From positions 438,781 to 502,780 of the forward strand of contig CBFFRP010000150.1 in assembly GCA_965644295.1 (NCBI GenBank): a stretch of DNA of 64,000 nucleotides, read 5' to 3'. The stretch comes from Paraphysomonas bandaiensis. Taxonomy: Eukaryota; Protista; Chrysophyceae. The position numbers and the translations under genes are program-made. Position 1 is the first letter of the stretch. Each line of letters begins with the position of its first letter. A model generated the notes under the pieces. It was not told where the DNA came from. It did no database searches and worked only from the letters and a program-made list of their open reading frames with translations. Positions 1 through 64,000 of the stretch are shown here, one piece after another.

Positions 1-146
1 CATCACTATAGTATAGATTCCGAGTGTAGTTCTAACAGGATTCTTGACCAGTTAATTCCTTCTAGCAGTTAAATCAATGGAGAGCAAGTAGGTGTTATTA
101 TAGATGAGGTGCGCTGTGTAATCATAGACACAGAGGTGAGAATAAC

Positions 147-1057
147 ATGGCGGCTTTTTTTGTTTCCTGTACGGGTCAAATAGAAAAAGCAGAGGTTCGA
201 CTGATCGTTAATTGTGTGTATTGCTATTATACTTATATGATATATATTCAGCTTGGAGACTTAGATGACTTATATTGTCGATATGCCTTCCACTTTGGAC
301 CCGATTGGACAATAGTTGCGGTACAAATGAGTGAGAGTCGCATTTTATATGGGGTAAACTTTGTATGTAGGGTATAGACACTGGTGTCTCGCAGATAGCT
401 AAGAACAGTGGATGTGGGTATGACTCTTCAGTGGTCTGGAACTTTCCTATAGATGCTAAATTTAAGTCCACAAATCCGTTTGGGTGGCCTCGCGTTGCTG
501 TCAGTGTGAGTGTTAAATCATGTGTATTACCTGATGTATATTATGAGTGGCAAGTTTTTGTGGTATATAATGGTCTGCCACTGTGTGTATAGGTAGCAGG
601 TGTGGACTTCCTCGGTCGTGATGTAATTCGGGGCTACGGCTCTGCCTTAATTCCCGTCACCCCCGGCTCACATATCGTGGATATAACCGTGTATACTCCT
701 CAGTCATCCTCTCTTATTACACAGTGGGCGTCGTGGTTTTCGGGAAACCCTCCAGAGGTACTCTATGAATGCTAGTCTTCTTCTCATATTGATTATATTG
801 TGTAGTTCTTTGATTCAAAGTTTGTGTGTCAAAGTGATGGCCGAGAGGTAACACGCGTTCGAACCACAGGAGTTGTGCGACTAAAGTTAAATGTGTCAAC
901 GAAAGGTTAGTATGGTGTACCCACAATATTTATTTCATACCTTCAGGATATCATTGGCTATATAGTCTTTTGTAACAGAACTTTTGTGTCAGGTATGGAG
1001 GCAGTAGGCTACTCCACTAAACCATCCAGTCGAAAATCAGCAGCGATTTCATCATAG
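147..1057 (+). CDS. B9D1: B9 domain-containing protein 1 (ciliary transition-zone MKS module), 6 exons
   Basis: GT-AG spliced exons give MAAFFVSCTGQIE..DLYCRYAFHFGPDW..GVSQIA..VVWNFPIDAKFKSTNPFGWPRVAVSV..GVDFLGRDVIRGYGSALIPVTPG..WFSGNPPEF..GREVTRVRTTG; stop TAG at 1055-1057. Confidence 0.92.
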
Positions 1058-1462
1058 AGTAACTCTGAAAATGAACTAACAAAGACGCTGGTGAGAATTT
1101 TCTTACCACGACTGTTGATTATATGGGACTAGGTTTGTATGCATACGTAATTACCTCATCATGAATGTGGAACTGATAGTGATACAGTGGTGTATATGTC
1201 TGATTTTGAAGTAATTAGCATGTTTTAAATTAAAAATATTCTATCCTAGGTATATGTGACTCATTTTATATTTAAATTCAAGGCTCAGTCTCGTAGGCCA
1301 GTACTTAGCATGATAGCTCAACAAGAAATTATGCATGGTGAAAGAATGAGCTTAGTTACAAGGGTAGTACGCTTATTTAACATATATTTCAGCTACGAAT
1401 CATATAGTAACCTCAGCGAGGCCACATATGCACTAACAACTATAAACTTTAACTGTAGTACA

Positions 1463-1724
1463 CTATTATACTTAAATGCAACAATAATGACCTTTTATTC
1501 TTCGCGTCATCAGTATATCAGTATCGCACTCCCACATTCCTCAATCAGATGTTGCCTCTCTTGTACTATCACACTTCCTTTCGACTCACTGTTGCTGGAT
1601 ACAGCGGAAAACCCTTATATCCCACTGGTGTTCAACTACACACTCTCTTCCACGTGTTTTCTGCTACTGGCTATTATACTTAAATGCAACAATAATGACC
1701 TTTTATTCTTCGCGTCATCAGTAT
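1463..1724 (+). repeat. 54-bp exact direct repeat (1463-1516 and 1671-1724)
   Basis: ctattatacttaaatgcaacaataatgaccttttattcttcgcgtcatcagtat occurs twice. Confidence 0.9.
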
Positions 1725-2103
1725 CAGATCACCATACTCATAAGGGTATATTGCTGCTTCCCCTGGTTGCTGTGAGGCACACAAGGTAGTCCCAGATGAA
1801 AATTGCACAAAATGTATGTCTAGTCTTAAGCGTTCCAGTGTGGTAGTAATTGACTTATATCACTGCTATCACTTGTCATGCTGTACGTTGTACAGCGTCC
1901 CTACATACACATCTATCATATAGCGAGAATGGTCGAACCTTGGTGCTTGCGGCGACGCACAAGCAGTTCTCGTAGCGTTACAAGAGTTTACACTAGTAGT
2001 TAGTAAATGGTAGATGCTTATCTAGCTTGACTAGTTTGGCCATCTAGCTACTAAGCTGGTGCAGATTTTTAATGCCTATTGGTAAATATAAGACTTTCAA
2101 TAA
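1723..2103 (+). mobile_element. Interspersed repeat, subfamily B (SINE/LINE-3'-end-like)
   Basis: Carries the core CCTTGGTGCTTGCGGCGACGCACAAGCAG and the tail AATGCCTATTG..TAAGACTTTCAATA; the 5' part matches the reverse complement of about 7430-7540. Confidence 0.75.
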
Positions 2104-2789
2104 TAGTATCGGCAGTATTCTCGTCTGAAGATGCAAATGGTCGTTTTTCCAAGTAACTTGAAAGATCTGATTATGTATCTAGAATTCTGTCAGCAACTGG
2201 GTTGACCTAGTTTTATTCCTTAGACGACTGACTAAATATGAATCCATGAGTAATAACCATTATTGAATATACATAACTATATTGCCTTAAGTATCTCGTA
2301 GTAAGCATTAACTGGCTGATGTTGGATGCTTGTTTACATGATAACCTCCTAGCAAGTGTTAATAAGTATGATATGGAGTAAGTATCATAGTACTTCAGCT
2401 ATGATTAATCAAACGAACTACTAATCCTTTCAAAATACGCTTTGGTTTCGAAACCAACCGTTTCCAATAATATATTGTTTTGTGTGTGAGGTTGCTACAT
2501 GCTGTTGTCATATTTGTGTATTGTAATTGATATAAACATATGATTGACACTGATAACCCACACAGACAGCAAGATTTCATGACGTTTTCAAAGAGAATTT
2601 GAGGACATGCATGAAGATTATTGTGTGAAGAGAACGAAGGGTCTACATACATACCTGAGCGGATAAGTCTTGCCTATGCTAATAATATTATATATTATTC
2701 TCGGCTCTCTAACTTCATCAGCTGAGCTATACTGCATTGGTTTCACTTTAACTGCTGTATAACCTCATTGTTCTGTAATTCGTAGTTAT

Positions 2790-3087
2790 CGAGCTTGTGT
2801 AACAATTAATTGGTTTTCAATTTATTGGCAATAATTGCCAAAATTTAACTAATTGGTATCAAAATTGGTAATGGCACCTAGACACCTTGAAATAAATGTT
2901 GATGTTTCTGCATGAAAAGCGGCATCTTTGGGATGAGATAATTATATAGTTCAAAAAGTTATTCTAAAATCTAGCGATAGAATTGAAGGCAATTGTTGCC
3001 AATTAATTGCATTGCCAATAATTGAATGCTTGATTAATAATTGCAATTATTATTGTTGTACATCCAATTAATTGTTACGCAAACCTG
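2790..3087. mobile_element. Degenerate hAT-like MITE with CAATT/AATTG subterminal repeats
   Basis: Imperfect TIRs cgagcttgtgtaacaattaattgg / ccaattaattgttacgcaaacctg; related to the termini at 25063 and about 25611. Confidence 0.55.
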
Positions 3088-3388
3088 GTACAATAATTTA
3101 TGACTAAGTGTATAACTAATATTAACTAGGTTGAATTCTGTATTAATTTGACTAGGCATTTAAACTAAAATTAGCGTGACTAGGTAATATGCATGGCCGG
3201 GTTGAATAATATTTCCCAACAAATAAAAAGCCATAATGTAGCATTCATGCATTATTCAATTATACGCAGTATTCATGAAGAAGCGTATAAGATAATACAT
3301 TGGAGTAATCGCAACCTATCAGACTCAGTACCATTATATATTATTATATTCATTATGAATCGACATACACAACAATTCAAAAACAAAT

Positions 3389-5021
3389 TCATAGTCTATA
3401 CAATATAGAGTAAGATACAAAGAACATGATTACAATGCACGAGAAGATATACCCCGATGATATTGATATAGTAGACAAAATAGAGTGACTTTTAGATTTC
3501 CTAGCTAGGCCAAAGGTCCTTACTTTAATTCTATAGTTAGTACGATCTGTGTTGGACTTATTTTTACGAATTTTATCTACACCGTACAAAGGCGTCGTAT
3601 TAAAAGCCCAGATATAAATAGCATCCGATCTTAGAAAAGTGTTCATATCATGCTTCATACCTCAAAACAATATTATCAGTATTTTCCATTAGGGTTGCTT
3701 ATAAAAGTAATTATTGGATATCACTCACCTTTCACAATCTTAAATACAGGAATGTACGCATACTCCTGCCAGTACCATTTCAAGTAGCCCATGTATACTA
3801 GACCTCTTTGAAGTCTATTCGTGCCTTGGGCGTTGCTGGAACAATCAACAAGCAGATGGTTGTGAAATGAATCAGGATAAGTGTCACAGCATGTGGAGGG
3901 TTCATCGAATGGATTAGCAGAACACCGTATTGATGAATCAGTCCCATACTGGCAATGTGCACTGTTTTCGAATTCTGTGATTTGGCAGTTGCAGGAATCA
4001 TGACTACCCAGGACAAAACGCACATCTCTCTCTCGAAAGGATGCCGTGTGTAGTTCTCGTAACGTATCATTTTTTGCTAGAGTAGCTAGATAGCTGTACC
4101 CGTGTAATTCCTCCATAATAAGTCCATATTTCCATGTGTTATACCTCGGACATAATGACGCCTGATTAGAGCTGTAGGTAATGAATTCTGTGCATGACAG
4201 ATTTACACCTGTATCTCTTAGGGGAATACAAGAGGAGTTGGGACGATCACTCGAAAAATACAAATACGATGATGGATCGGATATGATATACCTAATTTTT
4301 ACGTTATATTTTTTATTAACTGTGCCAAAAAGAGAATGTGTGGTAGCCCATGCGTATCTGTGTATCATTTGCCCACCAGCTGAAAATCCCAAGTACACTA
4401 CGCGTGATAAGAGAGGAAACTGGTCGCTGCTAACTATAACTGAATATACACTATCAAGCATATCAAACGAAGATACGCCACTAAATAAGGTTTTATGACC
4501 GTCATTGATGACAGCATCACCACCAGATATCCAGGATGTATTGCCTAACCAATACAGACTGTACATATTTGACAATGTAGTGTCTTGAGCGGTGTCCTCT
4601 ACCTCTCCATTTCTCCACATATTTCCACTGATACTTTGATGGAAGAACCACGGAACAATCGCTAAAACACTTTCTTCGAGTCCACGATCTTGTAAAGCTG
4701 AAAGTAATGTACAGAAACAGAAATCTGCAGCTTCATTAAAGCCATGTATTGCAACTATAACAACAGTTATATTGGAACCATTTCTGTTGTATTCTTTATT
4801 AGCGTATACGGGAATAAAATACTCTGCTAGCGTATATATCTGAGCGCGTTAGGAGAGTATCCCGTATCATACTTACTGTTATGTGTAGATTCCGATTGTG
4901 TTATGTTCATTGGCCACATTCTTCTATAAGAACTTAAATCCCCACATGTTTCAGTGGAATTAGAGGATACTAACAACAAGATAAACTCTAATATATGAGT
5001 GATAGTAATCCCTCTGTACAT
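3389..5021 (-). CDS. Secreted/membrane-anchored alpha/beta-hydrolase-like protein, 3 exons
   Basis: Signal-like N-terminus, then VIVAIHG, nucleophile elbow GFSAGGQMIHRYA, RYIISDPSSYLYF, YNTWKYGL, AQGTNRLQRG, spliced GMKHD (putative catalytic His) and a C-terminal hydrophobic anchor; GTAAGT and GTGAGT donors join ORFs 4827-5021, 3721-4620 and 3389-3658. Confidence 0.75.
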
Positions 5022-5519
5022 ATGAACTGCTCTGTTACTGTGTGCTTGTATGTGTATAGTGTAGTGATATCGTTTATCATACTCTAGTTACCACAGTCAT
5101 GGACTAAACACTCAGGTTGACCTGATTTCATTTCAATCAAATTGACCTGATATCGAGTGAAGCATGTCTTTATATAAGAATAATGATGCATATCAATCAT
5201 ATACTATCCTATCGAGAGGGATTCTATAAGAACTACAGTACATGTGTATACAGCAGTAGGTGTGATATCTAGATATTAGATAAGGGGATATCAGGATATT
5301 ACATTACATAACCTCTAAAAAATGAGATTTCTAGATTTCAGGAAAGTAGGATCTTCTAAAAATCTTCTGTTTTGAGGTGTGTAGAAAATGATGCATAGGA
5401 TACCGAGCAAATGCATCTTGATACTAACGCTGGAATGATACCACAGACAGCATCACACCCATATATATGAATGAATTCACATGGCGGCATTTCATTCATA
5501 ACATATCTCCACTATATAC

Positions 5520-5969
5520 ATGAAAACACTACCAAGTACCGTTAAAGCCTATAAACGAACATCTACTTTCACCAAAAAAACAGTCCCGAAGGGTTTATTA
5601 CATCGCCATAACACAAAGGTGGGAACATGGGGATTAATAGTAGTAGTCAACGGTTCACTGAACTATACTATATTTAATGATGGGAAAACGAGACCTGACA
5701 TTCGTATTCTCACCCCTGGTAATCCTGGAGTTATTGAACCACAAGTATACCATAAAGTTGAGTTGCGAACTGATGATACTCAATTTTATGTCGAATTTTA
5801 CGCCAATGAAGAAAAAGCCGTGAAGATTCCCGGTTTCATGAAATCATCTACGGTCACTGATGTATCGACGTCTCCAAAATCAAAATTTAAGCCTAGCACA
5901 ATGTTTCTGTTTAGAAGTATCACGTACGCAGCGATTGGTGGTTTTGTAGCGTGGTGGGTATTGCGTTAG
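5520..5969 (+). CDS. DUF1971 (YeaR/TehB N-terminal-like) cupin with a C-terminal tail anchor, intronless
   Basis: YKRTSTFTKKTVPKGLLHRHNTKVGTWG..GSLNY..GVIEPQVYHKVE..TQFYVEFY fits the family pattern; ends in the hydrophobic stretch ITYAAIGGFVAWWVLR. Confidence 0.8.
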   Translation: MKTLPSTVKAYKRTSTFTKKTVPKGLLHRHNTKVGTWGLIVVVNGSLNYTIFNDGKTRPDIRILTPGNPGVIEPQVYHKVELRTDDTQFYVEFYANEEKAVKIPGFMKSSTVTDVSTSPKSKFKPSTMFLFRSITYAAIGGFVAWWVLR

Positions 5970-6423
5970 CACATCTTCACTAGTGTGCACACAGCCCCAC
6001 CCCGTTTAGTATCGCATGGATTCTATTTGTTAAGGGTATATTTTGCTAAGTAACTTATAGTTAATAACATTATGACCCCCTCCCAGCTCCTCCATTGTTT
6101 ATTTATTGGCCACGTTTATTCGCCCATGCCTAGTGTATAACAACCGCTAGTTCATTCTCCACACGCGGGACCACATTCTAATACTAAAAATTACTTGTAA
6201 ATACCTCTATGTACATGAAGTACGATTATGTAGATTACAGTTATAATATTACTACTAAATATTAAGTACTTGGTACTTTTTACTATGATCTATTCAATCG
6301 ACTCTTTATTAGTATAATTCGATTCGCATATATTTATTGTTAATCTTTATATGAAAATAGACATCAAACGAATTTTTCTGATATTTCATTGGTCTACAAT
6401 TAGTTTTTACTTGTTTCTCTAAT

Positions 6424-6588
6424 CAGGGCTATATATTGTATTGATAGTAAACAACGGGGCTACTAAGGAACTAGGGAACAATATATTGCAATACTATTGT
6501 TAGATAGCGCTTCATCAATCATATTGATGGAGTTTTTAAACCGACCCAACAATACTATTTCAATATAATATATTTCTCCCTAGCCCTG
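6424..6588 (-). mobile_element. Degenerate copy of the CAGGG-ended hAT MITE
   Basis: Body is the reverse complement of 11028-11182 (tagatagcg..tttttaaaccg); ends cagggcta / tagccctg. Confidence 0.65.
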
Positions 6589-6629
6589 GCAAACAGTTGT
6601 GTAAGCATAGTGGAGACTGAAGACTTAGC

Positions 6630-7146
6630 ACCCTCAAAACAAAGTCTGACTGGCACCTTTTCGTGGTGTTCTGGGGGGATAAGTACCGGAGATATTTCCC
6701 CGGGAAACTAACGTGAGCCGCAAACATAGTCAGCAGATATTATTTTGCCCACTCATAGCCGAATGCTTGTGTGGTACAAGGTACATAGGACACCAATAAG
6801 TGTCACTTGTGTACACACCTTTGGTCATTGACTAGTAAACAGGCATCCGGATATGGGCCCACCTCAAGGGCATCCGGGACAGGGCCCACCTGAAGGGTAA
6901 CCGGGGTATTGGGCTGCCTGCTGAAGTCAAGCATCCGGGATGTTCACTTTACGGACTCAAAAAGCCTTAAGTTAGAGGCGGTTGCACCTTGGTGCTTGCG
7001 GCGACGCACATGCAGCTTTCGTAGCGTTAAATCGTAGGATAAAAAAAGTGTGTACTGGTTAGTTACAAGTAGAGGTCTAACTAGTTTGTCTAGCGTTCAT
7101 CTAGCTACTAAATTGGTGCAGGTTTCTAATGCCTATTGCTAATAAT
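6630..7146 (+). mobile_element. Interspersed repeat, subfamily A
   Basis: About 500 bp highly similar to 19786-20350 and 35332-35632; internal ~24-bp tandem units gcatccgg....gggcccacct.aagg; shared core and tail. Confidence 0.85.
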
Positions 7147-7153
7147 ATATATA

Positions 7154-7550
7154 TATTGAATGTCTGATTATTTAGCAATAGGCGTTGAAAGCCTGCACCA
7201 ATTAGTGGCTAGAAGAATGCTAGTCATACTAGTTAGACTACTACCCGTAACTAATCAATACAAACTCTTTTATCCTACTATTTAACGCTACAGAAGCTGC
7301 TTGTGCGTCGCCGCAAGCACCAAGGTGCAACCACTTCCGTTCTTAGTGTGTGTTATGAGGCTCGCCATGATCGTGTGTCCTGGGACTCACCGGCGCGTGT
7401 GATCTGGAGGTCTCCTCTTGGGATGAGACTCCACTCGCTATATGATAGATAGCCTTATGTACCTCACGGGGACTGACTTATTAGCCTTATGGCAGTTAGA
7501 GGAAACAGTAATATGCCCTTCTGAGATTGGCGATCTGGTGGCCTTCCTTT
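7154..7550 (-). mobile_element. Interspersed repeat, subfamily B, inverted and tail-to-tail with the preceding copy
   Basis: Reverse complement of the core at about 7295-7332; 7335-7430 is the reverse complement of 26530-26635. Confidence 0.8.
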
Positions 7551-8948
7551 AGGCATTGTTCCAAGTGGCTAGGAGGTATGTGGATGAAGGTCTTGCAAAA
7601 GGTTATGGCCTACTAATAAGACTTTCAATATGAAGAATTAGCATCGTTCCAGGATAAATTCTAGATTCCAAACACTTTCTCAAGTAGCTAAACAAGCAAT
7701 GCTATTTCCTATACCTCAATCACTACTAATTGTAGCTAGTAGCTAGTAACTACATACACCGAAACTAATTATAGAATTGGGGTGGTGAAGAAGGCAATAA
7801 AACTGTTCGCTATATATCAAACACATGGTCATCTACAAAAAAAAGTGTCTGGTCACAGTTGTTAAAACGTAAGACAATATTTTGCTTATATTCATCAACA
7901 AATTCTGAGCAGAAAAAATGAACCCAAGTTGATAGAAACCCATTCGAATGGGCCAAAAGTTGAGCTCACTGATATAGGACAACATAGTGGTTGCGTAACC
8001 AAAAAGTGCACCTCGTATGCCCAGTCCCTTGTTCTCAAGTGAAGGAATTAACATGAGGACAACAAAGGAATAATAAGTTTAAGACGAAGTGCTCTGTTAG
8101 TATATCAAATCACACATAACCCCAGTAGATCATCCTGACATCATAACTGGGCATACGACGAGAGAAGAAGCACAATTTCCATATCCCATAGCACGTTGTG
8201 TATTACCAGCATATTACCCACTTTCATCTAGAACTACTACACCCAAGACATTTACAAGGGAAAACTGGGGAAATTCCATCTTGAGCGGAATTTAGCCGTG
8301 ATGTATACTACTTTATTTTCTTCTATGCTCAACATAGTAGCGCCCCATAGAGAGTAACACAGCGCACGAGACGTAAGCAATACTGTGAGTTGATTATTCA
8401 TCTGGATGATAGGTATTCATTGTCTATTAACCGTCAATCAACACGACGAACAGTGGATACAGATACATGCTCGTGTATTGCGGAAGATATTGAGATATTT
8501 CTACGTCACAGACGTGATGAATGGGTGAGTGATATTATCTACGAATTTGATGATGAAACATGAATCTATCAGTGACCTTTGATTCTTGTTTGCCAGTGGA
8601 AATTATCATGAGCTGTTATTGCTATGACTTCGGATACAGCAGTATGTACCAGAGTGTAGCACAGTATCGCGATTCCTCAAAAAATCTTGAAGAAGCAAGA
8701 ATGTGGAATACGCTTGAAAATACGTATATGGTATATGCATACTATAAACAACTGTCGGACACAGTACTGTAATCAGTAATATACGGAGTGACTTTTTAGT
8801 AATTAAGTACGTACGTGATATAAAAAAATATTTTCATATGAATTTTACAGTAACCATGTATGACAAGCGTGCCGTGATTACAACACAATAACTTTATAAC
8901 TATGCATACATTCATAAGATTGAGATTCAATGTACATGTAAAATAAGA

Positions 8949-9995
8949 ATGAAAGTGGGGTCCGTAGAATTTGACCCGGTGGTTGGTATTGTTGATAGGA
9001 ATGAGCTTACGAGGACTAATACACTCAATGTGATCAGACAAGACCTCGAAATATTATCTACACAGGCATTACATTATCATGAGTTTGTCTCGTTATCTGA
9101 ACTAGTGGATAGCAAACAACATTTCGTGTTTATTACATGCTCACTTATTGATTCAGATTTTGATCAGATAAATGATATGATTGGTAGGCATAGTATAACG
9201 TGCCCTATCATAATGCTTCACCCTAACTGGACCACTGATTTGCTCAAGAAGGGTGTGAATACGTTCCCATCGAATACGTATTTTACTTCAGTGTCACTGA
9301 GAAGTGGATTTGTTAGGGATATTCTTGAGCGTGAACACAAGCGGTTGGGAATCTCGTCACCAACTTCTGATTTCCCCTTTCGCGTGACTACTGACGAGTC
9401 TGAAAGTCAGCCCTATATAAGGATACGTAAACGTCTTTTCTCACAGTTTTCGTTATCGAATCCTTCTTCAGGTAATAATTCCGAAGGAGACTCTTCTTCA
9501 GGTGAAACGTCATCTTCTTCCACTATAAGCTCAACGTCGTCATCTTCCCACCAAGAAACGGTACAGAAGCCGAGAAACACGGCTAATTCTATAAGAATGG
9601 TGGTTGGACGAACCGGTGCCGAGAGAGAACTCCGTGTGCTATACTTGAGTGATTCAGTAGAAGCAGAGAAATATTTCAAAAGTGTATACTTCCCGGGTAC
9701 ACTCCTGTCGTCACTCCTGCCTGAGTGTGCCGACAAAATTGCCGAGTTTCTTGCATCCAGTCGAGGTGTACGAGACTCAACAATTACTATCCCATCCTCA
9801 GCAGGAAGCCCAATAGAGTATCATGTCTCGGTGTATCCACTCAGTGTAAGTTTGAAGAAGTATATTGGGTCACCAGCATATGTGGCCATGGGTAACAGAA
9901 TTATCAAGGATTCTGAAGGTCGCGCCGTTATGCCCAAAGGAGTAATTTTCCTTCAACCAGGCCAGAATCGTCCTGATTCTGCACGTTCTTACTAA
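8949..9995 (+). CDS. Hypothetical protein; possible degenerate receiver domain + Ser-rich linker + PAS-like domain
   Basis: 348-aa ORF with VGIVD..CPIIML..LKKGVNTF (REC-like spacing), a poly-Ser linker and RVLYLSDS..FPGTLLSSLL..EYHVSVYPL (PAS-like); domain calls are tentative. Confidence 0.6.
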   Translation: MKVGSVEFDPVVGIVDRNELTRTNTLNVIRQDLEILSTQALHYHEFVSLSELVDSKQHFVFITCSLIDSDFDQINDMIGRHSITCPIIMLHPNWTTDLLKKGVNTFPSNTYFTSVSLRSGFVRDILEREHKRLGISSPTSDFPFRVTTDESESQPYIRIRKRLFSQFSLSNPSSGNNSEGDSSSGETSSSSTISSTSSSSHQETVQKPRNTANSIRMVVGRTGAERELRVLYLSDSVEAEKYFKSVYFPGTLLSSLLPECADKIAEFLASSRGVRDSTITIPSSAGSPIEYHVSVYPLSVSLKKYIGSPAYVAMGNRIIKDSEGRAVMPKGVIFLQPGQNRPDSARSY

Positions 9996-10332
9996 AGAAG
10001 TTTTTTAACATGCAATTGAACGTAGTTGTTATGCCTCACGAATATTTGATGATCGCTGATTGAATGACATTCATTCTTCTGTAAATATTTTTGTAACTGA
10101 GATAAGTTCATATTAACATCTGTTAGTCATATGTTCACCCGCCAACCCTATTCTATAATGACAACTAAGAATGGAACTAATTCTCGAGTAAATGCCTTCA
10201 GTTGGTATACTACACGCATAATACCCCCCCAGAGATTGAACGGTTCTCTCAACTTTTACGACACGCTGTTTCGTTACTATTTAAATCAATGATACTCTTC
10301 ACCGCTGCGTTGCCTATGTGAAACTTGGAACA

Positions 10333-10986
10333 ACATCTCTATAGGTTCAGAACTCAGGTACCTACAGGTCTTTCGTCTTATACCTATAGGCAGCGAGAAG
10401 CACTACCTATAGACAGTACCTAAGCCTGCGATACCTATAGGTGGGGCTTGAGGTACCTATAGGTAGGTACCTAACTGTTGAGTTTTGCTGTTTGTGAGCA
10501 ATTAAAAGCTGTAGTTTCCAAGATATTAGAATTATATCCGTTACTCAAAGAATACAGTAGTAGCTAGCTGTAGTATGAGAACCAATAATATGATAGCCAT
10601 TGTAGTGATAAAACTGAAATATACTGACTGTACAAGATAGTGACGATGTAAGATCGTACTAGAAATGGTTGGTGTAGTAGAGATAGAAAGAGTTGGTGAA
10701 CGTCAATGAATGAAGTATGGTATCTCTTATAATTATATAATATTCCATATAAGTGTTAACGAAGGTCTTATTACTAAAAATGTCTATTTCTAACACTAAC
10801 TCTTATCACCTATAGGCAGGGTAGCTAGGTATACCTATAGGTGGTGACAGCTAGGCACCTACCTATAGGTAGGGTCATTAGGCATGACTATAGGTGGGAC
10901 CTATTAGGTAGGTACCTATTAGGTACTTGCGGTGGATCTATAGGTAGGTAGAGCGACCTATTGGTACCGAATTCGTCCCACCGATG
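10333..10986. mobile_element. Degenerate non-autonomous DNA transposon with many palindromic ACCTATAGGT-type subterminal motifs
   Basis: Motif clusters at 10340-10470 and 10805-10970; weak terminal inversion catc..gaactcaggtacc / ggtaccgaattc..gatg. Confidence 0.55.
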
Positions 10987-11027
10987 ATCAGCAATTGAGA
11001 ACAAGTGTACAGACATATAGTATAATA

Positions 11028-11182
11028 CAGGGATAGGGAACAATATATTGTATTGCAATACATTGTACAATATATTGCAATATATTGTAATTGTATTGTA
11101 GAACCGGTTTAAAAAACCCGTCAATACTATTGATGGAACGCTATCTAACAATACTATTGCAATGTATTGTTCCCTATCCCTG
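11028..11182 (+). mobile_element. hAT-family MITE, 155 bp
   Basis: TIRs CAGGGATAGGGAACAATA / TATTGTTCCCTATCCCTG; perfect 8-bp TSD GTATAATA at 11020-11027 and 11183-11190. Confidence 0.92.
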
Positions 11183-11682
11183 GTATAATATATATAGTAT
11201 AGTATAATACTTATCGCGTTGAAAGAAATTATGGTGATTTAATAATTAAAATTAGTATTATTTACATAAGTGGTCACGAAAATGCTTCTATTAAATGATT
11301 TCATGCTTGAAGTTGGAAGAGGAAGAAGATTGAAAGTGATACTTTTACACGGACCCAGGCTCAGGATAATGTGAAAAGTGAATCATGCATTACGTATTAC
11401 CACGGTTGAATGTTGACCTATTGTCGTGCAGAAGCTATGATTAAATTTTTTTAGGTAATCTCCGCTCCTTACTTAGGTTGTCACTCAGTCCTATAAATTA
11501 TAAATTTATCATCATACTATTCATAAACCTGTATACCAACTTAATTTGAGCTGTTTGAATTTTTAGGATGAGATAAAACTCTTTAAAACGATATATACCG
11601 GTTTAGGTATCACTGCTGATGTTAAGCCGAATACCAACTAAATACAAGTAGCAAATCATTCCTTTCATATATCTATATTTAT

Positions 11683-12003
11683 CAGGGCTGCGTATCAAGA
11701 AATAGCGAAAGAAGGGTTATGGGTGGGGAAACCTCTAGCAGCATGCCTCTAGGGAAAGTTTTGGTTGCTCAGCGATGTGGTGGTGCGATGGAGAAATACT
11801 TGGAGCGTAAGGTATCACCTAATAGAACTAGGGAAGGAAGGTGAACATCAGCTCGATCTCCGCGACGTTGTACATTGTTTCACGAACTCATAATAATAAG
11901 CCACCCGATTGTCGAGCGTCGTCTGGGCGACAATTCTGCTATTATTCGTAACGCTGCATTCGAAAATGCAGTCGTGAAGATTCAAAGTGGCAACAAAGTC
12001 TGA
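11683..12003 (+). pseudogene. hAT-like transposon remnant (terminus plus a C-terminal transposase fragment)
   Basis: Terminus cagggctgcgtatcaa is identical to the one at 25063; peptide LFHELIIISHP..RLGDNSAIIRNAAFENAVVKIQSG is similar to the fragment at 26800-26960. Confidence 0.6.
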
Positions 12004-12976
12004 ATTACCTGACTTTACCAATGCTCAAAATTTATTTTTTTCTCTTTCAGCAAGATAAGAACGCCAATGTTGATCTGGATCACACAACTGTTGCAATGAC
12101 TTTTAGAATTTCCACAACTAAGGATACACTCTCCTTGTCACTCTCAGCAAGGGATACAAAAAATGCTTGGTTTTCTTTGGCACGTGAGATAAACAACTGG
12201 AGATGTGAACGTTGTAACCCCTATGCGTATATATGAACGCAATATTCGTTGGAGCAACTGAAACACAACATCTTAGAGTACATCTTTTTCAACGTATGAT
12301 ATTGAATCTTGGGAGATCAATTGGATCAAATGTGCCTCGTTGCTTAATGATATCGATAAAAGGCTGCAAGTAATGAGTGTCTTCTTCGGCAGCTGTCGCT
12401 GGATCGAAATCGACTCACTCTGAGTATTCAACGTTCCCATGTCAGGAAGAAGTGTGCATTGCTCGGACCCCCCTGCCGTGAGAACATGCAAACATTCTGT
12501 GCTATTTGTGCATCAATATCCTTCAAAAGAGAGAGAGTTTAGTCCTATACTGCTCAGGGGTCCCTAAATTATCGACCGACTTCTGAGTAAGTGTAGTGAT
12601 TAAATCTTCCGACTGTTCCGTCCGAAAGGTCTTCCTTTTTCTTCTTATTGAAGCTTGAAACAAGGTTGCAACCTGTTGCTTGCTTGTCACTTCTACAAAG
12701 AAAATCAACGGATCGAAAACCAGAAAATCTGGCCATGATACAGCAAGCAAAGAGTGGAACCATCAACTGTACCACGTCCAGCACCCGCTATGTTATATAC
12801 ACTCTGTATATTACGTATACCTGATAGCATGTAGTTGGGCGGATGGTGTGAATACCACACACTACCACGTAGCTATATACGTTTGTCCGTCTATAGATGC
12901 CAACAGATGCATGCTATAGCTGAGAAGACATCAATACTTGGGCGTGGAATAGAGACAACACACAGAAATAAGAGCA

Positions 12977-14219
12977 ATGGAATGTCAGTTAGTGAATTCT
13001 AGTGTTTTATGAGATAATATTATTCGTGCAACAGTTACAGGCTTACAGGATTACACTATTGGACTTATTGGATGCGGTAAAATCGGGAATGCAGTTGCTC
13101 GTGGATATGCTGGAGCTGATCCTTCAGATCGACCTAGAAAGGTTTCAAGTGCCACTGTAATGATGATGATTTAATAAAAAATGAAATATCAGATTATTAT
13201 TTCTCCGAGAAATGCAGCGAGAGCTAAGGCTTTAAAGGAGGACTACAGTGACGTTGTTGAAGTGGCAGAATCTAATCAGGATGTTGTCGAACGTGCAGAT
13301 GTTATTTTTGTGGGTCTTGTTCCTGAAGTAGCACGTGAAGTTCTACCACAAATGCCATTCACTGAGCGCCACTTACTTGTTTCGATGATGGCTGCTGTTA
13401 ACTACGAAGAGTTCACTGCTCTCTGTAAGCGTGAAAACGGCGAGAATTGCGTCAAGATCGTCCCCCTTCCATCTGCAGCCCGTCGTTCGGGTCCAATCTT
13501 GTTCTATCCTCCTCACCCCCTTCTAGAAAAGATTGTGGGGGCGGTGGGGACACCTGTGCCATGCACCCAAGAAGCTGCAATGAAACCACTCATCAGCGTA
13601 GCTGGGCATATCAGTCCATTCTATGAGCTCATGCGAGTTACCCAAAAATGGATTGAAGATAAGGGTATGTAGATTACATACGTTATGTTCACATGCATTC
13701 CTTTCTTTCTCTTTATGGGTCTGGCAGTAGAACATTTATTACGAACTCTTTCTAATGGTAGTGACCAGGTCTTCCAGCCCACACTGCCCGCCTCTATGTA
13801 TCTTCTTTCTATTCAAGTCTTGCAATTGCAGCATTCACCTCACCTGATGACTTCGGAGGTGGGCAATCTATATATATCCATTTGTTAATATCAATTTTAT
13901 ATGAGAATGTTGTGTTTTCACCTAAGTCTGTATTTTACGAAAAACATAGTAATTAAGTTTATATTAATCTATGTAGACATGGTCGAAGAAGCCGCAACTC
14001 CTGGAGGCCTCAACGAACAGGTGAGAACTATTTGCCATTGCATAGAACTACGCTAATATTACTCTTGTATCGCCTGCTAAAGTCAACCCAATTTTTGAGG
14101 GGAACGCCACACTTTCAACTTCACGAGGAGGTATGCATGAGTCTGCAATACTTTAGTGTATCCTAATTTTTTCATTTGTTTAGTCCCTGCAGACAGTGTT
14201 GGACAGGTTAAACAAATGA
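12977..14219 (+). CDS. Pyrroline-5-carboxylate reductase-like NAD(P)-binding protein, about 7 exons
   Basis: IGLIGCGKIG Rossmann motif, IIISPRN..SNQDVVERADVIFVGL, LLVSMMA, ATPGGLNEQ; stop TGA at 14217-14219. Confidence 0.85.
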
Positions 14220-15797
14220 ACTTGGTATAAGCAAACTGCTGTTTAGACGAGTCAACTTGTCATCCTTTGACGAGTATAGTAGTAGACATGCGTTTCGGTT
14301 ATTGCAATTTGCCTTAAAAATTTACCTTATGAAATATTTATTGTCAGACTCTTTCCTGCCTAGAGAATGAACAGTTGTATTATTTCGCTCGCTCCGCCTA
14401 TTTTCATTGTTTAGTACAATTATTTCTAAACTCGAGTCGTTGAAACCAGAGCTAGGAAGCACTATATTGTATTTTGTATTTAAATAGTATTGATAAGTCG
14501 AACCCACCAATATAGTTATTGTTTTGCTGCTCACAATGCGTTATAATAGATATTAACTACTATATATCTAATACACTGGGTATTATGTGATAGAAGGATA
14601 ATAGAGTAAATAAATTTTCGTTTACTAGACACTAGACATTACAACTTTATCTTTGCCATCAAGAAGGTAATTTAGCTATATACTCCAAGCTATCTTGATG
14701 ACCTGTCACTGTATGGTTGTTGTTTGTTGTGTACCAGAATACGGTTAAATGAGTGTTCTATTTAACCAACAAAAGGTCAAAAATACGTTTTCTGAGACGA
14801 AATGGGGATACTGCTTTCTACTTATACGTATGCTATCTGTAGGACATCAGTGCTGTAAAATTTTAACTTGTTATGCTGCATGAAATGTTTTCATGACAAC
14901 ATGATATGAAAATGAAGAATGAAATTACTTGAAAATTTATGAACTGTGTTATCATTGTCAATTCTGCAATCAATATCACATAATATGCTACAGGGATTAT
15001 TGTAAGTATATTTCATATCAAATAGAATAAAAGTTTTGTTCCCCAAATGTCAGTTGTAAAACGGTGTGACGGCTTTAGAATCACAACTCGATTAGGAAAT
15101 ATCAGCGACCTGTTAGTTCCTGGGGATGTCTCTGATGCCATCAATATCAGACCATTCCACGGCAGCTATTTTCGTATTCCCCACAGTAGGCCACATAAAG
15201 GGAAAACCACCTATAGAGTCATTCATAAGAAGCTTATAGTGGTGGATATGTTATGATAGTTACCTGCGAAAGCTCCCAGCATACACACAGCCAAACCCCC
15301 CGCAAGAGGTTTCCAACTCTTCTTCATATGATTAGCCAGCACCATTATCGTTATCTAAGTTAAGCACTTCCTGATATCTTATTGAATCCTGCGATATGTT
15401 TCTTCTTCTATGATACTGTGAGTGCCTGGTCTGTCCATATCTATATCAACACTCTGTACAGAACTGTACATACATACACATATCCAGAACACTTCACTTT
15501 ATTCTTTTTGCTGACGTCTTGAAGTTCACACTCAACAGCAGCAGATACAAAGCCTTCTGGAAATACTGCAGTGTGGATTACTCAAATACGGGAATGTATT
15601 CGATGGTATTTTATGTATTCTCGAGAACTGAAAAACGTTTATGTTGGTTGTATGTATGCACCGTATTCCATATGTATTCATTGTTGTCGGGTTTGTCAGT
15701 GGCAGAAATTGCATATAGTGTATACATACATACACGCTACAATGCTGATTAAATCAACATCATTGAAGCACTGAGTTGCATTCATTAATTTATAATA

Positions 15798-16655
15798 ATG
15801 CCTAGAGATAAATATGACAGTGATCGTTTGCAGTCATCAAGTAGACTCAAGCGAGACCGCAGTTCTAGTAGAGAAAGACGATATGAGAGATCTCCAAAGC
15901 GTAATGGCCGGAGCAGAAGTAGAGAAAGGCATCGCGAGAGATCTCCAAAGCGTAACGACCGAAGCAAGAGTAAAGAGAGACCAGCGCAGGATATGAACAC
16001 TGGAGGAATACATGCTGCTTTGAGCGGTGCAGAGAAAAAGGGTGGAAAGAGGCGAAATGATGAACCATCTTCAGGAAGAAATGTGTGGGGCAATGTTGGT
16101 GCGGAAGAGGAATACGAAGCAGAGAAAAGAAAGGCAAGAGGAGAGGATGTACCTGAAGAGGAAAAACAGAAAGCAAATTTTGGATTGACTGGAGCACTTG
16201 CAAAAGATGAGAACACTGGAAATATGTACAACGGTGTCTTATTAAAATGGACAGAACCCTTGGATGCTGCCGGTCCCCCAAAGGGATGGAGGTTTTATGT
16301 GTTCAAGGACGATAAAGTTGTTGAGACATTGTATCTGCACCGACAGTCCGCATTTCTCTTTGGAAGAGATAACAGAGTTGCCGACCATGTTCTAGGACAT
16401 CCTTCCTGCTCTGGACAGCATGCTGTCATACAATTTCGAGCGGTAAGGAAACGCAATGCTGATGAAATTGCCGCTGGAAATAAGGAGAAGAGGGTGTCGA
16501 AGCCTTATATTATGGATTTAGGTTCCACCAATAAAACTTATTTGAATGGCGAGGCCATAGAGGATTCACGTTACTACGAACTGCTCGAGAAAGACGTTGT
16601 AAAATTCGGGAATAGTACAAGAGAATATGTTCTAATATGTGATAAAAATAGCTAA
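15798..16655 (+). CDS. SNIP1: SNIP1/Pml1/DDL FHA-domain RES-complex splicing factor, intronless
   Basis: RS-rich N-terminus, ANFGLTGALA..N..NGVLLKWTEP, LHRQSAFLFGRD..HPSCSGQHAVIQFR..PYIMDLGSTNKTYLNG..KFGNSTREYVL. Confidence 0.93.
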   Translation: MPRDKYDSDRLQSSSRLKRDRSSSRERRYERSPKRNGRSRSRERHRERSPKRNDRSKSKERPAQDMNTGGIHAALSGAEKKGGKRRNDEPSSGRNVWGNVGAEEEYEAEKRKARGEDVPEEEKQKANFGLTGALAKDENTGNMYNGVLLKWTEPLDAAGPPKGWRFYVFKDDKVVETLYLHRQSAFLFGRDNRVADHVLGHPSCSGQHAVIQFRAVRKRNADEIAAGNKEKRVSKPYIMDLGSTNKTYLNGEAIEDSRYYELLEKDVVKFGNSTREYVLICDKNS

Positions 16656-17219
16656 ATGAAGTGTAGCGAATTTTTGTTTCTTTTGTATATTGCGGAGGTA
16701 ATAAGTGTGGAAATAACAATTGAATACATGTCTCACGACCTCGAATCACTAAATTGCAAATACTCTGTCCTATGGCCCATTATTTAGCTAGTATGCTAGT
16801 ATAGACGTGATCATAGCATTAAATTTTATCACAGATTGTTGTAACCGCGTCGGATATAAGTGACGTTTGCTTAGTGTAATTCTGTGCCGAATTTATCGCT
16901 ATACTACCAATCACCACACTGCAGTAATTTTGAGGAGCAATAAAACCTGTATTTAAATGCGGCAAGAAAGAAGAACCTTTTTACGATTTTTCACACGCGG
17001 AAATACATATTATTCCAAGAAATTTTAATCAAATTATGTGATTATCTAATTCATGCTTTTTGTGGAGATCAAAGTTTGGAAACAAAAATATAAAATGTCG
17101 ATGGAATAATACTTTATTTATATTCAAGTTAAAATATGGTACGCAACTATCATATAATTATATCATATGTAACTGTACAACATAAGAAAAACAATGCCCA
17201 AATATTCGTAACTGCCAAA

Positions 17220-18276
17220 TCACTGAAGTAAGTAGTAACTGCCAATTTGGATACTTTCTGTTGGACTGGTGTCGTTACTTTTAGAATTCGCTTTCTGTTT
17301 TTTCTTTATATTCTTCATTTTCTTTCGATGGGCCATACTGTGTAGCTCAAAGTGAATGCTTCCCCTCCGGAGTGTAGACCGTCGTCGGATCCGTTCTTTC
17401 ACTTCCTTTATTTGCGCTCTCTTTGGTCGAAAGAGGTCCACAACTTCTTTATTCGAAGCAACCCTAAGTTTAAAGTAAACCAGCAAAATGCGATATCAAG
17501 ACAACGTACGATTGGGCAGACTTGACTATACGCTCCCAAAATTCTTCATCTCCGATATAGGCTTTCAGTTTCGTCTACTCGACAAATATAGTAAATATAT
17601 AAGTTAGCCACATTGCTTCGATAAAACGAGTACCTGAAATGTCAATGGCTCATACAGAAATCTCGGATATTTCTTAACTGACTCCTTGAACTCTGTGCGC
17701 GATATTTTCTTATTTCCATCTTTATCAAGGCTCTTGAGCATGGACTTAACAGTATGCTTCTTGTTTCTTTTTCCAAATATTCCGTCAATTAACTCCTGGA
17801 TATTTGCTTCTTCAAGCTCATCTGAATTACCAGCATACAGATCAAATGTGAAGTCAGCAATGCTCTCAGTGCCTCTCGAGCAAAACCTCCAAACAGCTAA
17901 TGTGAACTACAAAACTAGAAATCAGTCAATGAGAGATCAAGCACACCGATTCCGTACCTCTCTAAAATCAAAATATCCATCTACTGCAGTGTCTAAATCC
18001 TCAAATAACTCCACTGATAGGGGTGTTTCGTCTGGGCATAGAATTAATAAATCAGATGCTACAATAAATAACATGATAATACGTACCGATACCAATAGCA
18101 CGTAAAAAATCGCCTATACATATCATTCCTTTATCGTTTTTATCTATTGCTCTAAAAGCTTCATAGAAAGTGGCCACTTCTTTATCAGATAGTGCGATCT
18201 TCTTGAAGTCTGCTAGGTTACGCTCGCTGTGTGCTTTATCATCAGTGTGAACGCGTTTCGCACCACAACAACCCAT
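17220..18276 (-). CDS. N-acylated EF-hand calcium sensor (calcineurin B/NCS-like), about 5 exons
   Basis: MGCCG N-terminus; EF loops DKNDKGMICIGDF, DTAVDGYFDFRE and DKDGNKKISRTEF; GT-AG introns. Confidence 0.78.
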
Positions 18277-18574
18277 CTTATCCAATAGGCTCAAGTCAAC
18301 ACATTATAACATTCATCGCAATTCATAATAAACGACACTCCGCAGGTACATCACGTACAACGAGTATATATTATGAACCGACTAAGTTAAGTTATCATCG
18401 CAGGCATGTTAAAGATATGGAGACCTCCATTCAATAAAATCCCCATTTTTGTATTTTCTAACAGTAAAACGTCTGAAAACCACCGGAATAACCACCCGCA
18501 TAAGACAAAATGAACAGGAGTATATACATCTGTGTCTATAGAAAAACGCTTAAACATGTCCTAAAAACGACAAA

Positions 18575-18694
18575 AACGGACAGTACCCGGACTTCGCACG
18601 TGGTCACCCACCGTACTACTAACCGGGCCAGATGCAACTTAACTTCCGCGAGCGGAACGAGAGCGGGTGCGGTTTGCATTGTATGACCGTCCAT
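18575..18694 (-). rRNA. 5S: 5S rRNA gene (solitary copy)
   Basis: Minus strand reads ATGGACGGTCATAC..GCACCCGCTCTCGTTCCGCTCGCGGAAGTTAAG..GGCCCGGTTAGTAGTACGGTGGGTGACCACGTGCGAAGTCCGGGTACTGTCCGT; about 120 nt, helix I pairs, followed by T5 Pol III terminators, with a TATA-like element at about -25. Confidence 0.93.
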
Positions 18695-19006
18695 GCTGAT
18701 AGTGTGAATTCTGTTGTATATAAAGCAAATACATGTCCAGATAGTATCCATGATGCATATGCATGTGATCATGTAGAAACCTTTCTTCGCATGATATCTG
18801 GATGAAGAATAAGGAGCATTCTATGCCTCATCCTCTATAAATATCCTCTATTTATAGCTACTTTGTGAAAGAAGGTCAAACGACCATGTGAAGTGACAAA
18901 ATTGTTAATGCTGCGGTTGATTCCGGGGGGTATTCATACGATATACGCATATTCAAATGGAGAATGTCACAGTTGTGCGTTGCCACACGGCCGCATTGCA
19001 TTATAG

Positions 19007-19761
19007 CAGGGCCTGGTAACCGTTAATAGTAATGGCATTAATGGTCATTAATGGGCTATTAATGGTAATGTCATCATAATTGCCGGGAACTAGACTACCG
19101 TTAATGGCATGTACTGGTACTTGATATATGCTACAGTATATAGAACTAAGTGAAATTTAAACAATGTTAAACAATGTTCATGCAACTCTACAGCTACTTT
19201 GTGGCAACTTTGCTCTATATAGCGGCAAACTTATTGCTAAAAGAGTTGGAAAATAGTTTCCTGAGCAACAACATAACAACGCACTCTGAAAAAGTTTTGA
19301 AAATATCATATTTTACCTAGAAAACATGTATAAATGAGTATTTTACTGAACGAGAAAACTTCCATTCCTTTATACTTTATATCCAAGCACAATCGAATGT
19401 TGTTGTTGAGAGGCTCTGTAGTCGTGCAAAGTTTATTAAGACACCTGAATCCTTATCATCTAGAATCGTCCCTATTCCTACGAGCCAATTACATGTTGTG
19501 GGATGCATATGCCCTCCATTAAGTCCTGCAAGAATAGTATCCTGATGTACTAGTGGAGAGCGAGAAGTAGTTACGATTCTTAGTCTGTTAGTTAACTAAG
19601 GAGCACCACACTATCCATTATGAGCGGTATTATCTACTTAGGTATTAATGGCAATTAATGGGCCAATATAAATTTCGGGACATTTTTCATTAACGCTATT
19701 TTAATAACCAGGCTGGACGGCTGGACTACCATTACTGGGCCCTTAATGGTTCCCAGGTCAT
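19007..19761. mobile_element. Degenerate hAT-like non-autonomous element
   Basis: Imperfect TIRs cagggcctggtaaccgttaa / ttaatggttcccaggtcat, with clustered TAATGG/CCATTA subterminal repeats at both ends. Confidence 0.6.
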
Positions 19762-19785
19762 ACTTCATGCTTTATAGGGTAAGAT

Positions 19786-20350
19786 GCCCTCAACAAAGTC
19801 GGGCTCGCAACTCTTCGTGGTGTTCTGGGGGGATAAGTACAGGAGATATTTCTCCGGGAAACTAATGTGAGCCACTCATGATAGCCGAATGCTTGTGTGG
19901 TACAAGGTACATAGGACACCAATAAGTGTCACATGTGTAGATATCTTTGGGCCTTGACTAATAAAAAAGGCATCCGGATATGGGCCCACCTCAAGAGCAT
20001 CCGGGACAGGGCCCACCTGAAGGGTAACCGGGGTATTGGGCTGCCTGCTGAAGTCAAGCATCCGGGATGTTCACTTTACGGACTCAAAAAGCCTTAAGTT
20101 AGAGGCGGTTGCACCTTGGTGCTTGCGGCGACGCACAAGCAGCTTTCGCAGCGTAAAATAGTAGGAGAATAAAGTTTGTACTAGTTAGTTACAGGTAGAC
20201 GTCTATCTAGCTTGACTAGTTATTTCTAGCTACTCAACTGGTGCTTGTTGAGTTCTGCAATATGATGTGATATATGCTAACAATTGGTGAATGTCCAATG
20301 CTAACAGTGCTGATTCATAATGCCTATTGCTAATAATAAGACTTTCAATA
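19786..20350 (+). mobile_element. Interspersed repeat, subfamily A
   Basis: Near-identical to 6630-7146 over long stretches; ends AATGCCTATTGCTAATAATAAGACTTTCAATA. Confidence 0.85.
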
Positions 20351-20599
20351 GGGAATAGGGTAAGGTGGCTTGGATAGGGGGTACCAACATTGAATTTCCT
20401 CAATATTAAAGCTTTCTGATTTTTTTGTATATATATCGGCTCTATCTCTTACTAAAACTACAACGGAAAAGTACACTATACCTTGTGAATTCGTATATCA
20501 TACAAAATGAAAAAAGAAAATAAACAGAGGCTATATATGACATATCATGTCAACCTAACATAGCTCTCTACACAAACATCCTACCAGTCGTGTACTCTT

Positions 20600-22033
20600 C
20601 TAGGAAGATGTAATTACATTCCACGCCCACATTTCAAATGCTTTAGCAGCAGCCAGAGCTATACTTTCATCTGATCCTTTGTGATATTTATCCACAGATC
20701 GCTTGCCCACACAAAACCCCATCACCACAGGCTCCCCAACGCCATCTGTCATGTCTAACCATTCTACCCAATCCAGAATCATTGGGAACTCGGATCCCAC
20801 ATACTCACCGAGCTCATTCATATCGCCTGCATAGCATGAAGTATCGTACCACCGGCATAGTCCCGTGACAGGCTTGGGCCACCATCTCGTCGTGTAGCGT
20901 AATATAACCTTCTCACAACATCCCATTCGAATACGATCCAGAGACTTCATATGCATTTCTGGTAGATTTGGGGAAAATAGTATTGTTCTATTCTGAATGA
21001 CAGAAATCGGTACAGTGCATATGCATTTATCTGCACAGATTATTTCGCCGGTTGCAGTAGTGGCAACCACCCTATTTCCAGACCAGTCGATGTGGGTTAC
21101 CGGAGTACTAAGACGAACATTTAATCCCTCCGCCTCGCTATCTAATAGTGCTACATAACCTTGCTTGATGTAATGATCTTCATTACCAACACCGAGCTCC
21201 TCCAATCCCCATACTGCAGAGGTGTCATCCAGGTCGTACCCAAGGTCAGAGTTGATGTCGCCAGCCACTGCTAAATGAGCCAAAAACTGTTCATCCCTGG
21301 GAAAACGAGATATGCTCTGCTGTAATACACCCATCAGTGGAAGGTCCACTTCCTTCCCGCCATCTGAGGAGCCACTAAAATCGTTAACAGTCACCCAGAC
21401 GTGGTCGTACACACGCTCCACAATACCACGCATGCCAGAAAGTGACCGACCATTGCTAGCAGAACATAATGCATCATGAAAACATGTAGGAACAACATCC
21501 AATTCCATTCTATTCACTGCGTGCTCCGCCATGAAGTTCGTAGGAAACTGTTGGAGCCAAGTTGCCCCCAAATCAACCTTTACTGACTTAACCGAGGAGT
21601 CTCTGCCAATATCCACAGTGTGAACACGCCCCCCAATTCGATCTCTCGCTTCCAAAACTATCACATTCTCGTTTCCGGCCAATTCTCTGAGTCGCGATGC
21701 GGCATATATTCCAGCGGCCCCGGCTCCTATCACGACGTAACTCAACGCTCCATCCGACGCTGACTCATACATCATATTGGCAGCTCTCAAGCCGCTGTAC
21801 GCCGCCCCGTGCACCATAGATGGCATATGGTCTGTACAAGCTTCGCCGGCTAGTATGAGAGCATCGGAAATGGGAGAGCCTAGCACTACACGATCACTAG
21901 GGCTGCCATTCACCCTAAGCTGAGACCATGCGCCCTGAGAGTAAGGGTTCTCGCTCCAATGGGAGACTTTCCATTCCACTGGTGTGTGCTCTTTATCATG
22001 AAAGAATTCAGTCCGTGAGGAATAAGAATGCAT
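20600..22033 (-). CDS. Flavin-containing amine oxidase (MAO/PAO family), circularly permuted, intronless, about 477 aa
   Basis: Starting at MHSYSS: HWSENPYSQGAWS..LILAGEA..MVHGAAYSGLRAA, then VVIGAGAAG..LEARDRIGGR..DLGATW..VRLSTPV..ADKCICTVP..FSPNLP..EKVILRY..WW. Confidence 0.88.
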   Translation of the reverse strand: MHSYSSRTEFFHDKEHTPVEWKVSHWSENPYSQGAWSQLRVNGSPSDRVVLGSPISDALILAGEACTDHMPSMVHGAAYSGLRAANMMYESASDGALSYVVIGAGAAGIYAASRLRELAGNENVIVLEARDRIGGRVHTVDIGRDSSVKSVKVDLGATWLQQFPTNFMAEHAVNRMELDVVPTCFHDALCSASNGRSLSGMRGIVERVYDHVWVTVNDFSGSSDGGKEVDLPLMGVLQQSISRFPRDEQFLAHLAVAGDINSDLGYDLDDTSAVWGLEELGVGNEDHYIKQGYVALLDSEAEGLNVRLSTPVTHIDWSGNRVVATTATGEIICADKCICTVPISVIQNRTILFSPNLPEMHMKSLDRIRMGCCEKVILRYTTRWWPKPVTGLCRWYDTSCYAGDMNELGEYVGSEFPMILDWVEWLDMTDGVGEPVVMGFCVGKRSVDKYHKGSDESIALAAAKAFEMWAWNVITSS

Positions 22034-22058
22034 TACAAGAATGTGAAGATGGATACAC

Positions 22059-22063
22059 GTATG

Positions 22064-22094
<31 letters not shown>

Positions 22095-22147
22095 GTATGT
22101 ATGTATGTATGTATGTATGTATGTATGTATGTATGTATGTATGTATG

Positions 22148-22178
<31 letters not shown>

Positions 22179-22549
22179 GTATGTATGTATGTATGTATGT
22201 ATGTATGTATGTATGTATGTATGTATGTATGTATGTATGTATGTATGTATGTATGTATGTATGTATGTATGTATGTATGTATGTATGTAGGTATGTATGT
22301 ATGTATGTATGTATGTATGTATGTATGTATGTATGTATGTATGTATGTATGTATGTATGTATGTATGTATGTATGTATGTATGTATGTATGTATGTATGT
22401 ATGTATGTATGTATGTATGTATGTATGTATGTATGTATGTATGTATGTATGTATGTATGTAGGTATGTAGGTATGTATGTATGTATGTATGTATGTATGT
22501 ATGTATGTATGTATGTATGTATGTATGTATGTATGTATGTATGTATGTA
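22059..22549 (+). repeat. (TATG)n microsatellite, about 490 bp, abutting the left TIR
   Basis: About 122 units with rare TAAG/TAGG variants. Confidence 0.97.
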
Positions 22550-24133
22550 CAGTGCACTCTCGATATGATCAAGGGTCTGTACCATAGGCAAACTATTTCT
22601 CATAACGAGAGTGTTGACCATTAGAAACCCCAGTTTTATTTTATAGAAACCATTTTTTTTGTAAAAAACCCGGTTTTGTAGAAAAAACCCAGATATTTTT
22701 TGTAAAACTCAGTTTTTGGATATTAAAACCATGGCTTTATGCTCAAAACTCCTACCTCTATGTTTAAATATTTAAAATAGCCTTGTTATTACATCATAGG
22801 CATGCGTTGTCTGATCTTAGCTACAATAGGACAGCTGTATAACCTAGAATTACTACATAACTGCTATAGTGTAGAATTAGATCTCTGCACCGAGAAAAAT
22901 TGTTGTATCGTTCGTTGTGACGAAGATTTTGCGCGCTTCTCTAAGTAACTTCTAGTCACTTCTGAAGCGGTCTTAACAAACGTGTAGTGCCAGGTAGCAG
23001 AATTTTCACTACTACTTTCCATAGTAAAGTCATATACAACTCGCATGGCATCATTGAATTGATTCAAAGTTACCGTAGATGAAGACGCGCGGTCTATATT
23101 TGTATCACTTTGACAATCATCATCCACCAGCGGTATTTGCGGAGAAATAGAAAAAGATTCCAAGCGCTCCATGGCTTCCTCAATTTCAGTTTCGACTACC
23201 AATTGATCACTTTCAACATCACACCATCACAACAGCATCTTCCAATTGTTTCATCACTGCAATACCGTTCACCTTTCCATACATCATCCAGTATATTCAT
23301 ACAGTCCAAGATATGTGGTTTCAAACCGTACATAATTCCTTTGCAAACAGATTAACATGAATAAAACTGTTTCGACTCTTCAACACATTGTTTAACCAAC
23401 CGCTCGATGCTTTAAATAAACTGCGCGTTTCTTCATCTTCTTTATAGATTATCTATAAAACACAATGTTTAGAATATGTATTATTTTCTTCTGGATCTTG
23501 TAGACCTTTGCATAATCCTTAGCCTTCTGCTGCAGGTACAACCAGCTCAAGCCGCATTTATCCGTCTTGTAGTTTTCTTGGCGAAATTTAATGTAGTCAA
23601 CAATTTTTTTCTCAACCTCAGGAAATGAACCCTTCCGTTGCTTCTTGCGGCCTGTGCAAGTTTCTATCTTCAGTGTTCCATCATTGCAGGCTTTAATCCA
23701 TTTACTTAATGCTGAAGGGCTAAATATGTTTCCCTTGTACGCAACGAATTGCTTGAGGGTTTTGAAATGACCCTCTTTATATTCTTTCACAAAATTATAT
23801 TTCTGCACATCCGAGAAACTACTCAACGATTTCTTGCGCTTGGTACCGATGCTGCATTCATCTGACATCGCTGCGTACAGCAGACGAACAAATGCAGTAA
23901 TGTATGTATATGTAATGAATGTGTTCATGATTATTGCATACAGCAGTATTGTACTCTCTGCACATATCCAACACTTTCACAAAACCCTAACCCAAAAGAG
24001 GGGTTTTTTATTAAAAACTAAGGATTTATATAAAATGGGGGTTTTCATGCTAAAAACCCCGTACCAATGCCTATTCCGTTTCCCATAACGAGAGTGTTGA
24101 CCATACATCGATGATCATATCGAGAGTGCACTG
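22550..24133 (-). mobile_element. pogo/Tigger-like (Tc1/mariner superfamily) DNA transposon, internally deleted, 1,584 bp
   Basis: Perfect 22-bp TIRs CAGTGCACTCTCGATATGATCA / TGATCATATCGAGAGTGCACTG with TA on both sides; internal CENP-B-type HTH ORF and PIP-box tail. Confidence 0.92.
22864..23870 (-). pseudogene. pogo-type transposase lacking the DDE/D core, containing a spliceosomal intron
   Basis: HTH region (SPSALSKWIK..RKKQRKGSFPEVEKKIVDYI..LQQKAK) is spliced via GTCTAC..TTATAG (about 23453-23505) to IIYKEDEETRSLFKASSGWLNNVL; acidic C-terminus ends QRTIQQFF. Confidence 0.8.
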
Positions 24134-24245
24134 TATGTATGTATGTATGTATGTATGTATGTATGTATGTATGTATGTATGTATGTATGTATGTATGTAT
24201 GTATGTATGTATGTATGTATGTATGTATGTATGTATGTATGTATG
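24134..24245 (+). repeat. (TATG)28 microsatellite abutting the right TIR
   Basis: Pure TATG units start at the TA target site. Confidence 0.97.
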
Positions 24246-24337
24246 CATATTAATGTATTTTTCAATTAGCATTATATTGTCGTGTACTGGGTGGTTAGTT
24301 GTTTACGTTCGATCGACCAACATATTTGCGATAAAGA

Positions 24338-24873
24338 ATGTCTGACGACGGCGACTACGAGGATAACCACGACAGGCGAAGCCGCAACAAGGGGAGGAGG
24401 AAAGGCAGAGGCCATGCGCACATGGATGACGAGGATAGGTACAAGGGCCGTGGCGGTGTATTTGAAACAATTGAACAGGAATCTACTGATGGACCAGCAC
24501 AATGTACGTATTTTCTTTATGCATCTGATGTACTTATGTTATCCGCTTATAGCAATTGAGGGATGGATTGTGTTTGTGTCGAATGTTCATGAGGAAGCCC
24601 AAGAAGATGATATACTGGATAAGTTCTCTGAATATGGTGATGTGAAGAATATTCATGTCAATCTTGATAGACGAACTGGTTTTGTTAAGGTTATCTCTTT
24701 CATTGTAAATTTAATATTATCTTCACTCCATGAATCTGTAGGGGTATGCGTTGGTGGAATTCGAGTCGCGAGACGACGCTGCGGAAGCAATAGACAAGAT
24801 GAATGGTCAGGAATTACTGGGGCAAACAGTTACTGTTGATTGGGCGTTTGTAGCACGGCCAAATAAGCGTTAG
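24338..24873 (+). CDS. RBM8A: RNA-binding protein 8A / Y14 (exon junction complex), 3 exons
   Basis: KGRGH..GPAQ|..[45 protein letters not shown]|[15 protein letters not shown]; stop TAG at 24871-24873. Confidence 0.96.
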
Positions 24874-25062
24874 AGAGGTAGAACGATTTGTCATTGCCCT
24901 GGTATTCTTTCTCTGTGCCTGCGGTATCGCTAGTACAACTCGTCTACAAATGATTGATAATAACGCTATGTTGCATTAGTTATTTCGTCCATCTACTTCA
25001 TTATTACGGTTTAGCTGCGACGAGAGGTCACTAGAATCTCGTAGATTTTGATATATAGCAAC

Positions 25063-25500
25063 CAGGGCTGCGTATCAATTAATTGTCAATTATTTGACGC
25101 AGGTTGTAGTCAATTATAATTGCAATTATTACTTGCTGTCTCAATTTCAACTATTGCAATTAACTGCAATTAATTGCAATTATTTAGTAGTAAAATACAC
25201 TAGCTGCGAATATAGCTACCTCAACTGTCATTTCATTCCAGAGGCAACGATTCATGCGTAAAAACATAATTCTTAGCACTAAATGCTAAGGAGTCAAGCT
25301 CTTGAGCAGGCCCGTCATAACAATCGTAGCTCAACTGAACAACCTTATTGGTTGTGCTATGCAAGTGTTTCATTCGTAACGAGTTTGCTGGTTAAGTCTT
25401 GCTCGCTTCCGCTGCCTGCTACCATCAAACAAACGTTGCGCTGCGTCGTCATTCGGAGCTAGACTCGCACCGTCATAATCTTCTTCTTCCTCATCGAACA
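25063..25500 (-). pseudogene. hAT transposon 3' end with a decayed C-terminal dimerisation domain
   Basis: Minus strand reads DEEEE..RKRARL..RLFS*ATIVMT..SLTP..IMFLRMNRCLW; terminus CAGGGCTGCGTATCAATT with CAATT repeats. Confidence 0.7.
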
Positions 25501-26519
25501 AATATATTTTAGTTTGATCCTTTGCCGTCCGAGTTACGGCTTCGTTGCCGAGTTACGGCTATTAGCAACTTACACACCAAATGATTGGAAGCATAGCAGA
25601 CTAGAAAAGGCAGGGATGCATAACAATTAAATTGCAAAAGTTTTTGAGCACTTTTATTGCCATTATTAGTTAAAATTTGCTTAATTATAATTGCATTTTA
25701 ATTGCCAATTATTGTCTACTTAAACTAGCTACTCATTACAAAAAAAAACATGTATAGCATCTTTAACTCTTCAACAACTGAACTCAACAACTGCACTTGC
25801 ATTCCACAGAAGTCTATTAAAGGGCAAGAACATAAGGGCCTCCAATCGATGAGGTGCCATGGATTTTCGCAGATTATTCATGTTTTTGCGAAAACCTTTC
25901 TACGCAATTAGTGTGCTTCAAGCAGAGGTTAGTTGGTTTGGTCTTGCGGTCGTGTGTAAAGATAGCTCACACCTACGCCAGAGAGTGCTCAATGCAGCAT
26001 TGACATGGGACAAATCTTTCAGTATAGGGAGAAACCGGGCAAAAATCAAACAACGTCTTGACCTGCCCAAAGCTGCATAAACTGACTGTGGCTTTCGACT
26101 AGACTCACTCAAACACATGTGTCTAGACTGCACAAATGAAACCATCACCCAAATACGGGAGACTGCCTTTCACAGCCACAAAAACGCGCTTCAAGAGGTA
26201 CTGAGAGGTCAGGGTCAACCCCACTGAACCATCAATGCGCTACAGCGGCTTTCCAGCAGGGCCTGTAGCCCCTCTTTCCCACTCACTCATACCCACTCAC
26301 TCTTTCCCACGAACCCACCACTCATACCCACAGGAACATATCACCGTCCCGCACGTAACCCTCAGGTCCTCGACAACGACGCCGTCTCCGGCAACTCTAC
26401 CTATGCCTGAGGCCCAAACGGTGCACTGAGACAACGCCACATTCAACCTCTCCACCCACCTCTCAACATACACATCTAGCACTTGGAACACTCAGGACCT
26501 TAATACAGAACCCTGTACC

Positions 26520-26780
26520 TCAGAGTCCGGTGGAACTTCACCCCAAGGGGAGACCCCCTGGTAACACGCGCCAGTGAGTCCTGGGACACACGATCATGGC
26601 AAACCTCACAATCAACATTAAGAAGAACGGAAGTGGTCGCACCTTGGTGCTTGCGGCGACGCACAAGGAGCTTCTGTAGCATTAAATAGTAGGATAATAG
26701 AGTTTGTGCTGATTAGTTATGGGTAGAGGTTTAAATAGTCTATCTAGCATTCAACTAGCCACTACATTTGTGCAGATTGG
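26520..26780 (+). mobile_element. Interspersed repeat, subfamily B (may extend 5' to about 26100), nested in the hAT remnant
   Basis: Core GCACCTTGGTGCTTGCGGCGACGCACAA at about 26639; upstream matches the reverse complement of 7335-7430. Confidence 0.75.
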
Positions 26781-26965
26781 TGTCTTGTTCAGTTTTTTCC
26801 TCTTCTTCATCAGTTCTGTCCAACACAAAACGTTCAAGCTGCGCCTTCTCAGGTCGATTGATAGTGTCCTCCAATCCGTTTAGGACATTCACAACAGCAT
26901 TTTTGAAGGTCTCCGCATTTTTATTTCATAATTATGTCCGCATCCGCACCCAGGTGGTGGATAGT
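26780..26965 (-). pseudogene. hAT transposase fragment (upstream part of 25063-25500)
   Basis: HHLGADADII..FKNAVVNVLNGLE..EKAQLERFV..DEEEE. Confidence 0.6.
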
Positions 26966-28077
26966 AATAGGGAATTTCTGAATTAAGGTATTGAATAAAA
27001 AGCACACTGTTCGGCCTGTTCGGCGACAAAATTGCACTTTGCTGAGGGTAATATTCCACATCACTTTATATAATAGGTTAAAACAACTAGTTAAAACAAG
27101 GCAATATCTAATATATATTTATATCTGTTGTACCACTCTCGAAATGATGGAGTTCAAACACCTCGAGTTTTAAAAATTTGAGATCGGTTATGTACCTTCA
27201 ATCAAAATATCTGTTAATTTGATGTACCCCAGCCACAGAGGGTCCTAAGGGAACAGCATCTGTACCAAATACCAAACCACATGCAGCATGCAGTATAGAA
27301 TATCTGATTATTACATGAGAACGGTAGGGTACAGATACTAGTATTATAACTATATGCTGACTAAACTGGGCTTGCTATGATGTACTACTAGTGGCGGGCA
27401 AGAGCATGCAGTATCATATGTAGCAAATGAACTCTCCAGTAAAATAATTGAAGTATTGTTGCGAAGTCCTGGTTTTCAGGTAGATCAATTGCACTCACAT
27501 TTTTCTGATCTTCTACATCAAACGAAGAATGGAATACAATTTGCAGTGTTTAAAATGATCTGTTTTTGAAAGTTGGCTCGTCATTATGCTTTCCGCAAAA
27601 TATATATAATATAGTCACGTTCAATGACTGCCAATGTCAGAATAGGTAAATGTCTTGTTTTTCCCAGTGCTAATATGAGCGTTCTGTTGAGCCCAATTCA
27701 GGTAGAAACGCACATTATTTGTTACATCACAGTCAAGGAAATTTCCTTGTGTGCAGCTCACAGTCATGATGCCTACGTGTGCTGGCAAGATGTAGAGGTA
27801 AGAAAATATGCACATCTGATTGTAGTTGCTAACACAAATTAAAGCATTCATATGATTTTATGTGACCAAATAATTAATTATGAAGCGAAATGAAGTAGCT
27901 TCTACGGCCAATCATTAGCATGGTTCACAAACCAATATAACATCAAAGGGAATTGTGATATCACGGAGAAGGGAATACTGTGCAAATAATGTGCCCATTC
28001 GGCCTCGACACTGTATGTAATAAGATAAATGCTCTTCCGGTTGCTGCTCCCCCCTTACTATCAAAATGCTAGATTAT

Positions 28078-29584
28078 TTAGATGAAACTATCCTCGTAGT
28101 TATCGTAGTCTTCCGCCTCGTCATCGTCGTCGTCATCCATCATCGCATTGTCCATCTCTGCAGCGATTTCCATCTCCGTAAAGTCCACCCTCCAGCGCAA
28201 TAGGCCACCAATTCCACCAAAACCTTTACAAAACTGTGAGCCCTCCTGAGATCTATCAGTCACGAACTCGAGGTTGGCACCGAATTTTTTGTACTCATTG
28301 GCAAGCCACTCTACAAGGGAGAGTTTATCGATAATCTCTAGTTCAACTCCCGTGACCGGGTCATGGAAATGTACGTCATTTTGTTCCTGTTCAGGGGTTA
28401 GGTGTAAAACCTTTTCTTCCTGGGTACTCGTGTTACGGACTGTCAATCGATTCACCGACAAGTTCTCCCAAACTATCAAGGTTTCAACTGCACTCATCTC
28501 TAGCGCCTGCAGGGTGTCAGAAACCATGAAGCAGTACTTCCCTGTGTCCTGATTAATTTCATCAAAGTACTTCTGAAGAAGTTTCTTCTCCTGTACCAAC
28601 TTGACATTGGCAAGGGACTCGGCTGACAACTCGATCGCCTGATTAAACCCTGGGTCCATGCCGTACGAAACATCCACTGTCTTTATCACTGCTCGTGCTA
28701 ACCGAGGATCAAAGTGATCCGAATTTAGCAGATCAGTCTTGAAATCAGCCGATCCCGCCATTACCAACCCCGTAACATTGACCTTGTTGTCTGAGAGGAA
28801 AAGCTGTACCGCTAATTCAGCACATTTACGTACGTAATTGTGCCTTTTCTCCATACGCAAACGAGCGAAACGCAACGCTGACTGACCACCACGTCCGTGT
28901 TTTTTTGGAAGCTCTACTGTGAATTTGTGAAGTACATCACGGGTGTTTCCCTGAAGGGTTCCAAACAAACAGCCGTTACCGTCCATAACGATGAAGCCGA
29001 ACTTATCGTCATCTTCAAGAAGCTCGTTAAGTGCCTATTCATGTGTCACAACAGTTTTTAAATTCCCAACAAACTATATTACCTCAGTATGAAATTTGTT
29101 GTCACATAAGTATAAAGATGTATTAATAGGTCTGAATGGCTCAAAATCGATGTTTACTCTCTTTTCCTTGCCATCATCTGTCAGAATCGTTCCACAGTAT
29201 AAAACGAGACCATTAGGAGGAACCCGATTATACAGTTTAAGCTTTTGCTGAGTAGATGTAATCGCACCAAGCACAGACAACCTATTCACACGAGACTTAA
29301 TATTGGATGCGGTTCCGTACTCGTTGGCAAGCATTGTACTAATCCGCGATATCTAACACAGTGAACACGTTACTATATGAAAATATGTCTAATGAATCAT
29401 ACCTGATCTCGTGGGGGGATGATGAGTGATATCATACTCGTGCCGTTCCTAATTTATATTAGCTCAGCATAATAATGACCACGTTCACTTACCCTCTAGC
29501 AGCTTGCAAGCTCTTAATGAGCTTCTTGACTTTCCACATCTCCACCTGTCTGTCCTGGTCATCATCTCCATCCTTAGCTGACAT
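28078..29584 (-). CDS. ETF1: Eukaryotic peptide chain release factor subunit 1, 4 exons
   Basis: [49 protein letters not shown]. Confidence 0.97.
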
Positions 29585-30253
29585 ATTATACTCGTATTTG
29601 TTTTATAATACAATGAATATGAATGAATAAGTTGATCTATACGCTATTTCTATATATAAACCCCTCTAATCGTCAAGGTGAAGGCAGTGCAGTGGAATAT
29701 ACACTCCACTCCACAGGTGGGCAGCATTCCCCTGCTGTTCTATACGGATTGGCAGGTACTTACATCAATGGCTCAAAATCAATCGTGGGATTAGTAATAC
29801 CGTATTACATGCGTATTCCAGTATACTGTATATGACCCCCTACAGTGTATGTTCACAAGGAAGAATGGATGCATTTTATTGGCTGATTATGTTCTGTTTG
29901 TAGTCCACCATCTGCATTGATACATACATATACGTACCAGAGTACAGCCAGTCTATGTATAGTATAGAGCAGTATAGTATGTGTTGTACCTATACGGTAT
30001 ACTGCTGTACTGTACTGCTGTACTGTATGTATGACAGGAAGGGTTCCATTATGATGTGGCAGAGAGTTCACTCCATTCCAATCTGGGACTCTGCATGGCA
30101 CAGCGAATCACTGGAACCGATAAGAACATTAATTCTGGTATTCCTGTGACTATCAGTCTCTTATTAACTGTATATAAATGAGACAGACTCATAGCATTAC
30201 TTGTTATTAATTGATTACGGTATATATATATCTACGCTGGATATATCTGCGCC

Positions 30254-33200
30254 ATGGATCTTATTCGCGTCAATAGCAATATGGATACTACCTCATCTGA
30301 TCTAGGATCATACGATACATTTGAGTGCACGGGATCAGGCTCGAATCGATCGTGTTCCTTCACGACAGAAAGCTTAAATGATTACATGGAGGTATATACA
30401 TCTCATCATGCTTTTAGTTATGTATATTGTAACAGTCTTGTCTAATCAGGGTGTTGCTTTCTATGGAATTTTGAATATAATAGCTCTAGTTGTTCTTGTA
30501 CTATTTGTATTTGGTTATTTTGTTTACTTTGTGGTGATACTGGTCTTGAAAAGGAAGGCGGGACGGGATGAGAAACACCGACACGATAGTTCCCCACTGC
30601 TTAAAACATCCCAGACTACCAAATCTCGTCTACGCACCATTCGCACAGGAATGCTGATTTTCTCCTTGTGCAGTATTTTTACGCTTTTTATGCTCAACAC
30701 ATTTCTGGGAAACTATGGTCTGTCTGAAGGCAGTTATACTGTGGTGGAAGCTGGAGATGGAGCTCAGCACGTAATTGAAGGTATGGAAGCCTCTACCACC
30801 GGATTCACTCAACGGACTGGCTACTCTGTTATTTCTCCGTTTCTTGCTACATCAAACTACACCATTAACGAAGCAACAGATTTGCCCAGATCTCTTGGGA
30901 GCTTCAAGCGCATCAACGAGACTTTACCGGATTTACCAGATGCGACTGCATTCCTATCACATGTCATCCACATCCTGCATCGTGCGGACAACATAACCCA
31001 GTACACAGTGAGTGTGATGTCGAAGACTCACACCTTTTTGTGGCTGGAGAAACGTGTGTATTCTTTACACTCTGATCTACAGTCTGATATAAATGATCAC
31101 TTAGACCCCTTACTGCAGCGCATGTATTCAACTCTCGACTCTATAAACAACACTTATACAGAGTTTCGACAACAGGTGGTGGCGTTAGTGGGTGATGGTC
31201 ACACTGGAGGTTCAATTCGGAAAGCTCATACTGCATTGGCGGACGTTCAGCGAGCACCTGAGGGTTCACTTCCCAGTGTCAGAACTTTCAAGGATGCAGC
31301 ATCCGGTTCATACGGGACAGTGTCACGCATGCAGGCGGGTAAAATGGATGGCGAGCCAGAGGAGGTGGAGTTGTTAACGGGTCGATTAACAGCAATCCAT
31401 CGCAATATTAGTAGATTGCCAGATATGGCTGCCCTCGCCGAAAGTGTGTTGGAGATAAATGCGACAGTAGCGGATATACGAAGCCGGGACGGTCTATTGA
31501 ATCGTTTGCGAGAAACGGTGCGCAATTTCCAGCAACAGATAGCCAATATTCCGCCGATATCAGTAGTATCTGATCGCGTAGACGACATCCTCGATATTAT
31601 TCATGTTATACTAGAACAGGCCGACGACGTAGTTACTATATTAAAGGATTACTTACAACTCTTTAACGGAGTTCCCGACGACATCGAGAAGCTGGCTGGA
31701 TTTCTGGACGAATTGGGTACTGCAAAGCGCTTGCTCCCCCACATAGGAGTTATCGTCTCACAATTGGATGGAATAAATCATACTATTATGGAGTTGCCTG
31801 GTGGTCTTGCACACGTTTCGAACAACTTCGTTAAATTCAATAAGAGCGCCACGACACTGCTGGATGACAGGTATGGCACGGTTGCGAAACTTAACGAACT
31901 CAATTCCACCTGTGCGCGGTACTTGAGTGTGGGAAATGCCTCCATAGCTCCTATGACTGATGCTCTACAGGATCTAAATGATACCATTCATGACTATGAC
32001 CTACGGGAAATTGTTTCGCAGTTAAATGATACTGTGAATAGTCTCAGATCTATTAGATTCAATCAGACTCTGCAATTCATTGATGCCGTAGATGACAAAC
32101 TGTCCGCTATGGACTTGTCAGAAGACACAATAGACTGGTTATATTATTGTCACGACAAGATCCAGCTGGTGTCGAGATATTTGGGCCGTACTGTGGACCC
32201 CACTGAAGGTGGCAAGTCGGGGAACTCAGCCGGGGATTATATACTTCTCTCGCAGGGGTACTGTGACAACGACGACAGTGTGTATTGCAAGGACGACAAT
32301 GATTGTACCGGGGACGGAGTCTGTACACGGAAAGGCAAGTATCGGTGTGCTAAGGAAGGGAAAAAGTCCTGTACCTCGGACACACAATGCCAAAGATATT
32401 GCTTGGCAGACTCTGTAGTTTCCACAAATATTTTGGGAGGTCTTCAGGCATTTACCACATCGAAATCAAGTATCGATATGGGACCAGTTTTGGAACCCCT
32501 TGAAACAGTCATGGAGATAGGAGACATGGACTTCCAAACACAGGAAGACAGGTTTCATCGAGCTCACGACTATGTGTACAGCATTAATACTACAAGTTTA
32601 AAACAAGCTTTGCATCGCATCAAGGATTTAATGGATAAAATAAATATCACTGAACAAGTTCAATATATTGAGGATGCAAGGGAAGAAATATCGGAGGCTG
32701 ATATTCCGTCCTATATCGATGTGCTGGAAAAGTACCGTTCTCGGACGGGAGAAATGAAAGACAGAGTAGCTGATATTCTAGCTGATGCAATTAAAAAATT
32801 TGAGGCACTCAATTTTTTCCTTTTTTCAAACTCACAGCTATCTCAAAGGATTAGAAGCTTGTCCCGCTCTTCGTTAGCGACCAAGCTGAAGGCCTCGGGG
32901 CCTTATGACATGATAGTCTATATGGCACAACAAATGGATTACATGTCACTGTACTTTCACAACTCGGAGGCAGACTTCGCTGTTCCACTCAGTAATTATT
33001 CCGATATGATACCTGGACAGGTACATCTCTTGGACAAGGCCGGTTCGTATGAAGGATCAGGCTACTACGAAAATAATAAACACGGATCATTATTCTACCT
33101 GATGAAACTTTTCAAACCCGCTACATTGGTTGACGTTGATAACCCACTTGCGCGGGGTGTATTTGTGGATTCCCATGGCGATACTTATGCCAACAACACC

Positions 33201-34832
33201 TATTGTCTCTCCTCGAGCTGCATTGAGCACACTGTGAACGTGTTAAACTCTGAGCCCTTGAGTAATTGGAACACCGAGCTTCCAGTGTATGTGTCTGCTG
33301 CAGATGGGCCTGTGCTTAGTGACACCAGTAGAGAAACACTACTATTGCTGCTGTGGATACCCGTGCTATGTTTGCTTCCGATAGGAGGTACGTTGGCAGT
33401 TGTGGGATATGCCCCTAAAGTTAGCAGGCTAGCAAAGCTCCGGTTGTCGCGTTGCTTTACTGGTTGCGTGTCTTGTCATATACCTGTTATTCTTATTCTG
33501 ACAGCTATTGTATTCCCCCTGGTAGTTATGGTAAACGATACGTGTTCGACCTGGTCTGGAGTTGGTGACACGTATATCACGACTTACGGCGACGATTTTT
33601 GTAGCAATCAGTTTTCAGGTGTTGGAACTTTGAGAGATTGTAGGTTCAATGTCTCTGTACCACAAGTAGCCGGAGGAGGTGATATCTCTGTTTCATTGGA
33701 TATTTTGGCAATGTATCGAGGAATATTTTCGCACGACTGCGATTCGAATCCAGATGCCGTTGCAAATGTTGTGCGGTCCCTTGCAGTTCAGGTTCAAGAC
33801 ATTCCTACAAATGCAGCTAACGAGTTTATATCGACCACCCTAAGTGATTATACACTTCGGCCAGGCTCGATGACTGTAATAAACTCGACAACTGAAAATA
33901 CGGGTGCTGCACTGAAATCTTTTTTAATGGCATCCAGTGCAAATAGCTTGAATTGTGAAGCTCTATCCAGTGTTATAAGCGATGTTGAGTATGTGACTTG
34001 CGACTCTATTGTGGAGCCTATTCTGTGGATAGTTGGTACATGGTATCTCTGCGCGTGGGTATTAGTATGTTGCGCTCTCCCTGCTGGGTGTGGATATTCC
34101 TGGGAGTATAGTACAAAGCAGAAGTGGGCTGCCAGGAAGACTTCGAGAGCGGCGGACTCGGATTCGAGTCACTCTGATATGGATGATACGCGTAGTAGTG
34201 GCTCTCAAGTCGGAAGTGATTCGTCTTCTGTTTCAAATGAGCGGACTCGATCTGATGCTGGTGTACTATCGAGAATTAGTAAAAATTATCGATCGCTCTC
34301 AGAAGTAATACTTGGTTGTGAGTATGCTGTGATGAGAGGTCACAATGAAGAGGCCTGTTCTGATAACAAGGAGGTAGAGATGGCACAATACGATACGGAT
34401 GAAGAAGGGACCATGTTAGGAAGTGGAACAGATATATCAAGTAACACTGATGGAGATAATGATAATGGGTTGTTGTCTCGATTGAGCACCAAATTGCATG
34501 GAGTCGTTGGGTTATTGAGTGGGGATGTTTCGGCTATGCTTGGCCGCTCCATGTCACATGACAATGAGAGTCGGGGCTCAGAAGTTAATGCAGATGAAAC
34601 AACACAAAGTAACAATGGTTTTGACAATTCTGATGAGTGTGTCTCCGTGGATAACGGGAGACTGTCTCGTTTGAGCAGTAGGCTAAAGGGGGTTGCGAAT
34701 ATGTTTAGAGGAGATTATACTGATTTTAACGATGATGATGATGATAATGTCGTTACACACCAGGAATGGGTTGATCCCGTATCAGACAGAGGACAACAGA
34801 GGGATCATCATACGCTTGATAGTAAAGTCTAG
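30254..34832 (+). CDS. Large 5-TM glycoprotein with prominin/tweety-like topology, 2 exons
   Basis: Intron at about 30392-30449; TM1-TM2, about 870-aa N-glycosylated helical ectodomain, TM3-TM4 ending VNDTC, second Cys-containing loop, TM5, acidic tail. Confidence 0.7.
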
Positions 34833-35331
34833 TCGTTTTCATATAGAAAAATGATTATTGGCTGGCAGCAGCTAATATTTTGTGGTCAGTATACAATGTA
34901 TAACCAATTTCGTGTATCATTCAGAATTAGTAGCAATGTACCGTGCTACTCTCAAATAATTTGATATTTTTGTGTTGAATCATTGCGCATGACTTGATTA
35001 TACCTGATTGCACGAGAGAAAGCTTATATTTACATGCAGACTTTCTCAGTGCTCGGTATATATGTATATATCCGTAATCAATCATTACTTTTGTTCTCTT
35101 CCCATAAAGATAAGAACATTGAACATATCTAGTTTGGTTGCAGATGTTATTATCGTTCCTATTATGTACAGCTCCCGAGCTAGGTAGTTACTATAAACCA
35201 TCATGGAAGAACAACAGTTGTTTTGATATATTACGTTTTTGCACTACTTAGTGAAAGAAGCATTGGTGTATGTGTGTGTGTCGTACCGTAACGTCAATGG
35301 AATTGTAACCATAGTAATGTTGACTACGTAT

Positions 35332-35632
35332 ACCTCAACAAAGTCAACTCGCACTTTTTCGTGGTGTTCTGGGTTCTGGGGGATAAGTACCGGAGATATT
35401 TCTGCATATATAATGAGCAGATGAGCAGATAATTTCTGCCTAATAGCCGAATAATTGTGTGGTACAAGGTACATGGGACACTAATATAAGTGTCACTTGT
35501 GTAGACTGATGACTGACGAATAAACATGCACCTGTGATCTGTGACAGGGCCCACCTCAAGGACATCCGGGGTATTGGGCTGTCTGCTGAAGTTAAGCATC
35601 CGGGCTGTTCACCTTCTTAAGGACTCAAAAAT
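35332..35632 (+). mobile_element. Interspersed repeat, subfamily A, partial and diverged
   Basis: Matches 6630-6962 (ttcgtggtgttctggg..gtggtacaaggtacat..gggtattgggctg..ggactcaaaaa); lacks the shared tail. Confidence 0.8.
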
Positions 35633-36115
35633 CTTGAAATCAGCAGATGTCAGGTATATCAACTAATCATAAGACATGCACTACTACTACGACTACATCA
35701 TATCATTTTAATGTGACACAAGTAATATGACCTTGTACTAAAATGTTTTAATTTTCCTTCGTTACTACGTGTTATAAAAATCTTTTTTTTATTGAAACGA
35801 CTATAGAGGAAAGTCAGGAAGTTCATTGTACATGCTCAAGCGTGTTGAAAACTAAGCGCTCTTCCATTTTCTAGTAGGGGTAACAAGTGTGTTTTGTGCT
35901 CTAACCATTCAAAAACCAAAATTGCAGGAATGAGCGAACATGCATATTGCCGTGAAATGAGCTTGCTACATCACTATTATAGCCTAGGAGGTATAGCGGT
36001 TGTCGGAGGAAGTGTGCGTCCTTTAAGTCTCAAAATTAATTAGTATAGTTAAGGCTACGTACGATCGTACAATCAACATTACGAACCTGAAATCAATACA
36101 ATCATACACAGTACT

Positions 36116-39100
36116 TTACGCTCCATCTCTAAACGATACAGGGTCTGGAAAATGCATATTATCGTCAATACCTTTTCTGCGTTGTTCACTGATCATTTCA
36201 GAGCCAGCTTGGACCCATTGACTCTCCGGATGAACACGAGAAGCCCCGACAGGGACATAGCCTTTCACTTTAGGTTTAAATGATGAAGGTAAAACAGACA
36301 CTTCAGAGACCATATCTTTACAATCATCTACTACAGGCTGTTTAGTGGTACCTAACGGTGTATAAGTACCCGCTGTTGATGTTTTAATAATTCTCTTAGG
36401 TTTAGATATCGATGCCGATATATCTTCGCCAAGTGCCATCTTTCCATTCCTCCTCAGTAGAGGAAGTTCTAACTTCTTTACTACCTGCTGGACAGTCTCA
36501 GGATTTCCATATACTAATATTCTATCATCTCCGTTGACAATGGTGTCCACTGGTGGATTGGTAAACACATATGGCAGAATAGCTTCGTTCCGAGGTAAAG
36601 GGGTTCTGTAAAGAGCAAGGGGGAGTAGCTGATAAACAACAAGTATTAGCATGAATTCAACAACTCGTGCGTTGATAAACTTACACATCTGGAGTTCAGT
36701 GCCCGAAATAGATCACCGTATTTTCTCCCAAAAAAAGTGTTAGGGACGGTAACATGGAGTAACATCTGCATATCTTGACCGCATACAAGTTTTTCACACA
36801 GTTGGGGTGTAATAGTTCCAAAAAAACTCTGAAAAAACTCATTAGGCAGTACATTCCATTGCTAAGTTCATACCTGGCATAGCATAGAATCAAAAGACGA
36901 AGGTACAATTGCTCTGCCAGCAGCAAATATTGGCAAGACATGATGAGAATCATCGACGTCCCAATAGTTGCCATTCTGAGTCTACACCAAAATCATAATG
37001 AGCTTAACATCTGAGGTGAGGATAAACCTATACCTTCTTTTGTTCTTTCTTTGTGCTAACAACAGGGGTATGACTACGGACCATAGATGTCTTCGACTTT
37101 TGTCCGCTGCTATTTTGTTGAGGCCCTACAGACAGACGCCGCATTGCTGCACTTTGCCTCCGCCTACTAAACTTTCCCGCGGTTAGTTGGATACATTCTT
37201 TGTGTTGGTCCAATACTGCTTCAGTCTTCATGTGACCAAGAAGAACATCAACGTCGATACTATTTCTGAACTTGTAGTTTCCTTTCAAACACGATGCAAG
37301 TCCGGTTCCTGTATCGCCCCAAAGCGGCCCACGACTTGTAACGTCGCGTTCAAGTTTACTCCGCCGTACAATTGCAGAGTTTAGAACCCCCATATTGTTC
37401 GGGCATGATAGTTCGACAGTAAAAAAGACGTCCCGAGGCACAAATCTCTCGACCTTAAGGTACTTAAATATGGCATCCGAGTCCACATTGGAGGTTTCAT
37501 CCACATTTATTCGCTCCCTCGAGGCAAGAAGAACAAGGGCATAAGCTGCCCGCACATTCATCAACGTTAGCTCTTGATTCGACGACACATTACTGTCCAA
37601 GAAATACACATCATCGTATCGGCTCTGAATTTGGCGCCACTTCCTCGGCTCACCAGGATTAACGATTAAGATTGGGTGGTACGCATCGTCAACTACCAGC
37701 GGTTTTCTCAACTCACTCACAAGTAAAAGTATGTGATCCATACAACCAAAAAATATTATATGGCCTTTGAGATCAGCCGCATCGTAAATTTCTTCAGATG
37801 GCGCTCCAAATCTGGGCACGGATTTCTGAACAGAGTCATTTGAAAACTGAGGCAAAGCGGCATCAAGCGATCCTCTGCGGCTTTGGTTTGCCAGGACGGG
37901 CGCAGTCCGCATAACTGCTGCCACTCTGCGGGCGATTCCGCTTCCAGAAGGGCCAGATTGAGCAGCGGTGCTTTGAATGATTTCTCCTGCGCCAGATTCG
38001 CTTCTTCCGAACTTTCTGCTTGTAGATTTCTTCACGCTCTCACCCCGTTTGTTGTCCTCATCATGAATACTGCTCGTACGTGTAGAAAGAACTCTTCGAA
38101 GTTTCCGCTTTTCTTCCTTATCTGCTTTAAATTTCGATACCAGCGATGCAATACTCGGGTTCTGAGAACTTAAATCTACGGAGGAGATAACTTCTCCAGA
38201 AGGTTGCTCTACCGGTGTCGACAAATCTTTTGTTGGGGACGGACTCATGGCGGACTCTGTTTTTAACGCCGCCATTCTCGCCAACATGGCCACATCTTTT
38301 ACAGACCTCTTACCCTTCCGCTTGGACATAGAATTTAATCGTGTCTGTTGCAGTGCCGCCACAATACTCGCCGGTTTTGTCGTTGCTGCAATACTTGGGG
38401 AGTTCAATGCACCAATCGTACTCTGCTGAACTGCTTTTCGCGCAACCATCGCAAATTTTCCTTTGGCTCCATCAACCCCCGTGGTTTGAGCATTAACTGT
38501 GCGGACAAGTGCAGCAGCTTGCTTGAGGGACTTCAGCTTGTTCTTTTTGCTAATCATATTCTTCATGCTCTTCATATTCGTCATTTTCCCTGAGGAAGAC
38601 TTCATTTGCAGTAGAGCTTTTTTTGATACACTAGGAATGTCCCGCATATCCCGCAGCTGAGGAGAATTGTTATCATCAAGCAAGTCAAGTGTCTCATCGT
38701 TAACACTAACGAAGCAGTCAGCTGCGTCATCGAGGTCTCGATCTAGTTGTAGCTTGACTGGTGGACTCTGAGATTCCAGTGACAATTCTGATTTCACTGT
38801 CGTAGGCTGTGATTGATCGTCATCAATAGAAAACTTCCTCATGAAATCGCCTCTTATAGAATCTACTTTGATCGTTGAGCTCGGCTTATCAACACTGACC
38901 ACATTTTTGCAGCTAAAACCAACAGGATCAATAGGATGCTCAATGTAACCTAGGAAATCATCGTCATTCTCTTCAGACGAGTCAGTATCGAAACCAAATA
39001 CGCCATTGTCCGCCACCTGGTTAAACACAGTGTCGCGCTTGCGTACAATCGCAAAATCACTATCAATTAAGTTTTGGGCCTTCTCCAGGTGCACAATATC

Positions 39101-41155
39101 TTTCATGTGGCTACTACTGGTAGATGCAGTGTGGACAACTGGAGCAGAACCTATCGAATCAATATTTCTGTGTCTCCTGACAGCAAACTGCTGCTCGGCG
39201 GAGATCATATTCTGCAACATGCGGTCTACAAGTACAGAGTCTGTCATTGAATAGCCGATAGCACTGGCGACAGCATTGTTAGGGGCAAGCAGCACCCCGA
39301 CGTTGAACTTTTCAAAGAATGCCGACACTGACTTGAACTTCTTTCGCTCATACTGCCTCGGGTTGTAGTAAAATCCTTGGTCCTCTGAAGAGTATACTCC
39401 CACAAAAGTGCACTCGAACTCAATATATATGGCTTCTACCAAAAGGGACCAAGAAAATCCCAGCATTTGGAAGAAGTTGTGATCGATAGGTACGTAATAA
39501 AGCTCCATTCCTACCCCATACGTATACTCGGATAGCCAATTGTCCCCAACTTTCTGGGCTGCGTACTTTCCACAGGTGGAGGAAAAACTGTGAAAGAGAT
39601 TCTCGACGAGTGTCGCCAGGCCTGGGCATATTGCGTTTCTACACTGCAATGTGGTTTTATATTCGTCTAAACAAAGCACAAGATCCGCGTCACTGTCTTT
39701 CAGTAGATCTCGGTCCTGCGAACGCAACACTTGAACAAGACACTCCAGCCTGGCGTTGAAGTTATTTACAGAAAGGGTCCGCAGTACAGTAGCGGCATCA
39801 TCCAGTAGAGCGTCTTCCTCATCCACCTCCACATTACTCAGAAAGAGCATTCCCGAGGCGATGTCTGCACGGGCCTTCTGCAAATCTTCCATATTCAGTG
39901 CAGAACCTATAATATACGAAACGCGGCTATCGAATAACGGCGAATGGATAAGGTCTTTCACTTCATCCACCGGCTCGGCGGGGCTCAGTATCACCAGGTG
40001 AAACTCCGGCGTGTTAGTCGCATATCGGTCTGGGTGAAAGAACTCCCGGAATACACGTGAGAGTTTAGATTTGTCATTCACGTGTCCACATAAAATGAGG
40101 TGGTTTTCATGTGGGCGGGCTTCATACGTGGTTCGAAAAGGAGAGTTCATTGAGAGAAGGGTTTGAAGCTTGTTAATCTGCATTGGAATAACTATAAGAG
40201 CGGCAATGATTAGCATCAACGTCGCTATTCTAGAGGCATTATTTGTGGGATTAAAGTCGCCATATCCCACCACAGATATCGTCACAACTACGAAGTACAG
40301 ACACTCAAAGAAGGCCAATGAGCGGCAGCGAATCTTCGATGGCTTATACTGCGTATCCTGCACATCGTGCAGGGCATAACAGTTGTTTTCACGGCAATCA
40401 CATGTCGGATCATCGAATGAAGAGAAGTTCGAATCACAAGATGGCTCATACCCAGTTTTCTCATTTATGTACTGACAGTCGTAACTTAACTCATTTACAT
40501 CGTTCTCTGTCAGATTAATGACTCCAGCGGCAAGAAAAGTCAAGCTCAACAATGCAAGTATCAGAGTTATGATTTGTCGCTTTACACCACTAAACCCACC
40601 CAATAGACGAAACGTTCGCAATATTCTAATAAGGCGCAATATTCTCGCAAACCGGAGCCATGATATGTTCGGAGCCTGTTGAATATATGTTAAATATACA
40701 GGGATTATTGTTACGATATCAATCCAAGCCATGGGAGACTTGAAGAAAGCAATCGTACTGCTCGCAATAAACCAACTGACTATGAAGTCCATAAGAAAGA
40801 ACTGAGTAATAATGTTCTCAATAATTGAATAGATTTGTAGCCAGAGGTATGAATCACGATAACTTTCTGCCACATAAATTGCGCATGCAAGTAGTGAAAG
40901 GACAACTTGTAATATATCCCAATACGTTCCGCCAAGAGAATTATACTTCAGCGATATTAAGTATTTTTTAAATGTACTGATATCATATGACCTGTGCTCA
41001 GCACAGAATATTCCCCAACAACCCGCTTCTTTATTTAAATCATCGATTGCATGTGCTGACTGTGATTTTACTGAGAGGTAAGCCTCTGATTTCCCCATGT
41101 TAGATAGACGAGACTGGTTCATACCAGTGTCCGGCACCTGTCTCTTAATAGACAT
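36116..41155 (-). CDS. Slo/BK-type (RCK-gated) potassium channel alpha subunit, about 4 exons
   Basis: S1-S6 with S4 LRFARILRLIRILR, pore VTISVVGYGD, RCK1 HLILCG..FREFFHPDR..YIIGSAL..DLQKARA..NAICPGLATLVENL, RCK2 HIIFFG..LRKP..YVFTNPP. Confidence 0.9.
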
Positions 41156-41966
41156 GTATGTAAACTATAGAGGGTCGCTATTACTATATAACAATAAGAT
41201 AAGATGACAGGTGATCATACAAGGCCCCTTATATACCCCGTAATGAGGTGATGTGTACTATACGACTGTATGAATACGATTAACAGGGAGATATTATCAT
41301 CTATAGGATTTAATGGGTTCAAAGGAATGCCAGTGAATGTTTCCAATAAGTAACAGTATCAATTCATATAACAATACATTTGAATCTATCATCCACATGA
41401 TAATATAACCGGCCCGACAATATGTACATGTCTATATATATATATATATATGTATCACTGTCAATACCTCTTACGGTGTTGGCTATATGTTATGAAGCCC
41501 ACTTCAACACCCTCCCTCATGATTCCTCTGGTGAACTTCACCTTCCTCCCTCAAGTGCGTCATAATGTCATAACCATGTCGCTCATACTCAGCGTCTGTG
41601 TCAGTTGTAGCATTGTTCACTGGATATACGGAGTATACGGTGACGTATTCTATTATCTATCAGTGACAAACGGAATTGTTAATTGTTGTTTTGTATACGG
41701 AGGTATACATAGAGTACAGTACGGTAGTAGAGCTACAAATATTTGATGAGCAGGTACAGCAGTATAGCAGTGCCGCATATGTACTGCTGTGGTGTGTACA
41801 TATAGACCCGCATGCATCCATACACTACAACATAACCACCCGATCTCAATATATCTGCCTCTGTGTTGCAATTACATGAATAGAATGTCACACTTTAGAC
41901 AGTAAACTTTGACTTCAGTTGATATCTATTCTATTCTGTGTTAGTGACAGTTGATTATAGAGAATC

Positions 41967-44026
41967 ATGTCGAAGATCGATACAAGAGGTAATCTTATAG
42001 CCACAGTCGTACAGGGACATACGTTTACAATAGATAAACGTTATCAACCTGGAAAAATACTTGGGAGAGGATCATTTGGTGTTGTATGTACGGCGTTCGA
42101 TACAGTTCGTCAAGAGACTATCGCAATAAAGCGGATTCGACCTTATGCCAATGATGAGTGGGATGCAAGGCATACATTGCGTGAAATTCGACTAATGAAG
42201 CTTCTTGGTCGACATCCTAATGTAGTTTGCGACATATATGTATTGTTTTATAGTAACACATGTATGAAGGTGATAGCGCTATATGATTTGAGCATATATG
42301 ACGAGAAGGCGGAGCTGTATATGAATATGGAGGTATTATTTTAGTTTCTCCGTCTGTGTTAACCTCTCTGTTTTAGCTTATGGACTGTGATCTACACAGA
42401 ATTATACAGAGTAAGCAGCCGCTTAATGATATGCACTACAAGTGTTTCGCGAAACAGATGCTGGAGGGGATTCGTGCGATGCATGAGATCGGCGTATTTC
42501 GTGAGTGTGTACTGTTAAGTAATAATCAACCTCACGCACTATGTATTTAGATCGTGATCTTAAGCCAGGAAATCTTCTTGTCAGCAAAGGTAGGGTATTT
42601 TCATATATGTACTTTTACTTTTGTTATTTGTTGCAACCTGGTAATTTTCTCTATTGTAGACTGTCAATTGCGCATTACGGACTTTGGTCTCGCACGATTC
42701 ATGGACGAAGACACACTTTCTGGAAATAACCGTCAGAATCCACTTACTGAGTATGTGGTGACTAGATGGTATAGATGTCCGGAACTTCTCTTGAGCCCGA
42801 CCCAGCCCTACAGTGCTGCTATAGATATTTGGTCAATCGGGTACGCCATCATATCACACCTATGTATCCGCTGCTCTGCTAATTATGTCTCTGCTATTTT
42901 CAGATGTATCCTTGGAGAGCTAATCAAACGCAAGCCATTATTTCCAGGCAAGAGTCATGCCAATCAGGTGCAACTCATTCTCGAAGTGCGAGGTTACCAC
43001 GGGCCTGAAGATCTAGGGTTTGAGCTTAGTTCCGAGGCAACCTCTTTCCTCGATCGCCGATGCCGATTTAATGGGAAGCCTCTCGCCAGCTTCATTCCGC
43101 AGGCCTCTCCTGAGGCTTTGGAACTTCTCGAGGTGCTGATGGATCTCAACCCTAAACGCAGACCATCTGCCGCTGAAGCCCTGACTTTCTCCTATATTGA
43201 AGACGCACAAATACTCTGCGATTACAGTGAAAATACGATGCCCAGGCGTGTGGACGAAAGATTCTTTGACTTTGAACGCGAAGACTATAGTCTGGAACAA
43301 TTACAAGCTATGGTGCGTGAAGAAGTAAATCGCCCTTGCGACGATTCCATATTTGTTGAACCTTCTCCTACAAGACGCACAACATCCTTGTCCCGCCAGG
43401 CATCCGGAAGCCAACAGCCGTCTCATGGTAGAACGGAATCTGATGTATATGCCACTGAGGAAGATGAAGATCGCGTTGAGTATTCCCGCCAAAATACTCT
43501 AGAACGAAGTGAATCTCTTATGAGTGAATGTGGACCTGGTGCAAACCCCAAAACTCTCTCCCGTAGCAGGAGCGCACCCCCAACTCCTTCCCCGCAGAAG
43601 GTCGATATCATCGCGAAGCAGGATAAGAAACACAAGCGACGGTTCTTCTTGCAGGGGCTTCAACGGTTGAAACAAGATCAAGAAGTGGTGGAGAGTAGCA
43701 GTTCACGGAGTGAGAAGGACAGTGGCCAGAGCACCAATCGAATCGAGAGGTACGGTACCGGTTCCGAAGATCTCACATCCAGGAGAGATCGTGCGCAGCC
43801 TCCGGGTGTCGTACGGGGTGGAAGCACTATGCAGCAGTCGCTATCTAATAAGGCATCTAAGTATGCTCAGCCGCAGGAGATGGGAGATCAATCCCATCTG
43901 TATTCTCAATTTCATCACTTGGGTTTTTCATCTGAAGGGAGAAATGCTGCTCCGGTTGCGGACTCGAGAGTTACTCGACTACCCGCTCTTCACCAGCGTG
44001 GACCGAAGCAACCAGGATTTCGATGA
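41967..44026 (+). CDS. Mitogen-activated protein kinase (TEY type) with a long disordered C-tail, about 6 exons
   Basis: LGRGSFGVVC, IAIKRI, RHTLREIRLM, FHRDLKPGNLL, ITDFGLAR, LTEYVVTRWYRCPE. Confidence 0.94.
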
Positions 44027-44586
44027 TGCATATGCACCAAAGTGTTGTATTGTTTTTTTTCTGGGGTGTGTTTTCCTTGGAGTATTTTCGGACCGATATT
44101 AGGCGACGTATTTGTATGTCAATCGAGTATTTTGCATATATATCAAATCGTGTAATAAGATTCTGATACTGTTTCGAGTAAACTGCCCTTATATTGGGGA
44201 GCTTTTTTCAACTATTCTATGATGTATTGATTTATATGTTGATGACAACTAATTCAGTAATTTGAGCATTACATATTGTTTATGGAACTACAATCTGCAA
44301 TAGCTCTTATAGGGATGTATAATGCAGATTTAAGCTTTTAGTAATATAGTAAGAAGTATTGAACTACAACCAATTCCTACGTGCGTACTTGAAGCTTGGT
44401 AGAGCCTATCACTAGTAGCTATTCTGTATTCTATGTAGCAAGTAAATACAGAATATACGTGACTACACTATAGGAGTAGCTATTACAAGTATACAAAGAA
44501 ACTGAAAATGTAGTCGCTGTTAAAGATACGATTTGTAGAACAGAATGTTGATGTTGGTGATTGACGTGGTTCCTAAATCACAGTGC

Positions 44587-44707
44587 TACAACATCATAAT
44601 TTCACTATATATCTCTTAACGTAATCAGTTAATATTACACTATTAGTGTACAACATCATAATTTCACTATATATCTCTTAACGTAATCAGTTAATATTAC
44701 ACTATTA
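44587..44707 (+). repeat. Two-copy tandem duplication, 62-bp period
   Basis: tacaacatcataatttcactatatatctcttaacgtaatcagttaatattacactatta occurs twice. Confidence 0.9.
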
Positions 44708-45184
44708 CAAGCGTAATTCAATAAGAAGAATGTTGTGATTGTGATTATTAGAGTGTAAACGTGATGTACACAGTAGTGTAAAAAAGGTGAATAATAATGC
44801 AGAACATAACTATCACACACAACGGAATAGTTAGAAGTATAACGATCATTATGATGACAATCATGTATCTTCAACAGATAATCTCTCGCTAATTCAGTTC
44901 ATGATATAATTCAGTTCAACATTATAACACACACATACAATCTTGTATTAAGATGAATCCTAATACGCCCCCTCAATGAAATAATCAGTAAACCGTAGAT
45001 AATAGAGAGAATATGAAACTTATATATATACACTGAGAGTAAAAACCAGTGTAGCAGTAACAAGTCAATAATAAGCGAACTGCAGCGATGCCATATTGTG
45101 AGACCATCCTTCTTGCCCAGCATCATATATTGAACAAAAAAATGGTAAAAACTCCGTGTATCTCAAACTAGCCACCTAGGTCGC

Positions 45185-46430
45185 TTGCGACTTGGTAATT
45201 GTGATTTGGGTGTCTCTGAGATTGTTGATCGCTTCCTGTTGTTGCTGGATGGGATGTCGAACTCAGCTCCCCCCATCAATGTAGTTTGCAATGTGAAGAA
45301 GATAGTTGGTCCTAGTGGTTTAGTAAGAAGATCCGCTGACATTGACTTGTCTATGGTTGAGTCACTGACAAGGTGTGTAATATTGTTAATTTTTTTCCCC
45401 TCATTTTTCTTGCAGTTTTAAGTCCAAAATTGTCTCATTTCATGAAGATGAAAAGGCTGTCACATCTCTGAGGTGTGTTGAATTTGCAAATGCACCTCAG
45501 TGCCACGACACCCTGCGAGGAAAGTGCAAATTGTTTATTACCCGCAATGAAGGGATGGTTCAAGGTGACAGTGAATGTTACCGACTGCATTTCCACAGCT
45601 CTGAGGAGGTTCCCGAAAATATTTCGAAGCATACTTTCCGCAACAAATCGGGCTGGAAATACACCTGTTTCGCGTCGTCTTGCAAATGTGTGCGATGGGA
45701 GGGCCGCCTAGAGACTGTGGAGGTTGACGACGTGGTGCGCAGAGACTCGTCAGGTGCCTTTGTCAGCATTCGACTGACAGATGTGTGCGCTGTTCACTAC
45801 GAAGAAAACGACTTCTCAGAGCTTCACAGCATGCTGTCGAATATGAAGGACCCTGTGAAAGAAGAGCATGAGATTGCTCTGTGTCCCTGTTCGTGCCCCT
45901 GTCCATGCTCTCTGTGGAGTTGCTTTTCGGCGTTATTGACCTGCTGTGGTTTGTGTTCCCTATGCAAGTGCGAGTGCAAACTCTCTGATATGAAAGACGT
46001 GATAATAGAGACGTGGGAATTCTCGACCAAAAAACTAAAGAAGCTCCGAAATCTTTATGGCGGGGAGAAGTTCTCTAAAGAACGTGTGGAGTCAAAGTTG
46101 CATAATCCTATTCGCGCGGTGGAAGAGACTGTCCGTGTGACCGCCACTGAGACGGCTAAGTGGCAGCGCAAACACTGCATTCACATTACTTATTTGGACG
46201 CCCTAGTAGACACGAATAAGAAGCACCGAGGCATCATTGTGCTGGACCCGGAGGAAGACAGTCAGGCGTGTATCGACTTTGTGTGTGCGATGAACGACAT
46301 TCTGGACCAGCAGTTGGCCGACATGTCCACTGAGACGATGGCAATGATCCGCAACATGCCGCTGGAGCCCCCGCATAAACCTTCCATCATCTCTAACTTT
46401 ACCTTTCACGGTCTTAGCAACATCTTCTAA
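45185..46430 (+). CDS. Hypothetical protein with a cysteine string (5' end uncertain)
   Basis: The 299-aa ORF extends upstream through an intron at about 45373-45415; contains CPCSCPCPCSLWSCFSALLTCCGLCSLCKCECK; coding-like GC content. Confidence 0.7.
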
Positions 46431-46719
46431 TACCGCAACGCACTCATAGTACTGTGCTGAGCAAAATATATGTTAAAAGGGAGTCGTCGTTGATTGTGAA
46501 TCTGGTTAGTCTCATGCTTATAGTACTTATTTACACTAAACCATAGTCTGTAGCCATAGTCTCTATCCAATGATATAAAATTGAATTAATACAACACTGA
46601 GTAAAGCAATCACGGCACCCCTCTATTCTATAGTTTCCTTAGATAGAGTATCAGCATCTGTATAATTCGCTAGCTAACGTGTTACAGAAACTATAATAAT
46701 GAATACTATTTGTATCTAT

Positions 46720-47335
46720 CGAACGGATATAACAATACGCATGGAATGTATTTTGCAAAACACAGCCGCACGCAACCGAGCTAAACTTTCCTCTTTCACC
46801 TAGATGCCCACCACCATGCCGATGAGGCCATCATATCCATATACATAACATCTTACCATAGTCGGAGCACACAGGCACAGATTTGGTGGTTCACTTCGTA
46901 GGTGATCTATGATAAGCATTGGATTAGCCGGTATATTTCTTGCCATCCTTGGTATAACAAATAACAATGAACTATGAGTTCTTTACACTGTTGATTCCGC
47001 AGTCCATTCCACTGTCCTCGCATATTGACAACTTCACGAACTTCACGAGTGAGTGCTTGGAAGAGATGTGGATTAACAGCCCCGATATAATTTACTCTCT
47101 TCATTGCAAGCCCCTCTGTTGCAGCTTCATCAAGATAATACGAGTCGAAAAGAATAACACTGTTATTCATTCGTGTGGAATTAAAGGAGTGGATAATTTT
47201 GCTCCAGTGTTCCACAACAGCGCTGACAGGTATAGATTCCCCTAGATCAGCTATCGCATCATGCAACCACATGTCCAGCATGTATGAGTGTTTGTTGGAC
47301 AGTTTTACACATAATTCATACACCTGTAAGCACAT
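46720..47335 (-). pseudogene. Decayed DDE transposase, piggyBac-like
   Basis: ILFDSYY..GL..KRVNYIGAV resembles the piggyBac second-Asp region; frameshifted tail WPHRHGGG..GCVLQNTFHAY. Confidence 0.5.
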
Positions 47336-47604
47336 TCGTATATATATATATATTTGGAGTGAGAACCCGGGCGGGGAAGCGCTGAACTAAGCGATGTGTA
47401 CATAGGTAGAGGTGCGCAGTTGCAGCACACACTAAATGGCTAAACGCGGTCAGTATGGGGCAGTAAATCATATGATATAGATAAAATGATGGCAGCTTTA
47501 TGAACGATACAGTTTAAAGAGTACATCTTTGATGTACTCGCGCATAAGAAGACAACTGTTATTAAAATCTCAGTTGGAAACACAGAAAAACTAGTATAAT
47601 ATAG

Positions 47605-49542
47605 TCAACTATGGATTGCTAATAGCTTCAGATAGAATGACACTACTTCGTCATAATCAGCAATATATTCAAGTTTTTTTTGCAGCATTGTATCAGAAAA
47701 CACCTCCCGGATCTTTCTAGTAACACTTTCAGGAGCAAACCCCAACAAGTTCGCCAATATTTTCAAAATGCACTGAACTGTGATAGTGCTAAAACCAAAC
47801 TGACTTCTGTCAGCTGACGAACTATCTCCAATATCTGACTCTCTATTTAACACATGAAGCAACTGCAAAAAAAAGTCACTCTACAAAATATAATAAATCG
47901 CGACACAGACCTTATCAATCGCATTAAACTTCACGAAAAATGACTTAACTTCACCAAATATTACAGCACCCGATAATACTTGTGTCGCCTTCACAGTAAC
48001 AGCGGCCGTATAACTTCCTACAGCCCACTTCCACACCGAGCGCAGTACACGGTAATCATTGGCGCACAGAGTATCTATCAATGCCGGACCGACCTCTCGT
48101 TCAGTAGACGGTAATCTCTTGCGGTCCGAACTCTCATGCACTTGAGCACAGTGCACAAGGAAGTCTAGAGCTAGTCTGGTGCGTGGGAGTGGCCACTCAG
48201 AAGTCAGAAAATAGTCTACAGATTCCTTCTCTAGCCATATACCGAACTTCTCCCACCCCCCAATTGCAACCATTACCAGTAATATTTCAGCAGCAGGGCC
48301 ACATACATCTTCGTCACGTCTAGGGTGCGCATGAGACAGAGTCAGTAACAGTCTCCATCGCTCGCTCAAAATACTCTCTAGATCCGCCCCAATGTCGCTA
48401 ACATCGCGCTGCACTGATTCCAACAGCTCAATCACCAGACGCTTCGCGCATTGTAGCGATAACTGCACTGTACGAAGGTGAGTATCTGAGCTACGCAGTG
48501 ATCCGTCCGCCACAAGATAGGGCATTGGTGCTTCAGCTGTCACGTCTCGTCTAGATGGCTGATGCCGTGGAGGGCGCAATGAGGCCTTCAGGGATTGAAA
48601 TACAGCACGCAAAAGAGTCAGCCCATCGGAAGGGCCATCCCCGCGCACCCCTGCCACCACTTTCTCCAGAGCGAACTCTCTGCAACCTGGGTCAGAAGAA
48701 TGAAGCAACTCCAGTACTCGCTCAAGAGACATGCCCCCACCTTCTCCTGAGAGAGGAGAAACAGGCTTTTCTTGCACAGGAGCATTTTCTTCTTTACGGG
48801 GAGAAGAGTCCCTTATTTCTCGACGTCGCTCATGGGCTAAACGTCCGGAAGTTCCTAGTGTCTCGCACAGTGCAGTGAGTTCAGCCTCCACCTCCGCGAA
48901 ACGTTTCACAGCACTTGTAGCGTCAGAAACCAGACTGACTGTATCAATAGTGCAATCAGGCTGACTGCGTGCCTCCACAAGCTGTTTTAGAGCTGACACC
49001 GCGACTGATCCGCTTCCAGTTGTACGGAGAATACGAAGAATTCCATCAGTCGCTATCTTCAGTAAAAATGCATTCTCACACTTCTCAAGTATTAACCCAA
49101 AACACGTTAGTGCCAGTGACTGTACTTCAGTCGATGTGGATCCACTCATATTCTCAAGTAACACTAATGCCTCTTTACAGGGAGGGCATTTCGCTCTCAT
49201 ACTCCTCATATAAGACAACACCTGACGAGCAGAGGACTCCTGCCACTTAAAGTATCTAGTGATGACTATCTGTAAGTCTACTGGAGCCTCTCGACCATTA
49301 TCATCATCACATACAACCACTTCAACGAAATCAATCATATCAATATCTTTTAATTGAATGGATCCACTTAAAATACGCCCTTGACTGTCTCGTACCAACT
49401 GAATGAACCTGTTTGTCAAAGAGAAATAGGCTTGTTCATACTCTACTAATGCTCTTTCACCTAGCTCTGATATAGTTGTTTCAATAGGGCATGATATTAA
49501 TAATGTCTCTGAGCATACTTTGACCTCCACTATACGAGACAT
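47605..49542 (-). CDS. Hypothetical alpha-solenoid (ARM/HEAT-like) protein with a possible ubiquitin-like N-terminus, 2 exons
   Basis: About 550-aa helical ORF plus an intron GTCTGT..TTGCAG (about 47869-47910) to an 87-aa terminal exon. Confidence 0.7.
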
Positions 49543-50379
49543 GAGATCCACGGGTTGACTATACCACACTATACGATACTCCCTTCATAGTTATGGTATA
49601 CAGTGACGGTAGGGATAGTACCACTCTCCTATAGGCTGTATGAGGTGATAGATGCTGTGGAGGGGTCTACTTCACACACAGATGAAGTTAAAGTCTTCAT
49701 ACAATTGCATGAAGTCATGCCGAGAGGCAGGTATACAATACAATGTATATATAGGGCAAGTAGTATACACTCTTGTACGTAGTACTGTACGTTGCATATA
49801 CATAACTGTTGTTTGAGAACCGCTGTATTCAAGGGAATACAGTGTAGTATGTGTCCAGGTTGAGATATATACACACACCATCTGGCCATGGTTGGGTCAA
49901 AGTTTGACACCCCCATTTGGATATCAGTGTACACTCTGACTCACACACAGCATTGATCCAACTGTCATTTATATTTCAAAGCTGTACTACATCAGGGAAC
50001 ATAGACATGCCTCAATAGAACTTCGTCCACAGGTCAACCCAAGCAAAGCATTACCTACAAATTAATAATAGAACAGTAACAGGCTATTGTTAAACTAAAT
50101 CACATGGAACTTAATGCATAGCAAAAAGTAGATGATAGCTTGCCATGTCCCCAATCATCCTACATATGGTGCCTACGAAGCATGAAATACGTTCGGAAAT
50201 TGAGACCTACATTTCTTTCTGTGTTAGAGTTAGGACACATTCTGTATGATTGCATTACACTATAGTATCATCTATCTACAGTTTAAATAGTTTATTCAGT
50301 ATCTAGTATATTACACTACATTGAGGTTAATTCTTTCTTGAATATTTATATTTTGTATATATTAACATCATATAGTTAT

Positions 50380-50499
50380 ATTTAACCACGGGCAATAAGG
50401 AGGCTATATCGTCCCGCGCTCAAAATTTTGAAACGAGGGCGAAAAGCCCGAGTTTTAAAATTTTGACAAGGGACGATACTCCTTATCCCTAGGTTAAAT
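50380..50499. repeat. About 120-bp imperfect palindrome (foldback/MITE-like)
   Basis: atttaacc..ataaggag..tatcgtccc..tcaaaattttgaaac..gggc-gaaaa-gccc..gttttaaaattttga..gggacgata..ctccttat..ggttaaat. Confidence 0.8.
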
Positions 50500-51502
50500 T
50501 GTAGCTTATCCTCATGACGTTGAAAAGTTAATATTACATTGTATAGCTATTTGTAGCATGCTTGCTGTATAAAGAAATAGATGTTCCCTGATTAACATTA
50601 AGAACACAAATGAGAACTCATATAGTTTCAAATCAATGATATGTATACTGTAAGTGTGGTGATGAGTGTGAACAGTTGAAGGTGAAAGAGAGGCTTCTTA
50701 TTGCCTTAATTAGCATCATCATCACATTTATATACAGCAGGCTTTACCTTTTCAAGTGCATCTGATCGAATGATGCGAGTATGATATGAGGCACACAATA
50801 TCATGAGAAGCACGATATGGCTCAAACCCTGAAAGAACTGGGTGCCACTGCTCCTAACCACCTATATAGCATCAGATATGGTCTCCTGTAATGTTCTTGA
50901 AGTTGTTTCGAAGTCCTGGATATGAAGACAGATCACTTGCACTGACAGCAGTCGAAGGATGGAATATAACTTGAAGTGTCTAATCGTTTAACTCATGATT
51001 GTGGTTTCTCTATAATTGTGTGTACTATAATGAAATCACATATATACGACTGTCATTATCATACTTAGGATAGAAGTGAGCTTCTGTTGAACCCAATATT
51101 GAAGTTGAATGTCTATATTTGCCCGGTGCTGATATGAGCGCCCTGTTGAGACAAAATCAGGTCAAAAAAAAGCTTTTTTTGAGACAAAATGGGGATAAAA
51201 CTATAACTATAGATAGCGACATATTACGTCTATTCAACTGTTCTTTACAGCGGAAAGTATTAACGAAAAGGAACCATATGTGTCTTTGAAACTAAGAAAT
51301 CGTTTGGAATTAAGAAAGAAATTTCAGCTTTGTTGCGTACAAATGACAGTAAGATAAAATTGTTTCGCATGGCTAGAGGATTGGCGTAGGAAATATTTTC
51401 TCGATTATTCAATAACTGACAGGCTGATATTAAACCAATATTTAACATCATAGCAGCAGCGAAACATGAACATAGACTAAACATTAGCTTTTCTATAAAG
51501 TA

Positions 51503-54351
51503 CTACTTATTATAGACCCGTTGTGAAACATCCGATGGAGTCCCATTACCACTGAGAGGTGTCGCTGATGAAGGTGGAGGAGAAGTTGCCGAGGAAGTAG
51601 ATGATAAGGATGATAAAATTTCCTCAGGCGGAGTGGAGAATCGACTCAGGCTGTCATCGGTCTCTACTATTCCCATTAGGTAGGTGTGGCACATTGAAGT
51701 CACACCTTCCCAAAACCTCCTACACGATAAACCGTTAAACTTAACAGTTGTAGCACGATTTTACTGTAACTGGACTTGCCTGTACTCCATCATCCTGTCT
51801 CGAAATCGAGCCATCAGATTAGGGTTCCGAGCAAATGTAACGAAATGTTCGGCGTGTTGACCCTTTTTCGTAAGTGCATCCAGTACAACCTCAGTGTTCG
51901 CCCAAAATACCCCTAATTGTTCGAGAATCAAGTCAACCTATCAACAAAAGGATTAACCACATTACAGTTTAAGCATATAGTGCAGTACCTTTCTTAGCAT
52001 TTCTAGTGCATTGTCCATCTGTGTCTGATCTTTTTTGTCCGACGACTGTTGACTCTGACCATAGCGTGTTACCCTACCATCGCCCCTGTCATTGTTGTCG
52101 GGATCAAGGTCCATGGCGCCATCATCATTATCAGCAGAAGTGATGGCGGGATGCTTGGGTGGAACTTTGTGTGCACCCTCCGCACCAATGACCATTTCAT
52201 CCACGTCCGAACTATGCCCGCTTGATTCACTTCTGCCGCCTTCACTACGTGATTGAGCAGTCCCACGTCCGTGGGGAGAAGAGTGCGGAGAATTGGGATA
52301 ACTTTTGAGCAGCCCACGCTCTCGCCAAGAGTCCTGACCAAACAGGTTCAGAAATAGTTCTAAAATGGCATTTCCAGATATGGCATCATCGCCTGCCTGT
52401 TCCTGCAAGTTGTAGATTGCGTCTCGGAGGGCCTGTACGTCAATTGTCGTCGGTCCAGAAGACCCACCACTACCAAGAGTTGAAAGCGAAAGAGAGTTAA
52501 GTTTCTGTCGGTTTTGATGATCACGGTTTGACATGTCCAGTATGTGCTGTAACTGAGAAATGGAACTCTGATTGGCGGATTGGGTTTTACTTACGAGGAC
52601 CAATAACTCACTCACCCATTCCCGTACCATATCAAAAAACACCACTGCCAACTGTGGTTCGCCTTCTTCTACAGCAAGCTCAAGGTCTGGGAACATGTTG
52701 AGAACAGCAAAGGCTGTTTGTTCTATCTTGCGCAACATTTTCGTACTGTCAGATATTTGTTGGCGACACATAACAGCAGCTGCGCGGACATGAGATGACA
52801 ACTCCTGGTTATGCGCATAATGTTTTGAGGCATTTTCAAAGCAACCGGCAATATTCTTCTGTAGATGCAATAGGGGTGCCAAGGGGAGGTGACCTTCCGC
52901 CCCGCTATACTGCCCAGGGTGGACCGTACCAAGACCATTACCAGGTCCTACTGTAAGTCCCATATCCCTACCGGCATCCCAGAGTGGTAGAGGGGGGGCG
53001 GCAGAGTCGTGGCCAGACGGATTGAGAGGATGCTTGGGCAGAGAAACACCGGATGGGAGACGATAGTTGGACTTGTCTTGTGGGGTAGGCATACGCCCAT
53101 CTTGAGTATACCTATCGCACAGAATCATGTCCATCACATTACCACTAGGTGACCCATGAGGAGACACATGAGATGAATTCATGGTACGTTGAGATGCGTT
53201 TTGAACACGAAATGAATCAAGCCACTCATGTCGCAGGGCATCCGAGGCTCCCAGACGAACGTCCGTCTCGTAGCACATGAGTCCCTGTATCAGGCTCTTA
53301 GCTTCAGCGGATTTGTCGCTCCAAAGGGCAGGTGGTAACCGCAGTACCATTCGGCCTGGTCTTCCAACATTGTGGTCGAATTCAGGAAATCGCGCCACCA
53401 ACATAACGTAGAGTACGGCACCAAGACTCCAGCAGTCAGCTGGCGATCCATAAGTCCCACCTATGCCCTTTGCTGTGAACTCCACCTCCGGGGCAAGATA
53501 ACACGGCGTGCCTACATGACATACATCAACACATAAATGCTATATACAGGAACACAAACCTACGAATGTCTTAGCCGCTGACCCGAGTCCTGCATGCTTC
53601 GAGAGACCGAAATCTAGCAGTTTGGCGATAGGAAGTCCAGTATGCGGGTCTGGCTGGTTGAGTATCAGAATGTTTTCCGGCTTGATATCCCTACTCACGT
53701 TCATTATCATGTATTATATCAAAGTAAATGCGTCACTAACCTGTGAATAATATCCATAGAATGCAGGTGCTGCAGTGCGCTTGCAATCTGGGCAAATATT
53801 GGCTTTGCATCATCTTCTGTGAAGAACTTCCTCTCCAGAATAACATCAAAAAGCTCCCTACCGGGCGCATACTCCATGACAACCATTAGCTGATCAGGAG
53901 TTTCGTAAACTTCAACAAACTGTATGATATTAGGGTGGCGTAATCTTCTCATAATATCCACTTCTCGTCGCAATCGCATCGGATTGAATTTCTCACGCAG
54001 CCGCAGAGGTCGGAGATCAATAACCTTGACGGCATAGACTTCACCAGATGTTCTATGTCTGCATTTGTATACAACAGAGAATCCACCTCGACCAATTTCA
54101 CTTAATCGTTCATATGATGAATCAAAATCGTCACGTGACGTTGATAAAACAGGCTCTAATCCAGGAGATGCCATGGGAGCTGCTTCACTAACAGGGACAG
54201 GAGATACGTTATACCCATCAAAATATGGAGGGGAATTTGTTGGTGATGATATCATTCCTTTATTAACGTCTTTATCTTCTGCTATCGCTAATCGTTTGAC
54301 AGATCTCTGTAAGGTTGTTACACTTTTGCTATTCTCTCTTTTGAGGGACAT
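51503..54351 (-). CDS. CAMK-group Ser/Thr kinase with a C-terminal helical domain, about 5 exons
   Basis: IGRGGFSVV, YAVKVI, HPNII, IIHR|DIKPENIL, LLDFGLSK, FV|GTPCYLAPEV, DCWSLGAVLYVML. Confidence 0.9.
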
Positions 54352-54959
54352 ACATGGGGTGCTAATGATAAGAATATGTATATAATCTAACAACTTGTTA
54401 TGCTATCAAGTGTTTATTTTTAATTAGGTATAAATTAATGAGAGGTAGTGGTAGATAATACCCTCTTAAGTATACCCTCCTATGGACTATGGTATGGTAG
54501 TATAGAGCTCTCATAACCCACTGCACAGAGATGATAGTTGAACACTTGGCATGATGCTATTTTATTATATGAAAAACACAGCAACTTTCATCTTCACCGC
54601 ACTTCGTTTTTCAGCACCACTACTGATGGAGGGTGTGTACGAGTGGTGTAGTGGGAGGGACAATTTCAACGTTCGTATCTATATTTGTACCACACATACT
54701 GCTGTATACCGGAAGAAATGCAGAAGAATACCGTGGAATACTGTACCAATAATACACAAAGTATCTTGTGTAGAAATACATCAGTATACTCTGTAGTTCC
54801 CTGTACTTTAACTGTGGCTTAGGTAGAGTATTGTTAAGGTTAGCCATCACATAACCATACCACAACAAGTCATATATTCTCTACGTGGCACTGTGCTATA
54901 TCTGTGCCGTTAGACACCACTAGTTGCATGGTGAATTAGATCTAAGGCTATATATATAT

Positions 54960-57900
54960 ATGATATTAGCTAAGCCACCCCCTCCGAAAGAATCATCCAA
55001 GGAGGAGTGGTGGGCTGGGAAGTTTCTTGGTCTACCAGAACCTGAACCTGGAGAATGGTATCTCACTGATATGAGGATCTGGTTATTGTTAACTATGATT
55101 GCAGGTACCCTGGTAAGCGACTGGGCATTAAACGGAAGTCTGCTGCGTCGATAGAAGATAAGGCTCCAGTTGAGCCATTGGTTTGGAAGAATGTTTCTCA
55201 ACTTACTGCTGATTTGTCTCATACTCAACATATTGAGGGGGTAGTAGCTGTATTAGAGGTATCTTCCATCGTCTATTACTCATGATGTGTTCACACATTA
55301 CATAGATTTGCTGTACCATAGTGGATGATGATATGACGCTCGCTGTTGCCACGCTTAATGCTGTAATTAGACTGGGGACAGGGAGACTAGATAGGTATGC
55401 ATAATATTATCTTTTAGCTACAGACTTAGTGAGTTGTATGTAGAGCTCTTAAGTTCGGAGATGGTGGATCTTGCGAGTATGTGGTTAAGCTCCTACATTG
55501 GTATATGTACTCCAGGATAGACGTTTTGGCAGGGGAAATTTCCGAGCACGATCGCGCAAGTTGTAACGACTTAGTAGAAAGTTGTCTTGCGTCAGCTCTC
55601 GGAGCCGTGGAGGTACTCGCTGCGGGTTGCAAGGTGATCTGAGTAAATGTTATGCTCCATGGCACTTACGCTTCAGTACAGCCCAACAGAGAGCGGCTTG
55701 GCAAGGCGGGAGCTTGTTCATATGTTGTGGAAGCGTTTCGAATGTACGATATATTGTTACTTTTAGGCATATGGTGTACCATTACTTATTGATGTCATCA
55801 GGTATGGTAGACCTGGGAAGAGCCCTTATCTAGCAGAACTCTGCTTCAACTGCATGTGGCAGCTCTCCTTTGGCAATTCCTTCAATCGGGCACGTCTGCG
55901 GGAAGCAGGGGCAGAAAATGAGTTGTGGGCTATGTCACGTAGTACCAGCGCTCTTCCGGCACAGAGGAACCGAGCACAGGCAGTTTTGGGGTGGCTGAAA
56001 TCGCAGGTATGGTTTCCTGTAACTCGTTCTTATGCTCAACTCAGCACTCTTCATTATAGCTGGCAGACGATTTAACTTCGTCAAGAGAGGTGTGTATGAA
56101 GTTGTCTGCTATTTGAACTTAGTTTATTAATGGTTTTGTAGCCAAGAGAAGTCGCAGGAGGACTACTACTGTCGATATCTGAAATAACAAAGTGAGTATG
56201 GATTTGTGACAGTACTCTAAGCTAATATTCTCTTCAGTGCCAGTGCTAAGGGAAGTCCTACGGAAGCTGTTAAACTTGCCTCCGAAGGTAAAAATATATA
56301 ATGGTGGTGATAGTTGTAGTTAATATTTCTTTAGGTTTCTTTGCTGTGGTTCGTCTTTGCTCTTGTAGCGATAGCCTGTCTGTCGTTGAGGAGTTTGTGG
56401 ATGGTATTGGTGCTGCTGAGGTGCTAGTAAAGGTATATTTGAGTTGAAGATGTTGGCTATAGTACAATTCACGAAGTACTACAGGTGACGAGAAGAGTGC
56501 TACGACACCATAGAAAGATATTTCGCGATGACATTGAGAAGCTCTGCCGATTTATCTCTAGCTCTTGTGAAGCAATGTGCTGCTTGTTAAGCGGTCCATA
56601 CCGTCTATTAAAGAAAGGAGCGGATGGTGATGATGTTGAACAGATACCCAAGGGTGATGAAGCCAGTTTTGAAGGTTCAGAGTCGATATACTCTGGTGAA
56701 GCAGTGTCGAAAGCCGATAGTGATCGGGATGACGATGTGGAAAGTGACGGAGTTGATCCGGGGGGTCCTGCATTTCACCCTCACAAGGAACTGACACTCA
56801 CGAAAAATGCAGCCCAACAAATGATCTCTACAGGAGCATGTAGAATGCTTGTGAAAGTTCGTAGGGCATATACCACATCGATATATTGTAATATATTTTG
56901 CGTAGGAATTGGAGCTATATGTAGACCCAGAATCTTCCCATTACGAGAAGCCGTCCAAACATACACATATAATGCTTCAGTCGTCTTGTAAGTGACGGCC
57001 GTTTGTATTTATGGTTACTACCACTAATGTTTGTGTAGCCGTATTAGACTTGGATCCCATTTCGCTGCTGACTTCAGGCACAGGAGTTATCACCAAGTGT
57101 GTTCTTTTCACCAATCCAGTGCGTTTTTGATTATTTCGTAGGGGTATGATTGCGGGATTCCATGGAATGAAAAGTGGAATCAATAAAATTAACTCCTCAA
57201 TTCAATCATCTGTGATGAAAGTGGCGATGTTTCCTGATACACCCGAAGGAAATTGCTTGAGTTCTATATGCCAAGCTATCAGGTAATTTTATGAGCTGTT
57301 TGTCATTCTTATATGACGCTGCCTACCTCAGGATATTGGCCGAAGTTTCTATAGAAGCTAGACTAAAGTTTGTGGAAGAAGAGTTGAATGATACTTGTCG
57401 TCTTTTGAGTCGTGGGGTATATGAGACTGGCGTAAAAGATTTGCAGATGTGGTTTCTGTAAGTATATTTGATGTAATAGCAATATTACTACTAAATCTTT
57501 GTTGCGCAGGGAATTCTTGAACTATGATCTGTCCCAGGACTATGGAGATGGCGAAGATGGAATTGTGGCACTGAAGCTAGCATTAAGAGTAATATATAGC
57601 TTCGGCGGAAATCCTTCTAAACCGTACAGCCCAATGGATGATAGAATGAAACTTGTATTCTCAGAGTCCCTAAATTGCATAGCCCGCTATGTATCAGAAC
57701 AAGGGGCGGATGGAGAAAGCCTGTTTGCTGAAAGAAATGGATATCACACTATATTTCTGCCGATAAATAAAACTCTATTAGCGGATTACAAGATCGTAGA
57801 TGCATGGGTTAATGCCGTTACAAGTATTGCACTGGCAAGAGTGGAGGCCAAGAACGTGAGTGGTTGTGTCATCAATAAAACTTTGTTCTGACAGTGTGAT

Positions 57901-58446
57901 ACAGACACTCGGCAGATATGGGGCATGTGAGATCTGTTTAGACTCGTTGCGGTTACATGCATTGCGCCCACATGTTGTTCAGCGTTGTTTGTGGGCTATT
58001 TGTGTCCTAGCTGGTGAGTATTTCTATGTTCTTTCATGTCACTCTAATTTATAATCTACTCGATAGCCAATCATGCAGAAAATATGGATCGTGTTCTAAA
58101 GTGGAGTTCGGACTCTTGGAATGCTGATACTGCGAAATCACTATTATTAACAGTTCAGAAGAGTAAAGGGCAAACTAATGAAGCGAGGGATCATGCCAGT
58201 TTAATATTAAGTTGGATGGAACTGCGGTCGATGATGCCTTCTAAGGCATCTCGAAAGCCTGACGAAAAATCGTCAGAATCTATCTTTTCTTTCGCTAGCC
58301 TCGACCGCATGATTTCTGGTTCCAGTACGGCTAGTGATAGAGGGCCTCTACATAGTGAATGCGAAGCATCAGTACAAAGTATTCCAGCATTTTCTACTCC
58401 ACCTCCTCATAATTCTAATGATGCATTAAGAACAGAAGGTGGGTAA
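54960..58446 (+). CDS. Armadillo-repeat-like protein, many short introns (exon structure approximate)
   Basis: Spliced helical repeats such as RLGKAGACSYVVEAF, CMWQLSFGNSFNRARLREAGA, MISTGACRMLV and LGRYGACEICLDSLR..VVQRCLWAICVLA. Confidence 0.7.
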
Positions 58447-59543
58447 TAACGGTTTAATTTGTTTTATTGTGATCCTAACCATTTATGCTTCAGATATATT
58501 TTTTTCTTTTGTACTGCGTGGTCTTGAGCGGTACTGCTCAGGCAGAGATGTTGGTGCAACTGAAGTGTAGCAGAGTATAATTAGATTGGTAGTTCATATT
58601 GTTGTCGTTATAGCTTATGATGATTATTCTTTATCATTTCACTAAATAAATTGAATGGCTGCTGGTTATGAGCCAAAAAACTTTGTGTCTATACCTTCAA
58701 CTATGACTAGTGTTTTGAATTGAATGCACTGTTCACAAGCGCATTGAGTTTTCTTAGAGTTGTCACTCTTATCTTATCCTGGATCCATAATTTCAATAAT
58801 GTCATTTAATGACTTCAATAATAGTAAAGGGAACTTATTGTGATATGCATCCTATAAAAATATGGGATATTTTCTCCATTCCGAGGACCTGCTAGTATTG
58901 ATTATTTTTGATAAAGCTAAACATTGTCAGCTTATTATAACCCCGGCGCATTATCAGTTATTTTTCTGTGGCTCAATAAGCAAGCTCTTAAAAGCAGATA
59001 GACCTTCTCAACACTTACTTGCCTTATACATGAGAAACCCCAAACAGGTGTCATGACCATGTCTTGCCTGAGTAATACATACATGGGTCATAGGTCGCTA
59101 TGGAATGTCCCGCTATCCTATCTTCTGTGATTTAAGAACAATCCCTATCTAGCTATCTAGGACGAAACGTCTTTATATTGTGCTCTGAACTTCCCATATA
59201 TACCTTGTTAGAATGATGTTAGCTGTGTGCATGCCATGCATGAGCTCTATTATAGATTTTTTTGTATTTTACAACACTTTTGTGCCGTTTCTAACTACTT
59301 TTCGCATATTAGACTGCAGACTTCATTCAACGATGAACTCTTCACTGACTATAGAGGCATCCACACATCCTCACCTCATACTGTGATATCCTCATCCTCA
59401 CTATGATCTTATATATCAATACGCCTTAAGAGTAGCTATGATTCCCTTGTTAGTTCATGACAGTGCAGTCAGTGCTGTGTGCTGTGTGTAGTCTAGGTGG
59501 ATAAAGAGGGGAAAACGGGACGTCAGCAGCATCTCACATCTTA

Positions 59544-59599
59544 ATTATCCCACATATGGGATATGATTTTCAGGTAGAATATCCCATATGTGGGATAAT
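59544..59599. repeat. Perfect 21-bp inverted repeat with a 14-nt spacer
   Basis: ATTATCCCACATATGGGATAT / ATATCCCATATGTGGGATAAT. Confidence 0.92.
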
Positions 59600-59871
59600 G
59601 CGGGTGATGCCGTGTGGAGGACAGTGTATCATCAGCATCATCAGCAGATAGGCAGCAGTACATACAACATGCAAGACACAGAGGATCATTGTGTGTATAT
59701 GTTTCTTATGTATGAAATACACGCATACATCCACCAGCACACCTGTGCAATAACTCTCATCATCACATACATTATTACTGCACTCATATCTAGTGTACAT
59801 TAACCAATCCACATTAATTAACATCCTCCTGGACATTACACCTAGTGCGGATACTTATTTAACAAGTCACA

Positions 59872-61341
59872 ATGACTGATAAATCTCCAGTGGTGATCGA
59901 TAATGGAACGGGGTATGTATATATGCAGAGTGCATGCTCCCTGTGGGTTATATATATGTATCAGGTATACTAAAATGGGATATTCTGGAAATGTTGAGCC
60001 TCAGTATATTATTCCTACTGTACTGGGAACAAAGTCAGATGAAGGCGGGGTGCAGGGGAAGAGAGACGGTGTTGAGGACCTTGATTTCTATATAGGAGAC
60101 GAGGCTCTGTCGAACTCATCTACACATCAAATTAATTATCCTATTAGACATGGTCTTATTGATAACTGGGATAACATGGAGCGAATGTGGCAACGTTGTA
60201 TGTTTGAGTATTTGCGTTGTGACCCAGAAGATCATTATGTTGTACTCACGGAGCCCCCACTTAATCCTCCTGAGAACCGTGAATACACAGCGGAAATCAT
60301 GTTTGAAACATTCAACGTGCCGGGATTGTATATAGCAGTGCAGGCGGTCCTCGCTCTAGCCGCCAGCTGGACTTCAAAGCAGGTGACGGAAAGGTCCCTC
60401 ACTGGAACAGTCATAGACTCCGGTGATGGTGTCACCCACGTAATCCCTGTCGCGGAGGGTTATGTGATCGGAAGCTGCATTAAGCACATCCCTCTGGCCG
60501 GGCGAACAATTACACAGTTCATCCAGCAACTTATTAGGGACAGACGCGAGCCAGTACCTTCTGAGGTTTCTTTGTTGTGTATGTGATACTTCGCCTCTGA
60601 TGGTAGCGTGTAGGACTCCTTGGAGGTAGCGCGCAAGCTGAAGCAAATGTACTGCTACGTGTGCCCTGATATCGCCAAGGAATTTGCCAAGTATGATAAG
60701 GCCCCCGAGAAATACTTTAAGCAGTTCAGTGGTACTAAGGTTCGCTTGTATATACCCTTCTATTCGTTGGCTAACAGTAAATATATTATGTAGAAATCCA
60801 CTGGTGCACCTTGGACCTGTGATGTTGGGTACGAACGATTCTTGGGACCCGAAGTCTTCTTCAACCCTGAAATCTTCAGTTCCGATTTTACAACCCCGCT
60901 GCCCGAAGTAGTAGACGAAGCCATCGTGAAGTGCCCGATCGACGTCCGCCGTGGCCTCTACAAGAACATCGTCTTATCTGGTGGCACAACCATGTTTAAG
61001 GACTTTGGAAGAAGACTGCAGCGTGACATCAAAAGGAACGTGGATCTACGTATGCAACTGAACATATCGCGACTCAGTGGACTCACCGGGAATGTGGCTC
61101 CTCCACCCGCCATCGATGTGAATGTAATCAGTCACCACATGCAGAGATATGCTGTGTGGTTTGGGGGTTCTATGCTCGCGTCAACGGTAAGCGTGTCGTG
61201 TTCTTGTGCGTATAAAATAGTTCTCTAATGTCTACATTGTTCTAGCCCGAGTTCTATAGAGTGTGCCATACAAAGGCTCAATACGACGAGGAGGGGCCAC
61301 GAATCGCTCGCCACAGCCCAGTATTCAGCGCAAGCCTCTAG
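59872..61341 (+). CDS. ACTR3: Actin-related protein 3 (Arp2/3 complex), 5 exons
   Basis: VVIDNGTG|[64 protein letters not shown]. Confidence 0.97.
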
Positions 61342-61536
61342 ATGTTTGTTACACTCTGGCTGCGTGTTGTTGGTGCTGCATGGATGCAGTATCTTATGTG
61401 GATGGGATTTGCACTTGCTTGATGTTGTAGAACCAGGGATAGTTGCGCAGTGTTAAGACTTGGTTGCAGTGCAATTAGTTGTAATAAATAGCTATGCAAT
61501 ACAGACAATGCATGGAGTTATGCGAAATGTCCATTG

Positions 61537-61653
61537 CAGGGTTCGGTAACAATATCTTGCAGCAGTGTTGTTAAGCCGGTTTAAAAACTCCATCAATACT
61601 ATTCATTGAACGCTATCTAACAATAGTATTGCAATATATTTTTCCCTTTCCTG
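61537..61653 (+). mobile_element. hAT-family MITE (same family as 11028-11182), 117 bp
   Basis: CAGGG..CCTG ends; shared body ccggtttaaaaac..gaacgctatctaacaata; perfect 8-bp TSD GTCCATTG at 61529-61536 and 61654-61661. Confidence 0.88.
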
Positions 61654-62089
61654 GTCCATTGTACTTGCAACTCTCCCTTTATGGTACTACACTTCTGTTA
61701 GGATTTTGTCCAGAATAGATGTGATACTACGGCACATGCTATTCGGGAGAACAGAAAGCTAATGTGAGGATGAAAAGATTAATAGTACGTGTCAGCGATC
61801 CAAAAGTTCTTTTTCGCGCGCTCTAAATTTAAATCTTTATGAAATCTTTAAATCTATATATAAATTTAGTTTTAAGCAGCCAACTGAAGATGAATGTGAA
61901 ACGAAGGTTGGTTTATGGTGATACATCCCAACACACTACACACTCTTTATGATAAAAGCATACTTAGTTGTGTCAGAAGCTTTCGTAGACACGCTATATC
62001 TTGGTGGAGACAGATTTGCATTTCGAATCTGAAGAGTCTTTGGTCAAAGAACTCGAACTTTATATGCTTGTATATTGTAACAGAAGTTG

Positions 62090-63330
62090 ACATTATTTGC
62101 GGGAGGAGACCATCAGAACACACCAGTCATGGAGGACTTAGCAGCAGTGGACACGGGAGTCTTAGGGGAAGAGATATTACCACAGGAGGGCTGGGTATAG
62201 GGAGCAGGCCTGATGAGTTACAGATGGAGACAGAACACCGTCAGGATGTAGAGGGAGTTATGCATAGTGAAGATAAAGAATCAAGGTGGTCTAGGCATAA
62301 TGCCGAGGAGTGGGAGGAATATCAGGAGAGTGTGTTTCATGAGGAAATGAAGGCAATGGGTTGGAGTACGGAGGTAGGAATGTGCAACTAGAGTGGGTTA
62401 TCTCACGACAGGTAGATATAATAGGGATGAGAAGTCAACAGTTGTATATAGAACTGGGAGTAGGAAGAGTTGTTCCAGCTCTCTCTTATGATCGACAGTG
62501 CGACAGTTGCCAGCAGCAGGCTATTCTTCGACAGGGTTCAGCACCATATTTCGCTCGACGATGTTGGTTGTGTTGGTATCAACAAAGGGGGACGTATGAG
62601 CCTGGTTGTAGAGTAACGAAGGCTCACAGTGTAGTTCTCAACAAACGAAAAGTGAAGAATTGTGTGGGAGGTCTGATGAGTTACAGATAGAGACCGAGTG
62701 CTGTCGGGATGTAGAGGGAGGTTCGTGGAGTCCAGTCGTGGTAGAAACAGTGTCACGGTATTGAGGAAGGTAGGCCGTTGGAAGTATCCGTAAGAGCTAC
62801 AACTGAAGGGAGCAGTGCGGAGCTGAGAGAGAGTCAGTATGTAGGGCAGGAAGAAGATGATTTGTCCGATCATCACGTTCAGCAAAATACTGAGGTTGAG
62901 CAGAATATAGGGAATGTAAACATAAGCATACAAGAAGGATTAGGGAATAAGCAGGACAGTGTTCCAGACACTGAAGCGTCAGTAGAGAGGGGAAAGTGGT
63001 CAGGCGTATTATTCAAAGAGGAGCAATCAAAAGGGTGCCATGAGATTTCATCTGTTTGTATCGTGCTACGAAGAGGTGTGTGGACAGGATTTGGAGAAAG
63101 TCAGCGGCTAAGACATGCACGGGAGGAGCATAAGGGTATGGAGAGGAAGTTCAACGGGACCTGGCAGATGCAAAAGACGAGAGCGATGCTACGAGACGGT
63201 GGGGTTATAACCATTATCGTAGATGATGCTGTTGTTATGAATCTTCGGTGGATGAATGGGTTAGGTAGCCCAGGTGGTGGTCAGATCGAGGCTACAGTAC
63301 ATAGTTACCAGTATACTGTATAGGAGCGGT
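62090..63330 (+). pseudogene. Decayed purine-rich coding-like segment, possibly transposon-derived
   Basis: Broken acidic ORFs; internal ~50-bp repeat ctgatgagttacagat.gagac..gtc.ggatgtagaggga at about 62210 and 62673. Confidence 0.3.
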
Positions 63331-64000
63331 TCAGAAACAGGAGTGTGGACTATTAGAGCAATCAAATATCAAATACGGTTGACATATTTCTAATTCTGAG
63401 TGTTACCTTCATGAACCAGGTCACGAGGTGCTTAAGTTGTTTAGACCTGTTCGGGTCGTGGATTCAGAAATGTGACGATTCTGATATGCGTCATTTGACT
63501 GGAAAATGTGAGTTGTAGGTAGAATAATGAAAGATATGCTATTGTTGTCGTTTAGACCCCATATATGGTCAAGGAGAAGGTTAGACTGAGAGGTATATGG
63601 TGGTGTACCTGTGTATATGTCTACATCTCGTGTGGTACATGTGCATAAGTACGGGCCTTGCAGTACGCATGGTACGTATATAAGTACGTAGGGAGGGATT
63701 GTAGTGCATGTATGGGACCGTCTGAGCGGTTAGAGAATATGAGAAGTATGATATGATGCTAATGAGTGTAGAGCCAGCTTGTAAGTGCAAGATTGCTATG
63801 TTAAGTCACTTCTTCTTCGAGGAATGAAGTCATAATAAGTATTAATTATCAAGGGCCTAGGAGTGTGGTTGAACAGTACCCGCTACACACTCTATAAGAT
63901 CAGACGTCACAGCACGTAGTAAGAAGACATCTGCAGACATGACAACAAGGTATATGCATGATGTGTCAAGATATAGTCCAATGCCCATTATCCCCACAAC

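Follow-up and report, generated by a model that had tools for sequence, protein, structure and literature searches.

The transposon that splits a (TATG)n microsatellite in the window, the whole 64-kb stretch of DNA analysed here, is an internally deleted pogo element that probably entered, by cut-and-paste, at a single TA of a tract already in place, and the real coupling between the two would be a quantitative landing preference. A census of its clade across the genome supports a ~6-8-fold preference per TA for sites inside TATG/CATA tracts, which take up ~20% of insertions. The original prediction had raised the possibility that the family homes to pre-existing arrays, and this preference is the part of it that stands. 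Landing is neither exclusive to the tracts nor TATG-specific, and short (TA)n carry more scars per site.

An interrupted tract between two divergent genes

The element spans 1,584 bp (22550-24133, coding sense on the minus strand; 461330-462913 of contig C150 in genome coordinates) and splits the tract in register, with ~123 units on its left and ~28 on its right. Tandem Repeats Finder assigns 122.8 units with 97% matches to the left part (22059-22549, no strand), in which TAAG and TAGG variant units are present, and 28.5 copies with 100% matches to 24132-24245 on the right, where the same microsatellite forms ~28 perfect units (24134-24245, no strand). These values bear out the ~122 and 28 units counted originally. 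An inverted-arm search recovers arms of 24 nt each (22548-22571 and 24112-24135) that are 100% complementary and consist of TA plus a 22-bp TIR, CAGTGCACTCTCGATATGATCA at 22550-22571 on the plus strand and its perfect complement at 24112-24133 on the minus strand. The TA of the target duplication at 22548-22549 is the end of the left array, and the second TA, at 24134-24135, is the start of the right one. Array polarity is the same on both sides, the TIRs adjoin the arrays without a spacer, and removing the element together with one TA restores an in-phase array; the anatomy first described, from the perfect TIRs to the TA register, is therefore correct. At up to 2 mismatches, this TIR has 8 ends in the genome. 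A subterminal 26-nt repeat (22596-22621, plus strand; second copy at 24079-24104) includes the TIR core CACTCTCG in reverse complement, and because its copies are direct and not inverted, the two element ends are asymmetric.

Array and element together occupy the whole head-to-head intergenic gap between a flavin amine oxidase gene on the minus strand (20600-22033; Amino_oxidase, E=5.5e-46), whose start lies ~29 bp from the left array, and the exons of a divergent gene for an RRM protein on the plus strand (24282-24839; RRM_1, E=3.1e-7). Long microsatellites are classic misassembly sites, and an element misjoined into one might give this picture. Such an artefact is highly improbable, since 14 independent loci, differing in element and in flanks, show the same in-register junction at TA, and the unique flanks here form a coherent head-to-head gene pair, of which the left flank is single-copy in the assembly. 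No allelic or second-haplotype contig with an empty site for the locus was found. The junction of array and TIR had no match in metagenomes; the TIR pattern alone matched 8 metagenomic contigs, which are chance matches that look unrelated, none having a TA beside the match.

A non-autonomous copy of an intron-split pogo transposon

The window element is an ordinary, dead, internally deleted and non-autonomous pogo copy (DDE_1, Tc1/mariner superfamily). What remains of its coding capacity is an ORF remnant of 159 aa (23449-23928, minus strand), homologous to the N-terminal transposase exon (the 127-aa exon of a relative on contig C558), and remnants of the C-terminal half of the transposase (22867-23351, minus strand), placed by alignment to the 328-aa ORF of a sister copy. 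The latter remnants, C150:461647-462009 and 462012-462131, correspond to residues 208-328 (98% identical, with one TGA) and residues 92-131 of the sister's ORF. The deletion has removed the stretch in which the presumed first catalytic Asp and the greater part of DDE_1 lie, and Pfam recognises no significant family in the ORF pieces of the window copy.

Relatives with longer coding regions confirm that the element is pogo-like. The sister copy, near-identical and 1,970 bp long, sits at a plain TA site (C150:2809-4778) and is 100% identical to the window copy in three blocks, with isolated mismatches in the full alignment; its ORF matches Pfam DDE_1 (E=1.7e-9). The C558 relative, 2,569 bp and apparently intact, has a full DDE_1 (PF03184) match with E=1.1e-22, its 80.9 bits exceeding the cut-off of 22. 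Upstream of its 476-aa ORF lies a 127-aa exon, the transposase gene being intron-split. The motifs NADQT, LLDNC and PMDMG of the ORF give D53, D165 and D199, with 33 residues between the last two; these are presumably the catalytic residues, assigned by motif and not from a structure or curated alignment. The N-terminal exon is conserved at 127-159 aa, and a Pfam scan at E<=0.1 matches no HTH family there. The window copy is flanked by TA on either side, as is each of the 22 copies with both flanks tabulated. The family includes internally deleted and MITE-sized derivatives, and it is present, with other deletion variants, in sequencing runs of four organisms (24 runs, short contigs).

Having no capacity to encode a transposase, the window copy must have depended on enzyme supplied in trans by an autonomous relative, for which the 2,569-bp C558 copy is a candidate. 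The element would have been mobilised recently and inserted, by TA-duplicating cut-and-paste, into a single TA of the tract.

A landing preference within an abundant satellite

The statement that no comparable array occurs elsewhere is correct within the 64-kb window, where Tandem Repeats Finder reports no other period-4 array, but does not extend to the genome. There the 40-mer (TATG)10 occurs 127,451 times and the corresponding 44-mer 123,925 times, a difference that corresponds to 3,526 perfect runs of 10 or more units. Perfect runs of (TATG)n total 636.7 kb, or 159,185 units, 1.02% of the 62.56-Mb genome. The expectation per 64-kb window is ~3.6 perfect runs, on a scale in which a single interrupted tract like that of the window already scores as several. 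TA sites with at least 3 TATG units upstream number 155,497, and TATG/CATA tracts make up ~3.4% of TA sites, an expected share that depends on the TA frequency measured in the 64-kb window alone. An element occupies <1% of the tracts (~15 in-array clade elements against 3,526 runs). Register and genome-wide numbers together suggest that the window array is older than the insertion: the tract would have come first, in the gap between the two genes, and the element would then have split it in register.

Clade ends were collected with the pattern TA + CAGYSMRYTCKCGWTW, which finds 106 ends, against 0 for the reversed-pattern control. The first 100 of these 106 ends, classified by eye from a 13-nt flank with ~19% of non-array ends missed, represent ~70 insertions, and 14 of them lie in perfect TATG/CATA tracts where 2.4 are expected. 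The binomial P is 9e-8 at the 3.4% expectation and 9e-4 at a motif-adjusted 7.8% that reflects the R-TA-Y bias. The in-array set includes four lineages of the window element's family and also a second pogo family, 36% identical in amino-acid sequence; an additional in-array copy, on C88, ends in a terminus that the census pattern does not match. Ordinary R-TA-Y sites, for the most part GTAC, account for the remaining ~80% of insertions. At these ordinary target sites the only clear signal is at -1/+1 (R-TA-Y, with G strongly favoured), and extended purine/pyrimidine alternation around them does not differ significantly from background (mean score 6.79 vs 6.20, P=0.13). Orientation relative to array polarity is likewise not significant, CATA lying on the transposase-sense strand in 7 of 9 in-array copies. 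The clade favours R-TA-Y (mostly GTAC), and it uses the TAs of tracts ~6-8 times above their share.

Might the window copy be no more than an accidental insertion into an abundant satellite, with zero preference? With 1% of the genome and ~3.4% of TA sites in tracts, a single such insertion would be unremarkable. The original prediction took clade copies at ordinary TA sites, combined with abundant (TATG)n, as the mark of chance, and both are present. The census, however, rejects chance statistically (14 of ~70 against 2.4 expected, P~9e-8) and 151 canonical scars lie within arrays; this reading is very improbable.

Individual lineages show both kinds of landing. Among the four copies of the D lineage, which share 98.7-98.9% identity, three lie within arrays and the fourth is found 8 bp away from a (TAGG)n tract. 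All D-lineage flanks are different, so the in-array copies are not segmental duplicates. A copy on C425 whose site is plain GTAC, free of TATG units, is 100% identical over 1,796 bp to an in-array copy on C322. A more distant pogo-like family, with TIR CAGTGGATGGCCCC, has 0 of ~8 copies in arrays.

Probable excision scars and the cause of the preference

Tracts also carry short interruptions that are probably excision footprints, as their sequences suggest. Among TA-NNN-TA interruptions, 151 of 220 are CAG or CTG (TA-CAG-TA / TA-CTG-TA), against 1 match for the reversed-pattern control. These CWG scars are spread over ~95 tracts, and both types occur together in one tract. A tract on C191 has an extant element and a CTG scar ~40 bp apart. 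Scars in a C186 tract are spaced 265/291/265 bp; block duplication inside a tract can multiply scars, and independent events are therefore fewer than 151. Less frequent is the TACATGTA class; TA-CATG-TA gives 40 matches in ~31 tracts and TA-CA-TA gives 35. The TA-CA-TA class is ambiguous as proof of 2-nt footprints, since two transitions (TATG to TACG to TACA) could plausibly produce it. Per TA site, CWG scars are ~7 times more frequent in short (TA)n (7 of 1,057) than in TATG tracts (151 of 155,497). Outside the tracts, a complete TACWGTA adjoins 5 of ~72 ordinary element ends (P~1e-3), an excess which indicates that sites are re-used; CWG directly before TA shows no excess at ordinary ends once the -1 G preference is considered (P=0.27), and only the TACWGTA heptamer does. 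The scars are not attributable to the window element's family alone, as any TA-duplicating element with CAG...CTG ends fits them. Elements would leave tracts and end-joining would leave terminal bases between two TAs, mainly as TACAGTA/TACTGTA and less often as TACATGTA. If the scars arise by excision and end-joining in this way, the tracts hold a fossil record of past visits.

The scar spectrum and the census both bear on the proposal that the element made the (TATG)n around itself, through repeated excision and re-insertion or through slippage seeded by footprints. The array unit does equal TA followed by the element's terminal TG, the minor TA-CA-TA and TA-CATG-TA classes are compatible with 2-nt remnants, and TACWGTA at ordinary ends speaks for site re-use; given these minor classes, an invisible TA-TG-TA class that adds one unit per event is conceivable. 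Against this, an element is missing from >99% of the 3,526 runs, no units have grown around identical or near-identical copies at plain sites, and tens of possible invisible events fall far short of 159,185 units. The left array has old TAAG and TAGG units, yet the element and its sister have hardly diverged. The premise of a cut 2 nt inside the ends disagrees with the dominant scar class, which is the 3-nt footprint that the original prediction had itself named as counting against it, and a 3-nt scar interrupts the repeat rather than lengthening it. Of all the readings considered, writing of the repeat by the transposon is the most improbable. With scars of 3 nt and relatives that land in tracts in excess, the repeat attracts the transposon and is not written by it.

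Comparison with known elements places the excision products closer to one system than to another. Tc1 and Tc3 of C. elegans make a 2-nt staggered cut. They share CA...TG termini and the TA target with the present clade, and the minor TA-CA-TA and TA-CATG-TA classes would fit their 2-nt remnants, but the main scar here is 3 nt (151 vs 35-40) and the transposase is of DDE_1 (pogo) and not Tc1 type. The dominant array scars are instead identical to the canonical footprints of Sleeping Beauty, TACAGTA and TACTGTA (PMC6943129); Sleeping Beauty, like other Tc1/mariner elements, makes a 3-nt staggered cut. Differences from Sleeping Beauty are that these footprints come from a natural genome and not from an assay, that the TACATGTA class also occurs, and that the preferred non-repeat target is G-TA-C.

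What causes the preference? An intrinsic liking of the transposase for TA in alternating purine/pyrimidine DNA has close to an even chance of being the answer; the Tc1/mariner superfamily has a liking for TA in alternating, deformable TA-rich sequence. Open promoter chromatin is a less probable cause, and better survival of insertions in tracts is somewhat less probable again. Enrichment is counted in surviving copies, where targeting and retention are not separable, and an account with no transposase liking at all can be framed: tracts would be open DNA in untranscribed promoter gaps, so that insertions are easy and do little harm there and are purged elsewhere in a compact genome. The position of the window tract, which fills a head-to-head intergenic gap, agrees with this account, and with the R-TA-Y bias the enrichment falls to P~0.01 if arrays represent 10% of usable DNA. 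It is nonetheless doubtful, with perhaps one chance in a few, since none of ~8 copies of the distant CAGTGGATGGCCCC family lies in an array, very young copies are already patterned (the identical pairs, and the D lineage), and the ~7-fold excess of CWG scars per site in (TA)n suggests a preference for DNA sequence or structure. A stronger form of targeting is unlikely: the clade would truly home to (TATG)n in promoter gaps, its transposase recognising the sequence or structure of the repeat, possibly in a preferred orientation, and the satellite would double as an excision archive. Landing preference for a pre-existing tract remains the favoured explanation.

Elements of the pogo/Tigger/Fot1 type have in common with this clade the TA duplication, short CAG-starting TIRs, a DDE_1 domain (with a putative D..D..D in the C558 copy) and the existence of internally deleted and MITE-sized derivatives. 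The present elements differ in the intron-split transposase gene, in the lack of a Pfam N-terminal HTH match, and in having ~1/5 of insertions in one tetranucleotide microsatellite. To our knowledge no pogo elements with such a share have been described, and a limited literature search found none. Micron is a microsatellite-targeting DNA transposon of plants. Other plant elements that insert into microsatellites are presented, in the available portions of the reports, as cut-and-paste transposons that land in phase and are enriched far above chance; MuTAnT, SaTar and Ac-mMITE are Mutator-derived there, (TA)n is the target of MuTAnT and of Ac-mMITE, the latter often occurring in clusters, and SaTars lie in multimeric arrays (PMC4486113, PMC5907723, PMC8449440). 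Enrichment in one microsatellite above chance is shared with these elements (here 14 of ~70 against 3.4%). Unlike them, most copies here are not flanked by a microsatellite (~80% ordinary sites), the transposase is DDE_1 with a 2-bp TA duplication and not Mutator-like with 9-10-bp duplications, the unit of the repeat is four nucleotides long, and the copies were not observed in multimeric arrays.

The value of the locus lies in the genome-wide pattern and not in the window copy, an ordinary dead transposon, and with that pattern the idea of a transposon writing its own satellite is disposed of. In this marine protist an abundant microsatellite receives about a fifth of pogo-clade insertions, in a field where microsatellite targeting by DNA transposons has so far been described, in the accounts available, mainly for plant elements of Mutator origin that target (TA)n. 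Some 150-230 putative excision scars are preserved and would provide an in vivo footprint spectrum without an experiment, mainly 3-nt and Sleeping Beauty-like. As evidence, they suggest past activity of both cut-and-paste transposition and end-joining repair in the lineage, and they make transposon scars a measurable cause of microsatellite interruptions. The clade also offers a ready-made setting in which to separate microsatellite targeting that is intrinsic to the transposase from targeting produced by chromatin or selection.

The element, its tract and its family

The original prediction described an element lying in register between two TATG arrays, and this observation was right in all measurable respects. 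The left (TATG)n tract runs from 22059 to 22549 (122.8 units, 97% pure), the transposon occupies 22550-24133 (1,584 bp), and the right tract, from 24132 to 24245, consists of 28.5 perfect units. The element ends and flanking TA form a perfect 24-nt inverted repeat, made up of the TA duplication and the 22-bp TIR CAGTGCACTCTCGATATGATCA, and taking out the element along with one TA puts the array back in phase. A 26-nt subterminal repeat, direct rather than inverted, is present at both ends (22596-22621 and 24079-24104), and within it lies the TIR core in reverse complement; the ends are asymmetric, since the left has an inverted motif pair and the right a direct pair. Two genes stand head to head here, a flavin amine oxidase (-) and an RRM protein (+), and tract plus element occupy the space between them; without the element, the tract (~150 units) makes up nearly the entire gap between these divergent genes (22034-24340). 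The assembly holds no allelic contig for the locus.

The window copy contains only ORF fragments without Pfam match, and its TIR recurs at just four further loci of the 62.56-Mb assembly: a copy of 1,970 bp on the same contig at a distance of 458 kb (C150:2809-4778), a 101-bp MITE, a solo end, and an additional end with two mismatches on contig C133. Between the 1,970-bp copy and the window copy, three blocks over the arms are 100% identical and the full alignment shows scattered mismatches; the 1,970-bp copy carries a partial DDE_1 domain in a 328-aa ORF (E=1.7e-9). With the element as query, a DNA search returned relatives at some 30-40 loci, with identities of 72-88%. One 2,569-bp relative (C558:84-2652), which looks autonomous, carries a 127-aa exon upstream of a 476-aa ORF; this ORF gives a complete match to DDE_1 (E=1.1e-22) and contains the motifs NADQT, LLDNC and PMDMG, the last two Asp being separated by 33 residues. 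The family is therefore of pogo type. The window copy is non-autonomous: a deletion has removed the region of the first catalytic Asp along with most of DDE_1. Contigs from sequencing runs of other organisms (X6 and X18) carry the same family with different internal deletions, such as a skip of 361 bp, where 20 replacement bases stand, and another of 399 bp; such deletion derivatives therefore arise repeatedly. MITE-sized derivatives (about 70-100 bp) of the same TIR families lie at C43:7349-7449, C211:111191-111291, C379:113343-113434 and locus L101 (C302). A scar-like CCAGTA stands between the C43 copy and a (CATA)n tract (the opposite strand of TATG), the two being 12 bp apart. Metagenome scans for the element gave no usable match.

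Insertion preference for the satellite

The absence of any comparable array elsewhere holds within the 64-kb window, where there are no further period-4 arrays, but not genome-wide. Perfect runs of 10 or more units, counted as 40-mer minus 44-mer occurrences in the whole assembly (127,451 for (TATG)10 and 123,925, respectively), number 3,526, with 159,185 units and 636.7 kb, or 1.02% of the genome; this average predicts roughly one TATG tract per 64 kb. TA sites with at least three TATG units upstream amount to 155,497, and about 3.1-3.4% of all TA sites fall in TATG arrays, given a TA frequency of 0.081 taken from the non-array part of the window.

Insertion preferences were read from the flanks of genomic matches to TA + CAGYSMRYTCKCGWTW, a consensus of the element family's lineages and a second pogo family, which identified 106 ends (reversed control pattern, 0). 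Classified by eye, the 100 of 106 ends listed represent about 70 insertions, 14 of which adjoin perfect TATG/CATA units (on contigs C58, C66, C67, C112, C127, C150, which is the window copy, C191, C198, C215, C217, C322, C357, C406 and C443); several more among the ends listed are no further than about 12 bp from a tract, and C88 carries an additional in-array copy whose variant terminus the census pattern does not cover. Against 3.4% expected, 14 of 70 among the ends listed is a marked excess (P≈9e-8). Ordinary target sites follow a clear R-TA-Y rule with GTAC dominant (of 28 half-sites, 19 have G and 8 have A at position -1), under which an array TA (G-TA-T) is favoured about 2.3-fold, as reckoned from the half-site counts; with the motif-adjusted expectation of 7.8%, the excess still gives P≈9e-4. 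The in-array copies are independent events. The flanks of the four D-lineage copies are all different; three of these copies are in arrays, and the fourth is separated by 8 bp from a (TAGG)n tract. Of roughly 8 copies of a third, more distant pogo-like family, 0 lie in arrays.

The second pogo family (TIR CAGCGCATTCTCGATATATCGCGG, 36% amino-acid identity to the window family) has about 22 insertions, five of them in register within TATG/CATA tracts, with copies at C217:390022-392437 (L111:2023-4438), C66:330496-334011, C191:35699-37546 and C443:25840-27451; the C217 copy, in a TATG tract, is 2,416 bp long with a 385-aa open frame. The transposase-sense strand reads (CATA)n in 7 of the 9 in-array copies with known coding strand (exceptions C88 and C217), a trend that is not significant (two-sided P≈0.18).

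What could direct these insertions? An intrinsic liking of the superfamily for TA in alternating purine/pyrimidine DNA is plausible; the alternation score at ordinary target sites was not significant. Two more clade insertions adjoin (TG)n-like sequence (GTATGTGTGTGTG-TA; C217:379093 and C379:113419) and another, at C277:68066, adjoins (TA)n-like sequence, which fits a general liking for alternating purine/pyrimidine repeats. The cause may instead lie outside the transposase, in open chromatin or tolerated insertion, and the window locus, with its tract between head-to-head genes, fits a promoter-gap location.

Probable excision scars and the origin of the tracts

A 3-nt staggered cut followed by end-joining of a CAG...CTG-ended element would leave TA-CAG-TA or TA-CTG-TA; canonical Sleeping Beauty footprints are TACAGTA and TACTGTA (PMC6943129). 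A search for arrays in which two TAs flank a three-base interruption (TATGTATGTA-NNN-TATGTATG) gave 220 matches genome-wide, 151 of them CAG or CTG (reversed control, 1) and the remainder mostly single-base insertions. The 151 scars are spread over roughly 95 tracts, in some of which the scar was multiplied by block duplication (for example on C186); one C294 tract has both types, and in one C191 tract about 40 bp separate an extant element from a CTG scar. Further scar-like classes are TA-CATG-TA (40 matches, about 31 tracts), TA-CAGTG-TA (several tracts) and TA-CA-TA (35 matches), the last of which could alternatively have arisen by two transitions. The scar classes thus indicate that elements of such kind enter and leave tracts repeatedly.

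Scars are also seen at element ends. A complete TACAGTA/TACTGTA is flush with the TIR at 5 of ~72 ordinary ends among those listed (P≈1e-3 allowing for G at -1), namely L010:2183-2189 (right flank of the C150:2809-4778 copy), C25:164992, C236:147528, C289:34548 and C352:49788, and tandem forms such as TACTGTACTG adjoin elements on C352 and C297. This suggests that the same TA is used repeatedly, or that an old scar attracts. At C236:157600-157700 (L115:1100-1200), a (TATG)124 tract and a TACAGTA scar are followed directly by a family copy without terminal repeat, possibly an element that was cut short at the tract.

Do excision footprints build the tract? This idea fails on the form of the main footprint, which is 3 nt long and breaks up the repeat, an outcome that the original prediction itself had set against it; in addition, >99% of (TATG)n runs are without element. 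Two B-lineage copies, one at a plain GTAC site on C425 and the other in a tract on C322, show 100% identity over 1,796 bp, and the 1,970-bp sister of the window copy is at a plain site; no TATG units have grown at the C425 copy or the sister. Were there a 2-nt class at all, the invisible TA-TG-TA products from it would amount to tens among 159,185 units. A scar or variant unit recurs at regular spacing inside single tracts (C186:119333-120174, at 265/291/265 bp; C64:235952-236586; C485:44922-45623; C504:11113-12718), and therefore slippage of single units is not the only way in which tracts grow: blocks tens of units long are duplicated as well.

The other proposal, homing to pre-existing arrays, stands as a preference but not as specificity for TATG, as (TA)n is also scarred: (TA)8 16-mers number only 1,057 in the genome, CWG (CAG or CTG) scars occur at seven (TA)n sites, and their density per site, on small numbers, is about seven times that of TATG tracts.

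Relation to known elements

By TA duplication, TIRs and DDE_1, in all of which its family matches the pogo family, the element is a member of that family, and the main tract scars are identical to the canonical footprints of Sleeping Beauty-type elements. The plant elements MuTAnT, SaTar and Ac-mMITE share with the pogo clade here only enrichment in a repeat, and differ in superfamily and in degree of targeting; for (TA)n-targeting plant elements the repeat differs too. A microsatellite-targeting element of the plant kind would be expected to have most copies in the repeat; most copies of the pogo clade lie outside it. The window feature by itself is thus ordinary; the genome-wide preference and the archive of scars are of modest interest.
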